The position numbers and the translations under genes were made by a program. Positions 1 through 64,000 of a stretch of 64,000 nucleotides of DNA are shown piece after piece. Below the pieces are notes generated by a model that did not search any database, was not told where the DNA came from, and saw only the letters and a program-made list of their open reading frames with translations. This DNA comes from Escherichia phage F2. Location: the sequence record NC_054913.1, one strand, 5' to 3'. How positions within the stretch are numbered: position 1 is the stretch's first letter; every line of letters starts with the position of its first letter.

Positions 1-2
1 AT

Positions 3-218
3 ATGTTTGAAGTGCTTGATAATGCAGCCGAACTCAGAGTTCATGCTCAACTAACTCATGTACTCAATGCTTTGCTCCCAGACCAAGTAGATTCTATTGC
101 TATTACTCTTCTCCCTGGGTCTGCACACGTCATAGTGGTATTTGATCTTGACGGCGATTTAGTTATCCAATGTGATATCAATTTCGGTACACAAAAAATT
201 GAATGCAAAGCAATTTAA
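3..218 (+). CDS. hypothetical protein (ORFan)
   Basis: 71-codon ORF from the track; co-directional with the early genes; no recognisable motif. Confidence 0.3.
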   Translation: MFEVLDNAAELRVHAQLTHVLNALLPDQVDSIAITLLPGSAHVIVVFDLDGDLVIQCDINFGTQKIECKAI

Positions 219-278
219 TGGTTTACAACATGGTGGAGTTGTGATACTATAACTCTACCAACAAATGAGGAAATAGAA

Positions 279-515
279 ATGCTAAGTGAAAACCCAATTA
301 CAGTACACGAATTTCAGATTAAAGTAAAAGAATTTGCTCAAGCACTCATCAATAAAGTGTCTGAACGTTTCCAAGATGCAACATTACGAGTTATTCAAGA
401 ATCTCCACGTTCTTTTCTCATAATCGTTAATCCTAAAGATGGTGACCAAATTACTAATCTTAAATTAGGCAGTGATGGTCTTGTTGAAGCAACTCGAGTA
501 TATGGAACACTATAA
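279..515 (+). CDS. hypothetical protein (ORFan, 78 aa)
   Basis: ORF preceded by GAGGAAATAGAAATG; no recognisable motif. Confidence 0.4.
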   Translation: MLSENPITVHEFQIKVKEFAQALINKVSERFQDATLRVIQESPRSFLIIVNPKDGDQITNLKLGSDGLVEATRVYGTL

Positions 516-635
516 TGAGAGCTATCTCATTACTATCGTGAATGGTCATAAATCTGAGAACTACCAACTTAGCCTGTCTAATCCGGTTAAAGGTATTGTT
601 GAATCAGAATCTGTTTATATCTCCTAAGGATTGTT

Positions 636-1628
636 ATGTTACCTGTCATCAGAAAACTTATTTCTCCAAAAGAACTGGCTGAGATTATTCCTTTGTCGGA
701 AGCTTACGCATCACAAGTGGCTTCTCATCGCGAACAAGTTAATTCGATTATGAACGGTGAAGACCCACGCAAACTTATTGTTGTAGGTCCTTGTTCAATT
801 CATGACCCTATTGCTGCTGTTGAATACGGCAAACGTCTGGCTGAACTTCAAACTCGTCTTCCTAATGTTCTGTTAGTGATGCGCGTTTATTTTGAAAAGC
901 CTCGAACTACCGTAGGTTGGAAAGGTCTTGTAAATGATCCATATCTTGACGGAAGTTTTGATATGAACCACGGTCTTATAGTTGCACGAACATTGTGTCG
1001 TAAACTTCTACGTATGGGACTTCCATTAGCAACTGAAGTATTAGACCCATTCACGATTAAGTATCTTTCTGGTATTTTCTCATGGGTTGCTATTGGCGCC
1101 CGTACGACTGAAAGTCAGACACATCGTGAAATTGCTTCAGGTCTACCGATGTGCGTAGGCTTCAAGAACGCAACCAATGGTTCTATTAAAGTAGCTACAG
1201 ACGCGATGTATAGTGCCGCCTGGCCTCATCGGTATATGGGTATGGACGTCGATGGTACTGTAGGCATTGTTGAAGCTGAAGGTAATCAGAATACGCATAT
1301 CGTATTGCGTGGCGGGACCAACGGCCCGAACTATCATTCTTCTGATATTCAAGAAGCTTCTAACAAAGCAAGGGCAGTAGGTCTGAATCATTATGTAATG
1401 GTTGACTGTAGCCATGCAAACGCTGATGGTCATTATAGCAATCAAATTGGTATTGGTAAAAATTTAGCAGCTAATGATTTGGTCAAAGGAATTATGATAG
1501 AATCATTCCTACATGAAGGAAATCAAAAAATTTCTGATAATATGTCCTATGGCGTTTCCGTTACCGATGCGTGCATCAGTTGGGAACAAACTAAAGAGCT
1601 GTTAACTTATATTAATAAGGTTCAATAA
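636..1628 (+). CDS. 3-deoxy-D-arabino-heptulosonate-7-phosphate (DAHP) synthase, class I (AroG/F/H-like)
   Basis: 330 aa; blocks LIVVGPCSIHDP, MRVYFEKPRTTVGWKGL, IGARTTESQTHRE, GFKN, HIVLRGG, GIMIESFLHEGNQ match class I DAHP synthases; stop overlaps cd start (TAATG). Confidence 0.9.
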   Translation: MLPVIRKLISPKELAEIIPLSEAYASQVASHREQVNSIMNGEDPRKLIVVGPCSIHDPIAAVEYGKRLAELQTRLPNVLLVMRVYFEKPRTTVGWKGLVNDPYLDGSFDMNHGLIVARTLCRKLLRMGLPLATEVLDPFTIKYLSGIFSWVAIGARTTESQTHREIASGLPMCVGFKNATNGSIKVATDAMYSAAWPHRYMGMDVDGTVGIVEAEGNQNTHIVLRGGTNGPNYHSSDIQEASNKARAVGLNHYVMVDCSHANADGHYSNQIGIGKNLAANDLVKGIMIESFLHEGNQKISDNMSYGVSVTDACISWEQTKELLTYINKVQ

Positions 1629-2209
1629 TGAAAGCTAGCACATACCTTCAGATTGCATATCTGATTTCTCAAGAATCAAAATGTTGTTCATGGAAAGTTG
1701 GCGCAGTCATTGAAAAAGATGGGCGCATTATTTCTACTGGGTATAACGGTTCACCTGCAGGTGGCGTTAACTGTTGCGAACATGCATCTGAAAATGGTTG
1801 GTTGAAGAATAAACCAAGCCCGGTCATCGTTGCTGGACATAAAGAAGGCACTACAGCATTTGGACGGGTGGATAATTTTGTTTTGGCTAAAGAACATCGG
1901 GCCGCTCATAGTGCATGGTCTGCTAATAACGAAATCCATGCTGAATTGAATGCAATTTTGTTTGCAGCTCGTAAAGGTAATTCTATTGAAGGTGCTACGT
2001 TATATACGACGCTTTCTCCGTGTCCTGATTGCACTAAAGCTATTACGCAGTCAGGTATTAAAAAGGTTGTATACGCAGAATTATATGACAGATCTCCTGA
2101 AAATTGGGCAGACATTCTAAAACAAGCTGGTATTGAAGTAATTCAGTACTCTCGTAATAATCTTCGTTCTCTGAATTGGGAACAAATCCGAAACTTTTGT
2201 GGTGAATAA
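1628..2209 (+). CDS. cd: dCMP deaminase
   Basis: 193 aa as in T4 Cd; zinc-binding HAELNA and SPCPDC motifs of the cytidine/dCMP deaminase fold. Confidence 0.9.
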   Translation: MKASTYLQIAYLISQESKCCSWKVGAVIEKDGRIISTGYNGSPAGGVNCCEHASENGWLKNKPSPVIVAGHKEGTTAFGRVDNFVLAKEHRAAHSAWSANNEIHAELNAILFAARKGNSIEGATLYTTLSPCPDCTKAITQSGIKKVVYAELYDRSPENWADILKQAGIEVIQYSRNNLRSLNWEQIRNFCGE

Positions 2210-2210
2210 T

Positions 2211-2507
2211 ATGATTTTAACTGAACAGGAAACTATGGTTCTTCGTGAACGTATTAAAACTATTCTGTCTGTAGGCGTTCATTGTGTTGTATTTGAAAAG
2301 GCTAACGGTGAGGTACGCACTATGTTTGCTTCGCGCGATGAACTTGAAGTCAAATATGAAAATAACAATCCGGCAACAGAAGTTCGTTATGAACCTCGTG
2401 AATCAGTTCGAGCATTCGATACCAAGTTAGGTCAGTGGCGTTCTTTCCGCCTTGATAAAGTAATTTCGGTTGATGGTACTCCTGTAGAACGTTTGCTTCT
2501 TATGTAA
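2211..2507 (+). CDS. hypothetical protein (gene 31.x-like position)
   Basis: ORF with ATG at 2211 just after the cd stop; track start at 2199 is GTG. Confidence 0.5.
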   Translation: MILTEQETMVLRERIKTILSVGVHCVVFEKANGEVRTMFASRDELEVKYENNNPATEVRYEPRESVRAFDTKLGQWRSFRLDKVISVDGTPVERLLLM

Positions 2508-2534
2508 TATGCTTTACGAATAGTATGGTATTAT
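2508..2534 (+). promoter_or_regulatory. putative MotA-dependent middle promoter upstream of gene 31
   Basis: MotA-box-like TGCTTTA at 2510-2516 and TATTAT 12 bp downstream at 2529-2534. Confidence 0.45.
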
Positions 2535-2564
2535 TAATCTATCGTCAAACAACAAGGAAATAAG

Positions 2565-2897
2565 ATGTCTGAAGTACAACTCCCAATTCGTGCTGTTGGT
2601 GAATATGTCATTCTGGTTTCTGAACCCGCTCAAGCAGGTGATGAAGAAGTTACAGAATCAGGACTTGTGATTGGTAAACGTGTTCAAGGTGAAGTTCCTG
2701 AACTATGTGTAGTTCATTCTGTAGGTCCTGATGTTCCTGAAGGTTTTGTTGAAGTCGGTGATTTGACTCCACTACCAGTTGGACAAATTCGAAATGTTCC
2801 ACATCCATTTGTGGCTTTGGGACTTAAACAACCTAAAGAAATTAAACAGAAATTCGTAACATGCCACTATAAAGCTATTCCGTGTCTTTATAAGTGA
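2565..2897 (+). CDS. 31: gp31 co-chaperonin (GroES-like)
   Basis: 110 aa; near-collinear with T4 gp31 from recall ([34 protein letters not shown] ... [13 protein letters not shown]). Confidence 0.85.
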
Positions 2898-3021
2898 TAT
2901 AAATAACTATATGAAGAGAACACTCTTCTAAGCGGTAGCCTACAACTGAGAGACTTGTCGAAAGAAGGTGAAATTCAGACGAACGTGGCTACTAAATATT
3001 ATCTCGAATTGAGAATTTAAA

Positions 3022-3270
3022 ATGATTAAACAATTACAACACGCTCTTGAACTGCAACGAAACGCATGGAATAACGGTCACGAAAACTACGGTGCGTCAA
3101 TTGATGTTGAAGCCGAAGCACTGGAAATCCTGCGATATTTCAAACATCTGAATCCTGCTCAGGCTACTCTGGCTTCTGAACTGGAAGCTAAAGATGAATT
3201 GAAATATGCTAAGCCTCTGGCTTCTGCAGCACGCAAAGCAGTTCGTCATTTTGTTATTACCCTGAAGTAA
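3022..3270 (+). CDS. hypothetical protein (82 aa)
   Basis: ORF in the hyperplastic 30.x region; no motif recognised. Confidence 0.45.
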   Translation: MIKQLQHALELQRNAWNNGHENYGASIDVEAEALEILRYFKHLNPAQATLASELEAKDELKYAKPLASAARKAVRHFVITLK

Positions 3271-3292
3271 GTTAAATCGAGGAGCCGTCGAA

Positions 3293-3484
3293 TTGTCTGA
3301 TTATCGATTTGCGAATCGGTATGTTTTAGAAGTACCGCCCCGACAATTTTACGGTGTACCTCTTGAATGTTACTATCATGCGTCAGAAAAGTGTTATCTG
3401 TGTAAGTCTTGGTGGTATGATGACGAGGTTTATGGTTATCCTGTCGTTAAATATCCAAAACCTATGTTCCCCTTGAGGGCTTGA
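3293..3484 (+). CDS. hypothetical Cys/Tyr-rich small protein
   Basis: 63-codon ORF with TTG start preceded by GAGGAG; weak. Confidence 0.3.
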   Translation: MSDYRFANRYVLEVPPRQFYGVPLECYYHASEKCYLCKSWWYDDEVYGYPVVKYPKPMFPLRA

Positions 3485-3532
3485 GCAGGCCATGTCAATA
3501 AGTCCTGCATTTTCATTTAAAGAGAATTTATA

Positions 3533-3712
3533 ATGGCAAAACAAGCTAAAGCAAAGAAAGCAGTTGAAAAGAAAGTTGATGGTACCTCTAAACGCGCTGG
3601 ATACAAGCGTGGGTCGAACTCTCGTATTAATCAAACAGTTGAGAAGATCATGCGCAGAGCACGTGCAGTTCTTCGAGATGATGCTTCTCGTTTTGGAAAG
3701 GTTGTTGCATAA
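3533..3712 (+). CDS. small highly basic protein (59 aa), not in the ORF track
   Basis: ATG at 3533; translation MAKQAKAKKAVEKKVDGTSKRAGYKRGSNSRINQTVEKIMRRARAVLRDDASRFGKVVA; followed by a terminator hairpin. Confidence 0.45.
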   Translation: MAKQAKAKKAVEKKVDGTSKRAGYKRGSNSRINQTVEKIMRRARAVLRDDASRFGKVVA

Positions 3713-3717
3713 TTTTA

Positions 3718-3740
3718 GGGAGACTTCGGTCTCCCTTTTG
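3718..3740 (+). terminator. rho-independent terminator hairpin
   Basis: GGGAGAC-TTCG-GTCTCCC followed by TTTTG. Confidence 0.6.
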
Positions 3741-3772
3741 TGCGTTTAGGGCAGAAAAAGTTTAAAAAAGAT

Positions 3773-3801
3773 GTTTACTCTCCTGTAGGATGTGTTACTA
3801 T
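3773..3801 (+). promoter_or_regulatory. T4-type early promoter
   Basis: GTTTAC at 3773-3778, 17-bp spacer, TACTAT at 3796-3801; downstream block shared with the other early promoters. Confidence 0.55.
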
Positions 3802-3842
3802 AGACTTGTACCACCTAATCAATAAAACAATCGGAGAATAAA

Positions 3843-4211
3843 ATGAAAATCAATCTGAACTCATACATCAAATGTAAAGACCACGACGGTTATAAAGCTA
3901 TCGAAATTAAAGAATTCCAGTGGATGTTATACAAAGAGCAATTTGAGTTCGTAGGTTGTATGACCCCTGAAGGTCCTTCAGATGATTTCTCTTGGAAAAT
4001 TGTGTTAGCAAACTTTTTCACAGGTGACACATACGAATTAAAAACTATTATTACCGGTAAAATTCGTTCAGAAACATATGTTGACGAAGAAACTGGTTAC
4101 TCTGAAGATGTTACATGGTATCAAAATGGACGCATTACAGCAGATAACCTGATCGAAAAAATGAAAGCCAAAGGTGTTTTAAATTTAGACAATTGGATTA
4201 AAGTTGCATAA
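3843..4211 (+). CDS. hypothetical protein (ORFan, 122 aa)
   Basis: ORF with RBS GGAGAATAAAATG and its own early promoter. Confidence 0.55.
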   Translation: MKINLNSYIKCKDHDGYKAIEIKEFQWMLYKEQFEFVGCMTPEGPSDDFSWKIVLANFFTGDTYELKTIITGKIRSETYVDEETGYSEDVTWYQNGRITADNLIEKMKAKGVLNLDNWIKVA

Positions 4212-4215
4212 AACA

Positions 4216-4255
4216 GTTTACTTTGGTACAGGTTATGTTATTATAGACCTGTACC
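4216..4255 (+). promoter_or_regulatory. T4-type early promoter with stem-loop (PeSL-like)
   Basis: GTTTAC at 4216-4221, 17-bp spacer, TATTAT at 4239-4244; perfect 8-bp inverted repeat GGTACAGG (4225-4232) / CCTGTACC (4248-4255). Confidence 0.6.
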
Positions 4256-4285
4256 AACAAACAACTTAAACATCTGGAGAATAAA

Positions 4286-4651
4286 ATGAACTACACCAAC
4301 TTCGAACGCAAATATGTTTCTAACGGTATCGCTGGTTCTATCGATATGGTTTGTTTGTGGAAGCATAAAAATGGTTCAGTATGTGAAATTGAGCAGTGCA
4401 TGACTCCTAATTATGTTTATATGCGATTTGAAAATGGCATCACTGTTTCAATCACGATGGAAGGTTCCAACTTCAAAATTGCATTAGATGACGATTTCCG
4501 TCAACGTGATTTAGGTACTCATCCTTGCTGGAACGGTGTTAATCGTAAACTTCTGGTTAAAACTTGGATTCGTCATATCCTGAGTAACCGAGCTAAACCT
4601 GAACATCTCGAAGCAATCTTTGATGTAGTTCTTAACGAATTCGATATCTAA
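4286..4651 (+). CDS. hypothetical protein (ORFan, 121 aa)
   Basis: ORF with RBS GGAGAATAAAATG and its own promoter and hairpin. Confidence 0.55.
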   Translation: MNYTNFERKYVSNGIAGSIDMVCLWKHKNGSVCEIEQCMTPNYVYMRFENGITVSITMEGSNFKIALDDDFRQRDLGTHPCWNGVNRKLLVKTWIRHILSNRAKPEHLEAIFDVVLNEFDI

Positions 4652-4658
4652 TTTAACT

Positions 4659-4674
4659 GGGAGCTTCGGCTCCC
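4659..4674 (+). terminator. stable hairpin (putative terminator or RNA-stability element)
   Basis: GGGAGC-TTCG-GCTCCC; no T-run follows. Confidence 0.4.
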
Positions 4675-4686
4675 ACTGAGGAAATT

Positions 4687-5301
4687 ATGTTTAAAGTTAA
4701 TACTTTTTATAAAATGAATTTTAAAAATGGGGATATTACTCCACGCCTTAAAAACATGTTCTCATATGACCTTATCGAGCCTTTTGAAGTTTTAGAAGTT
4801 ACTGATGCCGGCTCGGTTTGTGAAATTAGAACTTCTGAAGGTAAAATTTATCAGGCAGGTGTTGGTAAATTCAGTAATTGTTTTACTTTAATATTCTCGA
4901 CCGATTTAGATGAGCATTTTATTGAATGTCCTAACCCTAAGGTCCACGAAGTTCCACATCAAGAAACTAAGAAAAATGGCCCGCACGAATATACGAAGGT
5001 TGAAACTCCTCACGGCGTGATGTGGCGTCATAACTCTCCTTTTGGAAGTAAAGGAACATTTGCTCAACCGTCTAAACCGTATGACGATGAAAAATACATC
5101 GTCGTCTTTTTATCTGAACAGGGTACTCAAGACAGTGGATGCCAACGTTCCGGTTTATTGAGTGAACTTGAAGCTCATAACCAAGCACGTGAATTCGTTG
5201 AGAAAAATCCTGGTTCTGAAGCTCTAGTCATGAAAGCAATTACTCAATATATCACTGCTCAACCTGTTGTTCATCCAGTAGAAATTAATTTCGTTAAGTA
5301 G
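4687..5301 (+). CDS. hypothetical protein (ORFan, 204 aa)
   Basis: long ORF with RBS GAGG before the ATG; no motif recognised. Confidence 0.55.
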   Translation: MFKVNTFYKMNFKNGDITPRLKNMFSYDLIEPFEVLEVTDAGSVCEIRTSEGKIYQAGVGKFSNCFTLIFSTDLDEHFIECPNPKVHEVPHQETKKNGPHEYTKVETPHGVMWRHNSPFGSKGTFAQPSKPYDDEKYIVVFLSEQGTQDSGCQRSGLLSELEAHNQAREFVEKNPGSEALVMKAITQYITAQPVVHPVEINFVK

Positions 5302-5331
5302 TTTACATCCAAGGACGGATTAGAGTATAAT
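5301..5331 (+). promoter_or_regulatory. putative early promoter
   Basis: GTTTAC at 5301-5306, TATAAT at 5326-5331; spacer 19 bp, slightly long. Confidence 0.4.
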
Positions 5332-5355
5332 GATTTCTTTAGTAAGTGGAAAAAT

Positions 5356-5553
5356 ATGAAATTTTTAATAGCACAAACAGTTCAATTAAAAGGTGTTGGA
5401 ATTCCTGGGGTGATTTTTAAAGTTCTCCCTGAATTTAAAACCGGCGCTGGAATTATCAATGAAGCGTATGCTGTTCAATGGGTTGATTGGACTTCTGACA
5501 TACGTATGGGTAAAGAGTTATCTCCTATTAAAGGGTTGAAACATGTTGAATAA
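5356..5553 (+). CDS. hypothetical small protein (65 aa)
   Basis: ORF; no motif. Confidence 0.4.
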   Translation: MKFLIAQTVQLKGVGIPGVIFKVLPEFKTGAGIINEAYAVQWVDWTSDIRMGKELSPIKGLKHVE

Positions 5554-5755
5554 ATTAATCCAGAAATTGTTTGGTACGGAAATGATCGAAGTTACTTATC
5601 GTGTAACAGACTGCTCGCCTATTCATCCACAGGATGAACCGTTTATCAAGACAATTAAAATGCTTAAAAATGACGGTGGTTTATCTATTGAAGACCGTCT
5701 GCCTAGTTACGGACATTGGGCTGATGTTGAAATTATAAGTGTTAAAGATGTCTGA
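5543..5755 (+). CDS. hypothetical small protein (70 aa)
   Basis: ORF overlapping the neighbours at both ends. Confidence 0.4.
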   Translation: MLNKLIQKLFGTEMIEVTYRVTDCSPIHPQDEPFIKTIKMLKNDGGLSIEDRLPSYGHWADVEIISVKDV

Positions 5756-6206
5756 ATTAGAAATAAGAAGCAATTTCAAATGGCCGTCATGCGCATTAAG
5801 TAATTTCGCCCAATGGCCTTTTGTTATGGATGGTATTCAATTCGGAGGACTTGAAGGATTTCTCCAAGGATGTAAGGTGAAAAATGTTGAACAACAAAGA
5901 CGTATATTTGGGCTGTCAGGACTGGCCGCACAGCAAGCTGGAAGGTCTTATGCAAGAGCTCAGGACCATGGGACTCTCTTCTGGTTAGGAGTTCCATTTT
6001 CAAGATACTCTGAAGCATGGAAAGAATTATATACAAATGCATATTTTGAAGCAGCGATCCAAAACAAGGGGTTTCGCGACGCCTTACAAGCCTCTAAAGG
6101 AAAAATTTTGAAGCACAGCATGGCCAGCCACCTAACAAAAGATGATACAATATTAACTGAAGCTGAATTTATTGATGTGTTAAACCTATTAAGAGACTCT
6201 TTATGA
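5748..6206 (+). CDS. NADAR-domain protein (YbiA-like; putative ADP-ribose or N-glycoside hydrolase)
   Basis: LSNFAQWP and DGIQFGGLEGFLQGCKV match the NADAR signature as recalled from E. coli YbiA (FSNFAAWP, DGKTWPTSEHYFQAQKF); ATG at 5748; stop overlaps next start (ATGA). Confidence 0.65.
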   Translation: MSELEIRSNFKWPSCALSNFAQWPFVMDGIQFGGLEGFLQGCKVKNVEQQRRIFGLSGLAAQQAGRSYARAQDHGTLFWLGVPFSRYSEAWKELYTNAYFEAAIQNKGFRDALQASKGKILKHSMASHLTKDDTILTEAEFIDVLNLLRDSL

Positions 6207-7018
6207 AGCCTACTATTTTGACTGATATTGATGGTGTATGTTTAAGCTGGCAATCTGGACTTCCTTATTTTGCCCAAAAATATAATCTTCCATTAGAACA
6301 TATTTTAAAAATGATTCAGGACGAAAAATTTATTTCTCCTGGTAAACTGTTCAATACCGACGATAACCTTGGTAAACAATTAATAGAAAAATATAATAGC
6401 TCTGATTTTATTCGTTACTTAGCGCCTTATTCGGATGCTCTTCGAGTTATCAATAAACTAAAAGAAGACTATAATTTTGTAGCCGTGACGGCGCTAGGTG
6501 ATTCAATTGATGCTCGATTGAATAGACAATTTAATTTGAATGCTTTGTTCCCAGGCGCTTTTTCTGAAGTAATGATGTGTGGTCATGATTCGTCAAAGGA
6601 ACAATTATTTGAACTAGCTAAAACAAAATATAACGTGATTTGTTACGTTGACGATTTAGCTCATCACTGTGACCATGCGGCAGAAATTCTTAATGTACCG
6701 ATTTATTGGTTGGCTCGTGGTGAACGTGATGATATTCCTCGCACTGCACAACGTGTACACACGTGGGATGATATTGAATCTCGTTTGGTTTCACCCGAGC
6801 ATAATTCAGATTCAGATCGTGAAGACCTTTTAAAACGATTGGCGGATTTGCTTAAAGAATCTGGTGCAACAAGTCCAGGTGCATGGCCTAATCAAATTGG
6901 CGCTCCGTCGAATCCGTATACCTGGCGAAACCAAGGACCGACTGATATGCAGCCATGGTGGACGATTCAAAACTTTCCTTTAGATTCGTCCAAATGGACT
7001 TGGTCTACAAATTGTTAA
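6203..7018 (+). CDS. HAD-superfamily phosphatase (5'(3')-deoxyribonucleotidase-like) with a Trp-rich C-terminal extension
   Basis: HAD motifs DIDGV (motif I), VAVTAL (II), conserved Lys, YVDD (IV); C-terminal ~80 aa unrelated and W-rich. Confidence 0.6.
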   Translation: MKPTILTDIDGVCLSWQSGLPYFAQKYNLPLEHILKMIQDEKFISPGKLFNTDDNLGKQLIEKYNSSDFIRYLAPYSDALRVINKLKEDYNFVAVTALGDSIDARLNRQFNLNALFPGAFSEVMMCGHDSSKEQLFELAKTKYNVICYVDDLAHHCDHAAEILNVPIYWLARGERDDIPRTAQRVHTWDDIESRLVSPEHNSDSDREDLLKRLADLLKESGATSPGAWPNQIGAPSNPYTWRNQGPTDMQPWWTIQNFPLDSSKWTWSTNC

Positions 7019-7027
7019 GGGTTAATT

Positions 7028-7297
7028 ATGTTTGTAGTTCATGATATTACAGATGGCAAAAACACCACACGTGACTACGGTCACGTTAACATGTTCTTTC
7101 GAGACTGGCCATTGTTTCGTTCAGTAAAAGACGCAGAAATATTTAAAGAGTGTGTTGAACAAGGGTTCATCTACATTTCAGAATACTATGTTGAAGGACT
7201 CGGTAAATGGATTACCACTTATCAGAAAACGCTGAAATCGCTTCTAGATGAAGTGGCTTATAATAGAACCGTAACCAAAATCGAGGACATCAAATGA
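7028..7297 (+). CDS. hypothetical protein (89 aa)
   Basis: ORF directly upstream of the ligase gene with a 4-nt overlap. Confidence 0.5.
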   Translation: MFVVHDITDGKNTTRDYGHVNMFFRDWPLFRSVKDAEIFKECVEQGFIYISEYYVEGLGKWITTYQKTLKSLLDEVAYNRTVTKIEDIK

Positions 7298-8787
7298 TTT
7301 TAGATATTTTAAACCAAATAGCTGCGATCGGTTCTACTAAAACAAAACAAGAAATCCTTAAGAAAAATAAGGACAACAAATTACTTGAACGTGTGTACCG
7401 TTTAACATATGCACGTGGTATCCAGTATTATATTAAGAAATGGCCAGGACCTGGTGAAAGGTCTCAAGCGTATGGACTTCTTGAATTAGATGACATGTTG
7501 GATTTTATTGAGTTCACATTAGCCACTCGTAAACTCACTGGTAATGCTGCAATTAAAGAGCTCATGGGTTATATCGCTGATGGTAAACCTGATGATGTAG
7601 AAGTCCTTCGTCGCGTAATGATGCGCGACCTTGAAGTAGGTGCTTCAGTGTCTATCGCGAATAAGGTGTGGCCTGGACTTATTCAATTGCAACCACAGAT
7701 GTTAGCATCTGCATATGATGAGAAATTGATTACTAAAAATATTAAATGGCCCGCATTTGCCCAATTAAAAGCAGATGGTGCTCGTTGTTTCGCTGAAGTC
7801 CGCGATGGTGGTGTTCAATTCTTTTCTCGTGCCGGTAACGAATACCATGGTCTTACTCTATTAGCGGATGAACTAATGGAAATGACTAAAGAAGCTCGTG
7901 AAAGACACCCTAATGGGGTTTTAATCGACGGTGAATTAGTTTATCATTCATTCGATATTAAAAAGGCTGTGAGCTCAGGAAATGATCTGTCGTTCTTATT
8001 TGGTGATAATGAAGAATCCGAAGAAGTACAAGTTGCAGACCGTAGCACTTCAAATGGTTTAGCAAATAAATCTCTTCAAGGGACTATTTCTCCTAAAGAA
8101 GCGGAAGGTATGGTTCTTCAAGCCTGGGACTATGTTCCTTTAGATGAAGTCTATTCTGATGGCAAAATTAAAGGTCAGAAATACGATGTTCGTTTTGCTG
8201 CTCTTGAAAATATGGCTGAAGGCTTTAAACGAATTGAACCTATCGAAAACCAGTTAGTTCGTAATCTTGACGAAGCTAAAGTGGTTTATAAAAAATATGT
8301 TGACCAAGGTCTTGAAGGTATTATCCTTAAAAACCGTGATTCATACTGGGAAAACAAACGCTCTAAGAACCTAATTAAATTTAAAGAAGTTATTGATATC
8401 GCTTTAGAAGTTGTAGGATACTATGAACACTCTAAAGACCCTAACAAATTAGGTGGTGTCGAACTCGTATCACGTTGTCGTCGTATTACAACCGATTGTG
8501 GTTCAGGGTTTAAAGATACAACTCATAAAACAGTTGATGGTGTAAAGGTTCTTATTCCTTTAGATGAGCGTCATGATTTGGACCGTGAACGATTAATGAC
8601 CGAAGCTCGTGAAGGTAAATTGATTGGACGTATTGCTGATTGTGAATGCAATGGTTGGGTTCATTCTAAAGGACGTGAAGGCACTGTAGGTATTTTCCTT
8701 CCAATTATTAAAGGGTTCCGTTTTGATAAAACAGAAGCGGATTCGTTTGAAGACGTATTTGGACCGTGGTCCCAGACAGGTTTATAA
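7294..8787 (+). CDS. 30: ATP-dependent DNA ligase
   Basis: 497 aa; N-terminus collinear with T4 gp30 from recall (MIL.ILN.IA.IGSTK.KQ.IL.KNKDN.LL.RVYRLTY); adenylation motif KADGAR. Confidence 0.9.
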   Translation: MILDILNQIAAIGSTKTKQEILKKNKDNKLLERVYRLTYARGIQYYIKKWPGPGERSQAYGLLELDDMLDFIEFTLATRKLTGNAAIKELMGYIADGKPDDVEVLRRVMMRDLEVGASVSIANKVWPGLIQLQPQMLASAYDEKLITKNIKWPAFAQLKADGARCFAEVRDGGVQFFSRAGNEYHGLTLLADELMEMTKEARERHPNGVLIDGELVYHSFDIKKAVSSGNDLSFLFGDNEESEEVQVADRSTSNGLANKSLQGTISPKEAEGMVLQAWDYVPLDEVYSDGKIKGQKYDVRFAALENMAEGFKRIEPIENQLVRNLDEAKVVYKKYVDQGLEGIILKNRDSYWENKRSKNLIKFKEVIDIALEVVGYYEHSKDPNKLGGVELVSRCRRITTDCGSGFKDTTHKTVDGVKVLIPLDERHDLDRERLMTEAREGKLIGRIADCECNGWVHSKGREGTVGIFLPIIKGFRFDKTEADSFEDVFGPWSQTGL

Positions 8788-8975
8788 TGAAAGCTTATTT
8801 AGAAACAGTTATTGTAGCTAAGAAGGATGGTGGAGATGTTTCCACCTCTTGCTCTCAGATTATATTAGATTTTCCTAATGAAAATTCGTATCGGGTTTTC
8901 GTAGATAACGTTAATGGGTACGAAAAAGGCCCTAATTTTGAAGTTTATCGTACTTTGCTCCCGATTGTGGATTAA
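8787..8975 (+). CDS. hypothetical small protein (62 aa)
   Basis: ATG overlaps the ligase stop (TAATG); followed by a terminator. Confidence 0.4.
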   Translation: MKAYLETVIVAKKDGGDVSTSCSQIILDFPNENSYRVFVDNVNGYEKGPNFEVYRTLLPIVD

Positions 8976-8996
8976 GAGCCTTCGGGCTCTTTTTGG
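8975..8996 (+). terminator. rho-independent terminator
   Basis: AGAGCC-TTCG-GGCTCT followed by TTTTT. Confidence 0.6.
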
Positions 8997-8997
8997 C

Positions 8998-9011
8998 ATA
9001 AATATAAATTA
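8998..9011 (+). promoter_or_regulatory. putative late promoter upstream of alt
   Basis: overlapping near-consensus CATAAATA / TATAAATT about 20-30 bp before the alt ATG. Confidence 0.35.
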
Positions 9012-9030
9012 TTACTAAAAGGAAAACACT

Positions 9031-11118
9031 ATGTCTGAACAATTAAATGAAGTGTTTGAATCTGAAGGCAGTCTTCCTGTCGTCAATTTGAACCCTAAAG
9101 CTAAAGTTCCACAAGTCTGGAAAATTGGTGATATCGATACAAACATCGTAGTTCGCTTATTCTCTTACCTTTCTGAAGGCGATGCTGTAAAACAAGTTAA
9201 ACTTGGCGACAAATACGCTCATGTTGTTATTATGAGTCTGTCTGAAAAGGGTAATCTCGCTGAATTGAAAAATGGCCTTGGTCCTGCTCCTATTGATGCA
9301 ATCAACACCATTTTCAATACGGTATATGAACAGGTTAAAGCTCTTCGTATGGATGCAGTTCTGTTCCGGTTCCCTACCAAGAAATTGAAAGGACGTGGAC
9401 AACAGCTTCAAACTCTTCTTGCTCGTTTAGTTTCTACTAAAACTGGCGGTCGTTTTAAAGTATTGTCAGCAATGTATCAATTCACAGGTAAACACACCTA
9501 TGTGATGATGGTTCGTAAAAATGCCAACATTGAAGATATTAAAGGCATCCCTAACATTAACACAGAGTTGTACACGAAAGTAGATTCTGATGTTGGCGAA
9601 GTTTATGTGAGTAAAAAGACTGGTGAAATGGTCACCAAAGAAGCGGCTATCGCTGGTTCTATTGCTGCTGTAGAAGAAAAACGTAAAGATAAGCCTGTTA
9701 TTGCTCGTACTAAAATTTCTCGTCGTGCTATTGCAGCAAGTCAATCTTTAGAAGCTGACCGCCAAGAAGGTGAGTTATTCCAGAAATACGAAAATTCTGC
9801 TAAAGAAGTTAGTGGCCCAGCTACAGCCGAATTACTTCCTGAAGCATATGAAATCGTACTAGCCCAAGCATCGTCCACAGCAAAAGGCACTTTAGTTGCT
9901 GATATCGAAAATAAGATTTATAATCGTATTGATGAATCCTTTAGATTTGCTGATGAAGTTTCTTATGGTAGTGTTATTAAGCCAACTTTAGAAAAGTTTG
10001 CTAAGAAAATTAAAACTGAAAAAACAACATCTGTTAAAGCATTAGCTGCTTTTGTTGAAGCTGCAAATGAAATTGCAGACTCTATTAAAGACGAATGGTT
10101 TGAAGATTTTAGACGTGATAATTTCCAACTGGCCGACGACGTTTTAGCTGAAGTATCTGAAAAAACTTGGAAACAACGTAAATCAGCGTTCTTGTCTAAT
10201 GTGATGTATACTTATGCACGAGAATCGGCTAGAGGCACCTTTAATATAACAATGAATCGGGACCCTAAACAATACTCTGTTGCTGAAAAACGAGCTATTC
10301 GTGAATATGCCTCTTCTGCGTATACCGATATCAATAATATGTTGTTAGGTCGTTATAAACCAGATTTTTACGATGTTGCAGATGAAGATGAAGTTAAACG
10401 CGCTATTGATGGTCTTGATTCGGCGTTTTTAAATGGAGACCGTTTACCTGAAGGACTAACGTTATATAGAGCCCAGTCTATCAGAATGCCTATTTACGAA
10501 GCAATGGTTAAAAATAAGGTATTCTACTTCAGAAACTATGTTTCCACTTCACTAGCTCCTATTATTTTCGGTGGGTTTAAAGAGAACGTTGCCCTTGGAC
10601 TTGCTCCTGAAGAAGTTCGCAAAGAGCTTAACATTGACAATAATGACGAAGGTGTTACTATTTCTCCTAGTCAAGTAAGAACAGCTATGCATGCACCAGA
10701 CCAAATCCGTGTTAACGTTGGATGGGCTATTGATGGCGCCCATAAAGTTAACGTGATTTATCCTGGACAGTTGAGTAATCACCCTAATGAGCAAGAAATT
10801 ATTTTGCCTAGAGGCATTCTCTTGCAGATAAATAAAATTACGGATGCGTCATCTGACACTGGTGCAGGTTTAGAATCCAACCTTAAATTTATTCAAGCTG
10901 AAGTCATGTCCTCAGACCAGTTGGACGAAGTTGTCATTTACGATGGTGATGTTCTCATGGAAACAGGCGAGGTGGTTGCTATGACTGGTGAAATCGAATC
11001 AGATGAGCCGATATCGTTCTCCTCATTTGTAGAAAAAACTAGTGCTCCTAAAGGATTGAAATTGTTAGCATCTTTAATGGATTTAGAATCAGTTCCGTTT
11101 AAATTTGTCCAAGGATAG
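9031..11118 (+). CDS. alt: Alt-type ADP-ribosyltransferase (capsid-packaged, modifies host RNA polymerase)
   Basis: 695 aa versus T4 Alt 682; position between gene 30 and gene 54; ART motifs YRAQS (Arg), YVSTSLA (STS), QEIILPRG (catalytic Glu region). Confidence 0.75.
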   Translation: MSEQLNEVFESEGSLPVVNLNPKAKVPQVWKIGDIDTNIVVRLFSYLSEGDAVKQVKLGDKYAHVVIMSLSEKGNLAELKNGLGPAPIDAINTIFNTVYEQVKALRMDAVLFRFPTKKLKGRGQQLQTLLARLVSTKTGGRFKVLSAMYQFTGKHTYVMMVRKNANIEDIKGIPNINTELYTKVDSDVGEVYVSKKTGEMVTKEAAIAGSIAAVEEKRKDKPVIARTKISRRAIAASQSLEADRQEGELFQKYENSAKEVSGPATAELLPEAYEIVLAQASSTAKGTLVADIENKIYNRIDESFRFADEVSYGSVIKPTLEKFAKKIKTEKTTSVKALAAFVEAANEIADSIKDEWFEDFRRDNFQLADDVLAEVSEKTWKQRKSAFLSNVMYTYARESARGTFNITMNRDPKQYSVAEKRAIREYASSAYTDINNMLLGRYKPDFYDVADEDEVKRAIDGLDSAFLNGDRLPEGLTLYRAQSIRMPIYEAMVKNKVFYFRNYVSTSLAPIIFGGFKENVALGLAPEEVRKELNIDNNDEGVTISPSQVRTAMHAPDQIRVNVGWAIDGAHKVNVIYPGQLSNHPNEQEIILPRGILLQINKITDASSDTGAGLESNLKFIQAEVMSSDQLDEVVIYDGDVLMETGEVVAMTGEIESDEPISFSSFVEKTSAPKGLKLLASLMDLESVPFKFVQG

Positions 11119-11152
11119 TTTACAAACACATGGATGTGTGATACTATCATCC
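11118..11152 (+). promoter_or_regulatory. T4-type early promoter (PeSL-like)
   Basis: GTTTAC at 11118-11123, TACTAT at 11142-11147, imperfect inverted repeat GGATG / CATCC around the -10. Confidence 0.5.
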
Positions 11153-11163
11153 CATCAACAACA

Positions 11164-11470
11164 CGAGGAAAACGTTATGAAATCTATGCTTCGCTTTAAT
11201 GGTCAAGAACTAGTAGTTGAAGATGTTATCCCAGCGGATGATGCTTTTAACGAAGCTGTGATTGACGAATTGAATCGAGTATTCCCAGGTGCATTCCATA
11301 TTGCTATGGAACCTCTTAAAAACTTTCGTGACCCTGAACACACTGATCAAATTTTTGTCGGTGTAGTGACGGGTCATTTAGAAACAGAGGTACCAATGGT
11401 CGTATTAGTTAAATACTCTAAAGATGATACTCCATTCCGAGCACCAGCATTCCTTTCATTCCGTAAATAA
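11164..11470 (+). CDS. hypothetical protein (102 aa)
   Basis: ORF with RBS GAGGAAAACGTTATG; own promoter and terminator. Confidence 0.5.
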
Positions 11471-11479
11471 ACCCCTAAA

Positions 11480-11502
11480 GGGAGACGTTGTCTCCCTTTT
11501 TC
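11480..11502. terminator. bidirectional terminator hairpin between convergent genes
   Basis: GGGAGAC-GTT-GTCTCCC followed by TTTTTC on +, A-run on the other strand. Confidence 0.55.
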
Positions 11503-11503
11503 T

Positions 11504-12466
11504 TTATAGTCCTAAAACTCTTGACGCAGAATTCACCACACCTGTCAATGTGTTTATATTAGACACACCTCCAGCAGTCCCACCTAATCTAGAAAGTCTT
11601 GATACTGCACTTCCTAGACCAGAATCATTCTGATTATTTCCAAACATTCCTGAAACACTACTAATAAGTCCTGATTCCAGCCATTCTAAAGCAGCCTGTC
11701 TATTTACAGCACCTGATTGCATAACGCGATAAGCAAATGTTACATCAAAAACTGTTATCTGATTATCACCGTCATACGTTAACTCAGGAGAAGAGACACT
11801 AACAGGAATACATCCAGTGAACATGACAGCGGTATGTGGTAAACCATTTCGTGCATGTAAATTAACCTGAATATCTGCTTCGACGTCTTGTGGTAAAGCA
11901 CGAAGACCTGTTACAGGGTCTTGGACTGAGTTTACCCAGTCTTGCATTGCTCTAAAGTTAGATGCTTCGGAATCCATTCTAAAGCTTATTACTAACGGGT
12001 CCATTTCACGGCCGGTAATTCGGATGTTCGGTGAGTTATAGTTGAAATCTGTTTCATAAGATAATCGGTTCTCAGGCATTTTTACAGAATAAATCATTAA
12101 ACCTGTATTATTATATGCCATATTGAAGAAGTCTATCAGATAAGATCCTACTGTGAACTCGCCTAACAAGCTTTGTACCGTACGTTGACTCATTGCTCCA
12201 ATCAGATATTTACTTACACCTGATTTTCGAATTAATTTCTGTGTTCCTGCTGTAATCAGGGTTGTTACGCCCTGATTGATATCACCTTGAGTCAATCCTA
12301 GCCAATCAGAATCCAACCCTAAGTTATTATAAGCAAAACTACCAATTGACGAAATTAGTGAAGATGATTTAGTCGACGGTGTAGTAGCAAATACACAACT
12401 AAACATATTGTTTCGTTGGAAATCTGCATTTATAGCTTGGTTATTAAATTCTTCTAAAGAGTACAT
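11504..12466 (-). CDS. 54: baseplate tail-tube junction protein gp54
   Basis: 320 aa, T4 gp54 size and position after gp48. Confidence 0.75.
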   Translation of the reverse strand: MYSLEEFNNQAINADFQRNNMFSCVFATTPSTKSSSLISSIGSFAYNNLGLDSDWLGLTQGDINQGVTTLITAGTQKLIRKSGVSKYLIGAMSQRTVQSLLGEFTVGSYLIDFFNMAYNNTGLMIYSVKMPENRLSYETDFNYNSPNIRITGREMDPLVISFRMDSEASNFRAMQDWVNSVQDPVTGLRALPQDVEADIQVNLHARNGLPHTAVMFTGCIPVSVSSPELTYDGDNQITVFDVTFAYRVMQSGAVNRQAALEWLESGLISSVSGMFGNNQNDSGLGSAVSRLSRLGGTAGGVSNINTLTGVVNSASRVLGL

Positions 12467-13575
12467 TAGAAAGTCCCCGCATAAAGTGAAGAACGGTTTA
12501 ATGTAATAATTTCTCGCATTGTTATCTCTAACGTAAATGTTGACGGTAAGTTAGGAGCAACAGCAAGACCATTAAATTGTCCATTTGGAGTTTTATCAAA
12601 ACGTACGCTTTGAATTTGGCATGGGCCAAATACGTCAGTTAATCCATCAAATTTAGACGTATAACCAAAGTTTTTAACCATCCAAATTGTAGGGTTGCTT
12701 ACAACTAATACGTTTGTTAATGACGCAGTAATCTTTTCAAACAACGTCTTATTTTTTACTGCATCATCCGGCGTCATAGGCTCAATAAACGTTGAACGGT
12801 ACCATTCGTCTAAATAACTTTTAATCTCTTGGGCGTACTGTGATTTACCGGTCTCACCATATGAGAAATAGTTAAAATACTGGTAAATGTTTATAATAGC
12901 CATAAGGTCTTCAGTTGAACGTGGAGTTAAATCCCATGTAAAGACTTTAGTACGGTTCTCAGCACCACCATACATACTACGAGAAGTCGTATAAATCTGT
13001 TCGTTATTATCAGCCATAAGCCCTTGAGTAATAGAATCTAATGCACCAAAAACTGCAGTAGAAGCAATGTTACTTAAAACACCCGTAGCAGTACCTCCAC
13101 CTTTAGTAATAAGGCTATCACCAACATCATTAAAACGATGTGAAGTTGTATCAACGTCAGATTTGGAACGCGGCAAAAGTATATTAGCAACAGGAGTTTT
13201 ATTTATAGTAGGTTTATTAGCTCCGGCAGGAAGCAACCCATTAGAGAATTTAGTCACTGCATCTTTCACATTATCAGTTAAATCTGATATGATACCATTA
13301 GATGAAGTGCCGGCGTATGCCGGACGTAAATTCCTGAGGGATCCTGAATCGCGTGCAGACATATTGTACGCGGTAAATAATAATCCATTCTTATAAAGGT
13401 CTGTTACCTGGAAGTCTCCTGTGGAGTCATTTCCGGCTGCTCTTCCTGTAGGAAATTGAGCAACATAAGTTTTAGTAGTTGTTTCGGTTTTAGTGCTTTG
13501 CCCAGCACTTTCTGAGACTGGGATTGCTTTATTTAAATCCTTTGCATCTACTACTATTTCTTTTACACTAATCAT
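12466..13575 (-). CDS. 48: baseplate tail-tube junction protein gp48
   Basis: 369 aa, T4 gp48-like size and synteny. Confidence 0.75.
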   Translation of the reverse strand: MISVKEIVVDAKDLNKAIPVSESAGQSTKTETTTKTYVAQFPTGRAAGNDSTGDFQVTDLYKNGLLFTAYNMSARDSGSLRNLRPAYAGTSSNGIISDLTDNVKDAVTKFSNGLLPAGANKPTINKTPVANILLPRSKSDVDTTSHRFNDVGDSLITKGGGTATGVLSNIASTAVFGALDSITQGLMADNNEQIYTTSRSMYGGAENRTKVFTWDLTPRSTEDLMAIINIYQYFNYFSYGETGKSQYAQEIKSYLDEWYRSTFIEPMTPDDAVKNKTLFEKITASLTNVLVVSNPTIWMVKNFGYTSKFDGLTDVFGPCQIQSVRFDKTPNGQFNGLAVAPNLPSTFTLEITMREIITLNRSSLYAGTF

Positions 13576-13583
13576 GATAATCC

Positions 13584-15356
13584 TTAATTAACACCGGTGG
13601 CATGGAAAATTCCAGGAGCCGTTGTACTTGTTACAGGGGTCATATTCTGGACTACGGTATTCTTTTTGACGACATTATTTGTGTTACTAATCGCCGCTAC
13701 CGGTTGCTGTTGTTTAGATTCAGAAGCACGTCCTTTCTCTATTGACTGAACTTGTTTTGCTTCAGGAGATTTAGTCGAAGATTCAGGCTTAACTGTTGTC
13801 TGGGCTTTTTTGGCTTCAGCCATTTTATTATTTAGCTTTTCAAATCTAGCATCCAATTCCTTTTTAACAACAGGAGTTTTATTAAGTTCAGGGTCTTTAA
13901 TAAGTTTACTTAAATCAGCATAAGACTTCTCGACGTTTTTAGCATTTTCTGGATTAGTCATATCGATTTTATCGATATAATCCTCAAATCTAACTAGTGC
14001 CGCACGAGTTTCATTAGCTTTTATATACGCCTCTTTACGCTCCTCTTCAGGTAACTCTTTTAATTTTGCTGATTCCGCAGCACGCTCATCGCTTGTACTA
14101 AACTCTTCTTTATTGTCATTACCACGAACCCAGTTAGTAACGAATGTTTTGCCGCGTTGTAACATATCAAGACCTTTAGAAACGGTTCCTAATTCCCCAT
14201 CGTCACGCTTCATTTGATATTTAGCGACTTTCTCTTGGTCTTCTTTCTTTAATGTGTTCCCAGTAGTTTCTTGGAATCCTTCCAAAGCACGTCCTTCTAT
14301 TTCGTCTGCGGTATCACCAAAACCTATAGCACGCAATATAGACGCGGAGAGTTTAGCCATTCCTAATTGAATTAGTTCACCTAAGTTCATTAATGCTGTT
14401 CCTACACCTTTGACAATAGCAACGGTTAAACCACCCCAGTCTCCAGCTTCCCACAATTGTTTTATAGAGTCAATAGAAGTGAATATATCACTTAAGAATT
14501 TACCCCACTCTTTAGCTTCATCGGAGAATTTAGTAAAGTTTTCATCAAATAAATCCCAGGCAGAAGTGAACTTGTCTGTCCAATATTTGAAATGGACTAT
14601 CAATAAATCAATACCGATAACAATACCAAGAATAAGTGCGGCCATTTTTGCTGCTTCAATAGCAGCCGTTATAGTGTATTTGAAAAGCATTCCAGCAATT
14701 CTGTCAGAAATTGATATTGATTTATTAAACCCGGCTTGAACTGTTTTGGTGAGCATTGCAATTTTATCGCTCAATTTAAAGCTAATCCCGCCTTTAGAAT
14801 CAGAAGTAGAATTAGCACTTTCTTGAACCGGGGCTGGGAAGAAATCTTCGTCTGGCTTATTATCAATCTTTTCAGGTGTAGGTAATGCTTTAAACAGCTC
14901 ATCATAAGTTTCATTCTCAACCACTTTAACAGGTATTGCGTTCTCAATTACTTCAAGAGAGGTGCCTCCTGTATTTTGAATAGCGGTAGATGTTTGTAAT
15001 TTTTGCTCTAATAATGTAGCTAATCGGTCTAACTTGGAGCTTATTGCACTAGAAACTTCGTTTATACTTTTAGTGACTTCAGTTTGTTTTTCAATAACTT
15101 CTGCGATAAGCTCTGTGCCTTCAGCAGTATTATCTGTCGAATTCTTTAAGTCTCCAATTGATTCAATAATTCCATTGCCTTTATCTTCTACACTTTGTGA
15201 TGTGAGTTCAGACGCGGCTTGGACATCGTCTAGTTTTGATGAAATATCATTCAATGCTTCTAATGAATCAGTAGCTGCTGTTGCAGCTACTTTTTGTGGT
15301 TTATTATCGGCAATGACCTTATTTCTACGCATGGATTTCATTTCTTCAGGTTTCAT
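13584..15356 (-). CDS. 29: tail length tape-measure / baseplate hub protein gp29
   Basis: 590 aa as T4 gp29; synteny 27-28-29-48-54. Confidence 0.75.
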   Translation of the reverse strand: MKPEEMKSMRRNKVIADNKPQKVAATAATDSLEALNDISSKLDDVQAASELTSQSVEDKGNGIIESIGDLKNSTDNTAEGTELIAEVIEKQTEVTKSINEVSSAISSKLDRLATLLEQKLQTSTAIQNTGGTSLEVIENAIPVKVVENETYDELFKALPTPEKIDNKPDEDFFPAPVQESANSTSDSKGGISFKLSDKIAMLTKTVQAGFNKSISISDRIAGMLFKYTITAAIEAAKMAALILGIVIGIDLLIVHFKYWTDKFTSAWDLFDENFTKFSDEAKEWGKFLSDIFTSIDSIKQLWEAGDWGGLTVAIVKGVGTALMNLGELIQLGMAKLSASILRAIGFGDTADEIEGRALEGFQETTGNTLKKEDQEKVAKYQMKRDDGELGTVSKGLDMLQRGKTFVTNWVRGNDNKEEFSTSDERAAESAKLKELPEEERKEAYIKANETRAALVRFEDYIDKIDMTNPENAKNVEKSYADLSKLIKDPELNKTPVVKKELDARFEKLNNKMAEAKKAQTTVKPESSTKSPEAKQVQSIEKGRASESKQQQPVAAISNTNNVVKKNTVVQNMTPVTSTTAPGIFHATGVN

Positions 15357-15886
15357 TCAAGCAATCCAATAATTTCTGCTATACCCTTAATAGGGCCATT
15401 AGGGCCTGGAATAGCAATAGTTGTCGAAAGGTCTTCTGCCCATTTGATTACAAAAGCAGGCATCTCAAGGAAAGAAATTTCTTTCTCTTCGTCATTAACT
15501 TTTATTAAGCAATTTGATAGCATTTCACTGATTGTAGCGAATTGTTCAAATTTGCCTGGGGGTCTAAAATAAAAAGTATTACCTTGAAATTGGAATTCTG
15601 TTCGTTGGCATACATAGACGTCATCTAGTTTATAAGTGAATCCATCTTTTTCAACTTCAGACTTAAGTTTGTTATTAAATTCCAATATGTGTAGACATGC
15701 AAAATCAAAATCTGCTGGACTCATATTTTTACAAATAGAATCTGCTAAGATTTTCATGTTTTCATCAGGGCCTTTAACGTCCTTTAAAAGATTATAATGT
15801 TTGAGCCCTAATTTGGGAATCATTACCTTTTTATTAGACTGTGGTAGAATTATTTTCTTTAGAGGTAGAATCAGATTTAAGTTCAT
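15353..15886 (-). CDS. 28: baseplate hub distal subunit gp28
   Basis: 177 aa as T4 gp28; overlaps gp29 start (ATGA). Confidence 0.7.
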
Positions 15887-17006
15887 TTTTAACCTTAACT
15901 GGGTTAACAGGTTCTAACACCATTGAGTTGGTAAACATGTACAGATGAGTTTGTGAGTTGTTATTTGATAACTCATGAATAACTTCATCCACGTAAAATT
16001 CGGATTTGAATTGGTTCTTTTGGTCGACAAATATAATTTTAGTAGCAGGCGTTATGTTAAAATTACCTGTAGTAGTGCATTTAGCATATCCGTCGTATTG
16101 AGCCATTGTCTGAAGACGACTTGCTTCTTCAAATCCATTACGATAGGTCATTTCTGAATATCCACCTGATCTTGACACAAGAATAGCATTATCACCATCA
16201 CCTGTAACAATAACCGGAATAGATGTATCTAAAAATGAATGAGCGAATATCGTGGCGTTTTTAATAGGGTCTCTTGTAAATTGGTTAGCTTTAGTCATCC
16301 AGGTGAAATCCCATACTAATGGATACTCAAGCTCTTGAATATACTGACCTACAGTATTTGGCTCGCCTACAACCATCTTAATGCCTTCCTGACCAATAAG
16401 AGTATCATAGTCAATCATGTTTACGCCTAAAATATCTTGCCATACGAATACGAACTTATCACTCGCTGTAGCAAGTCCTAATTCTCTGACATATGCCAAA
16501 TAATCGTCAAATGTGCTTGTCCAAGGGATATCAGGAACATAAGCATTAATAGTGTTTATTGGCGGAGTAATTAACGTACGGTCTTTATATATGACACCTA
16601 ACATTTCACGTATAGATTCTCCTGCGTCTGAGAAGAATGGTCGCCCAAATTTAAGATTCTCTATAGAATGTATTGTTCCAAGCTCAATTGCAATAATATT
16701 GTCACCTTTTGAGTCCACAGACACAGAATAATGTCTACATCCATAAATTCGAGTTCTAACTTGGAGAGGTGTGTTTGAATTTGAAACAGAGATTTGAACT
16801 ATCTGTCTACCGTCCATTTTAGTGTGGATGTTTTTAGTGTCATAAAATTGAAGAATCCCTTCATTTCTTCCATATAGCGAATCTCGCATGGTTAAAGTTG
16901 TTATTGTTGCTGCGAGTTCAACGTATCTATTTTCTTGCCAAGCCGAATAATCTTGGTATAATTTAACGCTTAAGTTAGGATATCCTGGACGTTGGAATAC
17001 TGTCAT
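15834..17006 (-). CDS. 27: baseplate hub subunit gp27
   Basis: 390 aa versus T4 391; synteny. Confidence 0.8.
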
Positions 17007-17755
17007 TTTTTATGGTCCTTTTCTACTAATGTTAAAGCAATACCACGTTCAACAGGAATCATTTGCATAATAGAATCCAATGTGTATTGACTCTTTACTA
17101 GTGAATGGTTTATCTGATAGAATGTAAAAATCTCATCAGGGTTAACTAACAATTTAAAAACCTCTAAGATATCAGTATATGTTTTAACATGGCGTTCACA
17201 ACAACCTAATCTAAGGGTCAAATTAATAGGGTTCATAGAAGCAATAACCTTCTCGAGAGAGTCAATGTCTATTGCTTCTATTACTTGGATTTGGTTCTCT
17301 TCAGTCAAATCATTCCATGGGTACCATTCATCATTATAATATATTTCTTTTATGTTTTCACTTATCATTAATGCTTTATTGTCATAAAACTTTTCAGGGA
17401 AAGAAAAACGTATTTTTATACCAGCAACATCAAGTTCAGGTTCGACTAGTTCTTTTTGATATATCTCAAATGGTGCAGTTTTTTCTTTAGAGCATTTAGG
17501 GCAAGTGAAAATAACGGGAACTTTTGTTTTGCCTATAGAGCCTGCAAAAACTTGCAGGAATATAAATGGTTGCCATGTTTTAGGGTACTCGCCAAAATAA
17601 TCATCAATCAGATCGGCAATTATTTCTTTTTGTTCTTGCGGCGAACGATGTTCGATATCATTTCTAACTAGTAAAAAGTCTCTATAATCCGCCACAGTGA
17701 ACGGCTTAAAACGATGAACACCATCCGGTAATTTACAACGAATTATATTAGCCAT
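17003..17755 (-). CDS. 51: baseplate hub assembly catalyst gp51
   Basis: 250 aa versus T4 249; synteny. Confidence 0.75.
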
Positions 17756-17772
17756 AATTACTCCTTTTCTAT

Positions 17773-17784
17773 TATTTATAAATA
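17773..17784. promoter_or_regulatory. divergent overlapping late promoters for gene 51 (-) and gene 26 (+)
   Basis: TATTTATAAATA: TATAAATA readable on both strands between divergent late genes. Confidence 0.55.
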
Positions 17785-17802
17785 CACAATAAAGGAGTTA
17801 AC

Positions 17803-18429
17803 ATGTACAAATATACGTTTACCGTACGTTTAGGCGATAAAGAAGTGAATTGTAGAGCCTTTACTTTAAAAGAATATTTAGGACTCATAGGTGCGCGGGC
17901 TACCGGTACTATTGAATCAGCAGTGAACAATATTATCACTAATTGCTCTAACGCTAAAAACTTGACTAAACAAGAAGCCGAGCTATTGTTGGTAAATCTG
18001 TGGGCACATTCGTTAGGTGAAGTGAATCAAGAACACACCTGGAATTGTTCCTGTGGGCATTCATTTCAAGTCTATATGAATTTATTGCACACTCAATTAG
18101 ATGAACAGGCCGATCCCTGGTATTCGTTCAGCGGTATTAAAATTAAATTCCGTCAACCTAAATTATTTGACGATAAAAATATCGCATTAATGATTGCTTC
18201 ATGTATTGAGGCCGTTTTTGTCAATGGAGAGTCCATCCCTGTTGAAGATTTAACTGAAGCAGAAATAAACGACCTTTACGGCCTTATAACAGAAGATGAC
18301 ATGATCAATATTAAAAATCTTTTAGTATCGCCATCAATTTATCTGGCAACCCCTATTAAATGTCCCAAATGTGGGGCGTCACACGTTCACACAATACGAG
18401 GCCTCAAAGAATTCTTTGAGTTACTATAA
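17803..18429 (+). CDS. 26: baseplate hub subunit gp26
   Basis: 208 aa as T4 gp26; synteny. Confidence 0.75.
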   Translation: MYKYTFTVRLGDKEVNCRAFTLKEYLGLIGARATGTIESAVNNIITNCSNAKNLTKQEAELLLVNLWAHSLGEVNQEHTWNCSCGHSFQVYMNLLHTQLDEQADPWYSFSGIKIKFRQPKLFDDKNIALMIASCIEAVFVNGESIPVEDLTEAEINDLYGLITEDDMINIKNLLVSPSIYLATPIKCPKCGASHVHTIRGLKEFFELL

Positions 18430-18827
18430 TGTCTAATATCAATAAACTTTATTCAGATATCGACCCAGAAATGCGTATGGATTGGAACAAGGACGTTGCT
18501 CGTTCTGTAGGACTTCGTTCTATTAAAAATAGTCTTCTTGGCATAGTGACAACTAGAAAAGGCTCACGCCCCTTCGACCCTGAATTTGGATGCGATTTGG
18601 TCGACGAACTTTTCGAGAACATGACACCACTTACAGCCGATACGATTGAGCGTAATATCCAGGCAGCTGTTCGTAACTATGAGCCACGCATCGACAAACT
18701 TTCTGTGAGTGTAACGCCAGTATATGATGACTATACGGTTATAGTAGAGATTAGATTTTCGGTCGTAGACAACCCTGACGATATTGAACAAATTAAACTT
18801 CAGTTAGCGTCAAGCAATAGAGTGTAA
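18429..18827 (+). CDS. 25: baseplate wedge protein gp25
   Basis: 132 aa as T4 gp25; synteny. Confidence 0.8.
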   Translation: MSNINKLYSDIDPEMRMDWNKDVARSVGLRSIKNSLLGIVTTRKGSRPFDPEFGCDLVDELFENMTPLTADTIERNIQAAVRNYEPRIDKLSVSVTPVYDDYTVIVEIRFSVVDNPDDIEQIKLQLASSNRV

Positions 18828-18907
18828 TGCTTCAAGGCAACCTATGTATAATGGTTTTAGGTCCTTCCGATACAGCCGGGAGATTATTAGTTAAAAGAGA
18901 GAACATT

Positions 18908-19321
18908 ATGAAGCTGGAAGATTTACAGGAAGAGTTAGACGCAGACTTAGCTATTGATACGACAAAGTTGCAATATGAGACTGCGAATAATGTTAAGTTA
19001 TACAGCAAATGGCTACGTAAGCACTCATTTATTCGTAAAGAAATGTTGCGTATAGAGACTCAGAAGAAAACTGCTCTAAAAGCAAGATTAGACTACTACT
19101 CGGGACGAGGTGACGGTGATGAATTCAGTATGGACCGATACGAGAAGTCTGAAATGAAAACTGTCCTGGCTGCAGATAAAGATGTGCTTAAAATAGAGAC
19201 TACTTTACAATACTGGGGAATTTTACTTGAGTTCTGTAGTGGTGCACTTGACGCAGTTAAGTCTCGTAGTTTTGCACTTAAACATATCCAAGATATGCGA
19301 GAATTTGAAGCGGGGCAATAA
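18908..19321 (+). CDS. uvsY: recombination mediator UvsY
   Basis: 137 aa from ATG 18908 (T4 UvsY 137 aa); position after gene 25. Confidence 0.75.
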   Translation: MKLEDLQEELDADLAIDTTKLQYETANNVKLYSKWLRKHSFIRKEMLRIETQKKTALKARLDYYSGRGDGDEFSMDRYEKSEMKTVLAADKDVLKIETTLQYWGILLEFCSGALDAVKSRSFALKHIQDMREFEAGQ

Positions 19322-19545
19322 TGCGTTATTCAATTGAAGATGCCTTTAATAATGATGAAGAATTTGAAACTGAAATTAAATTCTTAATGGAAAAGTATCA
19401 TCTACGTCGTCAGGATATTCGTATTCTGGCAGACCACCCTTGTGGCGAAGACGTCCTTTATATTAAAGGGAAGTTTGCCGGGTACATCGATGAGTATTTT
19501 TATACAAAAGATATGGGTATCGATATGTGCATGCGAGTGGTATAA
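19321..19545 (+). CDS. hypothetical protein (uvsY.-1 position)
   Basis: 74-aa ORF overlapping the uvsY stop. Confidence 0.5.
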   Translation: MRYSIEDAFNNDEEFETEIKFLMEKYHLRRQDIRILADHPCGEDVLYIKGKFAGYIDEYFYTKDMGIDMCMRVV

Positions 19546-19549
19546 ATAG
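19542..19549 (+). promoter_or_regulatory. late promoter
   Basis: exact TATAAATA 29 bp before ATG 19578. Confidence 0.5.
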
Positions 19550-19577
19550 ATATGTAATTTCAACTTAGGAGGCAATC

Positions 19578-19745
19578 ATGTCAGATAAGATTTGTGTTGT
19601 CTGTAAAACTCCAATCGATTCTGCATTGGTTGTTGAAACAGACAAAGGTCCAGCACATCCTGGTCCTTGTTATAATTATGTCCAACAAATGCCGGTTTCA
19701 GAAAGTTCAGAAGAGCAATTGAACGAAACCCAACTTTTACTATAG
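19578..19745 (+). CDS. small Cys-rich protein (55 aa; uvsY.-2 position), not in the ORF track
   Basis: strong RBS AGGAGG; MSDKICVVCKTPIDS...PGPCYNY zinc-ribbon-like. Confidence 0.45.
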   Translation: MSDKICVVCKTPIDSALVVETDKGPAHPGPCYNYVQQMPVSESSEEQLNETQLLL

Positions 19746-19761
19746 TGTTACCTTTTTTGCC

Positions 19762-19800
19762 TATGGTTTTTGGCCCTTCCAAAAAGGTCGGGCCTTTTTT
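19762..19800. terminator. putative bidirectional terminator
   Basis: TTTTTGG-CCCTT-CCAAAAA and GC hairpin followed by TTTTTT between convergent genes. Confidence 0.4.
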
Positions 19801-19802
19801 AA

Positions 19803-20036
19803 TTAGAAGTCTTCTTCCTCATCCTCATCATCGTTGCCTTCAAGTTCGGCACGCTTACCTGCTAAGGCATCCCTGACAGAAATATCATCTGTATCTTTTA
19901 ATTCCGTTTCTTTTATACGTTTCTTATAATAAGCTTCCAATTCTTCAAGCCCTTCTAAGGTATGACAACTAGCAATTTTACCCATGAATTCGTCAATAGA
20001 TGCTTCGTATAAAAATTGTTTAAATTCAAGTACCAT
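19803..20036 (-). CDS. uvsW.1: UvsW.1-like small acidic protein
   Basis: 77 aa (T4 UvsW.1 76 aa) with acidic C-terminus, directly downstream of uvsW. Confidence 0.6.
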   Translation of the reverse strand: MVLEFKQFLYEASIDEFMGKIASCHTLEGLEELEAYYKKRIKETELKDTDDISVRDALAGKRAELEGNDDEDEEEDF

Positions 20037-20047
20037 TTTTATCTCCT

Positions 20048-20063
20048 AAGGGCCGAAGCCCTT
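20048..20063 (-). promoter_or_regulatory. intercistronic UUCG-type hairpin
   Basis: AAGGGC-CGAA-GCCCTT between the uvsW stop and the uvsW.1 start. Confidence 0.4.
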
Positions 20064-21576
20064 ATAAATTAATTGTTTTCATTACATAGTTAAATTTCTC
20101 ATCAGCGTAACGTTGGATACGATCAATACCGTGTTTTAACAAGTAATTAAGATGAGTATACTTCTTTTTAGTATTTAATGATTTAGGTTTTACACCTGCG
20201 TCATCTATGAGATCCCAAACTGTAGCAACAGCTTTAGAACCATGCTTACGAAGCACACGACCTACGGTTTGAAGTACGATAATTTTTGATTTAACACCAT
20301 GGGCGAAAATAACATGATGAAGATTCTTGACTGAAATACCAGTAGAGAATACTCCATATGATGCGACAATAATAATGCCTTTACCATTTTCTGCCATGAC
20401 TTTAAGCGCGTTACGTGTTTCAGTATCAACTTCACCTGATACGTAATAAACTTTTTCGTATCCAAGCTCTTTAATAGCTTCAAATATTTCTTTACCGTGT
20501 GTAACGTGTTTAAACATTACAAAGGCGTTCTCGTCTTTCTTAGCCAATTTGACTGAAAGTTGAGCAATCCACTTTGTACGTCGTTTTAGTCCAGTAATAA
20601 TTTTAACTTCTTCTTGGTATGTTTTACCTTTTAATTTAACGGCGAATTCGTCCGGATAACGAAGGAAAATACTATTAATCTTAAGCTCAGTTACCTGTCC
20701 GTCTTCCATTAATTTAGACGTGCTAACAGGACGGAAGATTTCGCCGAACATACCTACGTACTGCATTACATTAGCTTTTCCGTCTCTTAATGAGCCAGAT
20801 AAACCGAATTTAAACATGCAATTATTTAATCCTGAGATGATTGAAGAAATACTTTTGCCTGTGGCTAAGTGGCATTCATCGTTCATCATCATACCGAACT
20901 GAGAGAACCATTCTTTAGGCTGCTTAACTACTGTTTGCCATGTACCAACAATAATTGGAGCGTCGTTTTTAGCTCTGTCCGCTTTATCAGCACCACCGCC
21001 AATTTTCTTAATCATCGAATGACTAAACAAACGATAATCAACAAAATCATTAGCCATCTGGGTTGTCAATGCTGTTGTAGGGACGATAATGAGAATTTTA
21101 CCTTCATAGTTCTCTAGATAATATCGAGCTAAAAGTGCTTGGATTAGTGATTTACCTGCTGATGTCGGAAGGTTTAAAATTCGACGACGATTAACTAGTC
21201 CTTCGTATACTGCATCTTTTTGATACCAATGTGGTTCGATTTTGGCGTTGCCCGAATAAATTTCTTGTTTAGAAAGCCATGCGTCAAAATCTTCCCTGGT
21301 AAGGTCTTCAGTCTCAAAGATTTTAGGGTCAATCCATACAGAATAACTCATATTGTTACAGAACTTTTTTATTTGTCCTACAAGTCCATATGGTAACAAA
21401 CGGTTATAATCTAAAAGTCGAATTCTACCATCCCATTGCCCATAGCGATATTTTGGGTTAAATTTATACCCGTCAGCTTCAAAGCTAAAAAAGTCACGAA
21501 GTTCGTAAAACGTACTTTCGTCGCATTCAATGCGCACGTGACTAAAATCATAAAAATGTACTTTAATGTCAGTCAT
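20062..21576 (-). CDS. uvsW: UvsW RNA-DNA / DNA helicase
   Basis: 504 aa versus T4 502; Walker A PTSAGKS, DECH box, SF2 helicase motifs. Confidence 0.85.
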   Translation of the reverse strand: MTDIKVHFYDFSHVRIECDESTFYELRDFFSFEADGYKFNPKYRYGQWDGRIRLLDYNRLLPYGLVGQIKKFCNNMSYSVWIDPKIFETEDLTREDFDAWLSKQEIYSGNAKIEPHWYQKDAVYEGLVNRRRILNLPTSAGKSLIQALLARYYLENYEGKILIIVPTTALTTQMANDFVDYRLFSHSMIKKIGGGADKADRAKNDAPIIVGTWQTVVKQPKEWFSQFGMMMNDECHLATGKSISSIISGLNNCMFKFGLSGSLRDGKANVMQYVGMFGEIFRPVSTSKLMEDGQVTELKINSIFLRYPDEFAVKLKGKTYQEEVKIITGLKRRTKWIAQLSVKLAKKDENAFVMFKHVTHGKEIFEAIKELGYEKVYYVSGEVDTETRNALKVMAENGKGIIIVASYGVFSTGISVKNLHHVIFAHGVKSKIIVLQTVGRVLRKHGSKAVATVWDLIDDAGVKPKSLNTKKKYTHLNYLLKHGIDRIQRYADEKFNYVMKTINL

Positions 21577-21626
21577 GTCAAATTACCATGTAATAAATAT
21601 AGTTATATTTATAATGAGGAAATATC

Positions 21627-22295
21627 ATGATCGATAAAGACTATATTGAAGAGTTACGTGCTCTTTCTGATAAAAAGGAAGCCAAAGCTAAACTGTTTGA
21701 ATATGCGGAACAATTTGGTATTAGTGTTAAGAAAACAAAATCATTCGATAATATTGTTATTGATATCGAAGAAGCTCTTAACGCACTGGCTGATGAACCA
21801 TTACCTGAAACTGATGGATTATCTATCACCGATTTAATTACTGCAGCAGATGATGTGGACGGTGTTAATTTCACCAACGAAGAAGTTAAAGAAGAAGCTA
21901 TTCTGTTGTTTGATTCTCCAACAGAACAAGTTGAAGTATTAGAAGTTGTCGAACAAGAAAAAGAATTCGACCATGATAAATTCGAAGAAGCAATTACTCA
22001 GGTTGTTGAATCTGAAAAAGAGCCTGAGGCAGAGGTAAATAAAGAAGTAAAATTTGTTCTGCCTGAAAATTTTAGTCCTACACTCATTAAATTAGGCAAA
22101 AGCCCAGGATATGTTACTGTTCCTTGGTGGATTTATCAATGGATAGCCGAAACCCCAGATTGGAAATCTCGCCCAACTAGTTTTGTGCATGCTTCTGCTC
22201 ACCAAACATTATTTAGCTTAATTTATTATATTAATCGCGATGGATCAGTTCTAATTCGTGAATCTCGTAATTCTTCTTTCGTAACATTAAAATAA
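21627..22295 (+). CDS. inh: Inh-like protein (putative inhibitor of prohead protease gp21)
   Basis: 222 aa versus T4 Inh 226; acidic central region; position adjacent to hoc. Confidence 0.5.
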   Translation: MIDKDYIEELRALSDKKEAKAKLFEYAEQFGISVKKTKSFDNIVIDIEEALNALADEPLPETDGLSITDLITAADDVDGVNFTNEEVKEEAILLFDSPTEQVEVLEVVEQEKEFDHDKFEEAITQVVESEKEPEAEVNKEVKFVLPENFSPTLIKLGKSPGYVTVPWWIYQWIAETPDWKSRPTSFVHASAHQTLFSLIYYINRDGSVLIRESRNSSFVTLK

Positions 22296-22304
22296 GGATA
22301 ACTT

Positions 22305-23147
22305 ATGGCTTTTACAGTTGATATAACTCCTAAAACACCTACTGGAGTTATAGATGAGACTAAGCAGTTTACTGCTACTCCCAGTGGTGAAACTGGAGGT
22401 GGAACTATTACCTATGCATGGAGTGTAGACGGTGCTCCTCAAGTAGGATCGGCAGAAACTTTTGATTATATGTTAAAAGGACCTGCTGGAACAAAAACAA
22501 TTAAAGTTGTTGCAACAAATACTATTCCTGATACTGAAGCTGAAACAGCAGAAATTACTACGACTATCACGGTTAATAAGAAGACAATGAATCCACAGGT
22601 TACATTGACTCCTCCTTCTATTAACGTTCATCAAGATGCTTCGGCTACATTTACTGCTAATGTAACCGATGCTCCTGAAGAAGCGCAAATCGAATATTCA
22701 TGGAAGAAAGATTCTTCTCCTGTAGAAGGGTCAACTAATGTATATACCGTTGATACTTCATCTGTTGGAAGTCAAACTATTGAAGTTACTGCAACTATTA
22801 CTGCAACTGATTACGATAGCAAAACTATTACAGCAGAAGGTCAAGTTCAAGTGACTGATAAAGTTGCTCAAGAACCAGAAGGTGAATTACCTTATGTTCA
22901 TCCTCTTCCACATCGTACTTCAGCTTATATCTGGTGCGGTTGGTGGGTTATGGATGAAATCCAAAAAATGACTGAAGAAGGTAAAGATTGGAAAACTGAC
23001 GACCCAGATAGTAAATATTACCTGCATCGTTACACCCTTCAGAAGATGATACAAGATTATCCAGAAGTTGATGTTCAAGAATCACGTAATGGATACATCA
23101 TCCATAAAACTGCTTTAGAAACTGGTATCATCTATACCTATCCATAA
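22305..23147 (+). CDS. hoc: Hoc-like highly immunogenic outer capsid protein
   Basis: 280 aa; two Ig-like T/V-rich repeats plus a conserved C-terminal capsid-binding module; T4 Hoc is 376 aa. Confidence 0.7.
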   Translation: MAFTVDITPKTPTGVIDETKQFTATPSGETGGGTITYAWSVDGAPQVGSAETFDYMLKGPAGTKTIKVVATNTIPDTEAETAEITTTITVNKKTMNPQVTLTPPSINVHQDASATFTANVTDAPEEAQIEYSWKKDSSPVEGSTNVYTVDTSSVGSQTIEVTATITATDYDSKTITAEGQVQVTDKVAQEPEGELPYVHPLPHRTSAYIWCGWWVMDEIQKMTEEGKDWKTDDPDSKYYLHRYTLQKMIQDYPEVDVQESRNGYIIHKTALETGIIYTYP

Positions 23148-23152
23148 TCGTA

Positions 23153-23180
23153 AGGGGCTTCGGCCCCTTTCTTCGTTTTT
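23153..23180 (+). terminator. rho-independent terminator
   Basis: AAGGGGC-TTCG-GCCCCTT followed by a T-rich tract. Confidence 0.6.
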
Positions 23181-23234
23181 AAAGCATACAAAACACATCT
23201 TGAGATTGATGTATAATGGCACAAACCAAATGAT

Positions 23235-23441
23235 ATGGGATTGATTATGAGAGTTGAAGTTGAAGTTTATACATTACATGAGGCGGGATTTTCATTCGTA
23301 GAAATTGCTCAAAAAATCGGTTTACAACCTAAAGAAGTTGGATTACTATGGACTAAAGCCGAGACAGCTCGGTCAAAGTTTAAAGCAAAAGAAAAAGTTG
23401 TATACCGTAAACGTTTGATTAACAGAAAGGTGAAGAAATGA
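23235..23441 (+). CDS. hypothetical small protein (possible HTH)
   Basis: 68-aa ORF; alternative start at 23247. Confidence 0.4.
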   Translation: MGLIMRVEVEVYTLHEAGFSFVEIAQKIGLQPKEVGLLWTKAETARSKFKAKEKVVYRKRLINRKVKK

Positions 23442-23689
23442 GTTTTGCACAGGAATTAAGAGAAAGGGCCCTGGCCACTAAAGCCAATTTGTTGAAAGAT
23501 TTTATTGCTAACTTCTCTGTGATGGCAGAGAAAGCCGCTGACAAAGGCCAGACACAATTTACATACTATCCGTCAAAGAATGATTTAACTATCACCGAGC
23601 AAATCGGGGAGTGGTTCCGTGATAACGGCTTTCAGTACAAAATTAATCACGACCAGCGTGATGGGCACTGGATAGAAATCAAGTTCTAG
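23438..23689 (+). CDS. hypothetical protein (83 aa)
   Basis: ORF overlapping the upstream stop (ATGA). Confidence 0.5.
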   Translation: MSFAQELRERALATKANLLKDFIANFSVMAEKAADKGQTQFTYYPSKNDLTITEQIGEWFRDNGFQYKINHDQRDGHWIEIKF

Positions 23690-23691
23690 TA

Positions 23692-23718
23692 TGCTTTACA
23701 TTTTTTGATGGTATAATG
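23692..23718 (+). promoter_or_regulatory. putative middle promoter upstream of rnlB
   Basis: TGCTTTA at 23692-23698 and TATAAT at 23713-23718; spacing 14 bp, slightly long. Confidence 0.35.
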
Positions 23719-23808
23719 AATCTAGGTTCTATCCATTCAAATTAAACATTGGGTCAGAGATAGAGTCTCTGCTAATTATTTTGATATTATTATTTATAAT
23801 GGTGATTT

Positions 23809-24816
23809 ATGTTTAAGAAATACAGCAGTCTTGAAAACCACTACAACTCTAAGTTTATTGAAAAACTCTACACTAATGGTTTGACTACTGGTGTTTGGGT
23901 AGCACGTGAGAAAATCCATGGGACCAACTTCTCGTTAATAATTGAACGTGACAACGTCACATGCGCCAAGCGCACAGGCCCTATTCTTCCAGCAGAAGAT
24001 TTTTACGGCTATGAAATCGTACTCAAGAAGTATGATAAAGCTATTAAAGGTGTTCAAGAAGTCATGGAAAGTATTTCAACTTCAGTGCCGGTGTCATATC
24101 AAGTCTTTGGTGAATTCGCCGGTGGTGGAATCCAGAAAGGTGTTGACTACGGTGAAAAAGATTTTTATGTGTTCGATATCATCATAAACACGGAAAGTGA
24201 TGATACTTATTATATGAGTGATTACGAAATGCAAGATTTCTGTAATACGTTTGGTTTTAAAATGGCACCAATGCTTGGTCGTGGAACATTTGATTCTCTT
24301 ATCATGATTCCAAATGACCTTGATTCCGTCTTAGCCGCTTATAATGCTACTGCGTCAGAAGACCTTGTAGAAGCAAATAATTGTGTATTTGATGCTAATG
24401 TTATTGGCGATAATACGGCAGAAGGTTATGTTCTGAAGCCTTGTTTCCCTAAATGGCTGCCAAACGGTACTCGTGTAGCTATTAAGTGCAAGAACTCTAA
24501 ATTCAGTGAAAAGAAAAAGTCAGATAAGCCTATTAAAACTCAGGTTCCATTATCCGAAATTGACAAAAACTTGCTTGATGTTCTAGCTTGTTATGTTACA
24601 TTAAATCGTGTTAATAATGTGATTTCTAAGATTGGGACTGTAACGCCAAAAGATTTTGGCAAAGTGATGGGATTGACTGTTCAAGATATTCTGGAAGAAA
24701 CTTCTCGTGAAGGTATTGTATTAACATCATCTGATAATCCGAATCTTGTTAAGAAAGAATTAGTCCGAATGGTGCAAGATGTTCTGCGTCCTGCATGGAT
24801 TGAATTAGTATCATAA
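23809..24816 (+). CDS. rnlB: RNA ligase 2
   Basis: 335 aa; near-collinear with T4 Rnl2 from recall ([21 protein letters not shown] ... [12 protein letters not shown] ... [11 protein letters not shown]). Confidence 0.85.
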
Positions 24817-24817
24817 C

Positions 24818-24846
24818 GAAAAAGGGACCGTAAGGTCCCTTTGTTT
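24818..24846. terminator. bidirectional terminator between rnlB and gene 24
   Basis: AAAGGGACC-GTAA-GGTCCCTTT flanked by A and T runs. Confidence 0.6.
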
Positions 24847-26129
24847 TATTCATCAATAATAATTTTTGGTAGCTTAACACCTAATAAAACAGACAAATCT
24901 GAACGTCCTGCCATTTTATCCATGTCCCCACCATCAATTACTCTCGCTTCTTTTTCATCTTTTGCTACTGTGTAAGGATTCGCAGATAAAGCATATCTAA
25001 CCAATAATCCGATAGATGGTTGCAAGCTTTCTGGATCAACTACGACTTTAAATGCACCGACATGTTCCGGGTCATCTAAATCTACTCCTTCAGTGTATGG
25101 AGCATAAAAGATGGACCCCACAATTTCTTTTTCGCCGATATTTTCTACAACACCCACAATAACATAATCTAACGGACTGTTGGTATCGCAGTAAAGAGGT
25201 AATCCATTTGCCAAGAATCCATAAGCATTTTGTGAAAGATACTTGTCATCTTCTGGCTTATGTTTTAACCAACCAGAAGCAGCAAGAATAGCAGCTGCAC
25301 GAGCTGAGGCTACACAAAACGTTGCAGTATAAGTTGTCTCTTTTTGAATGTGTGATACCATTTCACACACCATTCGATATAATGAACGACCTGCTTCTGG
25401 AGCGGATGCATAGCTCAAGTCAATAAATCCGGTGTCAGTAATTCCAGTAACTTTATAACGTTTCGATACAGTAATTAAAGACTGAAGAATATCTTTATTA
25501 ATTTCATCAGCCATTTCAGTAGCAAGCAAATCTTCTAAGAAGTTAGGGGCATCAAATCCATTCGCTTCCAAATCTTGCGCTAATTCAACCGTGAGGCCAG
25601 TTTTAAGTTTACGAGATTTGACTGAAGTTTGCCATTTATTAATCTGGAATCTTGCATCAGAAATTTCGCTATCAGAGCTTTCAAATTTGCTTGTTACCGC
25701 TGCATCTGAAAATAACCGTACCTTTAAATGAACGACTGCAATCTGAAGAGCTAATTCTAGATCACTTTCTTGAATATCTGCAAATGGTGTATCTTCTAAC
25801 ACTTTATAGACGATATTATTATATTTGAAAAAATCGCCTTTATTTAGTGTGACTTTTGATTCTTCTGTGAGCTCAGTAATTTTTTCTCGGTCTACATATC
25901 CAACTTCACCAGCATAAGTAGCACCAGTTTTAAATGTGAATTCGTTATCTGGGTTAAGATATTTGATACCATAAAAAGCAGCAACAGGTTGATTAGTTCT
26001 TTGTGTTGCTACAATGTCAGAATATATTAATTTAGTCGTAGCGCGAGTCAAAGCAACGAGATTTGGGCGACCGATTGAGTTGCTAGTAGACGTTGTAGAT
26101 TCACGCAATAATTTTTGGATTTTACTCAT
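24846..26129 (-). CDS. 24: head vertex protein gp24
   Basis: 427 aa as T4 gp24; gp23 paralogue. Confidence 0.85.
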   Translation of the reverse strand: MSKIQKLLRESTTSTSNSIGRPNLVALTRATTKLIYSDIVATQRTNQPVAAFYGIKYLNPDNEFTFKTGATYAGEVGYVDREKITELTEESKVTLNKGDFFKYNNIVYKVLEDTPFADIQESDLELALQIAVVHLKVRLFSDAAVTSKFESSDSEISDARFQINKWQTSVKSRKLKTGLTVELAQDLEANGFDAPNFLEDLLATEMADEINKDILQSLITVSKRYKVTGITDTGFIDLSYASAPEAGRSLYRMVCEMVSHIQKETTYTATFCVASARAAAILAASGWLKHKPEDDKYLSQNAYGFLANGLPLYCDTNSPLDYVIVGVVENIGEKEIVGSIFYAPYTEGVDLDDPEHVGAFKVVVDPESLQPSIGLLVRYALSANPYTVAKDEKEARVIDGGDMDKMAGRSDLSVLLGVKLPKIIIDE

Positions 26130-26159
26130 TGCATTTTTTCCTTATTGAGAATATAATTT

Positions 26160-26167
26160 TATTTATA
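26160..26167 (-). promoter_or_regulatory. late promoter for gene 24
   Basis: TATTTATA on + (TATAAATA on -) 31 bp before the gene 24 start. Confidence 0.5.
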
Positions 26168-26173
26168 AAAGTG

Positions 26174-26203
26174 GTTTACACACAAAAAGTGTTGTGTTAC
26201 TAT
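26174..26203 (+). promoter_or_regulatory. T4-type early promoter
   Basis: GTTTAC at 26174-26179, 18-bp spacer, TACTAT at 26198-26203, shared downstream block TAGACCTATCAA. Confidence 0.55.
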
Positions 26204-26232
26204 AGACCTATCAAAACATGAGGAGATTAAAA

Positions 26233-26499
26233 ATGAACAAATTAAACTTTATCCGTACCACACTTTCTAACCTTGACAAAGACATCAAAGCTCTGGTAGA
26301 AAAATTTGGTACCAATCCTAATGGTAATGCAGTTAATGCATTGGTTAAGAAATACGAAGCCCTGGCTTATGAAACTGACTTCTGGTGGAACGGTGAATAT
26401 TCTACCCATACCAAAGACAAATCTGGTAACTGGCTGAAAATCCAAGAAAATCGTATTGACTTCCGTGATATCATCAACCGTCGTGTCAAAGCAGCGTAA
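26233..26499 (+). CDS. hypothetical protein (88 aa)
   Basis: ATG 26233 after RBS GAGGAG; track start at 26218 is upstream in frame. Confidence 0.5.
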   Translation: MNKLNFIRTTLSNLDKDIKALVEKFGTNPNGNAVNALVKKYEALAYETDFWWNGEYSTHTKDKSGNWLKIQENRIDFRDIINRRVKAA

Positions 26500-26502
26500 A
26501 TT

Positions 26503-27162
26503 ATGAATTATTTAATTTACAAAATAACCAATCTCATTAATAACAAGATTTATATTGGAGCCCATGCCACTACAGATGTTAACGATTCTTATATGGGTTC
26601 CGGGGTTAACATAGTAAAATCCATAAAGAAATACGGCTTAGAGAATTTTAAAAAGGAAATCCTTTTCAATTTCGAAACATCTGAAGAGATGTATGCTAAG
26701 GAAGCCGAACTAGTTGACGAGGCTTTTGTCATGAGAACAGATACTTATAATGCCGCCTTAGGCGGCAAGGGTAATCCTGTTATAGTAGCTTTACAGGAAC
26801 CTGGGTATCGTGAGATGTTATCCGAAAAGACAAAAGCTGGTATGACTGAAGAAGTTCGGGCCAAAATATCTAAAAAGAAATTAGGTTCTAAAGAATCTAA
26901 AGAACATCGAGAAAACAAATCTATATCAAATAAAAAGTTTTATAAAAATAGAGATTCTCATCTTAAAGGTAGAAAACTATCAGAAGAGCATAAAGCAAAA
27001 ATTAGAAAGAATTCTAATAAAGGTAAGAAATTTGTATTTGTGGATATTTCTATTAAAGGTCATGAATTTAACCACTACGATTACGCTGCCGAATTCTTTA
27101 ACGTATCCGCAAAAACTATAAGAAATTGGATTAATGAACGCGATGATTGTTTTAAGCTATAG
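26503..27162 (+). CDS. GIY-YIG homing endonuclease (segD-like position)
   Basis: N-terminal YLIYKITN...IYIGAH GIY-YIG motif with downstream E and N residues; T4 has segD between genes 23 and 24. Confidence 0.75.
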   Translation: MNYLIYKITNLINNKIYIGAHATTDVNDSYMGSGVNIVKSIKKYGLENFKKEILFNFETSEEMYAKEAELVDEAFVMRTDTYNAALGGKGNPVIVALQEPGYREMLSEKTKAGMTEEVRAKISKKKLGSKESKEHRENKSISNKKFYKNRDSHLKGRKLSEEHKAKIRKNSNKGKKFVFVDISIKGHEFNHYDYAAEFFNVSAKTIRNWINERDDCFKL

Positions 27163-27172
27163 AAACAAGAAT

Positions 27173-27190
27173 GGGAGACCGGAGTCTCCC
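27173..27190. terminator. hairpin between convergent genes (putative terminator)
   Basis: GGGAGAC-CGGA-GTCTCCC. Confidence 0.45.
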
Positions 27191-27219
27191 ATAAGGTTAT
27201 GTATTTTAACGTTAAAGCA

Positions 27220-28788
27220 TTAAATTCCTTTAACGTAGACGCGTCTAAAGTAAGCGTTCTTACCAAGGCTGTTCAGGATAGACGGCATACCGGACTGGAT
27301 GCGAGCACCTGGAGCCTGCAGGGAACTTTCAGCAAACGGGTTAACACCGATACCGTAACGAGTTTTAAAGCCCATTACTGGCTGGAAGTTCTTAGGATCG
27401 GAACCACGTAGTGGGGTAAGTGCAACGTAAGGAGCATAGTAAATACCTGCATCCATTTCGTTAGCGCCTTTGTAACCAACGGTGAAGTAATCCTGTTTAG
27501 CATACTGGTCGATGTATACTCGGTATTTACCACCAAGTACACCGGCAAATACAGATTTAGTAGTGTCGGTATTAAAACCAGAAGCCAGACCCTGTGCAGC
27601 ATAAGAAATACCAGTATCAACTGAAGCCAGTACGTTAACTACGTTACGGGAAGCGATAATGAAGTTACCTTCACCACGACCGGTTTGACGAGCAATTTCA
27701 ACTGCTTCTTTATCAATCTGGAACAACAGAGCTTTAAAGCTTTCACCGGCCCAACGAGCACCACGGATATCAATCGGGTCCTGGAAGTCAAATACACCAG
27801 CTTTAGAACCAACGATATTAGTCATACCAGATTTACCAACCTGAGCGGAGTAGTTAATCCAGTCAACAACTTCACGGTTGATTTCCAGCATAATTTCAGT
27901 GGCAAGAATACCGCTCAGTTCAGCATCAGCATCCATACCGTGTACTGCACGGAGGTCTTGTGCCAATTCGATGGAGTAAGCTGCTTTCAGCTGACGAGAT
28001 TTAGCTTCAATAACTTGTTTGTCGATACGGAAGCCCATTTCGTTCCACGGGTTGTCGGTAGAACCATTGAAGCCTTCCTGAAGTTCAGCGATAGAAGTAG
28101 CCATACCTTCAGCGATTTCTACCAGTACACCAGCTTCCATTTGTTTCTTAATTTCAGCATCCAGTTTAGTTGCATCGGTAGCGCCAGCATCGATTGTTAC
28201 TACAGCGGAAGCTTGTAGATACACAGTACCAGTTTCCTGGAAGAAGTGAGTATAGATATCACCTACAACGGTTTGTGTGCTAGCAGCCAGAGCTGGGAAT
28301 TTCTTAGCAGCACCCTGACCAGAGAACATCGCGTCTGGAGCATACATCGGATGGAAAGCTTCTTTAGCGTCAGCAGCGATAGGGTCTTTACCATATACTG
28401 CACGGAGAGCAAATACCTGACCGGTAGGGCTGTTCATAGGCTGAACACCACAAATATCGAAAGCGATCAGATTAGGAATAGCACGACGAACCATACCCAT
28501 AACTGCCGGCCCAATCTGGGTTACTGCACCAGAGGTTTGACCTGCTGCGATGTTCTGAGCATTATAACCATGGTCGCCACCAATTTCAGCTTCGGTCAAG
28601 AAAGAACCAAATGCCTGAGCGATTTTCTCGTCTTTATATTCAGGGGATACTTCGAAATCTTTTTCCTGGTTTTCGAAGATTTTAGCGATAATAGCCTGCT
28701 TGCTATTAGCGATTTCCGGCAGGCCTTCACCTTCCAGCAGTTCTTTCCATTTGTCTACGAGCTGAGCTTTAGTTTTGATAGTAGTCAT
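27220..28788 (-). CDS. 23: major capsid protein gp23
   Basis: 522 aa; near-collinear with T4 gp23 from recall (GEGLPEIANSKQAIIAKIFENQEKDF ... AFGSFLTEAEIGGDHGYNA). Confidence 0.95.
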   Translation of the reverse strand: MTTIKTKAQLVDKWKELLEGEGLPEIANSKQAIIAKIFENQEKDFEVSPEYKDEKIAQAFGSFLTEAEIGGDHGYNAQNIAAGQTSGAVTQIGPAVMGMVRRAIPNLIAFDICGVQPMNSPTGQVFALRAVYGKDPIAADAKEAFHPMYAPDAMFSGQGAAKKFPALAASTQTVVGDIYTHFFQETGTVYLQASAVVTIDAGATDATKLDAEIKKQMEAGVLVEIAEGMATSIAELQEGFNGSTDNPWNEMGFRIDKQVIEAKSRQLKAAYSIELAQDLRAVHGMDADAELSGILATEIMLEINREVVDWINYSAQVGKSGMTNIVGSKAGVFDFQDPIDIRGARWAGESFKALLFQIDKEAVEIARQTGRGEGNFIIASRNVVNVLASVDTGISYAAQGLASGFNTDTTKSVFAGVLGGKYRVYIDQYAKQDYFTVGYKGANEMDAGIYYAPYVALTPLRGSDPKNFQPVMGFKTRYGIGVNPFAESSLQAPGARIQSGMPSILNSLGKNAYFRRVYVKGI

Positions 28789-28805
28789 TTGTGTTAACCT
28801 TTAAA

Positions 28806-29618
28806 TTAGAAACGAGATGCGACTTTCGCATATAAACTTACATTAGAATTCTGTTCTACCTGAGTTGTGGTAGTGTCAACTGCTTCGGCAACAAAATTAA
28901 GACCGGCAGCGTCATTGTCAACTGTATTTATACCTTCGGTAATAGCGGCTTCTTCTTTAGTAGAACCTTTAACCATTTCTACAATAGCAGTTAACTTAGT
29001 ACCAAATGCGTCAGAATAATCCATACCTTCAACCAGGCCAATAACTTTTTCTTTCTGAGATTCAGTCAGGTCTTTTACGCTTTCATTAATAGCGGTTTCA
29101 CGCTGAACGTAATTGATATATGCATCACGTTTGGTAACTTCTTCGAACAAACGAGCGGTTTCTTCTTTATGTTCGGCCAGCTCTTCTTCCATTTCTGCTA
29201 CAACATCTACAGATTCTTCTGGAACAACAACGTTATGTTCAACAAACAGTTCTTTCAGACCACCAAGCATGGATTCGAACAAATCAGCTTTAATGCCTTT
29301 ATCAACTGCGATTTGGTTTTCTGCGAGCCATTCTTTTGCAAGATGGTCTAGGAATTTAGAAGCTTGTTCAGCCAATTTTTTATCAGCTTTCTCTTCAGCA
29401 TCTTCTTTAGCCTTTTCAACTTCTTCTTCGGCTTTTTCGGCGATGGCTTTGATATGAGATTCAGCCAGTTTGACTGCTTCCTGCTTAACGGTGGCTTCGA
29501 ATACAGTGCTGAAATTAGCTTTAACGTCCGGAGACAGTTCTACTGATTCGAAAACACTATTAAGAGCAACTGAAGTCTCGATGTTTTGAGCTTCTTTCAA
29601 AAGTTGTTCTTTGATCAT
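28806..29618 (-). CDS. 22: prohead core scaffold protein gp22
   Basis: 270 aa versus T4 269; acidic coiled-coil composition. Confidence 0.8.
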   Translation of the reverse strand: MIKEQLLKEAQNIETSVALNSVFESVELSPDVKANFSTVFEATVKQEAVKLAESHIKAIAEKAEEEVEKAKEDAEEKADKKLAEQASKFLDHLAKEWLAENQIAVDKGIKADLFESMLGGLKELFVEHNVVVPEESVDVVAEMEEELAEHKEETARLFEEVTKRDAYINYVQRETAINESVKDLTESQKEKVIGLVEGMDYSDAFGTKLTAIVEMVKGSTKEEAAITEGINTVDNDAAGLNFVAEAVDTTTTQVEQNSNVSLYAKVASRF

Positions 29619-29648
29619 TTTAGTGTCCTGTGGTTTAGATTACATTAT

Positions 29649-29656
29649 TATTTATA
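29649..29656 (-). promoter_or_regulatory. late promoter for gene 22
   Basis: TATTTATA on + 31 bp before the gene 22 start, inside the gene 21 3' end. Confidence 0.45.
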
Positions 29657-30293
29657 ATGCTTTTAAACTCTCTGTGAGAGCTTTAAATGCTTCATCAGCA
29701 CTGTTTTTGGTGATTTCCACCGAATTTTCTGATTCTGATATTTGTTTAGGAGTAACCCAAGCATCTGGAGCAGAAGGTCCCCATACGGCATCTACGCCGA
29801 CGGTTAATTTAAATCCTTCGTTCACGATACGGTACCCTTTATTGGTGTCGGTTAAAGAACCAAGACCACGAGAGGAAACACCTGGAATCCAACCGGCGCG
29901 TATATTAGCAGCTAATTTATCGCCGGGACCATGGTCGCCTTCAATAATTCTAGCACGTCCATATACATCGTTTCCTTTCCACCACATATCTTCAATAATG
30001 ATAGCGGCTTGCATAGGGTCAACATTTGCACGAGGTGGATGGTTTAATTCTCCAAGGGCTTGTTTGGTTTCGACTTGTTCTTTAATATAGTCACTTACTG
30101 CTTTTTCCAAAACACGTTTAGGATATAAACGTTTATTTCGGTTAACAACCTCTGCCTGAAGAAAAATACCTTCTATATAAAGCCCTGGTTTTAAGCCAGA
30201 ATCTTTTCCATCATGAGATTCCAACATTGGAACGCCATCAATAATCTCACCGGGTTGACCCCAAGTTTCAATAAGTAACTCGGGTTTATTCAT
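29652..30293 (-). CDS. 21: prohead protease gp21
   Basis: 213 aa versus T4 212; synteny. Confidence 0.85.
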   Translation of the reverse strand: MNKPELLIETWGQPGEIIDGVPMLESHDGKDSGLKPGLYIEGIFLQAEVVNRNKRLYPKRVLEKAVSDYIKEQVETKQALGELNHPPRANVDPMQAAIIIEDMWWKGNDVYGRARIIEGDHGPGDKLAANIRAGWIPGVSSRGLGSLTDTNKGYRIVNEGFKLTVGVDAVWGPSAPDAWVTPKQISESENSVEITKNSADEAFKALTESLKAL

Positions 30294-30718
30294 TAGCTTA
30301 ATCCTAATGCTTTACGACGTTTAAGAGCTTTTTTACGCTTACGCAAGCCTTTAACTTGGCCTGAAGGGTTAGCTTTTTTAGCTTTAACGACCTTACGAGC
30401 GATTTGTCTACGTTTTGCTTTAGAAAGACCAGTTGTTTGGAACGCGTTACGTTCACGAGTTTTACGGTCTTTAGTGCGAGTGACTTCACCACGAGAAGAA
30501 ACATGTTTAACGATAAACTCATTTAACTGTTCTTCATTAATAATGGAAGCCATTGCAACAGCTAAATCCGTTTCAGTTTCAAGCATGTTCTCGATAATAG
30601 TATTTATATCGTCAATATCGAGAGCAGAAGACAATGCATCGATTCGGCCCTGTGCTTCAGGAATAAGTGCTTCGACATTTTCGAGTACCAATTCATAAGA
30701 TTCAGGGATAAGATACAT
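30293..30718 (-). CDS. 68: prohead core protein gp68
   Basis: 141 aa as T4 gp68; basic C-terminus. Confidence 0.6.
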
Positions 30719-30954
30719 TATTCATCGTCCTCATCATCTTCGTCTTCGTCGTCATCGCCTTCATCAGCGTCGTCTTCCGAAGCTTTAGCTTTCTTTTCTT
30801 CTTCAGGTTCTTCGCCTTCAATCAAAAATTGAGAAGCGATTTCTGCTTTGCGTGCTTCAATCAAACGAACCGTTTTTTCTGCCATTGCACTTTCAAAAAA
30901 CTTTCGAGTAGCAACGAGGTCGTTTGATTTAATAGCTTGAATTAAATCGTCCAT
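30718..30954 (-). CDS. 67: prohead core protein gp67
   Basis: 78 aa versus T4 80; acidic C-terminal tail. Confidence 0.6.
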
Positions 30955-32525
30955 TAAAAATCCTCTTGTTCTTGGTCGGGGTCTTGGAAACGAGCCTCTT
31001 TCGACTCTTCTTCAATTTGCTTAGCCTCTTGTTCAATTTCCTCGTCAGACATCTGAAGAATATCTTTCATAGCTGTTCTGTGAGAAATATATTTACCAAT
31101 AAATGGTTCGGCCATCTGAAGCATATTAATGCGACGCTCCAGAATCTCAGCATCCTTTAATTCCGAGAAATAACTATCCCGATGAAATTTTATCTTAATA
31201 TTATTTATTTCATCATTCCACTCATCTTCTGTAATAATTCCTTTAAGAATTAAATTAGTTTTAAGCGGGTCTAGGAATATCTCTTCAAATTTATGTTGCA
31301 GCTCACGAATAAATTTACCAAACGACAATTCATCTCGTGTAATAGAAGTACCAGCATCAAACTGTATACCACCTTGGTCACTTGGAATACGGGTAATAGG
31401 AATACGTAAAGCCATATAAAGCGCATTACGGAACCAACGTACATCTTCCATATTTCCAGTATTATCTGCACCTGGTAATGTGTCAACTTCTGTTACTGCT
31501 TTACCATCACGTCGTTGTAACCAATAATCTTCGGTCATCGACATAATATGCTGCTGGTTTTTAATCTTGCCTGTAGTAGCATCATATGCAATACGGTTTT
31601 TCATAGTATTCATAACATGTTGCATATGTTCTGCTGCTTTTCTTGAAGGCATATTACCTGTATCAACGTACCATACACGACGATCAGGAGCACGAGTAAT
31701 ACGATAAATTACTACGGCATCCTCAAGAAGTTTTAATTGGTTCGCTGGCTTAATAGCCCGATGCAAATAACCGATGATATTTTTACCACAACAATCAACT
31801 AAACCAGAATGGGCATAAACAATCGCGGCTTTAGGGATTTTTATTTTTGTGCCAGCTTCATATATGCGACCATCACAAGCATAAGATTCGTGTGATGTGT
31901 CATAAATGAAATATTCTTTATAACCCTTGACTATTTTAACACCGGCTTCAGTGGTTGTAATAACTTCACGGACATATTGAACTTGACGTGGGTCTAAACG
32001 ACGAAGCTCTTTAATACCTTCTTTAGGGCGTTTAGGGTCAATAATTTTATGGAAGAAAATTCGAGAATCCACATACCAACGTCTAAAATGATCTGAACCT
32101 TTACGTTGGAAAGATAAATGATTTAACACTTCGTTAAATTCATCCAACATCATTGATTTGATGTTTGGACTAAATTTTGTGTTGTCTAAATTTATAGAAA
32201 CGACTTCTGTATCATCTTCATACACGATAGCATCGGAAACTATTTCAGAGACCGCGTTATCCACTTCATAGTTCGTCATCAAATTTCGATACGTATCGAT
32301 TAATTCACGGGTTGATTTGAGCCCTGGTTCTTGACTACCGAACATTCTCTGAAACATAGCATTATATGTTTGCTGTGCTTCATTTTCAGATACTTCGTAT
32401 TCTTTAGCGCCGTCGTCTAATTTTGGTGTGGTGATAGATTCTAAATTTTCTTTTTCTTGGTCTTTGTAATCACGTTCGTCCATTTTTGCCCATGGAGCAA
32501 ACAAACTTAAGATATTAAATTTCAT
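30954..32525 (-). CDS. 20: portal vertex protein gp20
   Basis: 523 aa versus T4 524; synteny. Confidence 0.9.
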
Positions 32526-32553
32526 TGTATTCTCCGAATGGGAATTATAGTTA

Positions 32554-32561
32554 TATTTATA
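32554..32561 (-). promoter_or_regulatory. late promoter for gene 20
   Basis: TATTTATA on + 29 bp before the gene 20 start. Confidence 0.5.
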
Positions 32562-32587
32562 TGGACTTCTCCGTCATCACGGGAAGC

Positions 32588-32603
32588 TGGGGATTTCTCC
32601 CCA
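32588..32603 (-). terminator. hairpin after gene 19
   Basis: TGGGGA-TTTC-TCCCCA. Confidence 0.4.
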
Positions 32604-32609
32604 ACCAGA

Positions 32610-33101
32610 TTATTCCCACCAATCAAGAGCAAGAGTTACTTCGAACGTTTCAATCTCGTTATTGCTGTCCCAGTCAAGAGATACTTCACCAACGTTAGTA
32701 GGCCACAAGCCAACAATTTCAACTTCTTTAGTGACCGTTTTAGCATCACGAGCAAATTGACGAACGATAGCAGTCTTTTTATATTCAGCAGGTTTACCAC
32801 CGGTAATTTCATTACCTTGTCCTGCTGCAATACCTTGCCAATCAACAAATTTCTGACGAATGCTATGAGCATCATCGTTCATTACTGTAATAGTCCAATC
32901 ATCGAATGTACGATCACCAGCCACGTTAATTTTACGGTTCATATAAGAAACAGGAACCTTTTCAACGATCGCAGCAGGAAGAGCCGTAGCACGACACTGG
33001 AAGCTAAAGTTTTGCCCAAGATAAGAGATTTCTACTTCAAACAGGTTAGGGCGAGCGAAATCACCTGATTCGAAGGCACGAGTTACGTCATCTACAAACA
33101 T
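32610..33101 (-). CDS. 19: tail tube protein gp19
   Basis: 163 aa as T4 gp19. Confidence 0.85.
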   Translation of the reverse strand: MFVDDVTRAFESGDFARPNLFEVEISYLGQNFSFQCRATALPAAIVEKVPVSYMNRKINVAGDRTFDDWTITVMNDDAHSIRQKFVDWQGIAAGQGNEITGGKPAEYKKTAIVRQFARDAKTVTKEVEIVGLWPTNVGEVSLDWDSNNEIETFEVTLALDWWE

Positions 33102-33174
33102 ATTAGCCTCTGTAGTAATATGGGCTTAGGATTAACCAGATGCCCATAGAATTAATTTTTAAACGATATAGTTA

Positions 33175-33182
33175 TATTTATA
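33175..33182 (-). promoter_or_regulatory. late promoter for gene 19
   Basis: TATTTATA on + between the gene 18 stop and the gene 19 start. Confidence 0.45.
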
Positions 33183-33203
33183 TGGGCTACCGAAATAGCC
33201 CAT
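33182..33203 (-). terminator. hairpin after gene 18
   Basis: ATGGGCTA-CCGAAA-TAGCCCAT. Confidence 0.45.
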
Positions 33204-33214
33204 CAGGCGTCTTA

Positions 33215-35197
33215 TTAGCCACTTACAGTACCAATTAGTTCGTCGAAATCGGCACCAGTTGCTGTTGCTACAAAGTTCAACGTAATATAATTTATCGAGC
33301 GGGCAGGTTGTAAGTAGAAAGTAGCTACAAATTCATTACGGTCGATAACTGCTGGGGTGTTATTGGTAGTATCACAAACAACTTTAAAGTTATATACACC
33401 ACCAAGAGCTTTAATACCCTGTAGATATTGAGAAGTCTCTGTACGGAAAGAAGAACGGGTAAATGCGTTGTTCAATTCAAACAGGCGATATTTAGATGCT
33501 GAACCAATGTTCGTTTTAACCATATTGAACAAACGACGAACGTTAATACGGTCAAATGGTGAAGGAACAGAAGTGGCAGTTTTATCACCATACAGAACAT
33601 ACCCATCACCACCGGTACCAGTAACAGGGTTAATAGCTTCCTGATACAAACGATCACGCTGTGGTTGGCGAGTTTCAATTGCAAGCTTAATAACGTTAAG
33701 AATTTGTCCACGGTTATAACCGGCAGGAGACATCCAAGGCTGAGAAATATTGTCTGTGCGAGCACAAAGACCAGCAATATCAGCAGCTAATGGAACCCAA
33801 CGATTCACGTCATTATATTTGTCATATTGATATTTATAGTTACCGTCAATAGCAGCATAAGTAGAACTTATATTAAAGTTATTATCAGTGTAAGTTCCTG
33901 ACGCAGTACGCCAATCGACCAGATTATCAACTGCACGATTAACAGGAATACCGACTACAGTTGCACGTGGCGGTGAGCAAAGAACCAAACAATCTTGGCG
34001 AGAATCACCAATTGCTACAACATGTTTCTGAACTGTAGAAGCAACTTCTAAAGATTCACCTGCACAAGAACCGGCAATAAACAACTGCGCATTAACAGAT
34101 TCACGGTCAGCAAACAAATCCCAAGCTTCCATTAAATCACCAGCGTCAACCGTTTCATTAGATGATAAGCCACCACTCAGTTTGATTACGCCAGAGAAAC
34201 CTTTTGGCCAACCTTGTGCAGTAGCGAAAATATAATTGCTTGCGCCTTTAGCAAAGAAATCATCAATAAAGATATTACTACCATAAATATCGCGTTCACC
34301 ACGCTTAGTAGAAAGAATTACGCTCTGAACTACAGCATCGTTACGACGAACGATAATTGCATATTGGTCATCAGTTTGTGGGCCATATCCAAAGATTGCT
34401 TTAGCAGTAGATGCACGAGTACCACCATCAGGATAAATTTTTAACTGGGCTGAAGCACCTTTGTCATAGTCTGCTTTAGATACGATTTCAATTTCGAGCT
34501 GGTCGCCAAGTTCACCAGGATAAAGAGCAACTACGCCTGGGACACCGTATTTTTTAATAGATTCTTGGAAAGTTAGAGAAGTAATAGCTTCTTCAGAAGT
34601 TTCAACTTCAGTTAACAGAATACCTGAATCGGTTACGATAGAACCAATTGTAATAACGCCAGAAAGTCCAGAAGAAGAACTGGCAACTTCGGCGGTCCAA
34701 TTAGAACCCAATGCCGGATATTCATTAATTTCTTTTGCACGAGCAATAATTTTACCGGTTGGGATATAAATGTTAAGAATTTTACCATCGACATCAACTG
34801 AAGTGACATAACCATCTGCTTCAACAGTTTCGGTCAAATACTTAACGATAATTTTATCACCAACTGCATAGTTACTACCAGCAGCAGAGATTGTGAATTC
34901 AATATTGCCTGCTACAGGAGATGAGTTCTTAGCAGCATCACGATCAACTGCGCGTACAACACGAAGGTCATTACCATATTGAAGGAAGTTCATAGCAGAC
35001 ATGAAATAATCTGCTGTATCCGTATTAGGAGTACCAAACATATCAACCAATGCAACTTCATCAGTGATTTGTTTAATCTGGAATGCAGGTCCCCATTGGA
35101 ATTTTCCAGCCAGGGCAGCGGTACCAGTGGAGTTATTAACTACAGTACTCTGTACGGTAGTTTCTTTGAGCTCAACGCCCGGAGAGAGAAGTGCCAT
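33215..35197 (-). CDS. 18: tail sheath protein gp18
   Basis: 660 aa versus T4 659. Confidence 0.9.
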   Translation of the reverse strand: MALLSPGVELKETTVQSTVVNNSTGTAALAGKFQWGPAFQIKQITDEVALVDMFGTPNTDTADYFMSAMNFLQYGNDLRVVRAVDRDAAKNSSPVAGNIEFTISAAGSNYAVGDKIIVKYLTETVEADGYVTSVDVDGKILNIYIPTGKIIARAKEINEYPALGSNWTAEVASSSSGLSGVITIGSIVTDSGILLTEVETSEEAITSLTFQESIKKYGVPGVVALYPGELGDQLEIEIVSKADYDKGASAQLKIYPDGGTRASTAKAIFGYGPQTDDQYAIIVRRNDAVVQSVILSTKRGERDIYGSNIFIDDFFAKGASNYIFATAQGWPKGFSGVIKLSGGLSSNETVDAGDLMEAWDLFADRESVNAQLFIAGSCAGESLEVASTVQKHVVAIGDSRQDCLVLCSPPRATVVGIPVNRAVDNLVDWRTASGTYTDNNFNISSTYAAIDGNYKYQYDKYNDVNRWVPLAADIAGLCARTDNISQPWMSPAGYNRGQILNVIKLAIETRQPQRDRLYQEAINPVTGTGGDGYVLYGDKTATSVPSPFDRINVRRLFNMVKTNIGSASKYRLFELNNAFTRSSFRTETSQYLQGIKALGGVYNFKVVCDTTNNTPAVIDRNEFVATFYLQPARSINYITLNFVATATGADFDELIGTVSG

Positions 35198-35224
35198 TTT
35201 AATTCCTCTTAATTTGCTTTATTT

Positions 35225-37550
<2,326 letters not shown>

Positions 37551-38375
37551 TTATTGTTTTCTAGGACCAGGAGGGGTTGGTGGAGTCGGGATTGGAATAT
37601 CATGAGTATAAGTTTGTTCAACTTCGCCATTCCAATCTTGTGCTTCAACGTCTCTCGGTTTAATTTCTGTATCAACTGATTCAAAAACGCTGGCGGCTGA
37701 TTGAAGGTCTCGTTCATTAGCATGAAAATCAAGATAAGTCGTTTTAATAAGGCCTTCTGCTGCGCCTACCGGAGGATACATCCATCCATTTACTTCAAAT
37801 GTTAATGACCACTCTAAACGTCGACGGGATAAATTATCACCGTCTATTTGTTCATCCATTGCTGCTGCCATCCATACGACTTTAATATCCCTTTCAAATG
37901 GAATATCCTGCCCATATTGCTCAATCATAGTCGTATTAAAATGCGGCTGAAAATATGGAATAATTTGCTCAACGATTTGGAACATATCATCTTCATAACG
38001 AGTAAAGATGCTCAGTTCAAAAATCATTTTAATTGGTGATGGGTTGTATTGGTCTACAATATCCTTAGTCGATTTACTCAAAAGAGAGTTATTCAATATA
38101 TTCGTTTTAAACGTTGGGTTATAAACGAAATCTACCATTTGGAGATTTATACGTGGTAGAATAGTTTCGACTTTAGCCACATCTTCTTGTGAGTTTATAG
38201 AGGTCCATTTATTAAGTTTCATCATAAAGTGCTCTTTAGATGCATACGTAATAGGAACTCTAATTAATTTATTGCCTGTAGACAATTGACGGTTAACTTG
38301 GATATTTGAAAACAAATCGCCCATCATTGTGATATATCGCCTGAACGACGAGTTGTAAAAATAACCAAACATCAT
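37551..38375 (-). CDS. 15: tail sheath stabiliser / completion protein gp15
   Basis: 274 aa versus T4 272; synteny. Confidence 0.8.
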   Translation of the reverse strand: MMFGYFYNSSFRRYITMMGDLFSNIQVNRQLSTGNKLIRVPITYASKEHFMMKLNKWTSINSQEDVAKVETILPRINLQMVDFVYNPTFKTNILNNSLLSKSTKDIVDQYNPSPIKMIFELSIFTRYEDDMFQIVEQIIPYFQPHFNTTMIEQYGQDIPFERDIKVVWMAAAMDEQIDGDNLSRRRLEWSLTFEVNGWMYPPVGAAEGLIKTTYLDFHANERDLQSAASVFESVDTEIKPRDVEAQDWNGEVEQTYTHDIPIPTPPTPPGPRKQ

Positions 38376-38424
38376 TTCTCCTAACCGGCCTTTCGACCGG
38401 TGTTTGCTTTATCTTATCTATTTA

Positions 38425-39189
38425 TTAATTCATAAACCCATCGTCAAATGGTGAATTTTGTCTACCACGGTTGTTAACTACTACATACGGCTCAACGTAT
38501 TCACTTGCCTCTGAATTGATTTGCTCAACTTCAGAATATTCATCGATATTAATGTCATGGATACCGTCAAGATTTCTAACAGGGTTAAGTTCCAAGTCAC
38601 TAAATTCAGGTATATTGATACCTTCATTTTTCTGAAGCACCGGATTGATTTCTTCGCCAGAGTAAATAAACTTGCCTGCAGTAATTTTACGAATCGCATT
38701 TTTACCTACTTGATAGAATGGGTCATATGGTTCAACCCAGTTAATCTCAAACAAACTGTTATCCATTGGGAAGTATATTAAATCACCTTCCTTGGGCTCC
38801 TGATTGTTGACCTGGTGTTTGAAAAGACCTGGGTTAATAGATAATGTAACTTCGTCTTGAACTTGCATTCCGAAGTTGCTGAAGAACGATTTCGCTCCTT
38901 CATAACCTTCAAAAGAGTTCAGATATGCAGCAAATTTCCATGCTTTAGTAAATTTATTTTTAAGGTCCTCACCAAAGATAAGGTCCACGGCAACATATTC
39001 ACGTGGAACATAAAAACATTCAATACCGCGCATCTGTATGCTTTCTGCTACTAACACATCAGCTAGGGTTTGACTATTTTCGTATTTGTTGAAGTTCACG
39101 TATTTGTTTAAAATCTCGGTTTCATTAGTTTTAGAATAGCCTTCTCGGTTTTCTAACTTTGCAAATAAATTTGAATTATACGTCGACAT
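38425..39189 (-). CDS. 14: neck protein gp14
   Basis: 254 aa versus T4 256; synteny. Confidence 0.8.
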
Positions 39190-39811
39190 AATTCCATCCT
39201 GCCCATTTAGGTTTGTTGTTTTTGCATCGGCCTATAACCGCGCTTGATGTGATATTAAATTCTTCACCACATTCTTTGCAGGTGTTAAATATTTTACCAT
39301 TTACACTAACTTTTCGAGCTGCTGGATTTTTTGAACCAGAAAAATCAGGATGTCTATGTTTGAAATCTTTCCACATTCTTGCTGTAGATTCTTTACGTTT
39401 TCTTAACCCTTCTTCAGTCCATTTTCTTGATTTTGCGGCGTCAGACATTTTCTTTTTAGATTGGGCTGAACGTTTTTGTCCTATAGATGGATTATCTTCT
39501 GGGTTAATATACGACCTTCCGCCTGCACCACCTTTAACAAGATTTGCGCAATTTTCTAAAATGGATAATTCATCTACCAGTAACTCTTCAGCTTCATCCA
39601 TTAGAGCTTTAGATTCAAATGGCTTAGACCATATAATTTCTTTTATACAAGACGGACCGTATTTTCTTTTGGCCCTTCGTATAAAGGTACCAGACCCAGT
39701 ATAAGGGTCTTTTGAAGGGTCTTCGTAAACTGATTTGTGTTTACCACCATAAATCTTTATACCGGTGGATGTTTCAAATGTTGTAATATACAATCTGTAG
39801 TATGTTGCCAT
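39176..39811 (-). CDS. GIY-YIG homing endonuclease inserted between genes 13 and 14
   Basis: [28 protein letters not shown] motif, downstream R, E, N; NUMOD-like basic repeat; C-terminal CKECGEEF Zn finger. Confidence 0.65.
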
Positions 39812-39812
39812 A

Positions 39813-40739
39813 TTAACCTACCAAAATACCTGCAGGAGGGTCCAGTAAATATAACTCTTCTCGTAAAGCTTCTTTCTCTAAACGAGCTTCTTCAATTAAT
39901 CGAACACCATCAACAGTGACGCCACCAGGTAACATCATACCTTGATGTCTAGCAAGAATTTGTCCGTTAAGCTCTTTAGCTAATGCAGTTGCATAATCTT
40001 TAACCCAGCGGTTGTTATATGCGCCTTGTTTAGTTGCAGGATCTTCACCAACTCGACGTCCGACCAAATTATGGTCTGGATTATCATAACGTTCAGAAAT
40101 AGACCATGAATCACGAGGACCGACCTGTCCGTACCCTACTGTATTTCCTACCATCTTATGGGTCTCGATATAAGAGCGAACATACGATTCAACGATAATG
40201 ACATCTTTCTGTCTAAAGTTACCCATTACTTTTAATTGCTCGTTTGCAGAGTTAAACCAAAAATCTGGAAGAGGAGCAATCATATCTTGAAGCATACCCA
40301 TATAAGATACTAATTGAGAATAATACCCGAGGTCAGCGCCAAAAGCGTTCGGACCGTAGAATTTACCACAATTACTACCCATACCACCTGAAACACCTGC
40401 CATTCCTAAAAGGAAATCAGTGAACCATGGATAAGTTGCATTACCATCCATTGAAGTAATAGAGCCAACATTTGTTCTTATAATTCTTGTTACAGCAAAT
40501 ACGTTAGAACCGCGCATATCAAATACGCCGTGACGGTATTTTTCTTCGTCATCAACAAAAAATACATGGAAACCTTTATTCAACCCGTCAAAATGGTATT
40601 CGCCATAAAGTTCTAACGCTCGTGAAATACAATCATAAATTTGGTCTGTAGTTAATTCAACATTTACAATAGGAGCGCCTAAACGACGTAATATTACGTC
40701 CTTTAATTCTTTAGGGTTTTGTGCATTATAACCTGACAT
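39813..40739 (-). CDS. 13: neck protein gp13
   Basis: 308 aa versus T4 309. Confidence 0.8.
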
Positions 40740-40750
40740 ATAAATCCTTT

Positions 40751-40766
40751 AGGGCCCGAAGGCCCT
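40751..40766 (-). promoter_or_regulatory. intercistronic UUCG hairpin between wac and gene 13
   Basis: AGGGCC-CGAA-GGCCCT on + (UUCG loop on the mRNA strand). Confidence 0.4.
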
Positions 40767-40771
40767 TTTCA

Positions 40772-42220
40772 TTAAGCTGTAGGAAGTTCAACCCATGCAC
40801 CATCTTTGCGAACATAGAATTTACCGTCTGAAGGAGCATCTTCAATATATCCAGCTTCCTTAAGAGTTTGGATTTCAGCTTCTGCAGCGGCCAAATCAGT
40901 TTCAAGAGTAGCAATTCTAGAAGTTAAACCATTAATTGTCGTATCATGACTTTTAACTGTAGGCAATATACCACGTTCTTCAACAGTCGAACCATTTGGG
41001 TTGGTGCCATTTATAAGAGTATTTAATGTGTTTACAGAACCCTTAATCCCTGTGGTATTAGTCCCAACATCAGTTTGAATGTTCTGAACGTCATTACTCA
41101 TCTCACCGATAGATCCTTCAAGCGCTCGAGTACGATAAAGCAAAGAGCCGTCTGGTTCAGGTTTCCCACCTGAAGCGTCAACACCGACTACGTTATTTAA
41201 CCATGACACATTAAAACGCAATCCTGACGAAGAATCAGAGCCGACAACAGTGTTCAATGCTCCGATAGCATCAGTATTGAGTTTAATACGTCCTTGGATT
41301 GTAGTAGGCAAATCATCGGTGCCGATGGCAGTTTCTACTGTAGTCAAACGAGGTTTAATACCACCTGATTGATTGAGCTCAAGATTAATGTCGTTTATTG
41401 CTGAACTATTCGCATTAGTTGTAGTAATAATGGAAGTCGTATTAGGATACCCAATAGACTGTTTAATGCCATCTAAGTCAGCATTTTGTCGCGACAAAGT
41501 TAAATCAATACCGGAAAGACGACTAAATACTGGAGTAGTGAAAGAAGTGCGAGGTCCCATTTCTTCGCGTAAGTGTTCGACTTCACTAGTTAAAGAGCCG
41601 ACGTCAGAATCAGCAAATTTAGTTTCTAAATCAGTTAATCGAACACCGTGGTCAACAATCACGGAGCTATTAGTCATAATACGGCGTTTCATACCAGTGC
41701 TATCATTTCCTGGAGTAGGAACCCCATTAATATCTTGACCGGTATATTGTCCTAATTCATTTTTAATCCAAAGCAGGTCGTTACGAACAGTTCTATAAAC
41801 TGAATCTGTTTCCTGATTATAAACACCAATATCATCAGTATTCGCATCAATATGTTCATTCAAATCATTCAATTCACTAGCATGGGTTTGAACTGTGACT
41901 TTAATGACATCGATATCTTGGGTGTTCTGACCTATCTGCGCAAGAGCATCAACATCCCCAGAAACATCTAAAATACCTTGAATAACTTTGATATCTTTAT
42001 TGGCTGTATTCAGAGAAGATGCTATAGTTTTAATATTAACATCTAACGCTTCTACGTTACGTTGAACTTCAACAATAGGACGGTTCATTACACCTTCAGA
42101 ACCGTATTTTGTGTCAGCACCTGTTATTTCTTCATCGTTTTTAATCCATTCAATACGACTCTGACCCGCGTCTGGTGGGCCGTCAACATATGGTAAATCT
42201 ACCAGAGTTATATCAGTCAT
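40772..42220 (-). CDS. wac: fibritin (whisker) Wac
   Basis: 482 aa; C-terminal foldon GYIEDAPSDGKFYVRKDGAWVEL. Confidence 0.85.
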   Translation of the reverse strand: MTDITLVDLPYVDGPPDAGQSRIEWIKNDEEITGADTKYGSEGVMNRPIVEVQRNVEALDVNIKTIASSLNTANKDIKVIQGILDVSGDVDALAQIGQNTQDIDVIKVTVQTHASELNDLNEHIDANTDDIGVYNQETDSVYRTVRNDLLWIKNELGQYTGQDINGVPTPGNDSTGMKRRIMTNSSVIVDHGVRLTDLETKFADSDVGSLTSEVEHLREEMGPRTSFTTPVFSRLSGIDLTLSRQNADLDGIKQSIGYPNTTSIITTTNANSSAINDINLELNQSGGIKPRLTTVETAIGTDDLPTTIQGRIKLNTDAIGALNTVVGSDSSSGLRFNVSWLNNVVGVDASGGKPEPDGSLLYRTRALEGSIGEMSNDVQNIQTDVGTNTTGIKGSVNTLNTLINGTNPNGSTVEERGILPTVKSHDTTINGLTSRIATLETDLAAAEAEIQTLKEAGYIEDAPSDGKFYVRKDGAWVELPTA

Positions 42221-43803
42221 TATTTTACCTTAATGATATAGTTTAAAGAAATATTCCATGGGCGAGTTTCATTTCCAATTAATTCCGGACGATTCATGGT
42301 ATATTTAGAGTTACGCTGAGACGCTGGATCAATTTCATATCCCTCGTTAGTAAAATACGAACGGTTATCCCAGTCAAGTCCTTTACGAGTACCAACAAAG
42401 TTTGAACGACGAGTATTACCAAATGCACCGGAATCGTCATGTTCACCAAAACCACCAGCATGCTTATGATATGACATCTGTTGTTTTTGCACTTCACCAA
42501 CATATCCACCAGTACAACCTACCGCCAGACGAGGCTTACCGAATTGGTCATTACCATTAACATTAGGGTTAGTTAAATGGTTACCACGACCTGAGCCGCG
42601 AACAAATAATCCACGCATATCAGGCAAGCCTGGGTTAGAAGAACTACCACCATATCGTGTCCCAATTCTGGAAGCATATACCGGACATTCTGAAGCAGAA
42701 ACAGTCCCACCGTGACAGAAACGCCAGTCAGAACTCGGTAAACTATCTGCAGCCCACATTGTAATAGCGCCAACTGGAAGAATTCGGTCTAATTCATTTT
42801 GAGTCACAATACGATTGCCTTGAATATAACCACCAGTCATATTGACATTACCCGTTATATTAGCGCCACCAGAACCAACCGTCAACGTATTATTAATGCG
42901 AAGCGTGCCATTAATAGTTTGTCCACCTCGTTGGTGGATAACATCAGCATTCCAAGCAAGGGCAGAAGAACCATCACCACCTGATTGGCTACCCGCTTGT
43001 GTAGTTAAACGAACAACTCCACGTAAAGAAGTTGTAGCCCCACGCCCGTTTAATGTTGCGCCGGTCACTACAACTGAAGAGTTGTTACTATTTACTTCAG
43101 TCTGTGTCCCTAGTTTAACGACACCTTTATTAGTTTCTGATGCTACTGAATTCATAAAGGTATAAGGTGAAATTGCATAGCCTTCACGCAGGGTGCCTTG
43201 TTGTGCTTGAGCAACTGTAGCCAAACGAACAACACCTGTAATAGATTCGGTGGCGTCACTATTATTTGGAGCAATTTGCGAAATAAGTTTAATTGCTAAT
43301 TGTTGCGTTTTTAACGGAGTCATTGCCGTTGTATCGTCAGAACCAGCTAATGCCGCGGCAGAAGTTGAAATTTTAATTACACCATTTGTTGCTTCTGTTG
43401 ACACTTTTGTCTGAAATACATTGTCTATTTTTTGATTCAATTTAAGCGGAGTAATTGATGCATCGTCAATAGCTCCGGTTACTGCTTCATCTTCAGTAGC
43501 ATAACGAGTTAAGCCATATTGTGTTTCGGTTGCATTAGGATATTGTAGACGAGCATTCAGTGTTGCCGGAGTAACAGCTTTACTATTATCTAATCCATCA
43601 ATAACTTCTTGTGGAGTAGCTATTTGAATAATTCCTGGTGTAGTAGTTGTTGCTTCCGGTACGCCATTAACACCTGAAGGAGAAATAGCAGCTAATGCGG
43701 CTTGGACATTAGTGACTGTATCTGGAAAATTCGACCCCGTAGGGTCGAATTCAACGTAAATGGATTCGTTTGAAACGTGTTGGTATGTATTGTTATTACT
43801 CAT
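42220..43803 (-). CDS. 12: short tail fibre protein gp12
   Basis: 527 aa as T4 gp12. Confidence 0.85.
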
Positions 43804-44459
43804 GAGGCTCTCACAAAGTGGTAGAAAACGGTAGGAGTGTTATGGTTATCAAGAGTAACCGTTTGGGCACCCAATAAATTCCATGTTCCGTATCCGGATT
43901 TTGCTTCAGACAAAATTTCTTGTGAAATTGTTACACCAAACGAAGCATATGTTGGCAACACATGACGTTGGTTATCTAAATATGTCACCTGAAGTTTATT
44001 ACCTTCGGTCGGATGGTCTTTATAAGAAGAAATAGCGATTTGATTAGCAATGGCTTCTTGTAAAGCTATACGAACTTGTGCCGTTAATTCGTTATCAGTC
44101 ATACCGATTGTTGCTTTAACAGCAAGTCCAAATACGTTAATAACGACCGGCGTTCCAGGGGCCAAAGTATCGTCGAGAACATCACCAGAAAAAGTCCAAT
44201 AATCAACTTGTGCTGTACCTTCAGGCGATACGCCTGAAGTGTTTGTGACAACAGTACCAATATCAGCTCGTGCCATATTATGGACATCATTTATTGCAGA
44301 TTCTACGTTAGCATCATAAAAACCGCGAGCTAACTGAGAAATAGTCACTGAACCTACAGCTTGGTTGTTTAAAACATCAATTTGAGCTGGATTTTTTCTG
44401 TAATTCAAAAAATCAGCATGACGGGAAATAACTCCCGCCTTTGTATTAAGTACAGTCAT
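43800..44459 (-). CDS. 11: baseplate wedge / short-fibre attachment protein gp11
   Basis: 219 aa from internal ATG ([13 protein letters not shown]...), as T4 gp11. Confidence 0.8.
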
Positions 44460-46264
44460 TATGCAATCCTTACCCAACGGTATACAGTTATAGATGGCTG
44501 AATATTAGTTATAGAACGCGCTGGAACATGAGATCCGTTAGTCTTTGCATGGTCTTCACGATATTTAGTGTAAATAGGACCTTCTTCATCTGGGTCATAT
44601 TGGCAACCGCCTATAATTACTGTACCATTATCATCAGAAATAAGAACCTTTTCATCGGTTTGCGTAGCTGGTAAATCAGCATTTTCTAATGTGATGGTTG
44701 TTACACCAACGGTACCACCTGCGGTATGAGTAGGGTTACCATTGATGTCAAGGTCATTATTATTTAATGCAAAATTAGGATCCGACGCGTCGTCATTCCA
44801 ACCTGCTAATACTTTGCCTTGTCCCCAAATTTTCCACGAACCAAAACCTAAATAAGTTGCCGGATTATTAGGGTTAACCGCATTTTCGTAAATAGTCCCG
44901 ACAGGATAAATTGTATCAAATATTGCTGAGATAGTCGAGAATTCACGTTCATACTTAGGAACAGGTTCTACATTAGGCCATCCAATTTTATCGAAATCGG
45001 TTAATGCAACGTCACCAGTAATTTCAATGTTAGACCCTTGAGAAACATATTTCTCATCAGCGACATCAAGGATTTCGTCCATTTCAAGAAGAGTTCCTAA
45101 ATCGTTATTAAACCATGTGATGGTAATAATGTCTTGGTCTTCAAATTGACGATCAAACAAAATTGCGCTAGGGATATTATCAGTATACTCAATCGCATAA
45201 TCTGTATACGATTGAGTCCATGTCCCGCCGAGGTTTGTGCATGACTCTTCAGAATCAGCATCCACACCTTCACAACGGAAAATAGGAGTACCAACAGTGC
45301 CAGCTAATTCTTGGAGAATACCATTGAAGCGAACTTCTAACGAATTCGGGTTAGGTGGTTCCGTAGGATTAATACCAAATGCTGTAAATGGAATAGACCG
45401 GAACGTACTCAAATCAGTGACGTAAATACTTCCGTCAATAGACTTTTTAGCAGTCAATTTACTATCTAAAATGCGAACTTGGCGACGAGTATATGAACTA
45501 CGCCACTGAGAAACACCATCTAGGAATGTCTCAATTTGTACGGTGTCCCCAACATTACATGGTTGGCGTAATCTGATATTAAATCCATCAAGTGCAACCA
45601 GTTCACCGGGATTAGCGCCTGGAGAACCAAAATCACTATTATCACTGAATACATCACCATAATACAATTCGTTGCCACGATGTTTTACGCGAATGTTGTT
45701 AACGTTATAAGAGGTCCCGTTAAAAACATCCATGAAATCGGTCTGTCCTTGGGTTTCAACCAGATATTCTCTACGAGCAACATTACTAATGTCAGAGCTA
45801 ACTATTTTATCAATTTGTTTGTTCTTGATATATTCCCAACGTCCAGGAGCACAATAAACTAATTCTAAATCAGAGAACTGAACGTTAATTTCTACCGGAG
45901 ATGAAGAACCTTTAATCGTGTCTCCGTTTGCCGGAATTAAAGTAACAGGGTTAATGTTCCAAGTTGCAAATACGTCACGAGCACGAATAACTTTATTATA
46001 GTCTGCAATTGTCCCTTTAGGAAGATTTACCGAAACCCGGCCAGAAGTAGTATTAATTGCATAAGATTTACCCCAAGCCGCCTTAAGATTAAGACCATCA
46101 GCCGCATCATAAGTCTTCCATGCGCCAGCGGAATAAGGAACTTCACCATCACCTAATTCATAATAGATTTCGTCAAAGTTCTCATTTATTTTTTCACCAC
46201 CTCGACGAAGGTAATCGCCTTGTCCGTCATCAACGACGTTACCAATTTTAATATTTTGTTTCAT
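44459..46264 (-). CDS. 10: baseplate wedge protein gp10
   Basis: 601 aa versus T4 602. Confidence 0.8.
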
Positions 46265-47136
46265 TATTGAGCGACCCCAATTTTCTGAGTTGAGATAATT
46301 TTAACTGCCGAACGTAATCCAATAATATCAGATGTAATCGTCATAGTAACAAAGTTGTTAATAATACTAAAGCTAATATTAGCAATCTCGTCGGTTTCAT
46401 CTACATTACCAACTCGCATTACTGCAAATTCGGTAGAAAGAACTTCTGAGTTAATTGTATCTATTAGAATATTTATTTCGCATGTTTTTATTTTTCTACC
46501 GTCAGCGGATTGGCATGTAACAAGCAATTTAGCCATGTTATAATCTGTACGATAAAAGAGAGGAATAGAAACTGTGTTTCCTGTAAGACTCCAAGTCCCA
46601 TCGACAGGAGATTCTTTCTGCCCAAACATGCTATCAGTAGAATAATTCCATACTGAAGTTGGCCCATTAATTTCAATACAACGAAGAACAACATGGGTAT
46701 AAGGGGTGGAAATAACAAGATTATTAAGAACGCCTTTAATTGAACCATCGGTTACTTGGATACTTAAAGGATTGTTAACAGAAATAGACCCATTAGAGTT
46801 TATGAATTCTACAGAGTCACCTAATTCAGGACGGTCAATAATAACAATCACACCGCCATCAGAAGCATCAATATCATGCATGGTGCCAGGTTTAATAGGA
46901 GTTTGATAATCGACAGCCTTTCCTTTTTGATAATAGCCTGTGGCATGAATAGTTTGACCTGTTGGTCCGGTTCCATCTGCTACGGCCATTTTACGTTGAT
47001 CGCCAAATGCATTGTAAATAGCGTTGATATCGTCATTTATTTTATTACCACCGTCGAATAAGATATCACCTGTTGAGGCATTACCAATTTCGCCGGTATC
47101 GATTAATTGTTTAGGAGTTTGCTTAAAAAATGCCAT
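46264..47136 (-). CDS. 9: baseplate wedge / long-fibre socket protein gp9
   Basis: 290 aa versus T4 288. Confidence 0.8.
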   Translation of the reverse strand: MAFFKQTPKQLIDTGEIGNASTGDILFDGGNKINDDINAIYNAFGDQRKMAVADGTGPTGQTIHATGYYQKGKAVDYQTPIKPGTMHDIDASDGGVIVIIDRPELGDSVEFINSNGSISVNNPLSIQVTDGSIKGVLNNLVISTPYTHVVLRCIEINGPTSVWNYSTDSMFGQKESPVDGTWSLTGNTVSIPLFYRTDYNMAKLLVTCQSADGRKIKTCEINILIDTINSEVLSTEFAVMRVGNVDETDEIANISFSIINNFVTMTITSDIIGLRSAVKIISTQKIGVAQ

Positions 47137-47168
47137 AATTCTGCCTTTTGTTGTCCGATATTATATTC

Positions 47169-47176
47169 TATTTATA
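47169..47176 (-). promoter_or_regulatory. late promoter for gene 9
   Basis: TATTTATA on + 33 bp before the gene 9 start. Confidence 0.45.
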
Positions 47177-47187
47177 GATACAAAAAT

Positions 47188-47205
47188 GGGAGCCCGAAGG
47201 CTCCC
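47188..47205 (-). terminator. hairpin after gene 8
   Basis: GGGAGCC-CGAA-GGCTCCC. Confidence 0.45.
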
Positions 47206-47208
47206 TAA

Positions 47209-48213
47209 TTAAAACATAAACAAAATGTTAATTTCTTCTGTTTGGTCCATTGCCATAATAACAGGTGGTCGGTTTTCCATATAAATCATTTCACCGGAAT
47301 GACGCTGCAGGTCTCTAGGGTCGTAATAATCCTTTTCTGCTTTAACATTAGGGTCATTTGGATTTTTCTTAGCTTCTAACGGGTTTGTGATAATTGATAT
47401 CTGTCTAAAACCCTTGTTACCAGGCAAAGCTGCCTCAGGGAAATAAACAGAATCAAAATATGCTTTAAACCGCATCGTATTGGCTTTAACACGGTAAATC
47501 AAGCCGTAGTCATCTTGTTGCCAAGTTAAGTTATTTTCATATCCCCAACGGGCGGGGTCTTCTTTAATTTCTTCCGGCCATGGAACTACAAGATATTCAT
47601 TAGTGCAACGGTTAATTGACACATCGGCAGGAATCTCATAAAGGTATTCCCAAATATATCCATCACCGGTTTCGATAACCCCATTAGCATCGCCTCTGCC
47701 TTCAGGAGGAGACATAGAACGAACAGACGGAGTCCATTTACCACCTAATTTAAGACATTCATCTTTATTATCTAAAGATTCTATTGAACAGAGCCCTACG
47801 TCAGGGACATCTAAACAACGGTAAATTAACCAACCAGCTCCAACTTCTGTCGCGTTGTACGGAGCAGTATTACATGCGACTATATCGTTAATTCTAAACG
47901 TGTAAGGGTCTGGATATCGCACATCTCCCCAATCACGTCTAGGAATAACAGAATCTAACATTGAAGGTAAAACTTTAACGGTACCCATCATATGGGACCA
48001 CATATCAGTAACACCAAGAACAGAATCTGTAGGATAAGGTGGGGCGAAGCCCACCTCATTTTCATTTGACGCCCAAGGCTCTGAACGTCCAAACGTAATA
48101 TAAATGGAGTTCTTATCATCTCCATCCCCAACTGAATTATAAAAATTCAGCATTTTCTCTGTTCTAAATTTTGATGTAACTATTGCACGATAGATAACAC
48201 TTGAATCATTCAT
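47209..48213 (-). CDS. 8: baseplate wedge protein gp8
   Basis: 334 aa as T4 gp8. Confidence 0.8.
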   Translation of the reverse strand: MNDSSVIYRAIVTSKFRTEKMLNFYNSVGDGDDKNSIYITFGRSEPWASNENEVGFAPPYPTDSVLGVTDMWSHMMGTVKVLPSMLDSVIPRRDWGDVRYPDPYTFRINDIVACNTAPYNATEVGAGWLIYRCLDVPDVGLCSIESLDNKDECLKLGGKWTPSVRSMSPPEGRGDANGVIETGDGYIWEYLYEIPADVSINRCTNEYLVVPWPEEIKEDPARWGYENNLTWQQDDYGLIYRVKANTMRFKAYFDSVYFPEAALPGNKGFRQISIITNPLEAKKNPNDPNVKAEKDYYDPRDLQRHSGEMIYMENRPPVIMAMDQTEEINILFMF

Positions 48214-51200
48214 CTAATTTAACCTGTGGTGGATTCACGGGGTCTCTTGGATTTCCTACATTATCGATTAACCGTTGTTCAACCAAATCTCTAAATCTAG
48301 AGAATGTTGTTCCGGACGCATCAAATAATGGGCTCATCAGTTTACGTCGTTCCGATGGAAGTTGACCTTGAAATATAGAGTTATTGTTTTCAGCGTTATA
48401 ATCTTCAGGCAATGGATAATCTTGACCAGCCATAGGGCCTATTTCATATATCGCTTTACCTGTAATAGGGTCAAACTCAACATTTCCTTGTGGGTCTAAT
48501 TTAGCCACTCGGTCTGCATATTTAGTCGGTAATCCAGAATCCCACTTATAGTTTTTGTATTTATTAATAATGGTTTCAACATGTTTAAGTGTTAATCCAG
48601 TGTTAATAAACATTGTGAGAAGGGTAATTGCGATAAATCCAAATCCAACCGGATGAACAAAACGTAATACGTCTGATTTCCAACGAGATGATGGAAGTTT
48701 AGATTTAATCTTCATTACGTAGTATGCTCTACCACGATTTATGTAATCGATGTTGTTCTGAGAAAGCTCTTTACCTTTAATACCACGAACAATTTCACCT
48801 TCAAAACCAGGGAGTCTTTCAGCTTTAACTTCCTGTCCTTGGATTAAACGACCTAAGAGGTTGTGAATTGTTACAGCCCATTGTAATTTACCTTTAGAGT
48901 AACTTCTCTCGATATACGTCACATTACAACGTCCTGTAGCGGTGTATATGGTTTGTCCGACCAAATCTTCTGTCAACGAATCAGATTCAATGATGATATC
49001 ATATTCGGTCCCGGAACTAGATTCAATTTCAATTTCAACATCTTCATTATAAAGCACTTTAAACAAGAATTTATATGATGCTTCAGTTCCTTTAGTTGAA
49101 TAGAAGTCATAACTTCTTGATTCAAAGAAACGAGACACTAAATCGCGTTTTTCGGCGTTTAAGTAAATGTTTCGTTTATAAATCTCAGACCATAAATATT
49201 CCCACGCATGTTCTTCTCGTGGATATTGATTTTTAATAAGATTTAAAAGGTTGTTATAATGGGTCCCATAACCGTCAGAAAGATACTGAATATAAGCCTC
49301 GCAGAATGCTTCGAAGTTTGTATTATCTAAAAGATAAGACTCCGGCATCATTGTAGTGAGCAATGGTCGTAAATCTGGGTCCGCAATACCATTCTCTTCC
49401 ACAGGAGCCCATGTGGTATCTTTTTCTTGGTTTTGTAACGATGCTGTTAAGAATACATTAGTAGGCTTCCAAATTATAGAAACATTATCTCTAACACGGT
49501 AACTAAAATCATAATAAGAAATAATCTCACCTGATGCTTTATAGAAAATCATGCCGGATGCATATTTTTTAAATCCGGCGAAATCTACGTTAGGCATCAC
49601 TATTGTACAGTCTCCATCATTCCAATATTCATGAACTTCACGGTCTGAAGAACTAAGTGGGTGACTCTCAATAACCTTAGTGTAAAGTAAATCAGAATAA
49701 ATTACAACGGCCTTGTCTGAGTTATTAATCCAACAACGAGTACCAGACTTTCTAGAATAACTAAAGAATGGCTCAGCATAGTATTCCATCGGTTGAGGAG
49801 TGAACGATTCCCATTGAGAGTCTTCAGTTGAAATAAATGACATCATATGATAATGTTTATCAGCCAACCATTCGCGAGGATACTCGTATTTAACAGCACC
49901 GATTAAACCGTACTTGGTTTGTGTTTTTTGGTCATCAACAATATCTGATTCTAAAAATTTAAAATTACTAGATGAAATAGATAACTCAACACCATCAGTA
50001 GACATACTGGTGTACCCAGGTTCAATACGACGGCGTTCTTCTTCAGTATTACCAAACACACGTTTAAATGTGCCAGCATCATGGTCTAGAACGTAAACAC
50101 CTTTATCAGCAGAATCAACAATAGGAGTGGTCCTCGGGTCGTCATTAAGATTAACAACTTCACCGATAATCAGTGCAAATATTTTACCACCGACAGAATC
50201 CATTTTATAGCAAACTGCCTTAGGGTTACCTGTGATGTTAAATGTTTCTTGTTCAAACAAACGTTCGGAATATGTCGGAGATAATGGGTCTGAATCAATA
50301 GGGGCATTACTAGTTTTAATAAAACGGACTTTATCTCGAGCAGCAACATATACATAATCGTCATTGCAAACGATAGCTTCTGCAATACGTGATACGTTAG
50401 CAGGTAATGATGCGTAGTTACCAAATATTTCTACATCAAATCCTAAATTTAACTGGTCACCAATTTTAGCAAATGTTATATCTTGAGAACTAAATCTCAC
50501 ATCATCAGCAGACCAACGAACGTCAGTTGATTTACGGCCGTAAAATAATTTATCATACCCAAGAACATACGTGGTGTAATCTGTCTGGTAATACACTGTT
50601 CTTGATACAGGGTACCCTACACGGTCATTAAACAATTTAACCGATTTCCAGGTTTGTCCCTTATCATTAGAGACTTTAACCACAGGCTGATACCGTTCAA
50701 ACAAATAAAGAATTCCTTCGGATTCCATCAAATAAACACGGTTTATATCATGACACACCTGTTGAATCGAACCTTGAATTTCATGATACTCATTTTCACC
50801 AATAATGAAATTTTTAATAGATGAAATATCCGCATAAGCAGGGCTAAATTGGAACGATTCATTCATTAGAGCTGCCATTATAGTGTCGTTATTAAAATCG
50901 ACATAAGCCGTGTTGTTATTTGTAAATTTTTCTCTAATAAAAGTATTAGCCAATTGCATTTCAATCATATGTTGAAATGTATACGCGTTAGTCTGAAATG
51001 ATTCAAATATTTCGGTATATACCCAATCAGATCTCTCGAAGCCTTCAGCGGCAGTTGATACACGAATAATATAAGAAGTTAATGGGTCTAAGCTACTTTC
51101 GAACCAGTTGCTATTAGGAGTATATCCTAAATTTGTCCATCTGTAGCTGGCAGGGGGAATTATTTCCCCGTCTGCCGTTTTAGTCTCAGCGATTTCTACG

Positions 51201-51304
51201 AAATAGTAGAAATTAGCACCAACGTCATCCCAGCGTATTTGAACTTGGTTAGCGGACAACTTGGATATTCTGAGACTTGTGACTGCTGGCGCTTTTACTG
51301 TCAT
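48206..51304 (-). CDS. 7: baseplate wedge initiator gp7
   Basis: 1032 aa as T4 gp7. Confidence 0.85.
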   Translation of the reverse strand: MTVKAPAVTSLRISKLSANQVQIRWDDVGANFYYFVEIAETKTADGEIIPPASYRWTNLGYTPNSNWFESSLDPLTSYIIRVSTAAEGFERSDWVYTEIFESFQTNAYTFQHMIEMQLANTFIREKFTNNNTAYVDFNNDTIMAALMNESFQFSPAYADISSIKNFIIGENEYHEIQGSIQQVCHDINRVYLMESEGILYLFERYQPVVKVSNDKGQTWKSVKLFNDRVGYPVSRTVYYQTDYTTYVLGYDKLFYGRKSTDVRWSADDVRFSSQDITFAKIGDQLNLGFDVEIFGNYASLPANVSRIAEAIVCNDDYVYVAARDKVRFIKTSNAPIDSDPLSPTYSERLFEQETFNITGNPKAVCYKMDSVGGKIFALIIGEVVNLNDDPRTTPIVDSADKGVYVLDHDAGTFKRVFGNTEEERRRIEPGYTSMSTDGVELSISSSNFKFLESDIVDDQKTQTKYGLIGAVKYEYPREWLADKHYHMMSFISTEDSQWESFTPQPMEYYAEPFFSYSRKSGTRCWINNSDKAVVIYSDLLYTKVIESHPLSSSDREVHEYWNDGDCTIVMPNVDFAGFKKYASGMIFYKASGEIISYYDFSYRVRDNVSIIWKPTNVFLTASLQNQEKDTTWAPVEENGIADPDLRPLLTTMMPESYLLDNTNFEAFCEAYIQYLSDGYGTHYNNLLNLIKNQYPREEHAWEYLWSEIYKRNIYLNAEKRDLVSRFFESRSYDFYSTKGTEASYKFLFKVLYNEDVEIEIESSSGTEYDIIIESDSLTEDLVGQTIYTATGRCNVTYIERSYSKGKLQWAVTIHNLLGRLIQGQEVKAERLPGFEGEIVRGIKGKELSQNNIDYINRGRAYYVMKIKSKLPSSRWKSDVLRFVHPVGFGFIAITLLTMFINTGLTLKHVETIINKYKNYKWDSGLPTKYADRVAKLDPQGNVEFDPITGKAIYEIGPMAGQDYPLPEDYNAENNNSIFQGQLPSERRKLMSPLFDASGTTFSRFRDLVEQRLIDNVGNPRDPVNPPQVKLDE

Positions 51305-53274
51305 TGTGAAATAGGCTCCAAATCTATAGTTAAGTACTGAGGACGTAAGTCATTTTCGAATACGATTAAAGAACCATCCTTTGTAAAAATAATATCATCT
51401 GCAGGGTCGGAATAAAGTTCAATTGTTTGAACTTCAAAACGGTCTGAAGTGAGGTCAATTTTAGCAATGTTCCAATAAATCGAATCGGCAGGATAATTCA
51501 CTTCACCAATTGAATAGTATTTGTTTCGTCCGTCAGTAACAGTAAGTTTATTAAAATCATTACCTGTATAAGGTTGTATATTTTCGTTTTCAACAACATC
51601 ACCGTCTGCAAATGGACCAATAATAACTTGACCTATGCCACGGTCATTACGGTCAGAAGATACTATGCGAACACCGTATTTAATAGTTTCGTTTGCATTT
51701 TCTGGATTAGGTCTGTGCGAATCAAACGAGAATATATTAGATTCCATCGATCTATCTTTAATCTGATTATTGTATTTAATACCGGCCTCAGGCGTTTTAT
51801 AGAAGTTTTGTACTTCGCGAACCATTTGAATAGTAGCTGAAGAACCAATAATAGAAATATCTGCATCATCGACATAAGTTAGCATTTTAGATTTTGCAAA
51901 TGATGAGTTAAAAATTTCTACATCTTCAATATAATAACGGTCTATTTTATTAATAATCTGCCCTTCAAGATATTGTTCTGATTCCTGGAGTTTATTCAAC
52001 GCGTACGTAACTTTGATATTCATTTTGATAAACAAATAATCAGGCGAAATAACAACAGGTGTAATAGTCCCTAAGTTATAATCATTCAAATAGTTTTTGA
52101 TATCATCACGTTGAACAGAAGTCAAATACAATCCAGATTTAGGCTTAGCAGCAATATATGCGTACCCTGGTTTAGATGAATCCGTGAATGTTTGAACAGC
52201 TTGAATAATAGAACCAAACCGCTCAGAGACGAATGTGTCATAGTCGGAAGCGGTTACACAACGTTGTTGAGTTTCGCGTTTAATTGTGCCTAATTCGCGG
52301 ATACGTTCAATATCTTCAGGGTCGCCGCCACCATCGGCCCCAACAAAGTCTGGGTTATTGCTAGGGTTCTCGTTAATACCGATTACCGTGATATTAGCTA
52401 ATGTATCAGCATAAGAAAATCCTACAGCACCGTTAGCATCTGCGCCGTTAGTAGAAATATACTCAATTACGATTTTAGAACCCTGAACAGGTTTAAGGCC
52501 ACCAATATAGTTAGATGTTAACGCACCTTCTGATGTGTTAATAGAGATTTCGCCTTCACCAAAATAAAATTCAGTGTTCCCATCAACTGTTTCACGCATA
52601 TAATAGATTGTTGACGTAGAACCAGCGTGAACCATCGACTTACGAGTCCAGTTAATCCATTCTGCTCCGTCAACATACAACTTAACCAAATTACGGTCAA
52701 TATTCTTATCACGAATAATGATAGGTTTTAATCTATCAAATGTTAATTCAGTGCGAACAATACGTCCTTGAGCTAATCGAAGACGTGGAAAATATTGGTT
52801 ATTTTTGTCTTTAACTACAATGACATCTTCAGTAGAAACAAAGTTATACGGGTTAACAGAAGTATCTTTAGCGTATGCTAAGAAACGAGTGCCACGTGGA
52901 ATGGTGATATAGTTTCTATTTAATGCATCAGTACATGTGAGCATAATTTCTGTTTGTGCTGCTGATTTAGATGAAGGCAGATATCCGTTATCTTGAGCCG
53001 CTTGTACAACAGAACTACGCAAGTTTGCAGTACGCATAAAACTTTCATACACTGCACTATTACTGAACTGTTGGATGTAAAGAGTGTTATATGCTAAAAG
53101 GTCACACAATACGTTTAAACGCGAACCTTCAAAATCATAATCAAGAAATTCATTCTGTCCATTGAGCCATTCGATAATGTTCTGTTTGATTTCGGCAAAT
53201 GTGCCCCCGATAAAAATCTCGGGAATAGCATTCGCTGTTCGGGTTAATTGATAATTTACAGGAGTGTTTGCCAT
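51301..53274 (-). CDS. 6: baseplate wedge protein gp6
   Basis: 657 aa from internal ATG (MANTPVNYQL...) preceded by AGGA; track ORF extends 19 codons upstream. Confidence 0.85.
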   Translation of the reverse strand: MANTPVNYQLTRTANAIPEIFIGGTFAEIKQNIIEWLNGQNEFLDYDFEGSRLNVLCDLLAYNTLYIQQFSNSAVYESFMRTANLRSSVVQAAQDNGYLPSSKSAAQTEIMLTCTDALNRNYITIPRGTRFLAYAKDTSVNPYNFVSTEDVIVVKDKNNQYFPRLRLAQGRIVRTELTFDRLKPIIIRDKNIDRNLVKLYVDGAEWINWTRKSMVHAGSTSTIYYMRETVDGNTEFYFGEGEISINTSEGALTSNYIGGLKPVQGSKIVIEYISTNGADANGAVGFSYADTLANITVIGINENPSNNPDFVGADGGGDPEDIERIRELGTIKRETQQRCVTASDYDTFVSERFGSIIQAVQTFTDSSKPGYAYIAAKPKSGLYLTSVQRDDIKNYLNDYNLGTITPVVISPDYLFIKMNIKVTYALNKLQESEQYLEGQIINKIDRYYIEDVEIFNSSFAKSKMLTYVDDADISIIGSSATIQMVREVQNFYKTPEAGIKYNNQIKDRSMESNIFSFDSHRPNPENANETIKYGVRIVSSDRNDRGIGQVIIGPFADGDVVENENIQPYTGNDFNKLTVTDGRNKYYSIGEVNYPADSIYWNIAKIDLTSDRFEVQTIELYSDPADDIIFTKDGSLIVFENDLRPQYLTIDLEPISQ

Positions 53275-53282
53275 TTTAATTC

Positions 53283-53576
53283 CTATTTTATAAAGACTTT
53301 TGACGAGGCCTGAGAAACAGTATCCCCGCATGAAATTGGGTCAGCCATTTGAACAGCCTTTTTACCGGTGACATATACTTTAGATGTACGAGGTTCAGTA
53401 ACACCTCCATGAGTCTCGTATGGTTTTTTAATTTCTGTATGAGGTGTTATTTGGTCTCCTGCCACAAGAACAGGAATACCGCCGGTGAATACTTTAGATT
53501 GGGAAGCATTTATTACAGTAGGAGGCCATGCTTCATGACCTGTTGTAACGCACTTGTCGTAACTTAAGCCAGACAT
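53283..53576 (-). CDS. 5.4: PAAR-repeat spike tip protein gp5.4
   Basis: 97 aa from internal ATG, as T4 gp5.4; Gly/Thr-rich beta-repeat composition. Confidence 0.7.
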
Positions 53577-53578
53577 TT

Positions 53579-54094
53579 TCACGGCCTCACATAAACATAG
53601 TTTCGTAATTGTTGAGCCCATTTGCTCCAATTTCCTACTATAGTTTTTGTATAAACCTTAGTAAGAGTTTTTTGTACTGGAGCCGGTGGAGGTTCTGTAC
53701 CAGAGTCACTTCTAGAACCGCCTGATGAACTTTCTTCTTGGTAGTTATAAATCATTTCAACCGTATAACTAAACACTTTACGAAGATTCTGAGGAGCTCT
53801 CCACAAATATAACTGTGTGGATTCATCTTTTGGTAAATCATCCCATGAAGATGCGGTTTCAAAATCATCATTTAATCGGTATTTCAATGCATCCGAAGAA
53901 AAGCTAAACACACTTTCATATGTTCCATATAAACGATTACCATCTACCGTAATGCCTTGTGTCGGTTCATAATCTGTTATATTTATTGACACTAAAGTTT
54001 CGGTTGTTTCTAACTGTGGAGTAAAAAGGACGTCAATAGACGCCCCTTCCATGTCTTCTCCTAAGTCGGTATTTAAAGGAAGTATATTAGCCAA
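53579..54094 (-). CDS. hypothetical protein (gene 5.x position)
   Basis: 171-aa ORF between the seg-like gene and 5.4. Confidence 0.5.
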
Positions 54095-54950
54095 TTACTG
54101 AATTCTCCAATGGTGTAAATTTATAATCACATTTTTTCAATGCTTTTAAAATTGCGTTATAACTTACATCCGGTAGATTATGTTCAATTGCTTTTTCTCT
54201 AAACCATTTATATTTCTGCGGATGAGGTTTTCCCAAATCCTCCCAAAGTTTTTTGACTTTTTCAATACTAATCCAAGGTTCAACTGATCTTAGTTTTTTA
54301 TTTCTAGTATCTAATCTTGATTTTCTTATTAAAGGATTATTCCAGGATTTTTTCGTTCCTTCTATTTTTCCTGGATGATTAATTAATTTGTTTCTATATT
54401 CATCGGATTTCCATAAAGATTTGACAGTATTAGAAATACGAATTTTTAATGTGGGATCATTTTCAAAAGCAGTTTTCATCGCATTACTCATTTTCTTTCG
54501 ATATTCCGATTCCGAACATCTAAGTTTATTAATTTTTGAAATTTTTTCTGAAAATTCTTTTGTAGATTTTCCTTTTGCCAAAGCTTTAAGTTGAGTTTCT
54601 CGATACTCAGGATTAGACCACATTCGTTTTAAATCGTTTGAAGAAAATCCATCTCCACCGTCTTTTATATTAACACACTGGCCTGTTTTTCTATATTCAG
54701 ATATCCAAAATTTTTCTCTTTCATTTAAAACATCGAGTGTTGAAACGAATTCGATAATTTCGAAATCTATAGCATAGCCTGGTTTGTTTTTAATCTTTTG
54801 TATATAATCCCCGCTTCCTACGTAATTATCATCCTCTAGATTAAAATATCTGGATTCATGCTTTCCTATATATATTCGAACCAACCCCTTTGGGTTGGTT
54901 ACTGTTGATTTATAAATGTAACGGAATTGTATGGTTTTGGATTTCTTCAT
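54087..54950 (-). CDS. GIY-YIG homing endonuclease (segC-like position)
   Basis: FRYIYKSTVTNPKGLVRIYIGKH GIY-YIG motif; C-terminal Lys/Arg-rich NUMOD-like repeats. Confidence 0.7.
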   Translation of the reverse strand: MKKSKTIQFRYIYKSTVTNPKGLVRIYIGKHESRYFNLEDDNYVGSGDYIQKIKNKPGYAIDFEIIEFVSTLDVLNEREKFWISEYRKTGQCVNIKDGGDGFSSNDLKRMWSNPEYRETQLKALAKGKSTKEFSEKISKINKLRCSESEYRKKMSNAMKTAFENDPTLKIRISNTVKSLWKSDEYRNKLINHPGKIEGTKKSWNNPLIRKSRLDTRNKKLRSVEPWISIEKVKKLWEDLGKPHPQKYKWFREKAIEHNLPDVSYNAILKALKKCDYKFTPLENSVIG

Positions 54951-54965
54951 AATTTACCTCTGAAT

Positions 54966-54973
54966 TATTTATA
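54966..54973 (-). promoter_or_regulatory. late promoter for the seg-like gene
   Basis: TATTTATA on + 16 bp before the seg start, inside the gene 5 3' end. Confidence 0.45.
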
Positions 54974-56705
54974 ACCCGACATCCACACGGCTACCATCAA
55001 TTGTGTATTGACCAGATGAAATAGAACTCATAGATGCCATTGTTTCTGCCCAATCCCCGGCAACAGTCATATCAACATTACCATTAACAGTCCATTTAAC
55101 GTTTCCGTTGACGGTGTAATCATGATTCCCTTCGACCTGAGTTTTAGCATCACCTTTAACAAGAATATCTGCATTTCCGTCAACAACTATTTTGATATTA
55201 CCCTTAACGTAAAGAGTTCCATCGCCTTCAACAGTTTTAGATTGGTTACCGCGAATAAAGATTGTGTCATTGCCATCTATTTGATGGAGGCGGTCTGCCA
55301 TGTTATAATATATTTCATTAGCACCAACGTTAACAAGCTTATCGCCAGAAATCAAGAAGTTCCCATCACCATTAGTGATGTCAAAAAGGTCTTCTACAGT
55401 TTTACGAGTACGACGCCCAGACGGAGAAACTTCCTCATATGACCCTGTTGGATGAACTAAGCGATAACGTTCATTACCTGGAGTATCGTCAAATTCTTGG
55501 ATATGGCCGCTTTCTGTTTCCATAGCATGAACGTATGGATACTCACCACGATAACTTGATTCCGGTTCTTTAAAAAGGATACGTGAATCTAATGGAACAG
55601 GAGGACCAGCCGGGTCTTCTGGATCGGTATTTCTAGTAACTAAATCGGCACCAACTCCTGGTGAAGGCGGTGTTTTAACAGGAACGCCATATGATTCCAT
55701 GTTACCAGTTAAAATAATTGTTGTTACACGTGAAGCACGCCCTTTAGTCTGTTGGAACCATAACGAATCGCGTCCAGATTTGTATGCAGTTTTCCAATCA
55801 CCTGTGGCCATTGCTTTAAGCATAGTATTGAATTTTGCTACACCACCAACGCCCATCTGGAAGCACATGTTTTCTAATGCCATTTGGCGAGATCTGTTCA
55901 TTTTAGCATAAACAGGACCTACTTTAGAATTAGAACGAATGTCTTTTTGCATCTTAGCAAGGTCCTTCTCAAATAACGCTGTTGCTTCTTCTAATGTAAT
56001 AGTTCCCGGATTTCCTGTTACTTCACGCCCTACTTGATCAGATAACAATTTATTAATTCGAGACATATCTCGGGTTTTTTCCATTACTATAAGGTGTCCA
56101 ATACCTACTGTAGGATATCCGAGATGGTCCCAATACACTTTATCACGAAGACCTTCGTCACGACGTAACATTTCTGTTATTGTAAAATTAGGGTCATCAT
56201 CTTCTGGAATATTTGCTAAATCTGTATCGTCTGGGTTTATACCATAATCCAAGTTGTTATCTTGAATTACGTTAGAGTTTGAATAATAACCAGCTTCGCC
56301 GCCTTGGTTTAATACGTTCGTATCATTACCTAAACGTCGCGGATACTGGCCTGTCGGGTCTGAAAAACCTTCAAGTCTATTAGGCTTTTCACGTACTATT
56401 CCGCCATATGTACCAAGTACAATCCCGTTTGTTTTCCATTTGTCTAAAAAATGACCATATACTCGAGTTCCTTCAACAGGACCTGTAACAGAACCACCAA
56501 TACCTGACATTGATGCAGACGTAATAGGTTGAATAACAGTCATCCATGGAAGTTTTTCTGTAGGAATACCTTGTACATCACCTTGTGTTCTCTGCGCCGG
56601 ATGAAGACCAACGACTCGAACTCGAACTCGCCCTTGTTTTAATGGGTCCATTCTATCCTCGACAACACCCACGAACCAATTAAGGCTACTGCTAATCATT
56701 TCCAT
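54969..56705 (-). CDS. 5: baseplate central spike and tail lysozyme gp5
   Basis: 578 aa versus T4 575; lysozyme block DEGLRDKVYWDHLGYPTVGIGHL; C-terminal beta-helix VxGxxxxx repeats. Confidence 0.9.
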   Translation of the reverse strand: MEMISSSLNWFVGVVEDRMDPLKQGRVRVRVVGLHPAQRTQGDVQGIPTEKLPWMTVIQPITSASMSGIGGSVTGPVEGTRVYGHFLDKWKTNGIVLGTYGGIVREKPNRLEGFSDPTGQYPRRLGNDTNVLNQGGEAGYYSNSNVIQDNNLDYGINPDDTDLANIPEDDDPNFTITEMLRRDEGLRDKVYWDHLGYPTVGIGHLIVMEKTRDMSRINKLLSDQVGREVTGNPGTITLEEATALFEKDLAKMQKDIRSNSKVGPVYAKMNRSRQMALENMCFQMGVGGVAKFNTMLKAMATGDWKTAYKSGRDSLWFQQTKGRASRVTTIILTGNMESYGVPVKTPPSPGVGADLVTRNTDPEDPAGPPVPLDSRILFKEPESSYRGEYPYVHAMETESGHIQEFDDTPGNERYRLVHPTGSYEEVSPSGRRTRKTVEDLFDITNGDGNFLISGDKLVNVGANEIYYNMADRLHQIDGNDTIFIRGNQSKTVEGDGTLYVKGNIKIVVDGNADILVKGDAKTQVEGNHDYTVNGNVKWTVNGNVDMTVAGDWAETMASMSSISSGQYTIDGSRVDVGL

Positions 56706-57280
56706 TATGCAATCTCCATCTCACGAATCAAATCAGTAATAAACGAGTTTATATCTTCTTTTGCAACAATTTTTATTTTACGAAGTTTTTCATTATTTAA
56801 TATTGCCGCTTCATAAGTATCTACTGCAGCTAAAGGTCCTTTATATTGCGGGTACTTACGAGCTTCATCACCTTTATCATACCACACTAAAGGCTCATCA
56901 GGATATGAAACTAAATTGTAAAATTTCTCACGGTTCTCGTTAATATGGTAAAGAATTTGGTCTCCACCAGCATTTGCATATTTCTGAATAGACGCTTGAT
57001 ACGCTGCTTCCTGAGATGTAATCCAACCATAATACGGATCATAGTTATCATTACACATCAAAAGGACCCAGTATAATTGAGGGTTGCCATAAATTATGTT
57101 TGCTAGTTCTTCAGGACGTGGAGAGCCTTTAATGTAATAAGAACGTAATCTATAATTGGCAGCAACACGTTTAAAGTACTCTTTATAGTTACGAAATATG
57201 TCTGTCATAGGAATAGTAGGTGCATTCTTATCAACTGTTTTAGCACTATATCCTATTGGGTCGAAGAATGTAAATAACAA
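56705..57280 (-). CDS. 53: baseplate wedge protein gp53
   Basis: 191 aa versus T4 196; synteny. Confidence 0.75.
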   Translation of the reverse strand: MLFTFFDPIGYSAKTVDKNAPTIPMTDIFRNYKEYFKRVAANYRLRSYYIKGSPRPEELANIIYGNPQLYWVLLMCNDNYDPYYGWITSQEAAYQASIQKYANAGGDQILYHINENREKFYNLVSYPDEPLVWYDKGDEARKYPQYKGPLAAVDTYEAAILNNEKLRKIKIVAKEDINSFITDLIREMEIA

Positions 57281-57307
57281 AATAGTCTCCTTCCAATATG
57301 AAATTGG

Positions 57308-57330
57308 TATAAATAATAATACTATTTATA
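57308..57330. promoter_or_regulatory. divergent late promoters for gene 4 (+) and gene 53 (-)
   Basis: TATAAATA on + at 57308-57315 and TATTTATA at 57323-57330. Confidence 0.5.
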
Positions 57331-57341
57331 AGGAGGACAAC

Positions 57342-57791
57342 ATGGCCTACTCTGGTAAATGGGTCCCGAAAAATTTAAAAAAATACCGTGGAGACCATAC
57401 CAAAATAACGTATCGTTCAAACTGGGAAAAATTCTTTTTCGAATGGTTGGATAAAAATCCAGAAATTATTGCATGGGGCAGCGAAACGGCAGTAATTCCA
57501 TATTTTTGTAATGCTGAAGGTAAGAAACGTCGATACTATATGGACATATGGATGAAAGATGCATCAGGTCAAGAGTTCTTTGTAGAAATAAAACCAAAGA
57601 AAGAAACTCAGCCACCTATTAAGCCTGCAAATCTTACTACCGCAGCAAAGAAACGTTATATGAATGAAATATACACCTGGTCTGTGAACTGCGACAAATG
57701 GAAAGCTGCTTCTGCTGTCGCAGAAAAGAGAAATATAAAATTTCGAGTTCTAACCGAAGACGGACTTAGGAAACTCGGATACAAGGGGTAA
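57342..57791 (+). CDS. 4: head completion protein gp4
   Basis: 149 aa from ATG 57342 after AGGAGG; N-terminus [11 protein letters not shown]...[27 protein letters not shown] as T4 gp4. Confidence 0.8.
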
Positions 57792-57793
57792 TT

Positions 57794-58615
57794 ATGAGCA
57801 TATTCCAAATTATATCTGAAGGCGTACAAGCCCCTAAGATTGCTCAGTCTATGAATGAAAGAAAATGGATTGAGATAGGATTAGAATACAAGAAAGCTAA
57901 AGAGAAAGGAATCACTGCAAAAGCATTTGCAGAATCAAAAGGAATAAAATACTCGTCGTTTACATCTGCAATGTCTAGATATGCATCATCTATTAAGACT
58001 GCACAGAAAATTGAAACACTTGAATCTAAACCTAAAAATAAACTCAATAAGCAAGAACGTCAACTTCTGATGATAAACTCGTTTCGCAGTTCAATACGAG
58101 AAAAGATTAGAAATGAAGGCGCAGCAGTAAACAACAAATCATCGAAGTGGTTTGTTGAAACAATTAAGAAAAGTGTAAAAGGTCATAAAGTAGTCAAGCC
58201 TACGCCAGGCAAAATTTATACTTACGTGTATGATGCTAAACATAAAGATACTCTGCCATACTGGGACCGATATCCTTTGATTATTTATTTAGGATTAGGT
58301 AAACATAATTTGATGTATGGGTTAAACTTGCACTATATCCCACCTAAAGCACGACAACAGTTTCTTGAAGAATTGCTGAAGCAATATGCTAGCACAACTA
58401 CTATTACTAATAACACAAAGTTGAAGATAGACTGGAGCAAGGTGAAAGGATTTCAAGGTGCTGACAAAATGATTAAAGCATACCTGCCAGGCCACATTAG
58501 AGGAACAATAACAGAAATCGCTCCTAAAGACTGGGCTAACATAATCATGTTACCTACTCAGCAATTTATGTCAAAAGGAAAACGTTTCTCTGCGAATACT
58601 GTTTGGAAATCTTAA
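57794..58615 (+). CDS. 2: DNA end-protector protein gp2
   Basis: 273 aa versus T4 274. Confidence 0.8.
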
Positions 58616-58717
58616 TTCTATTCTCTTCCGTTCTTCTGATATTCTGTTGAACCAGATTAATGGAAGAGACCTAAAACCATTATACTGCATTTTTATTAAA
58701 GCGTTTTTGAGGTGCTT

Positions 58718-59302
58718 ATGACTCGTCCAACGAGACAGATTTTTAACCAAACAAATATAACAAACTTTGTTGTGGATATCCCGGATAGTACACGAACTTC
58801 AGGTTTTGTGCTCAATGCCCAAACGGCACCGTTGCCAGGTGTGAGAATTCCTGTTGTTGAAACCGTGACAGGCACAATGGGGTTAGGACGTGCAATGCGC
58901 GCAGGCACCACATTTGAATATGACCCTTTTGTTGTACGATTTATAGTTGATGAAGACATGACGTCCTGGATGAACATGTATAAATGGATGCTCAGCACTA
59001 ATAACTATATAACCGGACATAATACGGCCCACTCCGATGGTCCTGAGTTTGTTACTTTGCACATTTTAAACAACAATAAGACCGAAGTAGTTTTGACGGC
59101 AAATTTCTATAAACCATGGATTTCTGATTTGAGTGAAATTGAATTTAGTTACACCGAAGACTCTGACCCTGCCGTTACGTGCGTAGCAACTATTCACTAC
59201 GCGTATATGACGATAGAAAAGGATGGCGAAGTCATTGTATCTCAACAACCACGTCAAGCAGTCGAATCTAAATCCATTTCTAGACACCCTTCCTTGCGTT
59301 AA
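58718..59302 (+). CDS. 3: tail completion / sheath terminator protein gp3
   Basis: 194 aa from ATG 58718 after GAGGTG (T4 gp3 176 aa); synteny 4-2-3-1. Confidence 0.7.
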   Translation: MTRPTRQIFNQTNITNFVVDIPDSTRTSGFVLNAQTAPLPGVRIPVVETVTGTMGLGRAMRAGTTFEYDPFVVRFIVDEDMTSWMNMYKWMLSTNNYITGHNTAHSDGPEFVTLHILNNNKTEVVLTANFYKPWISDLSEIEFSYTEDSDPAVTCVATIHYAYMTIEKDGEVIVSQQPRQAVESKSISRHPSLR

Positions 59303-59355
59303 TCGCTTCTAGCTCCGTATGTTATAATCACTCATAAATTATATGAGGAAAACCT

Positions 59356-60090
59356 ATGGAGCTAATCTTTTTAAGCGGCATCAAACGTAGTGGTAAAGAC
59401 ACCACTGCCGATTACATCAATTCAAACTTTAAATCCGTAAAATACCAATTGGCCTATCCGATTAAAGACGCCCTAGCAATAGCCTGGGGACGTAGACATG
59501 CCGAAAACCCTGATGTATTCACTGAGTTGAAATATGAATACTTTGAAGGCATTGGATACGACCGTGAAACACCATTAAATCTCAATAAGTTGGATGTTAT
59601 TGAATTATTGGAAGAAGCGCTAATTTATTTACAAAGTCAATATTTACCAATTAATAATGTTAAAGTATTATCATCATTAGAAGGTGGGTATTCATATCTA
59701 GATATTAAACCATATGAAGCCCTGCGTGAAGCTATAAATAATATCAACGACACATGGTCAATCCGCCGTCTTATGCAAGCCCTCGGTACGGATGTTGTCG
59801 TTAATTTATTTGACCGTATGTATTGGGTTAAACTTTTTGCATTAAACTATATGGATTATATTGGAAGTGATTTCGATTACTATGTTGTAACCGATACACG
59901 CCAAGTCCATGAAATGGAAACCGCTAGAGCGATGGGTGCTACAGTTATTCATGTGGTTCGCTCTGGTACGGAATCCACTGATAAACATATTACAGAAGCT
60001 GGGTTGCCTATTGAAGAAGGCGATTTAGTTATTACAAACGACGGCTCTTTAGAAGAGCTTTATTCTAAAATTGAAACAATCTTAAGGTAA
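59356..60090 (+). CDS. 1: deoxynucleoside monophosphate kinase gp1
   Basis: 244 aa versus T4 241; P-loop GIKRSGKDT. Confidence 0.85.
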   Translation: MELIFLSGIKRSGKDTTADYINSNFKSVKYQLAYPIKDALAIAWGRRHAENPDVFTELKYEYFEGIGYDRETPLNLNKLDVIELLEEALIYLQSQYLPINNVKVLSSLEGGYSYLDIKPYEALREAINNINDTWSIRRLMQALGTDVVVNLFDRMYWVKLFALNYMDYIGSDFDYYVVTDTRQVHEMETARAMGATVIHVVRSGTESTDKHITEAGLPIEEGDLVITNDGSLEELYSKIETILR

Positions 60091-60094
60091 TAAA

Positions 60095-60780
<686 letters not shown>

Positions 60781-60793
60781 TTTTCACAAAACA

Positions 60794-60829
60794 GTTTACA
60801 TAAGGATGATGGTGTGTTACTATCATCCT
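60794..60829 (+). promoter_or_regulatory. T4-type early promoter with stem-loop (PeSL-like)
   Basis: GTTTAC at 60794-60799, TACTAT at 60818-60823; 8-bp inverted repeat AGGATGAT / ATCATCCT around the -10. Confidence 0.6.
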
Positions 60830-60857
60830 ATCAAATAAACGACCTCAAGGAAATAAA

Positions 60858-61145
60858 ATGAAAACCTATAAAGAATTTATATCACCTGTTGCTAACGTTT
60901 CTACTCTGACCGAAGCAACCCTTACTTCCGAAGTTATTAAAGCAAATAAAGGACGTGAGGGTAAACCAATGATTAGTCTGGTTGACGGCGAAGAAGTAAA
61001 AGGTACTGTTTACTTAGGGGATGGATGGTCTGCTAAGAAAGATGGCGCTACTATTGTTATCTCTCCGGCTGAAGAGACTGCACTGTTTAAAGCTAAGCAT
61101 ATTTCTGTAGCTCAGCTTAAAATTATTGCAAAAACTCTTCTGTAA
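60858..61145 (+). CDS. internal-protein-like capsid-packaged protein
   Basis: 95 aa; N-terminus MKTYKEFISPVANVSTLTE matches the T4 internal-protein capsid-targeting sequence (MKTYQEFIAE, recalled) and an L-x-E protease-site pattern. Confidence 0.6.
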   Translation: MKTYKEFISPVANVSTLTEATLTSEVIKANKGREGKPMISLVDGEEVKGTVYLGDGWSAKKDGATIVISPAEETALFKAKHISVAQLKIIAKTLL

Positions 61146-61149
61146 AGTA

Positions 61150-61186
61150 GTTTACATGCTGATAGGACTATGTTATAGTAGTCCTA
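61150..61186 (+). promoter_or_regulatory. T4-type early promoter with stem-loop (PeSL-like)
   Basis: GTTTAC at 61150-61155, TATAGT at 61174-61179; perfect 9-bp inverted repeat ATAGGACTA / TAGTCCTAT. Confidence 0.6.
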
Positions 61187-61216
61187 TCAAATCAAATGAG
61201 TAAATGGAGAAATAAA

Positions 61217-61402
61217 ATGAAACGCGCTGAACTGATTCGTAATGTTGCTGTAGTAATTGCTTCAATGGCTTTTAGTTTTTCGATGTTTGTAGGATTCATT
61301 TGTGGACTACTGACAACAACAGAAAATTCTATCTCATTGGTAGTAGCATTTCTAATCGGTTTAATCGCTATCGTTATGGATAAAATTTCTAAAGGTGAAT
61401 AG
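61217..61402 (+). CDS. small membrane protein (61 aa, two predicted TM helices)
   Basis: ATG 61217 after GGAGAAATAAAATG; hydrophobic stretches VAVVIASMAFSFSMFVGFICGLL and LVVAFLIGLIAIVM. Confidence 0.45.
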   Translation: MKRAELIRNVAVVIASMAFSFSMFVGFICGLLTTTENSISLVVAFLIGLIAIVMDKISKGE

Positions 61403-61403
61403 A

Positions 61404-61778
61404 ATGTATAAAGTGTACGCGGATTATCAGGCTAATCCATCTGAAAAGCCAGATTGCCAAATTGGATGGGCTCATGATACCCTGCTTGAAGCAGTAGATG
61501 CTGCTCAAAAATTAGGATATAGTTATGTGGATATTGTTCAACCTGGTGGAACAGTTATTACTCTTGAAGAGTTTAATAATATTAAACCAAACTTTTTACT
61601 TTTTGCAGGTGATAATTATTATCCTCGTGGTGGATATGCTGATTTAATCGCGAAAGCCGCTACTGAAGATGAATTACGCCAAATTATTGAAGACAATAAA
61701 TCAAAACGATTTGGCGATAGTTTTGACTGGTGGCAAATCGTAAATGCCCATACACATACTATTGTTGATAAAGGTTAA
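61404..61778 (+). CDS. hypothetical protein (124 aa)
   Basis: ATG 61404 after AAAGGTG; ORF. Confidence 0.5.
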   Translation: MYKVYADYQANPSEKPDCQIGWAHDTLLEAVDAAQKLGYSYVDIVQPGGTVITLEEFNNIKPNFLLFAGDNYYPRGGYADLIAKAATEDELRQIIEDNKSKRFGDSFDWWQIVNAHTHTIVDKG

Positions 61779-61780
61779 TA

Positions 61781-62071
61781 ATGATTCTTTATGCGAAAGT
61801 ATCATCCATTGAAAATGGATATAAATATGATCAAGAAGCAGCTAAAGCCTTGATTGATGATTATGGCATTTTAACATGTTTTGAAGTTGAAAAGGTTTAC
61901 ATCGACCGTTCGTCTTCACAGGTTAAATTACTCTGTGAAGATGATAAATTTAACACAGTTAACTTTGATTTCTTTATTGAAACAGAAAAAGGTCCTCTTG
62001 AATATGATATTTTCAAGAATCCTTTGAAATTACGTTGCATTGAATATAATTACATTAATACGGTACGGTGA
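61781..62071 (+). CDS. hypothetical protein (96 aa)
   Basis: tightly packed ORF. Confidence 0.5.
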   Translation: MILYAKVSSIENGYKYDQEAAKALIDDYGILTCFEVEKVYIDRSSSQVKLLCEDDKFNTVNFDFFIETEKGPLEYDIFKNPLKLRCIEYNYINTVR

Positions 62072-62075
62072 TTAA

Positions 62076-62591
62076 ATGAATATTTGTTTAGGCAGTACAA
62101 TTCCTAAAGGTTATGTAATTGATGTCACTACTTGGGAAAATGACGGTGACAACTATAAAACCAAAACATTATTTGGTGTAGAAGAGCATGAGCTCCAACA
62201 GTTTAAATATCTCTTGAAGAAATTTAAGAGTCGTCATTCTAGTACTAAAGCTGAACGTTACTGTGGTAATACACTATTCAGTGATTGCTCGCTTTTAATC
62301 TATGAATACTTGGTTGAAGGACTGTTCTCAGACCAGCTTTATCCAGAATTCATTAAAAAGGTCTTTGATATTGAAGTCGACCTCGGTAATAAATCTGAAG
62401 AAGACGAATCACGTGTATTTGACCTGTTCCGTGAGAATGGATATTTGGTATCAGAAGGTCTCACTGATATTCTTGGCCATGCTTCCGAATATTATGATTA
62501 TGATTTCTTGCGTGTAGTTGAACGTGTCGAATTTGCTTATATTGAAGAAGAAATCGTTTTGCCAACCGTTAAAATGATTGATTTGCTTTAA
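62076..62591 (+). CDS. hypothetical protein (171 aa)
   Basis: ORF; acidic C-terminal half. Confidence 0.5.
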   Translation: MNICLGSTIPKGYVIDVTTWENDGDNYKTKTLFGVEEHELQQFKYLLKKFKSRHSSTKAERYCGNTLFSDCSLLIYEYLVEGLFSDQLYPEFIKKVFDIEVDLGNKSEEDESRVFDLFRENGYLVSEGLTDILGHASEYYDYDFLRVVERVEFAYIEEEIVLPTVKMIDLL

Positions 62592-62670
62592 GAATTATGT
62601 GTTATTATTAATTCATACCCTCTATTACCAAAGGTGCTCTAAAGTGCCTTTCATAATAGAAAGTTATTTA

Positions 62671-62745
62671 GGCCCTGTAGCTCAATGGGAGAGCTGTCAG
62701 CTCATAACTGATAGGTAGCTGGATCGAAACCAGCCAGGGCCACCA
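62671..62745 (+). tRNA. tRNA with CAU anticodon (Met, or lysidine-modified Ile2)
   Basis: manual cloverleaf: acceptor GGCCCTG/CAGGGCC, D arm GCTC/GAGC, anticodon loop CTCATAA, T arm GCTGG-ATCGAAA-CCAGC, encoded CCA. Confidence 0.8.
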
Positions 62746-62751
62746 AACAAA

Positions 62752-62823
62752 TGGTGCATCGTATAAAGGTTATTACGGGGAGCTGTTAACTCCTTTATCT
62801 TGGTTCGAGTCCAAGTGCGCCAG
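62752..62823 (+). tRNA. tRNA-Asn (GUU anticodon), putative
   Basis: manual fold: acceptor TGGTGCA/TGCGCCA with one G-U pair, anticodon loop CTGTTAA, T arm CTTGG-TTCGAGT-CCAAG; D stem has one mismatch. Confidence 0.55.
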
Positions 62824-62868
62824 TAATTTAAACGAAGTAAATTAAGTGCTCTATCCAAATAATAAATA

Positions 62869-62887
62869 CTCCTATATTTTATAGGAG
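62869..62887 (+). promoter_or_regulatory. RBS-sequestering hairpin upstream of the endonuclease gene
   Basis: CTCCTATA-TTT-TATAGGAG perfect 8-bp stem containing the Shine-Dalgarno GGAG; AATAAATA late-promoter-like box at 62861-62868. Confidence 0.5.
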
Positions 62888-62897
62888 ATAATTGGTA

Positions 62898-64000: not shown

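Follow-up and report, generated by a model that had tools for sequence, protein, structure and literature searches.

The closest described counterpart of the locus analysed here is the internal protein I gene (ipI) of bacteriophage T4. For the mature protein (IPI*), published work describes ~360 copies per T4 head, injection together with the DNA and neutralization of the GmrSD enzyme of Escherichia coli CT596. The targets of IPI are type IV restriction enzymes, namely the GmrSD of E. coli CT596 and that of STEC_94C, Eco94GmrSD (PMC4437046, PMC12373910); knowledge of the target dates from 2007. The T4 proteins Ip1, Ip2 and Ip3 each inhibit a different GmrSD variant, in pairs reported to be strictly specific (PMC12373910). 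The cleavage motif of the gp21 prohead protease is L/I-x-E, as set out in work that also describes the role of the targeting sequence (PMC9026906). A second described system concerns the promoters of such genes. In T4-type phages, promoter-early stem-loop (PeSL) cassettes consist of an A/T-rich region, a sigma-70-like promoter, a stem-loop, a Shine–Dalgarno sequence and an ATG, in that order, with the stem-loop placed between the -35 and -10 hexamers or over the -10, and such elements flank variable small genes (Arbiol et al. 2010, PMC2839356; Comeau et al. 2014, PMC4122927). The PST/T4 consensus is TTTACW-N17-TAYWAT, with stems that often read AGNA...TCNT (PMC4122927), and for the PeSLs of RB49 a function of the stem-loop has been demonstrated, the terminator assay having used a GC-rich stem (Arbiol et al. 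2010; Comeau et al. 2014).

We analysed a window of 64,000 nucleotides from Escherichia phage F2 (NC_054913.1; coordinates below are window positions, and all features listed lie on the + strand). The final 6 kb carry, on that strand, T4 genes 2, 3, 1 (dNMP kinase; 59356–60090), 57A (60095–60325) and 57B (Acb1; 60325–60780), then two small open reading frames (ORFs) of 95 and 61 aa, with homologs of trna.3 and trna.2 (matching PHROG 1411 and PHROG 2023), a 171-aa ORF and tRNA genes downstream of the 61-aa ORF. This gene order is identical in the window, T4 (AF158101) and RB27. A 1.5-kb query centred on the ipI/trna.4 region matched 733 phage records, with Escherichia phage vB_EcoM_JQD51 as the top match (99.4% identity) and T4-type phages at ~81%. 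Judged by homology and gene order, the window end is the gp2-gp3-gp1-57A-57B-ipI-trna.4-trna.3-trna.2-tRNA segment of a T4-like phage (Tevenvirinae), and we hold with high confidence the combined reading in which ipI and trna.4 each stand behind a PeSL within this T4-like segment.

The 95-aa ORF (60858–61145) is preceded by the Shine–Dalgarno sequence AGGA (60848–60851; not GGAG), 6 nt ahead of its ATG, and is flanked, like its T4 counterpart, by 57B and trna.4. Its product matches the whole of the Pfam profile PF11634 (IPI_T4; positions 1–76 of 76, E = 1.3e-50; score 169.7 bits, cut-off 25) as well as PHROG 4363 (internal virion protein), and its sole match among solved structures is PDB 2JUB, ‘Internal protein I’ (2JUB_A; E = 5.8e-42), in which query residues 20–95 align with chain residues 1–76 at 72 of 76 identical positions (95%). 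As the 2JUB chain is aligned from residue 20, the mature protein is expected to start directly after L17-T18-E19, the single L/I-x-E motif in the ORF; at the junction, MKTYKEFISPVANVSTLTE is followed by ATLTSEV, and the propeptide ends at the residue before the first 2JUB residue. The precursor can be divided into a predicted propeptide (residues 1–19, MKTYKEFISPVANVSTLTE; 60858–60914), that is, a capsid-targeting sequence ending in L-T-E, and a mature IPI* of 76 aa (60915–61142; ~8.0 kDa, pI ~9.0). On the combined grounds of Pfam, PHROG, T4 identity and synteny, the 95-aa ORF is the ortholog of T4 ipI and encodes the predicted precursor of internal protein I (Ip1). A sequence-only reading of this region had correctly recognized both the capsid-targeting N terminus of a T4-type internal protein and the L-x-E protease pattern, which turns out to abut the N terminus of mature IPI* in 2JUB. 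The start MKTYQEFIAE, which that reading had given for T4 internal proteins, does occur on other internal-protein genes at this position in related phages (L007 and L010), whereas T4 IpI itself begins MKTFKEFTSTTTPVSTITE (MKTFKEFTS).

The same reading had taken the protein for a member of a hypervariable family with unknown specificity, which amounts to proposing a new injected internal protein directed against an unidentified defence system. The capsid-targeting sequence and the L-x-E site would suit such a protein, as would the unrelated internal proteins that other phages carry between 57B and trna.4 and the narrow, non-overlapping GmrSD targets of the T4 internal proteins. However, over its mature part the protein shares 95% identity with T4 IPI*, whose GmrSD target is known, and is thus IPI itself rather than a candidate of unknown specificity, and it is the content of the 57B–trna.4 interval that varies rather than the gene: against T4, the mature part has a dN/dS of 0.03 at a dS of 0.8, which indicates that the mature protein has been kept constant over a long divergence, and 278 of the 290 phage records with ipI homologs are at least 80% identical (22 of them at least 99%). 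The same protein, moreover, already carries the annotation IPI or nuclease inhibitor, and a 100% identical one occurs in O157 typing phage 6, moha and ChristianSchoenbein under the names nuclease inhibitor or internal head protein. We therefore regard a new internal protein as highly improbable. A narrower departure from T4 would be an allele retargeted to another GmrSD variant. At the DNA level ipI is 83% identical to T4, with 4 amino-acid changes in the mature part (I28V, A65V, H67Q and N74T), of which three lie in the C-terminal segment; inhibitors are reported to pair with their enzymes in a strictly specific way, and the phage alleles fall into two main groups, at ≥95% and at 80–90% identity to the window. 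Retargeting is nevertheless very unlikely in our view, given that each of the four changes is conservative (I/V, A/V, H/Q and N/T), that purifying selection is strong and that positive selection was not detected. Selection on the propeptide is looser than on the mature part (dN/dS of 0.31 against T4), and the precursor as a whole is 88% identical to T4 IpI.

For the product of a T4 ipI ortholog, the following course of events can be envisioned. The N-terminal 19 residues would direct the precursor into the prohead core, where the gp21 protease would cut after L17-T18-E19, and the resulting 76-residue IPI* would be packed with the DNA and then injected. Once inside the host, it would block GmrSD-type type IV enzymes (of the CT596 and Eco94 type) that would otherwise cut glucosyl-hydroxymethylcytosine DNA. 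We infer packaging, cleavage and injection of the window IPI* from homology, and its presumed inhibition of GmrSD from the 95% identity together with the strong purifying selection.

Both genes stand behind a predicted strong early promoter that is overlapped by a 12-bp hairpin lying across its -10 region. In PeSL 1 (60794–60829), ahead of ipI, the -35 hexamer TTTACA (60795–60800) is followed by a 17-nt spacer, a TGn motif (TGt at 60815–60817, with the TG at 60815–60816) and the -10 hexamer TACTAT (60818–60823), and the hairpin occupies 60803–60829 (-15.4 kcal/mol; z = -4.8, with an equally good fold in 0 of 200 shuffles). PeSL 2 (61150–61189), ahead of trna.4, has the same -35 hexamer (TTTACA, 61151–61156) and 17-nt spacer, TGt at 61171–61173 (TG at 61171–61172), the -10 hexamer TATAGT (61174–61179) and a hairpin at 61160–61189 (-17.7 kcal/mol; z = -6.2, again with no equally good fold among 200 shuffles). 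The two promoters with stem-loops and the two ORFs that had been described from the letters alone are thus all in place, and both hairpins outdo every shuffle. Transcription would start at approximately 60830 (PeSL 1) and 61186 (PeSL 2), some 7 nt past the -10. A generic sigma-70 scan of the region gave no excess of sites over chance (20 against 23.9 expected). By the stricter T4-early form (TTTAC[AT], a spacer of 16–18 nt, TG and TAnnnT, then a Shine–Dalgarno sequence and ATG), 7 of 12 looser hits were retained on the + strand of the window and 0 on the - strand. Six further PeSL-like early promoters lie elsewhere in the window, all of them on the + strand, and this restriction to one strand agrees with the direction of early transcription. 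A search of Rfam with the hairpins gave no family, whether at the gathering threshold or at E ≤ 1. Masking of the ribosome-binding sites by the hairpins was considered and discarded, the Shine–Dalgarno sequences lying 17–19 nt past the stems and being unpaired in the predicted folds.

Measured against the published cassettes, both elements are intergenic, with A/T-rich sequence upstream, a 17-nt spacer, and a Shine–Dalgarno sequence and ATG at the 3′ end, and their stems read AGGA...TCCT, as published for PST/T4. PeSL 1 (TTTACA-17-TACTAT) fits the PST/T4 consensus exactly and has the TGn; the -10 of PeSL 2 (TATAGT), which also has the TGn, departs from TAYWAT at a single position and agrees with it at 5 of 6. 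On layout and consensus, both promoter-hairpins are PeSL elements, a type that has already been described. T4 and RB27 have the same PeSL 1 architecture with another stem sequence, and T4 has hairpins at both equivalent sites, with differing stems.

Given that the promoter consensus is itself partly self-complementary, the hairpins could in principle be a by-product of it, or chance inverted repeats, and serve no function in themselves. In many stems the inner pairs do fall inside the conserved TGnTAnnAT, a minority of the promoters between 57B and trna.4 in related phages (L012, L013, L017 and L084) have no hairpin, and neither window hairpin has a U-tract. To set against this, we compared 22 distinct sequences upstream of trna.4, drawn from phage records and IMG/VR contigs and gathered by a DNA pattern scan together with annotated phage records. 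The presence of two pairing registers made column-by-column covariation unusable, and each sequence was instead compared with its own shuffles. A hairpin better than the shuffles (p < 0.05) was found in 21 of the 22, with z from -3.6 to -7.5 in most, and the hairpins comprise at least five distinct stem sequences in the two registers. The outer stems, which extend beyond the hexamers, vary by lineage and yet stay paired (AGGACTA/TAGTCCT, AGGGTA/TACCCT, GGGATA/TATCCC and GGGCT/AGCCC), and a paired double change is seen in the stems GATAGG/CCTATC and GGTAGG/CCTACC. That pairing is kept across different stem sequences argues that the hairpin is under selection and does not simply follow from the promoter hexamers; together with the demonstrated function of the RB49 stem-loops, this leaves little likelihood for hairpins without a function. 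On this comparative evidence, the hairpin is selected for, beyond what the promoter hexamers require. The sense-strand hairpin is more stable than the antisense one in 36 of 40 cases, a count confounded by G·U pairs within TGnTAnnAT, and strand asymmetry was for this reason dropped as a sign of an RNA role on the sense strand.

What the selected hairpin may do can be envisioned from its position relative to the promoter. Transcripts from a cassette's own promoter would start at or inside the 3′ arm of the PeSL, and in these the hairpin could not form; read-through RNA arriving from upstream alone would be able to form it. Most likely, the hairpin in such read-through RNA acts as an attenuator or as a protective 3′ end, insulating each cassette. 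We suggest these roles rather than that of a classic terminator, as neither stem is followed by a U-run at its 3′ side and a terminator scan listed neither. The published terminator measurement applies to the GC-rich RB49 stem only, whereas the window stems are AU-rich and without a U-tract. The repeated PeSLs may also offer short stretches of homology at which recombination could insert, delete or exchange internal-protein cassettes between 57B and trna.4.

The early promoters bear on the timing of IPI synthesis. No late-promoter motif (TATAAATA) adjoins ipI, even with one mismatch allowed, except for a site within coding sequence; going upstream on the coding strand, the first such motif is inside gene 1 (59733–59740). 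Of the T4 middle promoters, those listed in the vicinity are P1, P57A and PtRNAE; neither ipI nor trna.4 has one. With no late promoter at ipI, late synthesis of IPI for packaging would need read-through or continued use of the early promoter. The motif at 59733 may feed late read-through transcripts that reach ipI, and it is such transcripts, crossing PeSL 1, that would supply late IPI.

The interval between the 57B stop and the trna.4 start, which in the window holds ipI, behaves in related phages as a slot of variable content. It measures from 79 nt to 1663 nt and contains from 0 to 5 ORFs, nearly all of which start with an MKT[YF]xEF-like targeting sequence and most of which stand behind a PeSL. 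In two close relatives (IMG/VR contigs L004 and L005) the slot is empty and holds one PeSL, followed by a Trna.4 that is 98% identical to that of the window. This PeSL matches the window ipI PeSL up to the -35 and the trna.4 PeSL from the 5′ arm on. Such a hybrid is the product expected of recombination between the PeSLs that flank ipI; read in the other direction, it may represent the site at which the ipI cassette was inserted. The slot data support the published cassette model and add nothing new in kind, the empty-slot relative with its hybrid PeSL being a clean example of that model. In the arrangement as a whole, trna.4 is fixed directly downstream of the variable internal-protein slot, near Acb1.

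The second ORF, trna.4 (61217–61402), encodes 61 aa and, by T4 identity, PHROG 1692 and hydropathy, a predicted two-helix inner-membrane protein. Its Shine–Dalgarno sequence, GGAG (61206–61209), is a possible RegB cleavage motif, the RegB consensus being GGAGRAYARAA (PMC3014915); the T4 sequence at this site is GGAGAATAAAA. By comparison with T4, the 61-aa start is the correct one. A 68-aa start at the ATG at 61196 was rejected: it has no Shine–Dalgarno sequence and falls inside a 9-nt stretch that is absent from T4 and RB27. The product shares 85% identity with T4 Trna.4, which is annotated as a ‘conserved hypothetical predicted membrane protein’ (AAD42682.1), and matches PHROG 1692 over positions 1–61 of 61 (E = 8.8e-33). 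Homologs occur in 777 phage records, with Escherichia, Shigella, Yersinia, Klebsiella, Salmonella, Enterobacter and Edwardsiella as hosts, and a dN/dS of 0.14 against T4 marks trna.4 as a real gene. The two transmembrane helices proposed in the sequence-only reading correspond to two hydrophobic segments predicted by hydropathy, at residues ~10–32 and ~38–54. The N terminus has a net charge of +2 and the short loop of -1, which by the positive-inside rule suggests that both ends are cytoplasmic. An N-terminal MKRxExIRNV and one loop glutamate are invariant in 15 of 15 distinct Trna.4 sequences.

That Trna.4 is a superinfection-exclusion protein or a membrane effector had been raised as a possibility from its predicted topology. 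Its small size, two predicted membrane helices and early promoter would suit such a role, as would its spread through 777 phage records under purifying selection and its position adjoining two anti-defence genes, Acb1/57B and ipI; on the other side, small size and hydrophobicity are not specific to any function, Trna.4 matches no NCBIfam or named PHROG family, and no literature on trna.4 function was found. NCBIfam returned nothing for any of the six proteins searched, and membership of a known exclusion-protein family was not found in Pfam (E ≤ 0.01) or NCBIfam. Weighing these points, we give an exclusion or effector role a small but appreciable chance. The more specific suggestion that Trna.4 acts early, at the inner membrane, as a counter-defence or exclusion factor is offered as speculation, with a slight chance of being right, and a shifted GmrSD range of the window ipI is a second, weaker possibility that we rank below it. 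Trna.4 is in any case conserved in hundreds of T4-like phages and placed in an anti-defence neighbourhood (Acb1 and IPI).

In summary, published work already covers the gene, the structure and target of its product, and the cassettes of promoter and hairpin around it, and public phage genomes contain the same allele. T4 Imm and Sp, which are superinfection-exclusion proteins, are small early membrane proteins, and Trna.4 resembles them in being small, predicted to lie in the membrane and preceded by an early promoter; it differs in having no Pfam match at E ≤ 0.01, and the sequence lends no support to a relationship. With T4 Trna.4 the correspondence is close, extending to the length of 61 aa, the position and the same downstream trna.3 and trna.2, and the nine substitutions that separate the two fall mainly in the first hydrophobic segment. 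The other internal proteins of T-even phages (IPII, IPIII and Ip4–Ip13) share the MKT[YF]xEF targeting N terminus with the window ipI, and some occupy the same 57B–trna.4 slot in related phages (Ip8 and Ip9 in QL01), whereas their mature parts are unrelated to that of the window protein, which belongs to the IPI family. It is T4 IpI that comes closest, with the same 95-aa length, the same position between 57B and trna.4 and a predicted cleavage after x-T-E at residue 19; set against this are changes at 7 of the 19 propeptide residues, the four conservative changes in the mature part and a DNA identity of only 83%, which makes the window ipI a separate, long-diverged allele of the T4 gene, present unchanged in other sequenced phages.

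The gene directly upstream of ipI (window 60858–61145, plus strand), which encodes the precursor of internal protein I (IPI), is 57B (60325–60780, plus strand), whose product matches the Pfam family Acb1 (E = 1.3e-58), an anti-CBASS protein. Acb1 and IPI are therefore encoded by two directly adjacent predicted anti-defence genes. Public annotation names these genes differently: comparison of annotations showed that 57B is called 'RNA ligase' in many RefSeq phage records, and in the closest public record (Escherichia phage vB_EcoM_JQD51, PV204681.1, positions 1–4272) product names in the ipI region are displaced by one gene, such that 'deoxynucleoside monophosphate kinase' is placed on 57A, 'tail fiber assembly protein' on 57B, 'RNA ligase' on ipI and 'internal virion protein' on trna.4.

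The two genes that follow the promoter-early stem-loops (PeSLs; that is, early promoters overlapped by a hairpin), ipI and trna.4 (61217–61402, plus strand), differ in their ribosome-binding sites. The trna.4 site (61206–61216) consists of GGAG followed by an A-rich tract and has one additional A compared with its T4 counterpart, GGAGAATAAAA, which agrees at every position with GGAGRAYARAA, the strong consensus for RegB cleavage (PMC3014915), whereas the ipI site (60848–60857) reads AGGAAAT and lacks GGAG. This difference suggests that, of these two mRNAs, RegB may inactivate only the early trna.4 mRNA, with that of ipI escaping. Five further T4-early-type promoters (that is, TTTAC[AT], 16–17 nt, TGn and TAYTAT, then SD and ATG) lie on the plus strand of the 64-kb window, at 222, 3774, 4217, 11119 and 26175; a pattern scan of its minus strand found none. 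The strong hairpins at 222 (−16.9 kcal/mol) and 4217 (−17.9 kcal/mol) mark these two elements as additional predicted PeSLs.

Further downstream lies a homologue of T4 trna.2 (61781–62071). A 2026 study found just two T4 proteins to be enriched when the defence reverse transcriptase DRT1 was pulled down; Trna.2 was among them, an enrichment that was taken no further there (PMC13275509). Between trna.2 and the tRNA genes, a 171-aa ORF (62076–62591; PHROG 2290, function unknown) occupies a place in which T4 has no ORF, yet RB27 and JQD51 have an annotated 516-nt ORF of equal length.

Between tRNA-Asn (62752–62823) and tRNA-Arg (63549–63624), a 223-aa ORF (62892–63563), the final 15 nt of which are shared with the tRNA-Arg gene, lies where T4 carries segB, a homing endonuclease gene. 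It matches PHROG 9084 ('homing endonuclease') and, in Pfam, DUF559 (21.3 bits, barely over the cut-off of 20.6), with weak NUMOD3 and RAP matches besides; Pfam does not place it in GIY-YIG. Up to the window end at 64000, ARAGORN and Rfam identified only three tRNA genes (Met, Asn and Arg; 62671–63624), whereas T4 has eight and RB27 ten; Shigella phage SP18 carries the identical set of three.
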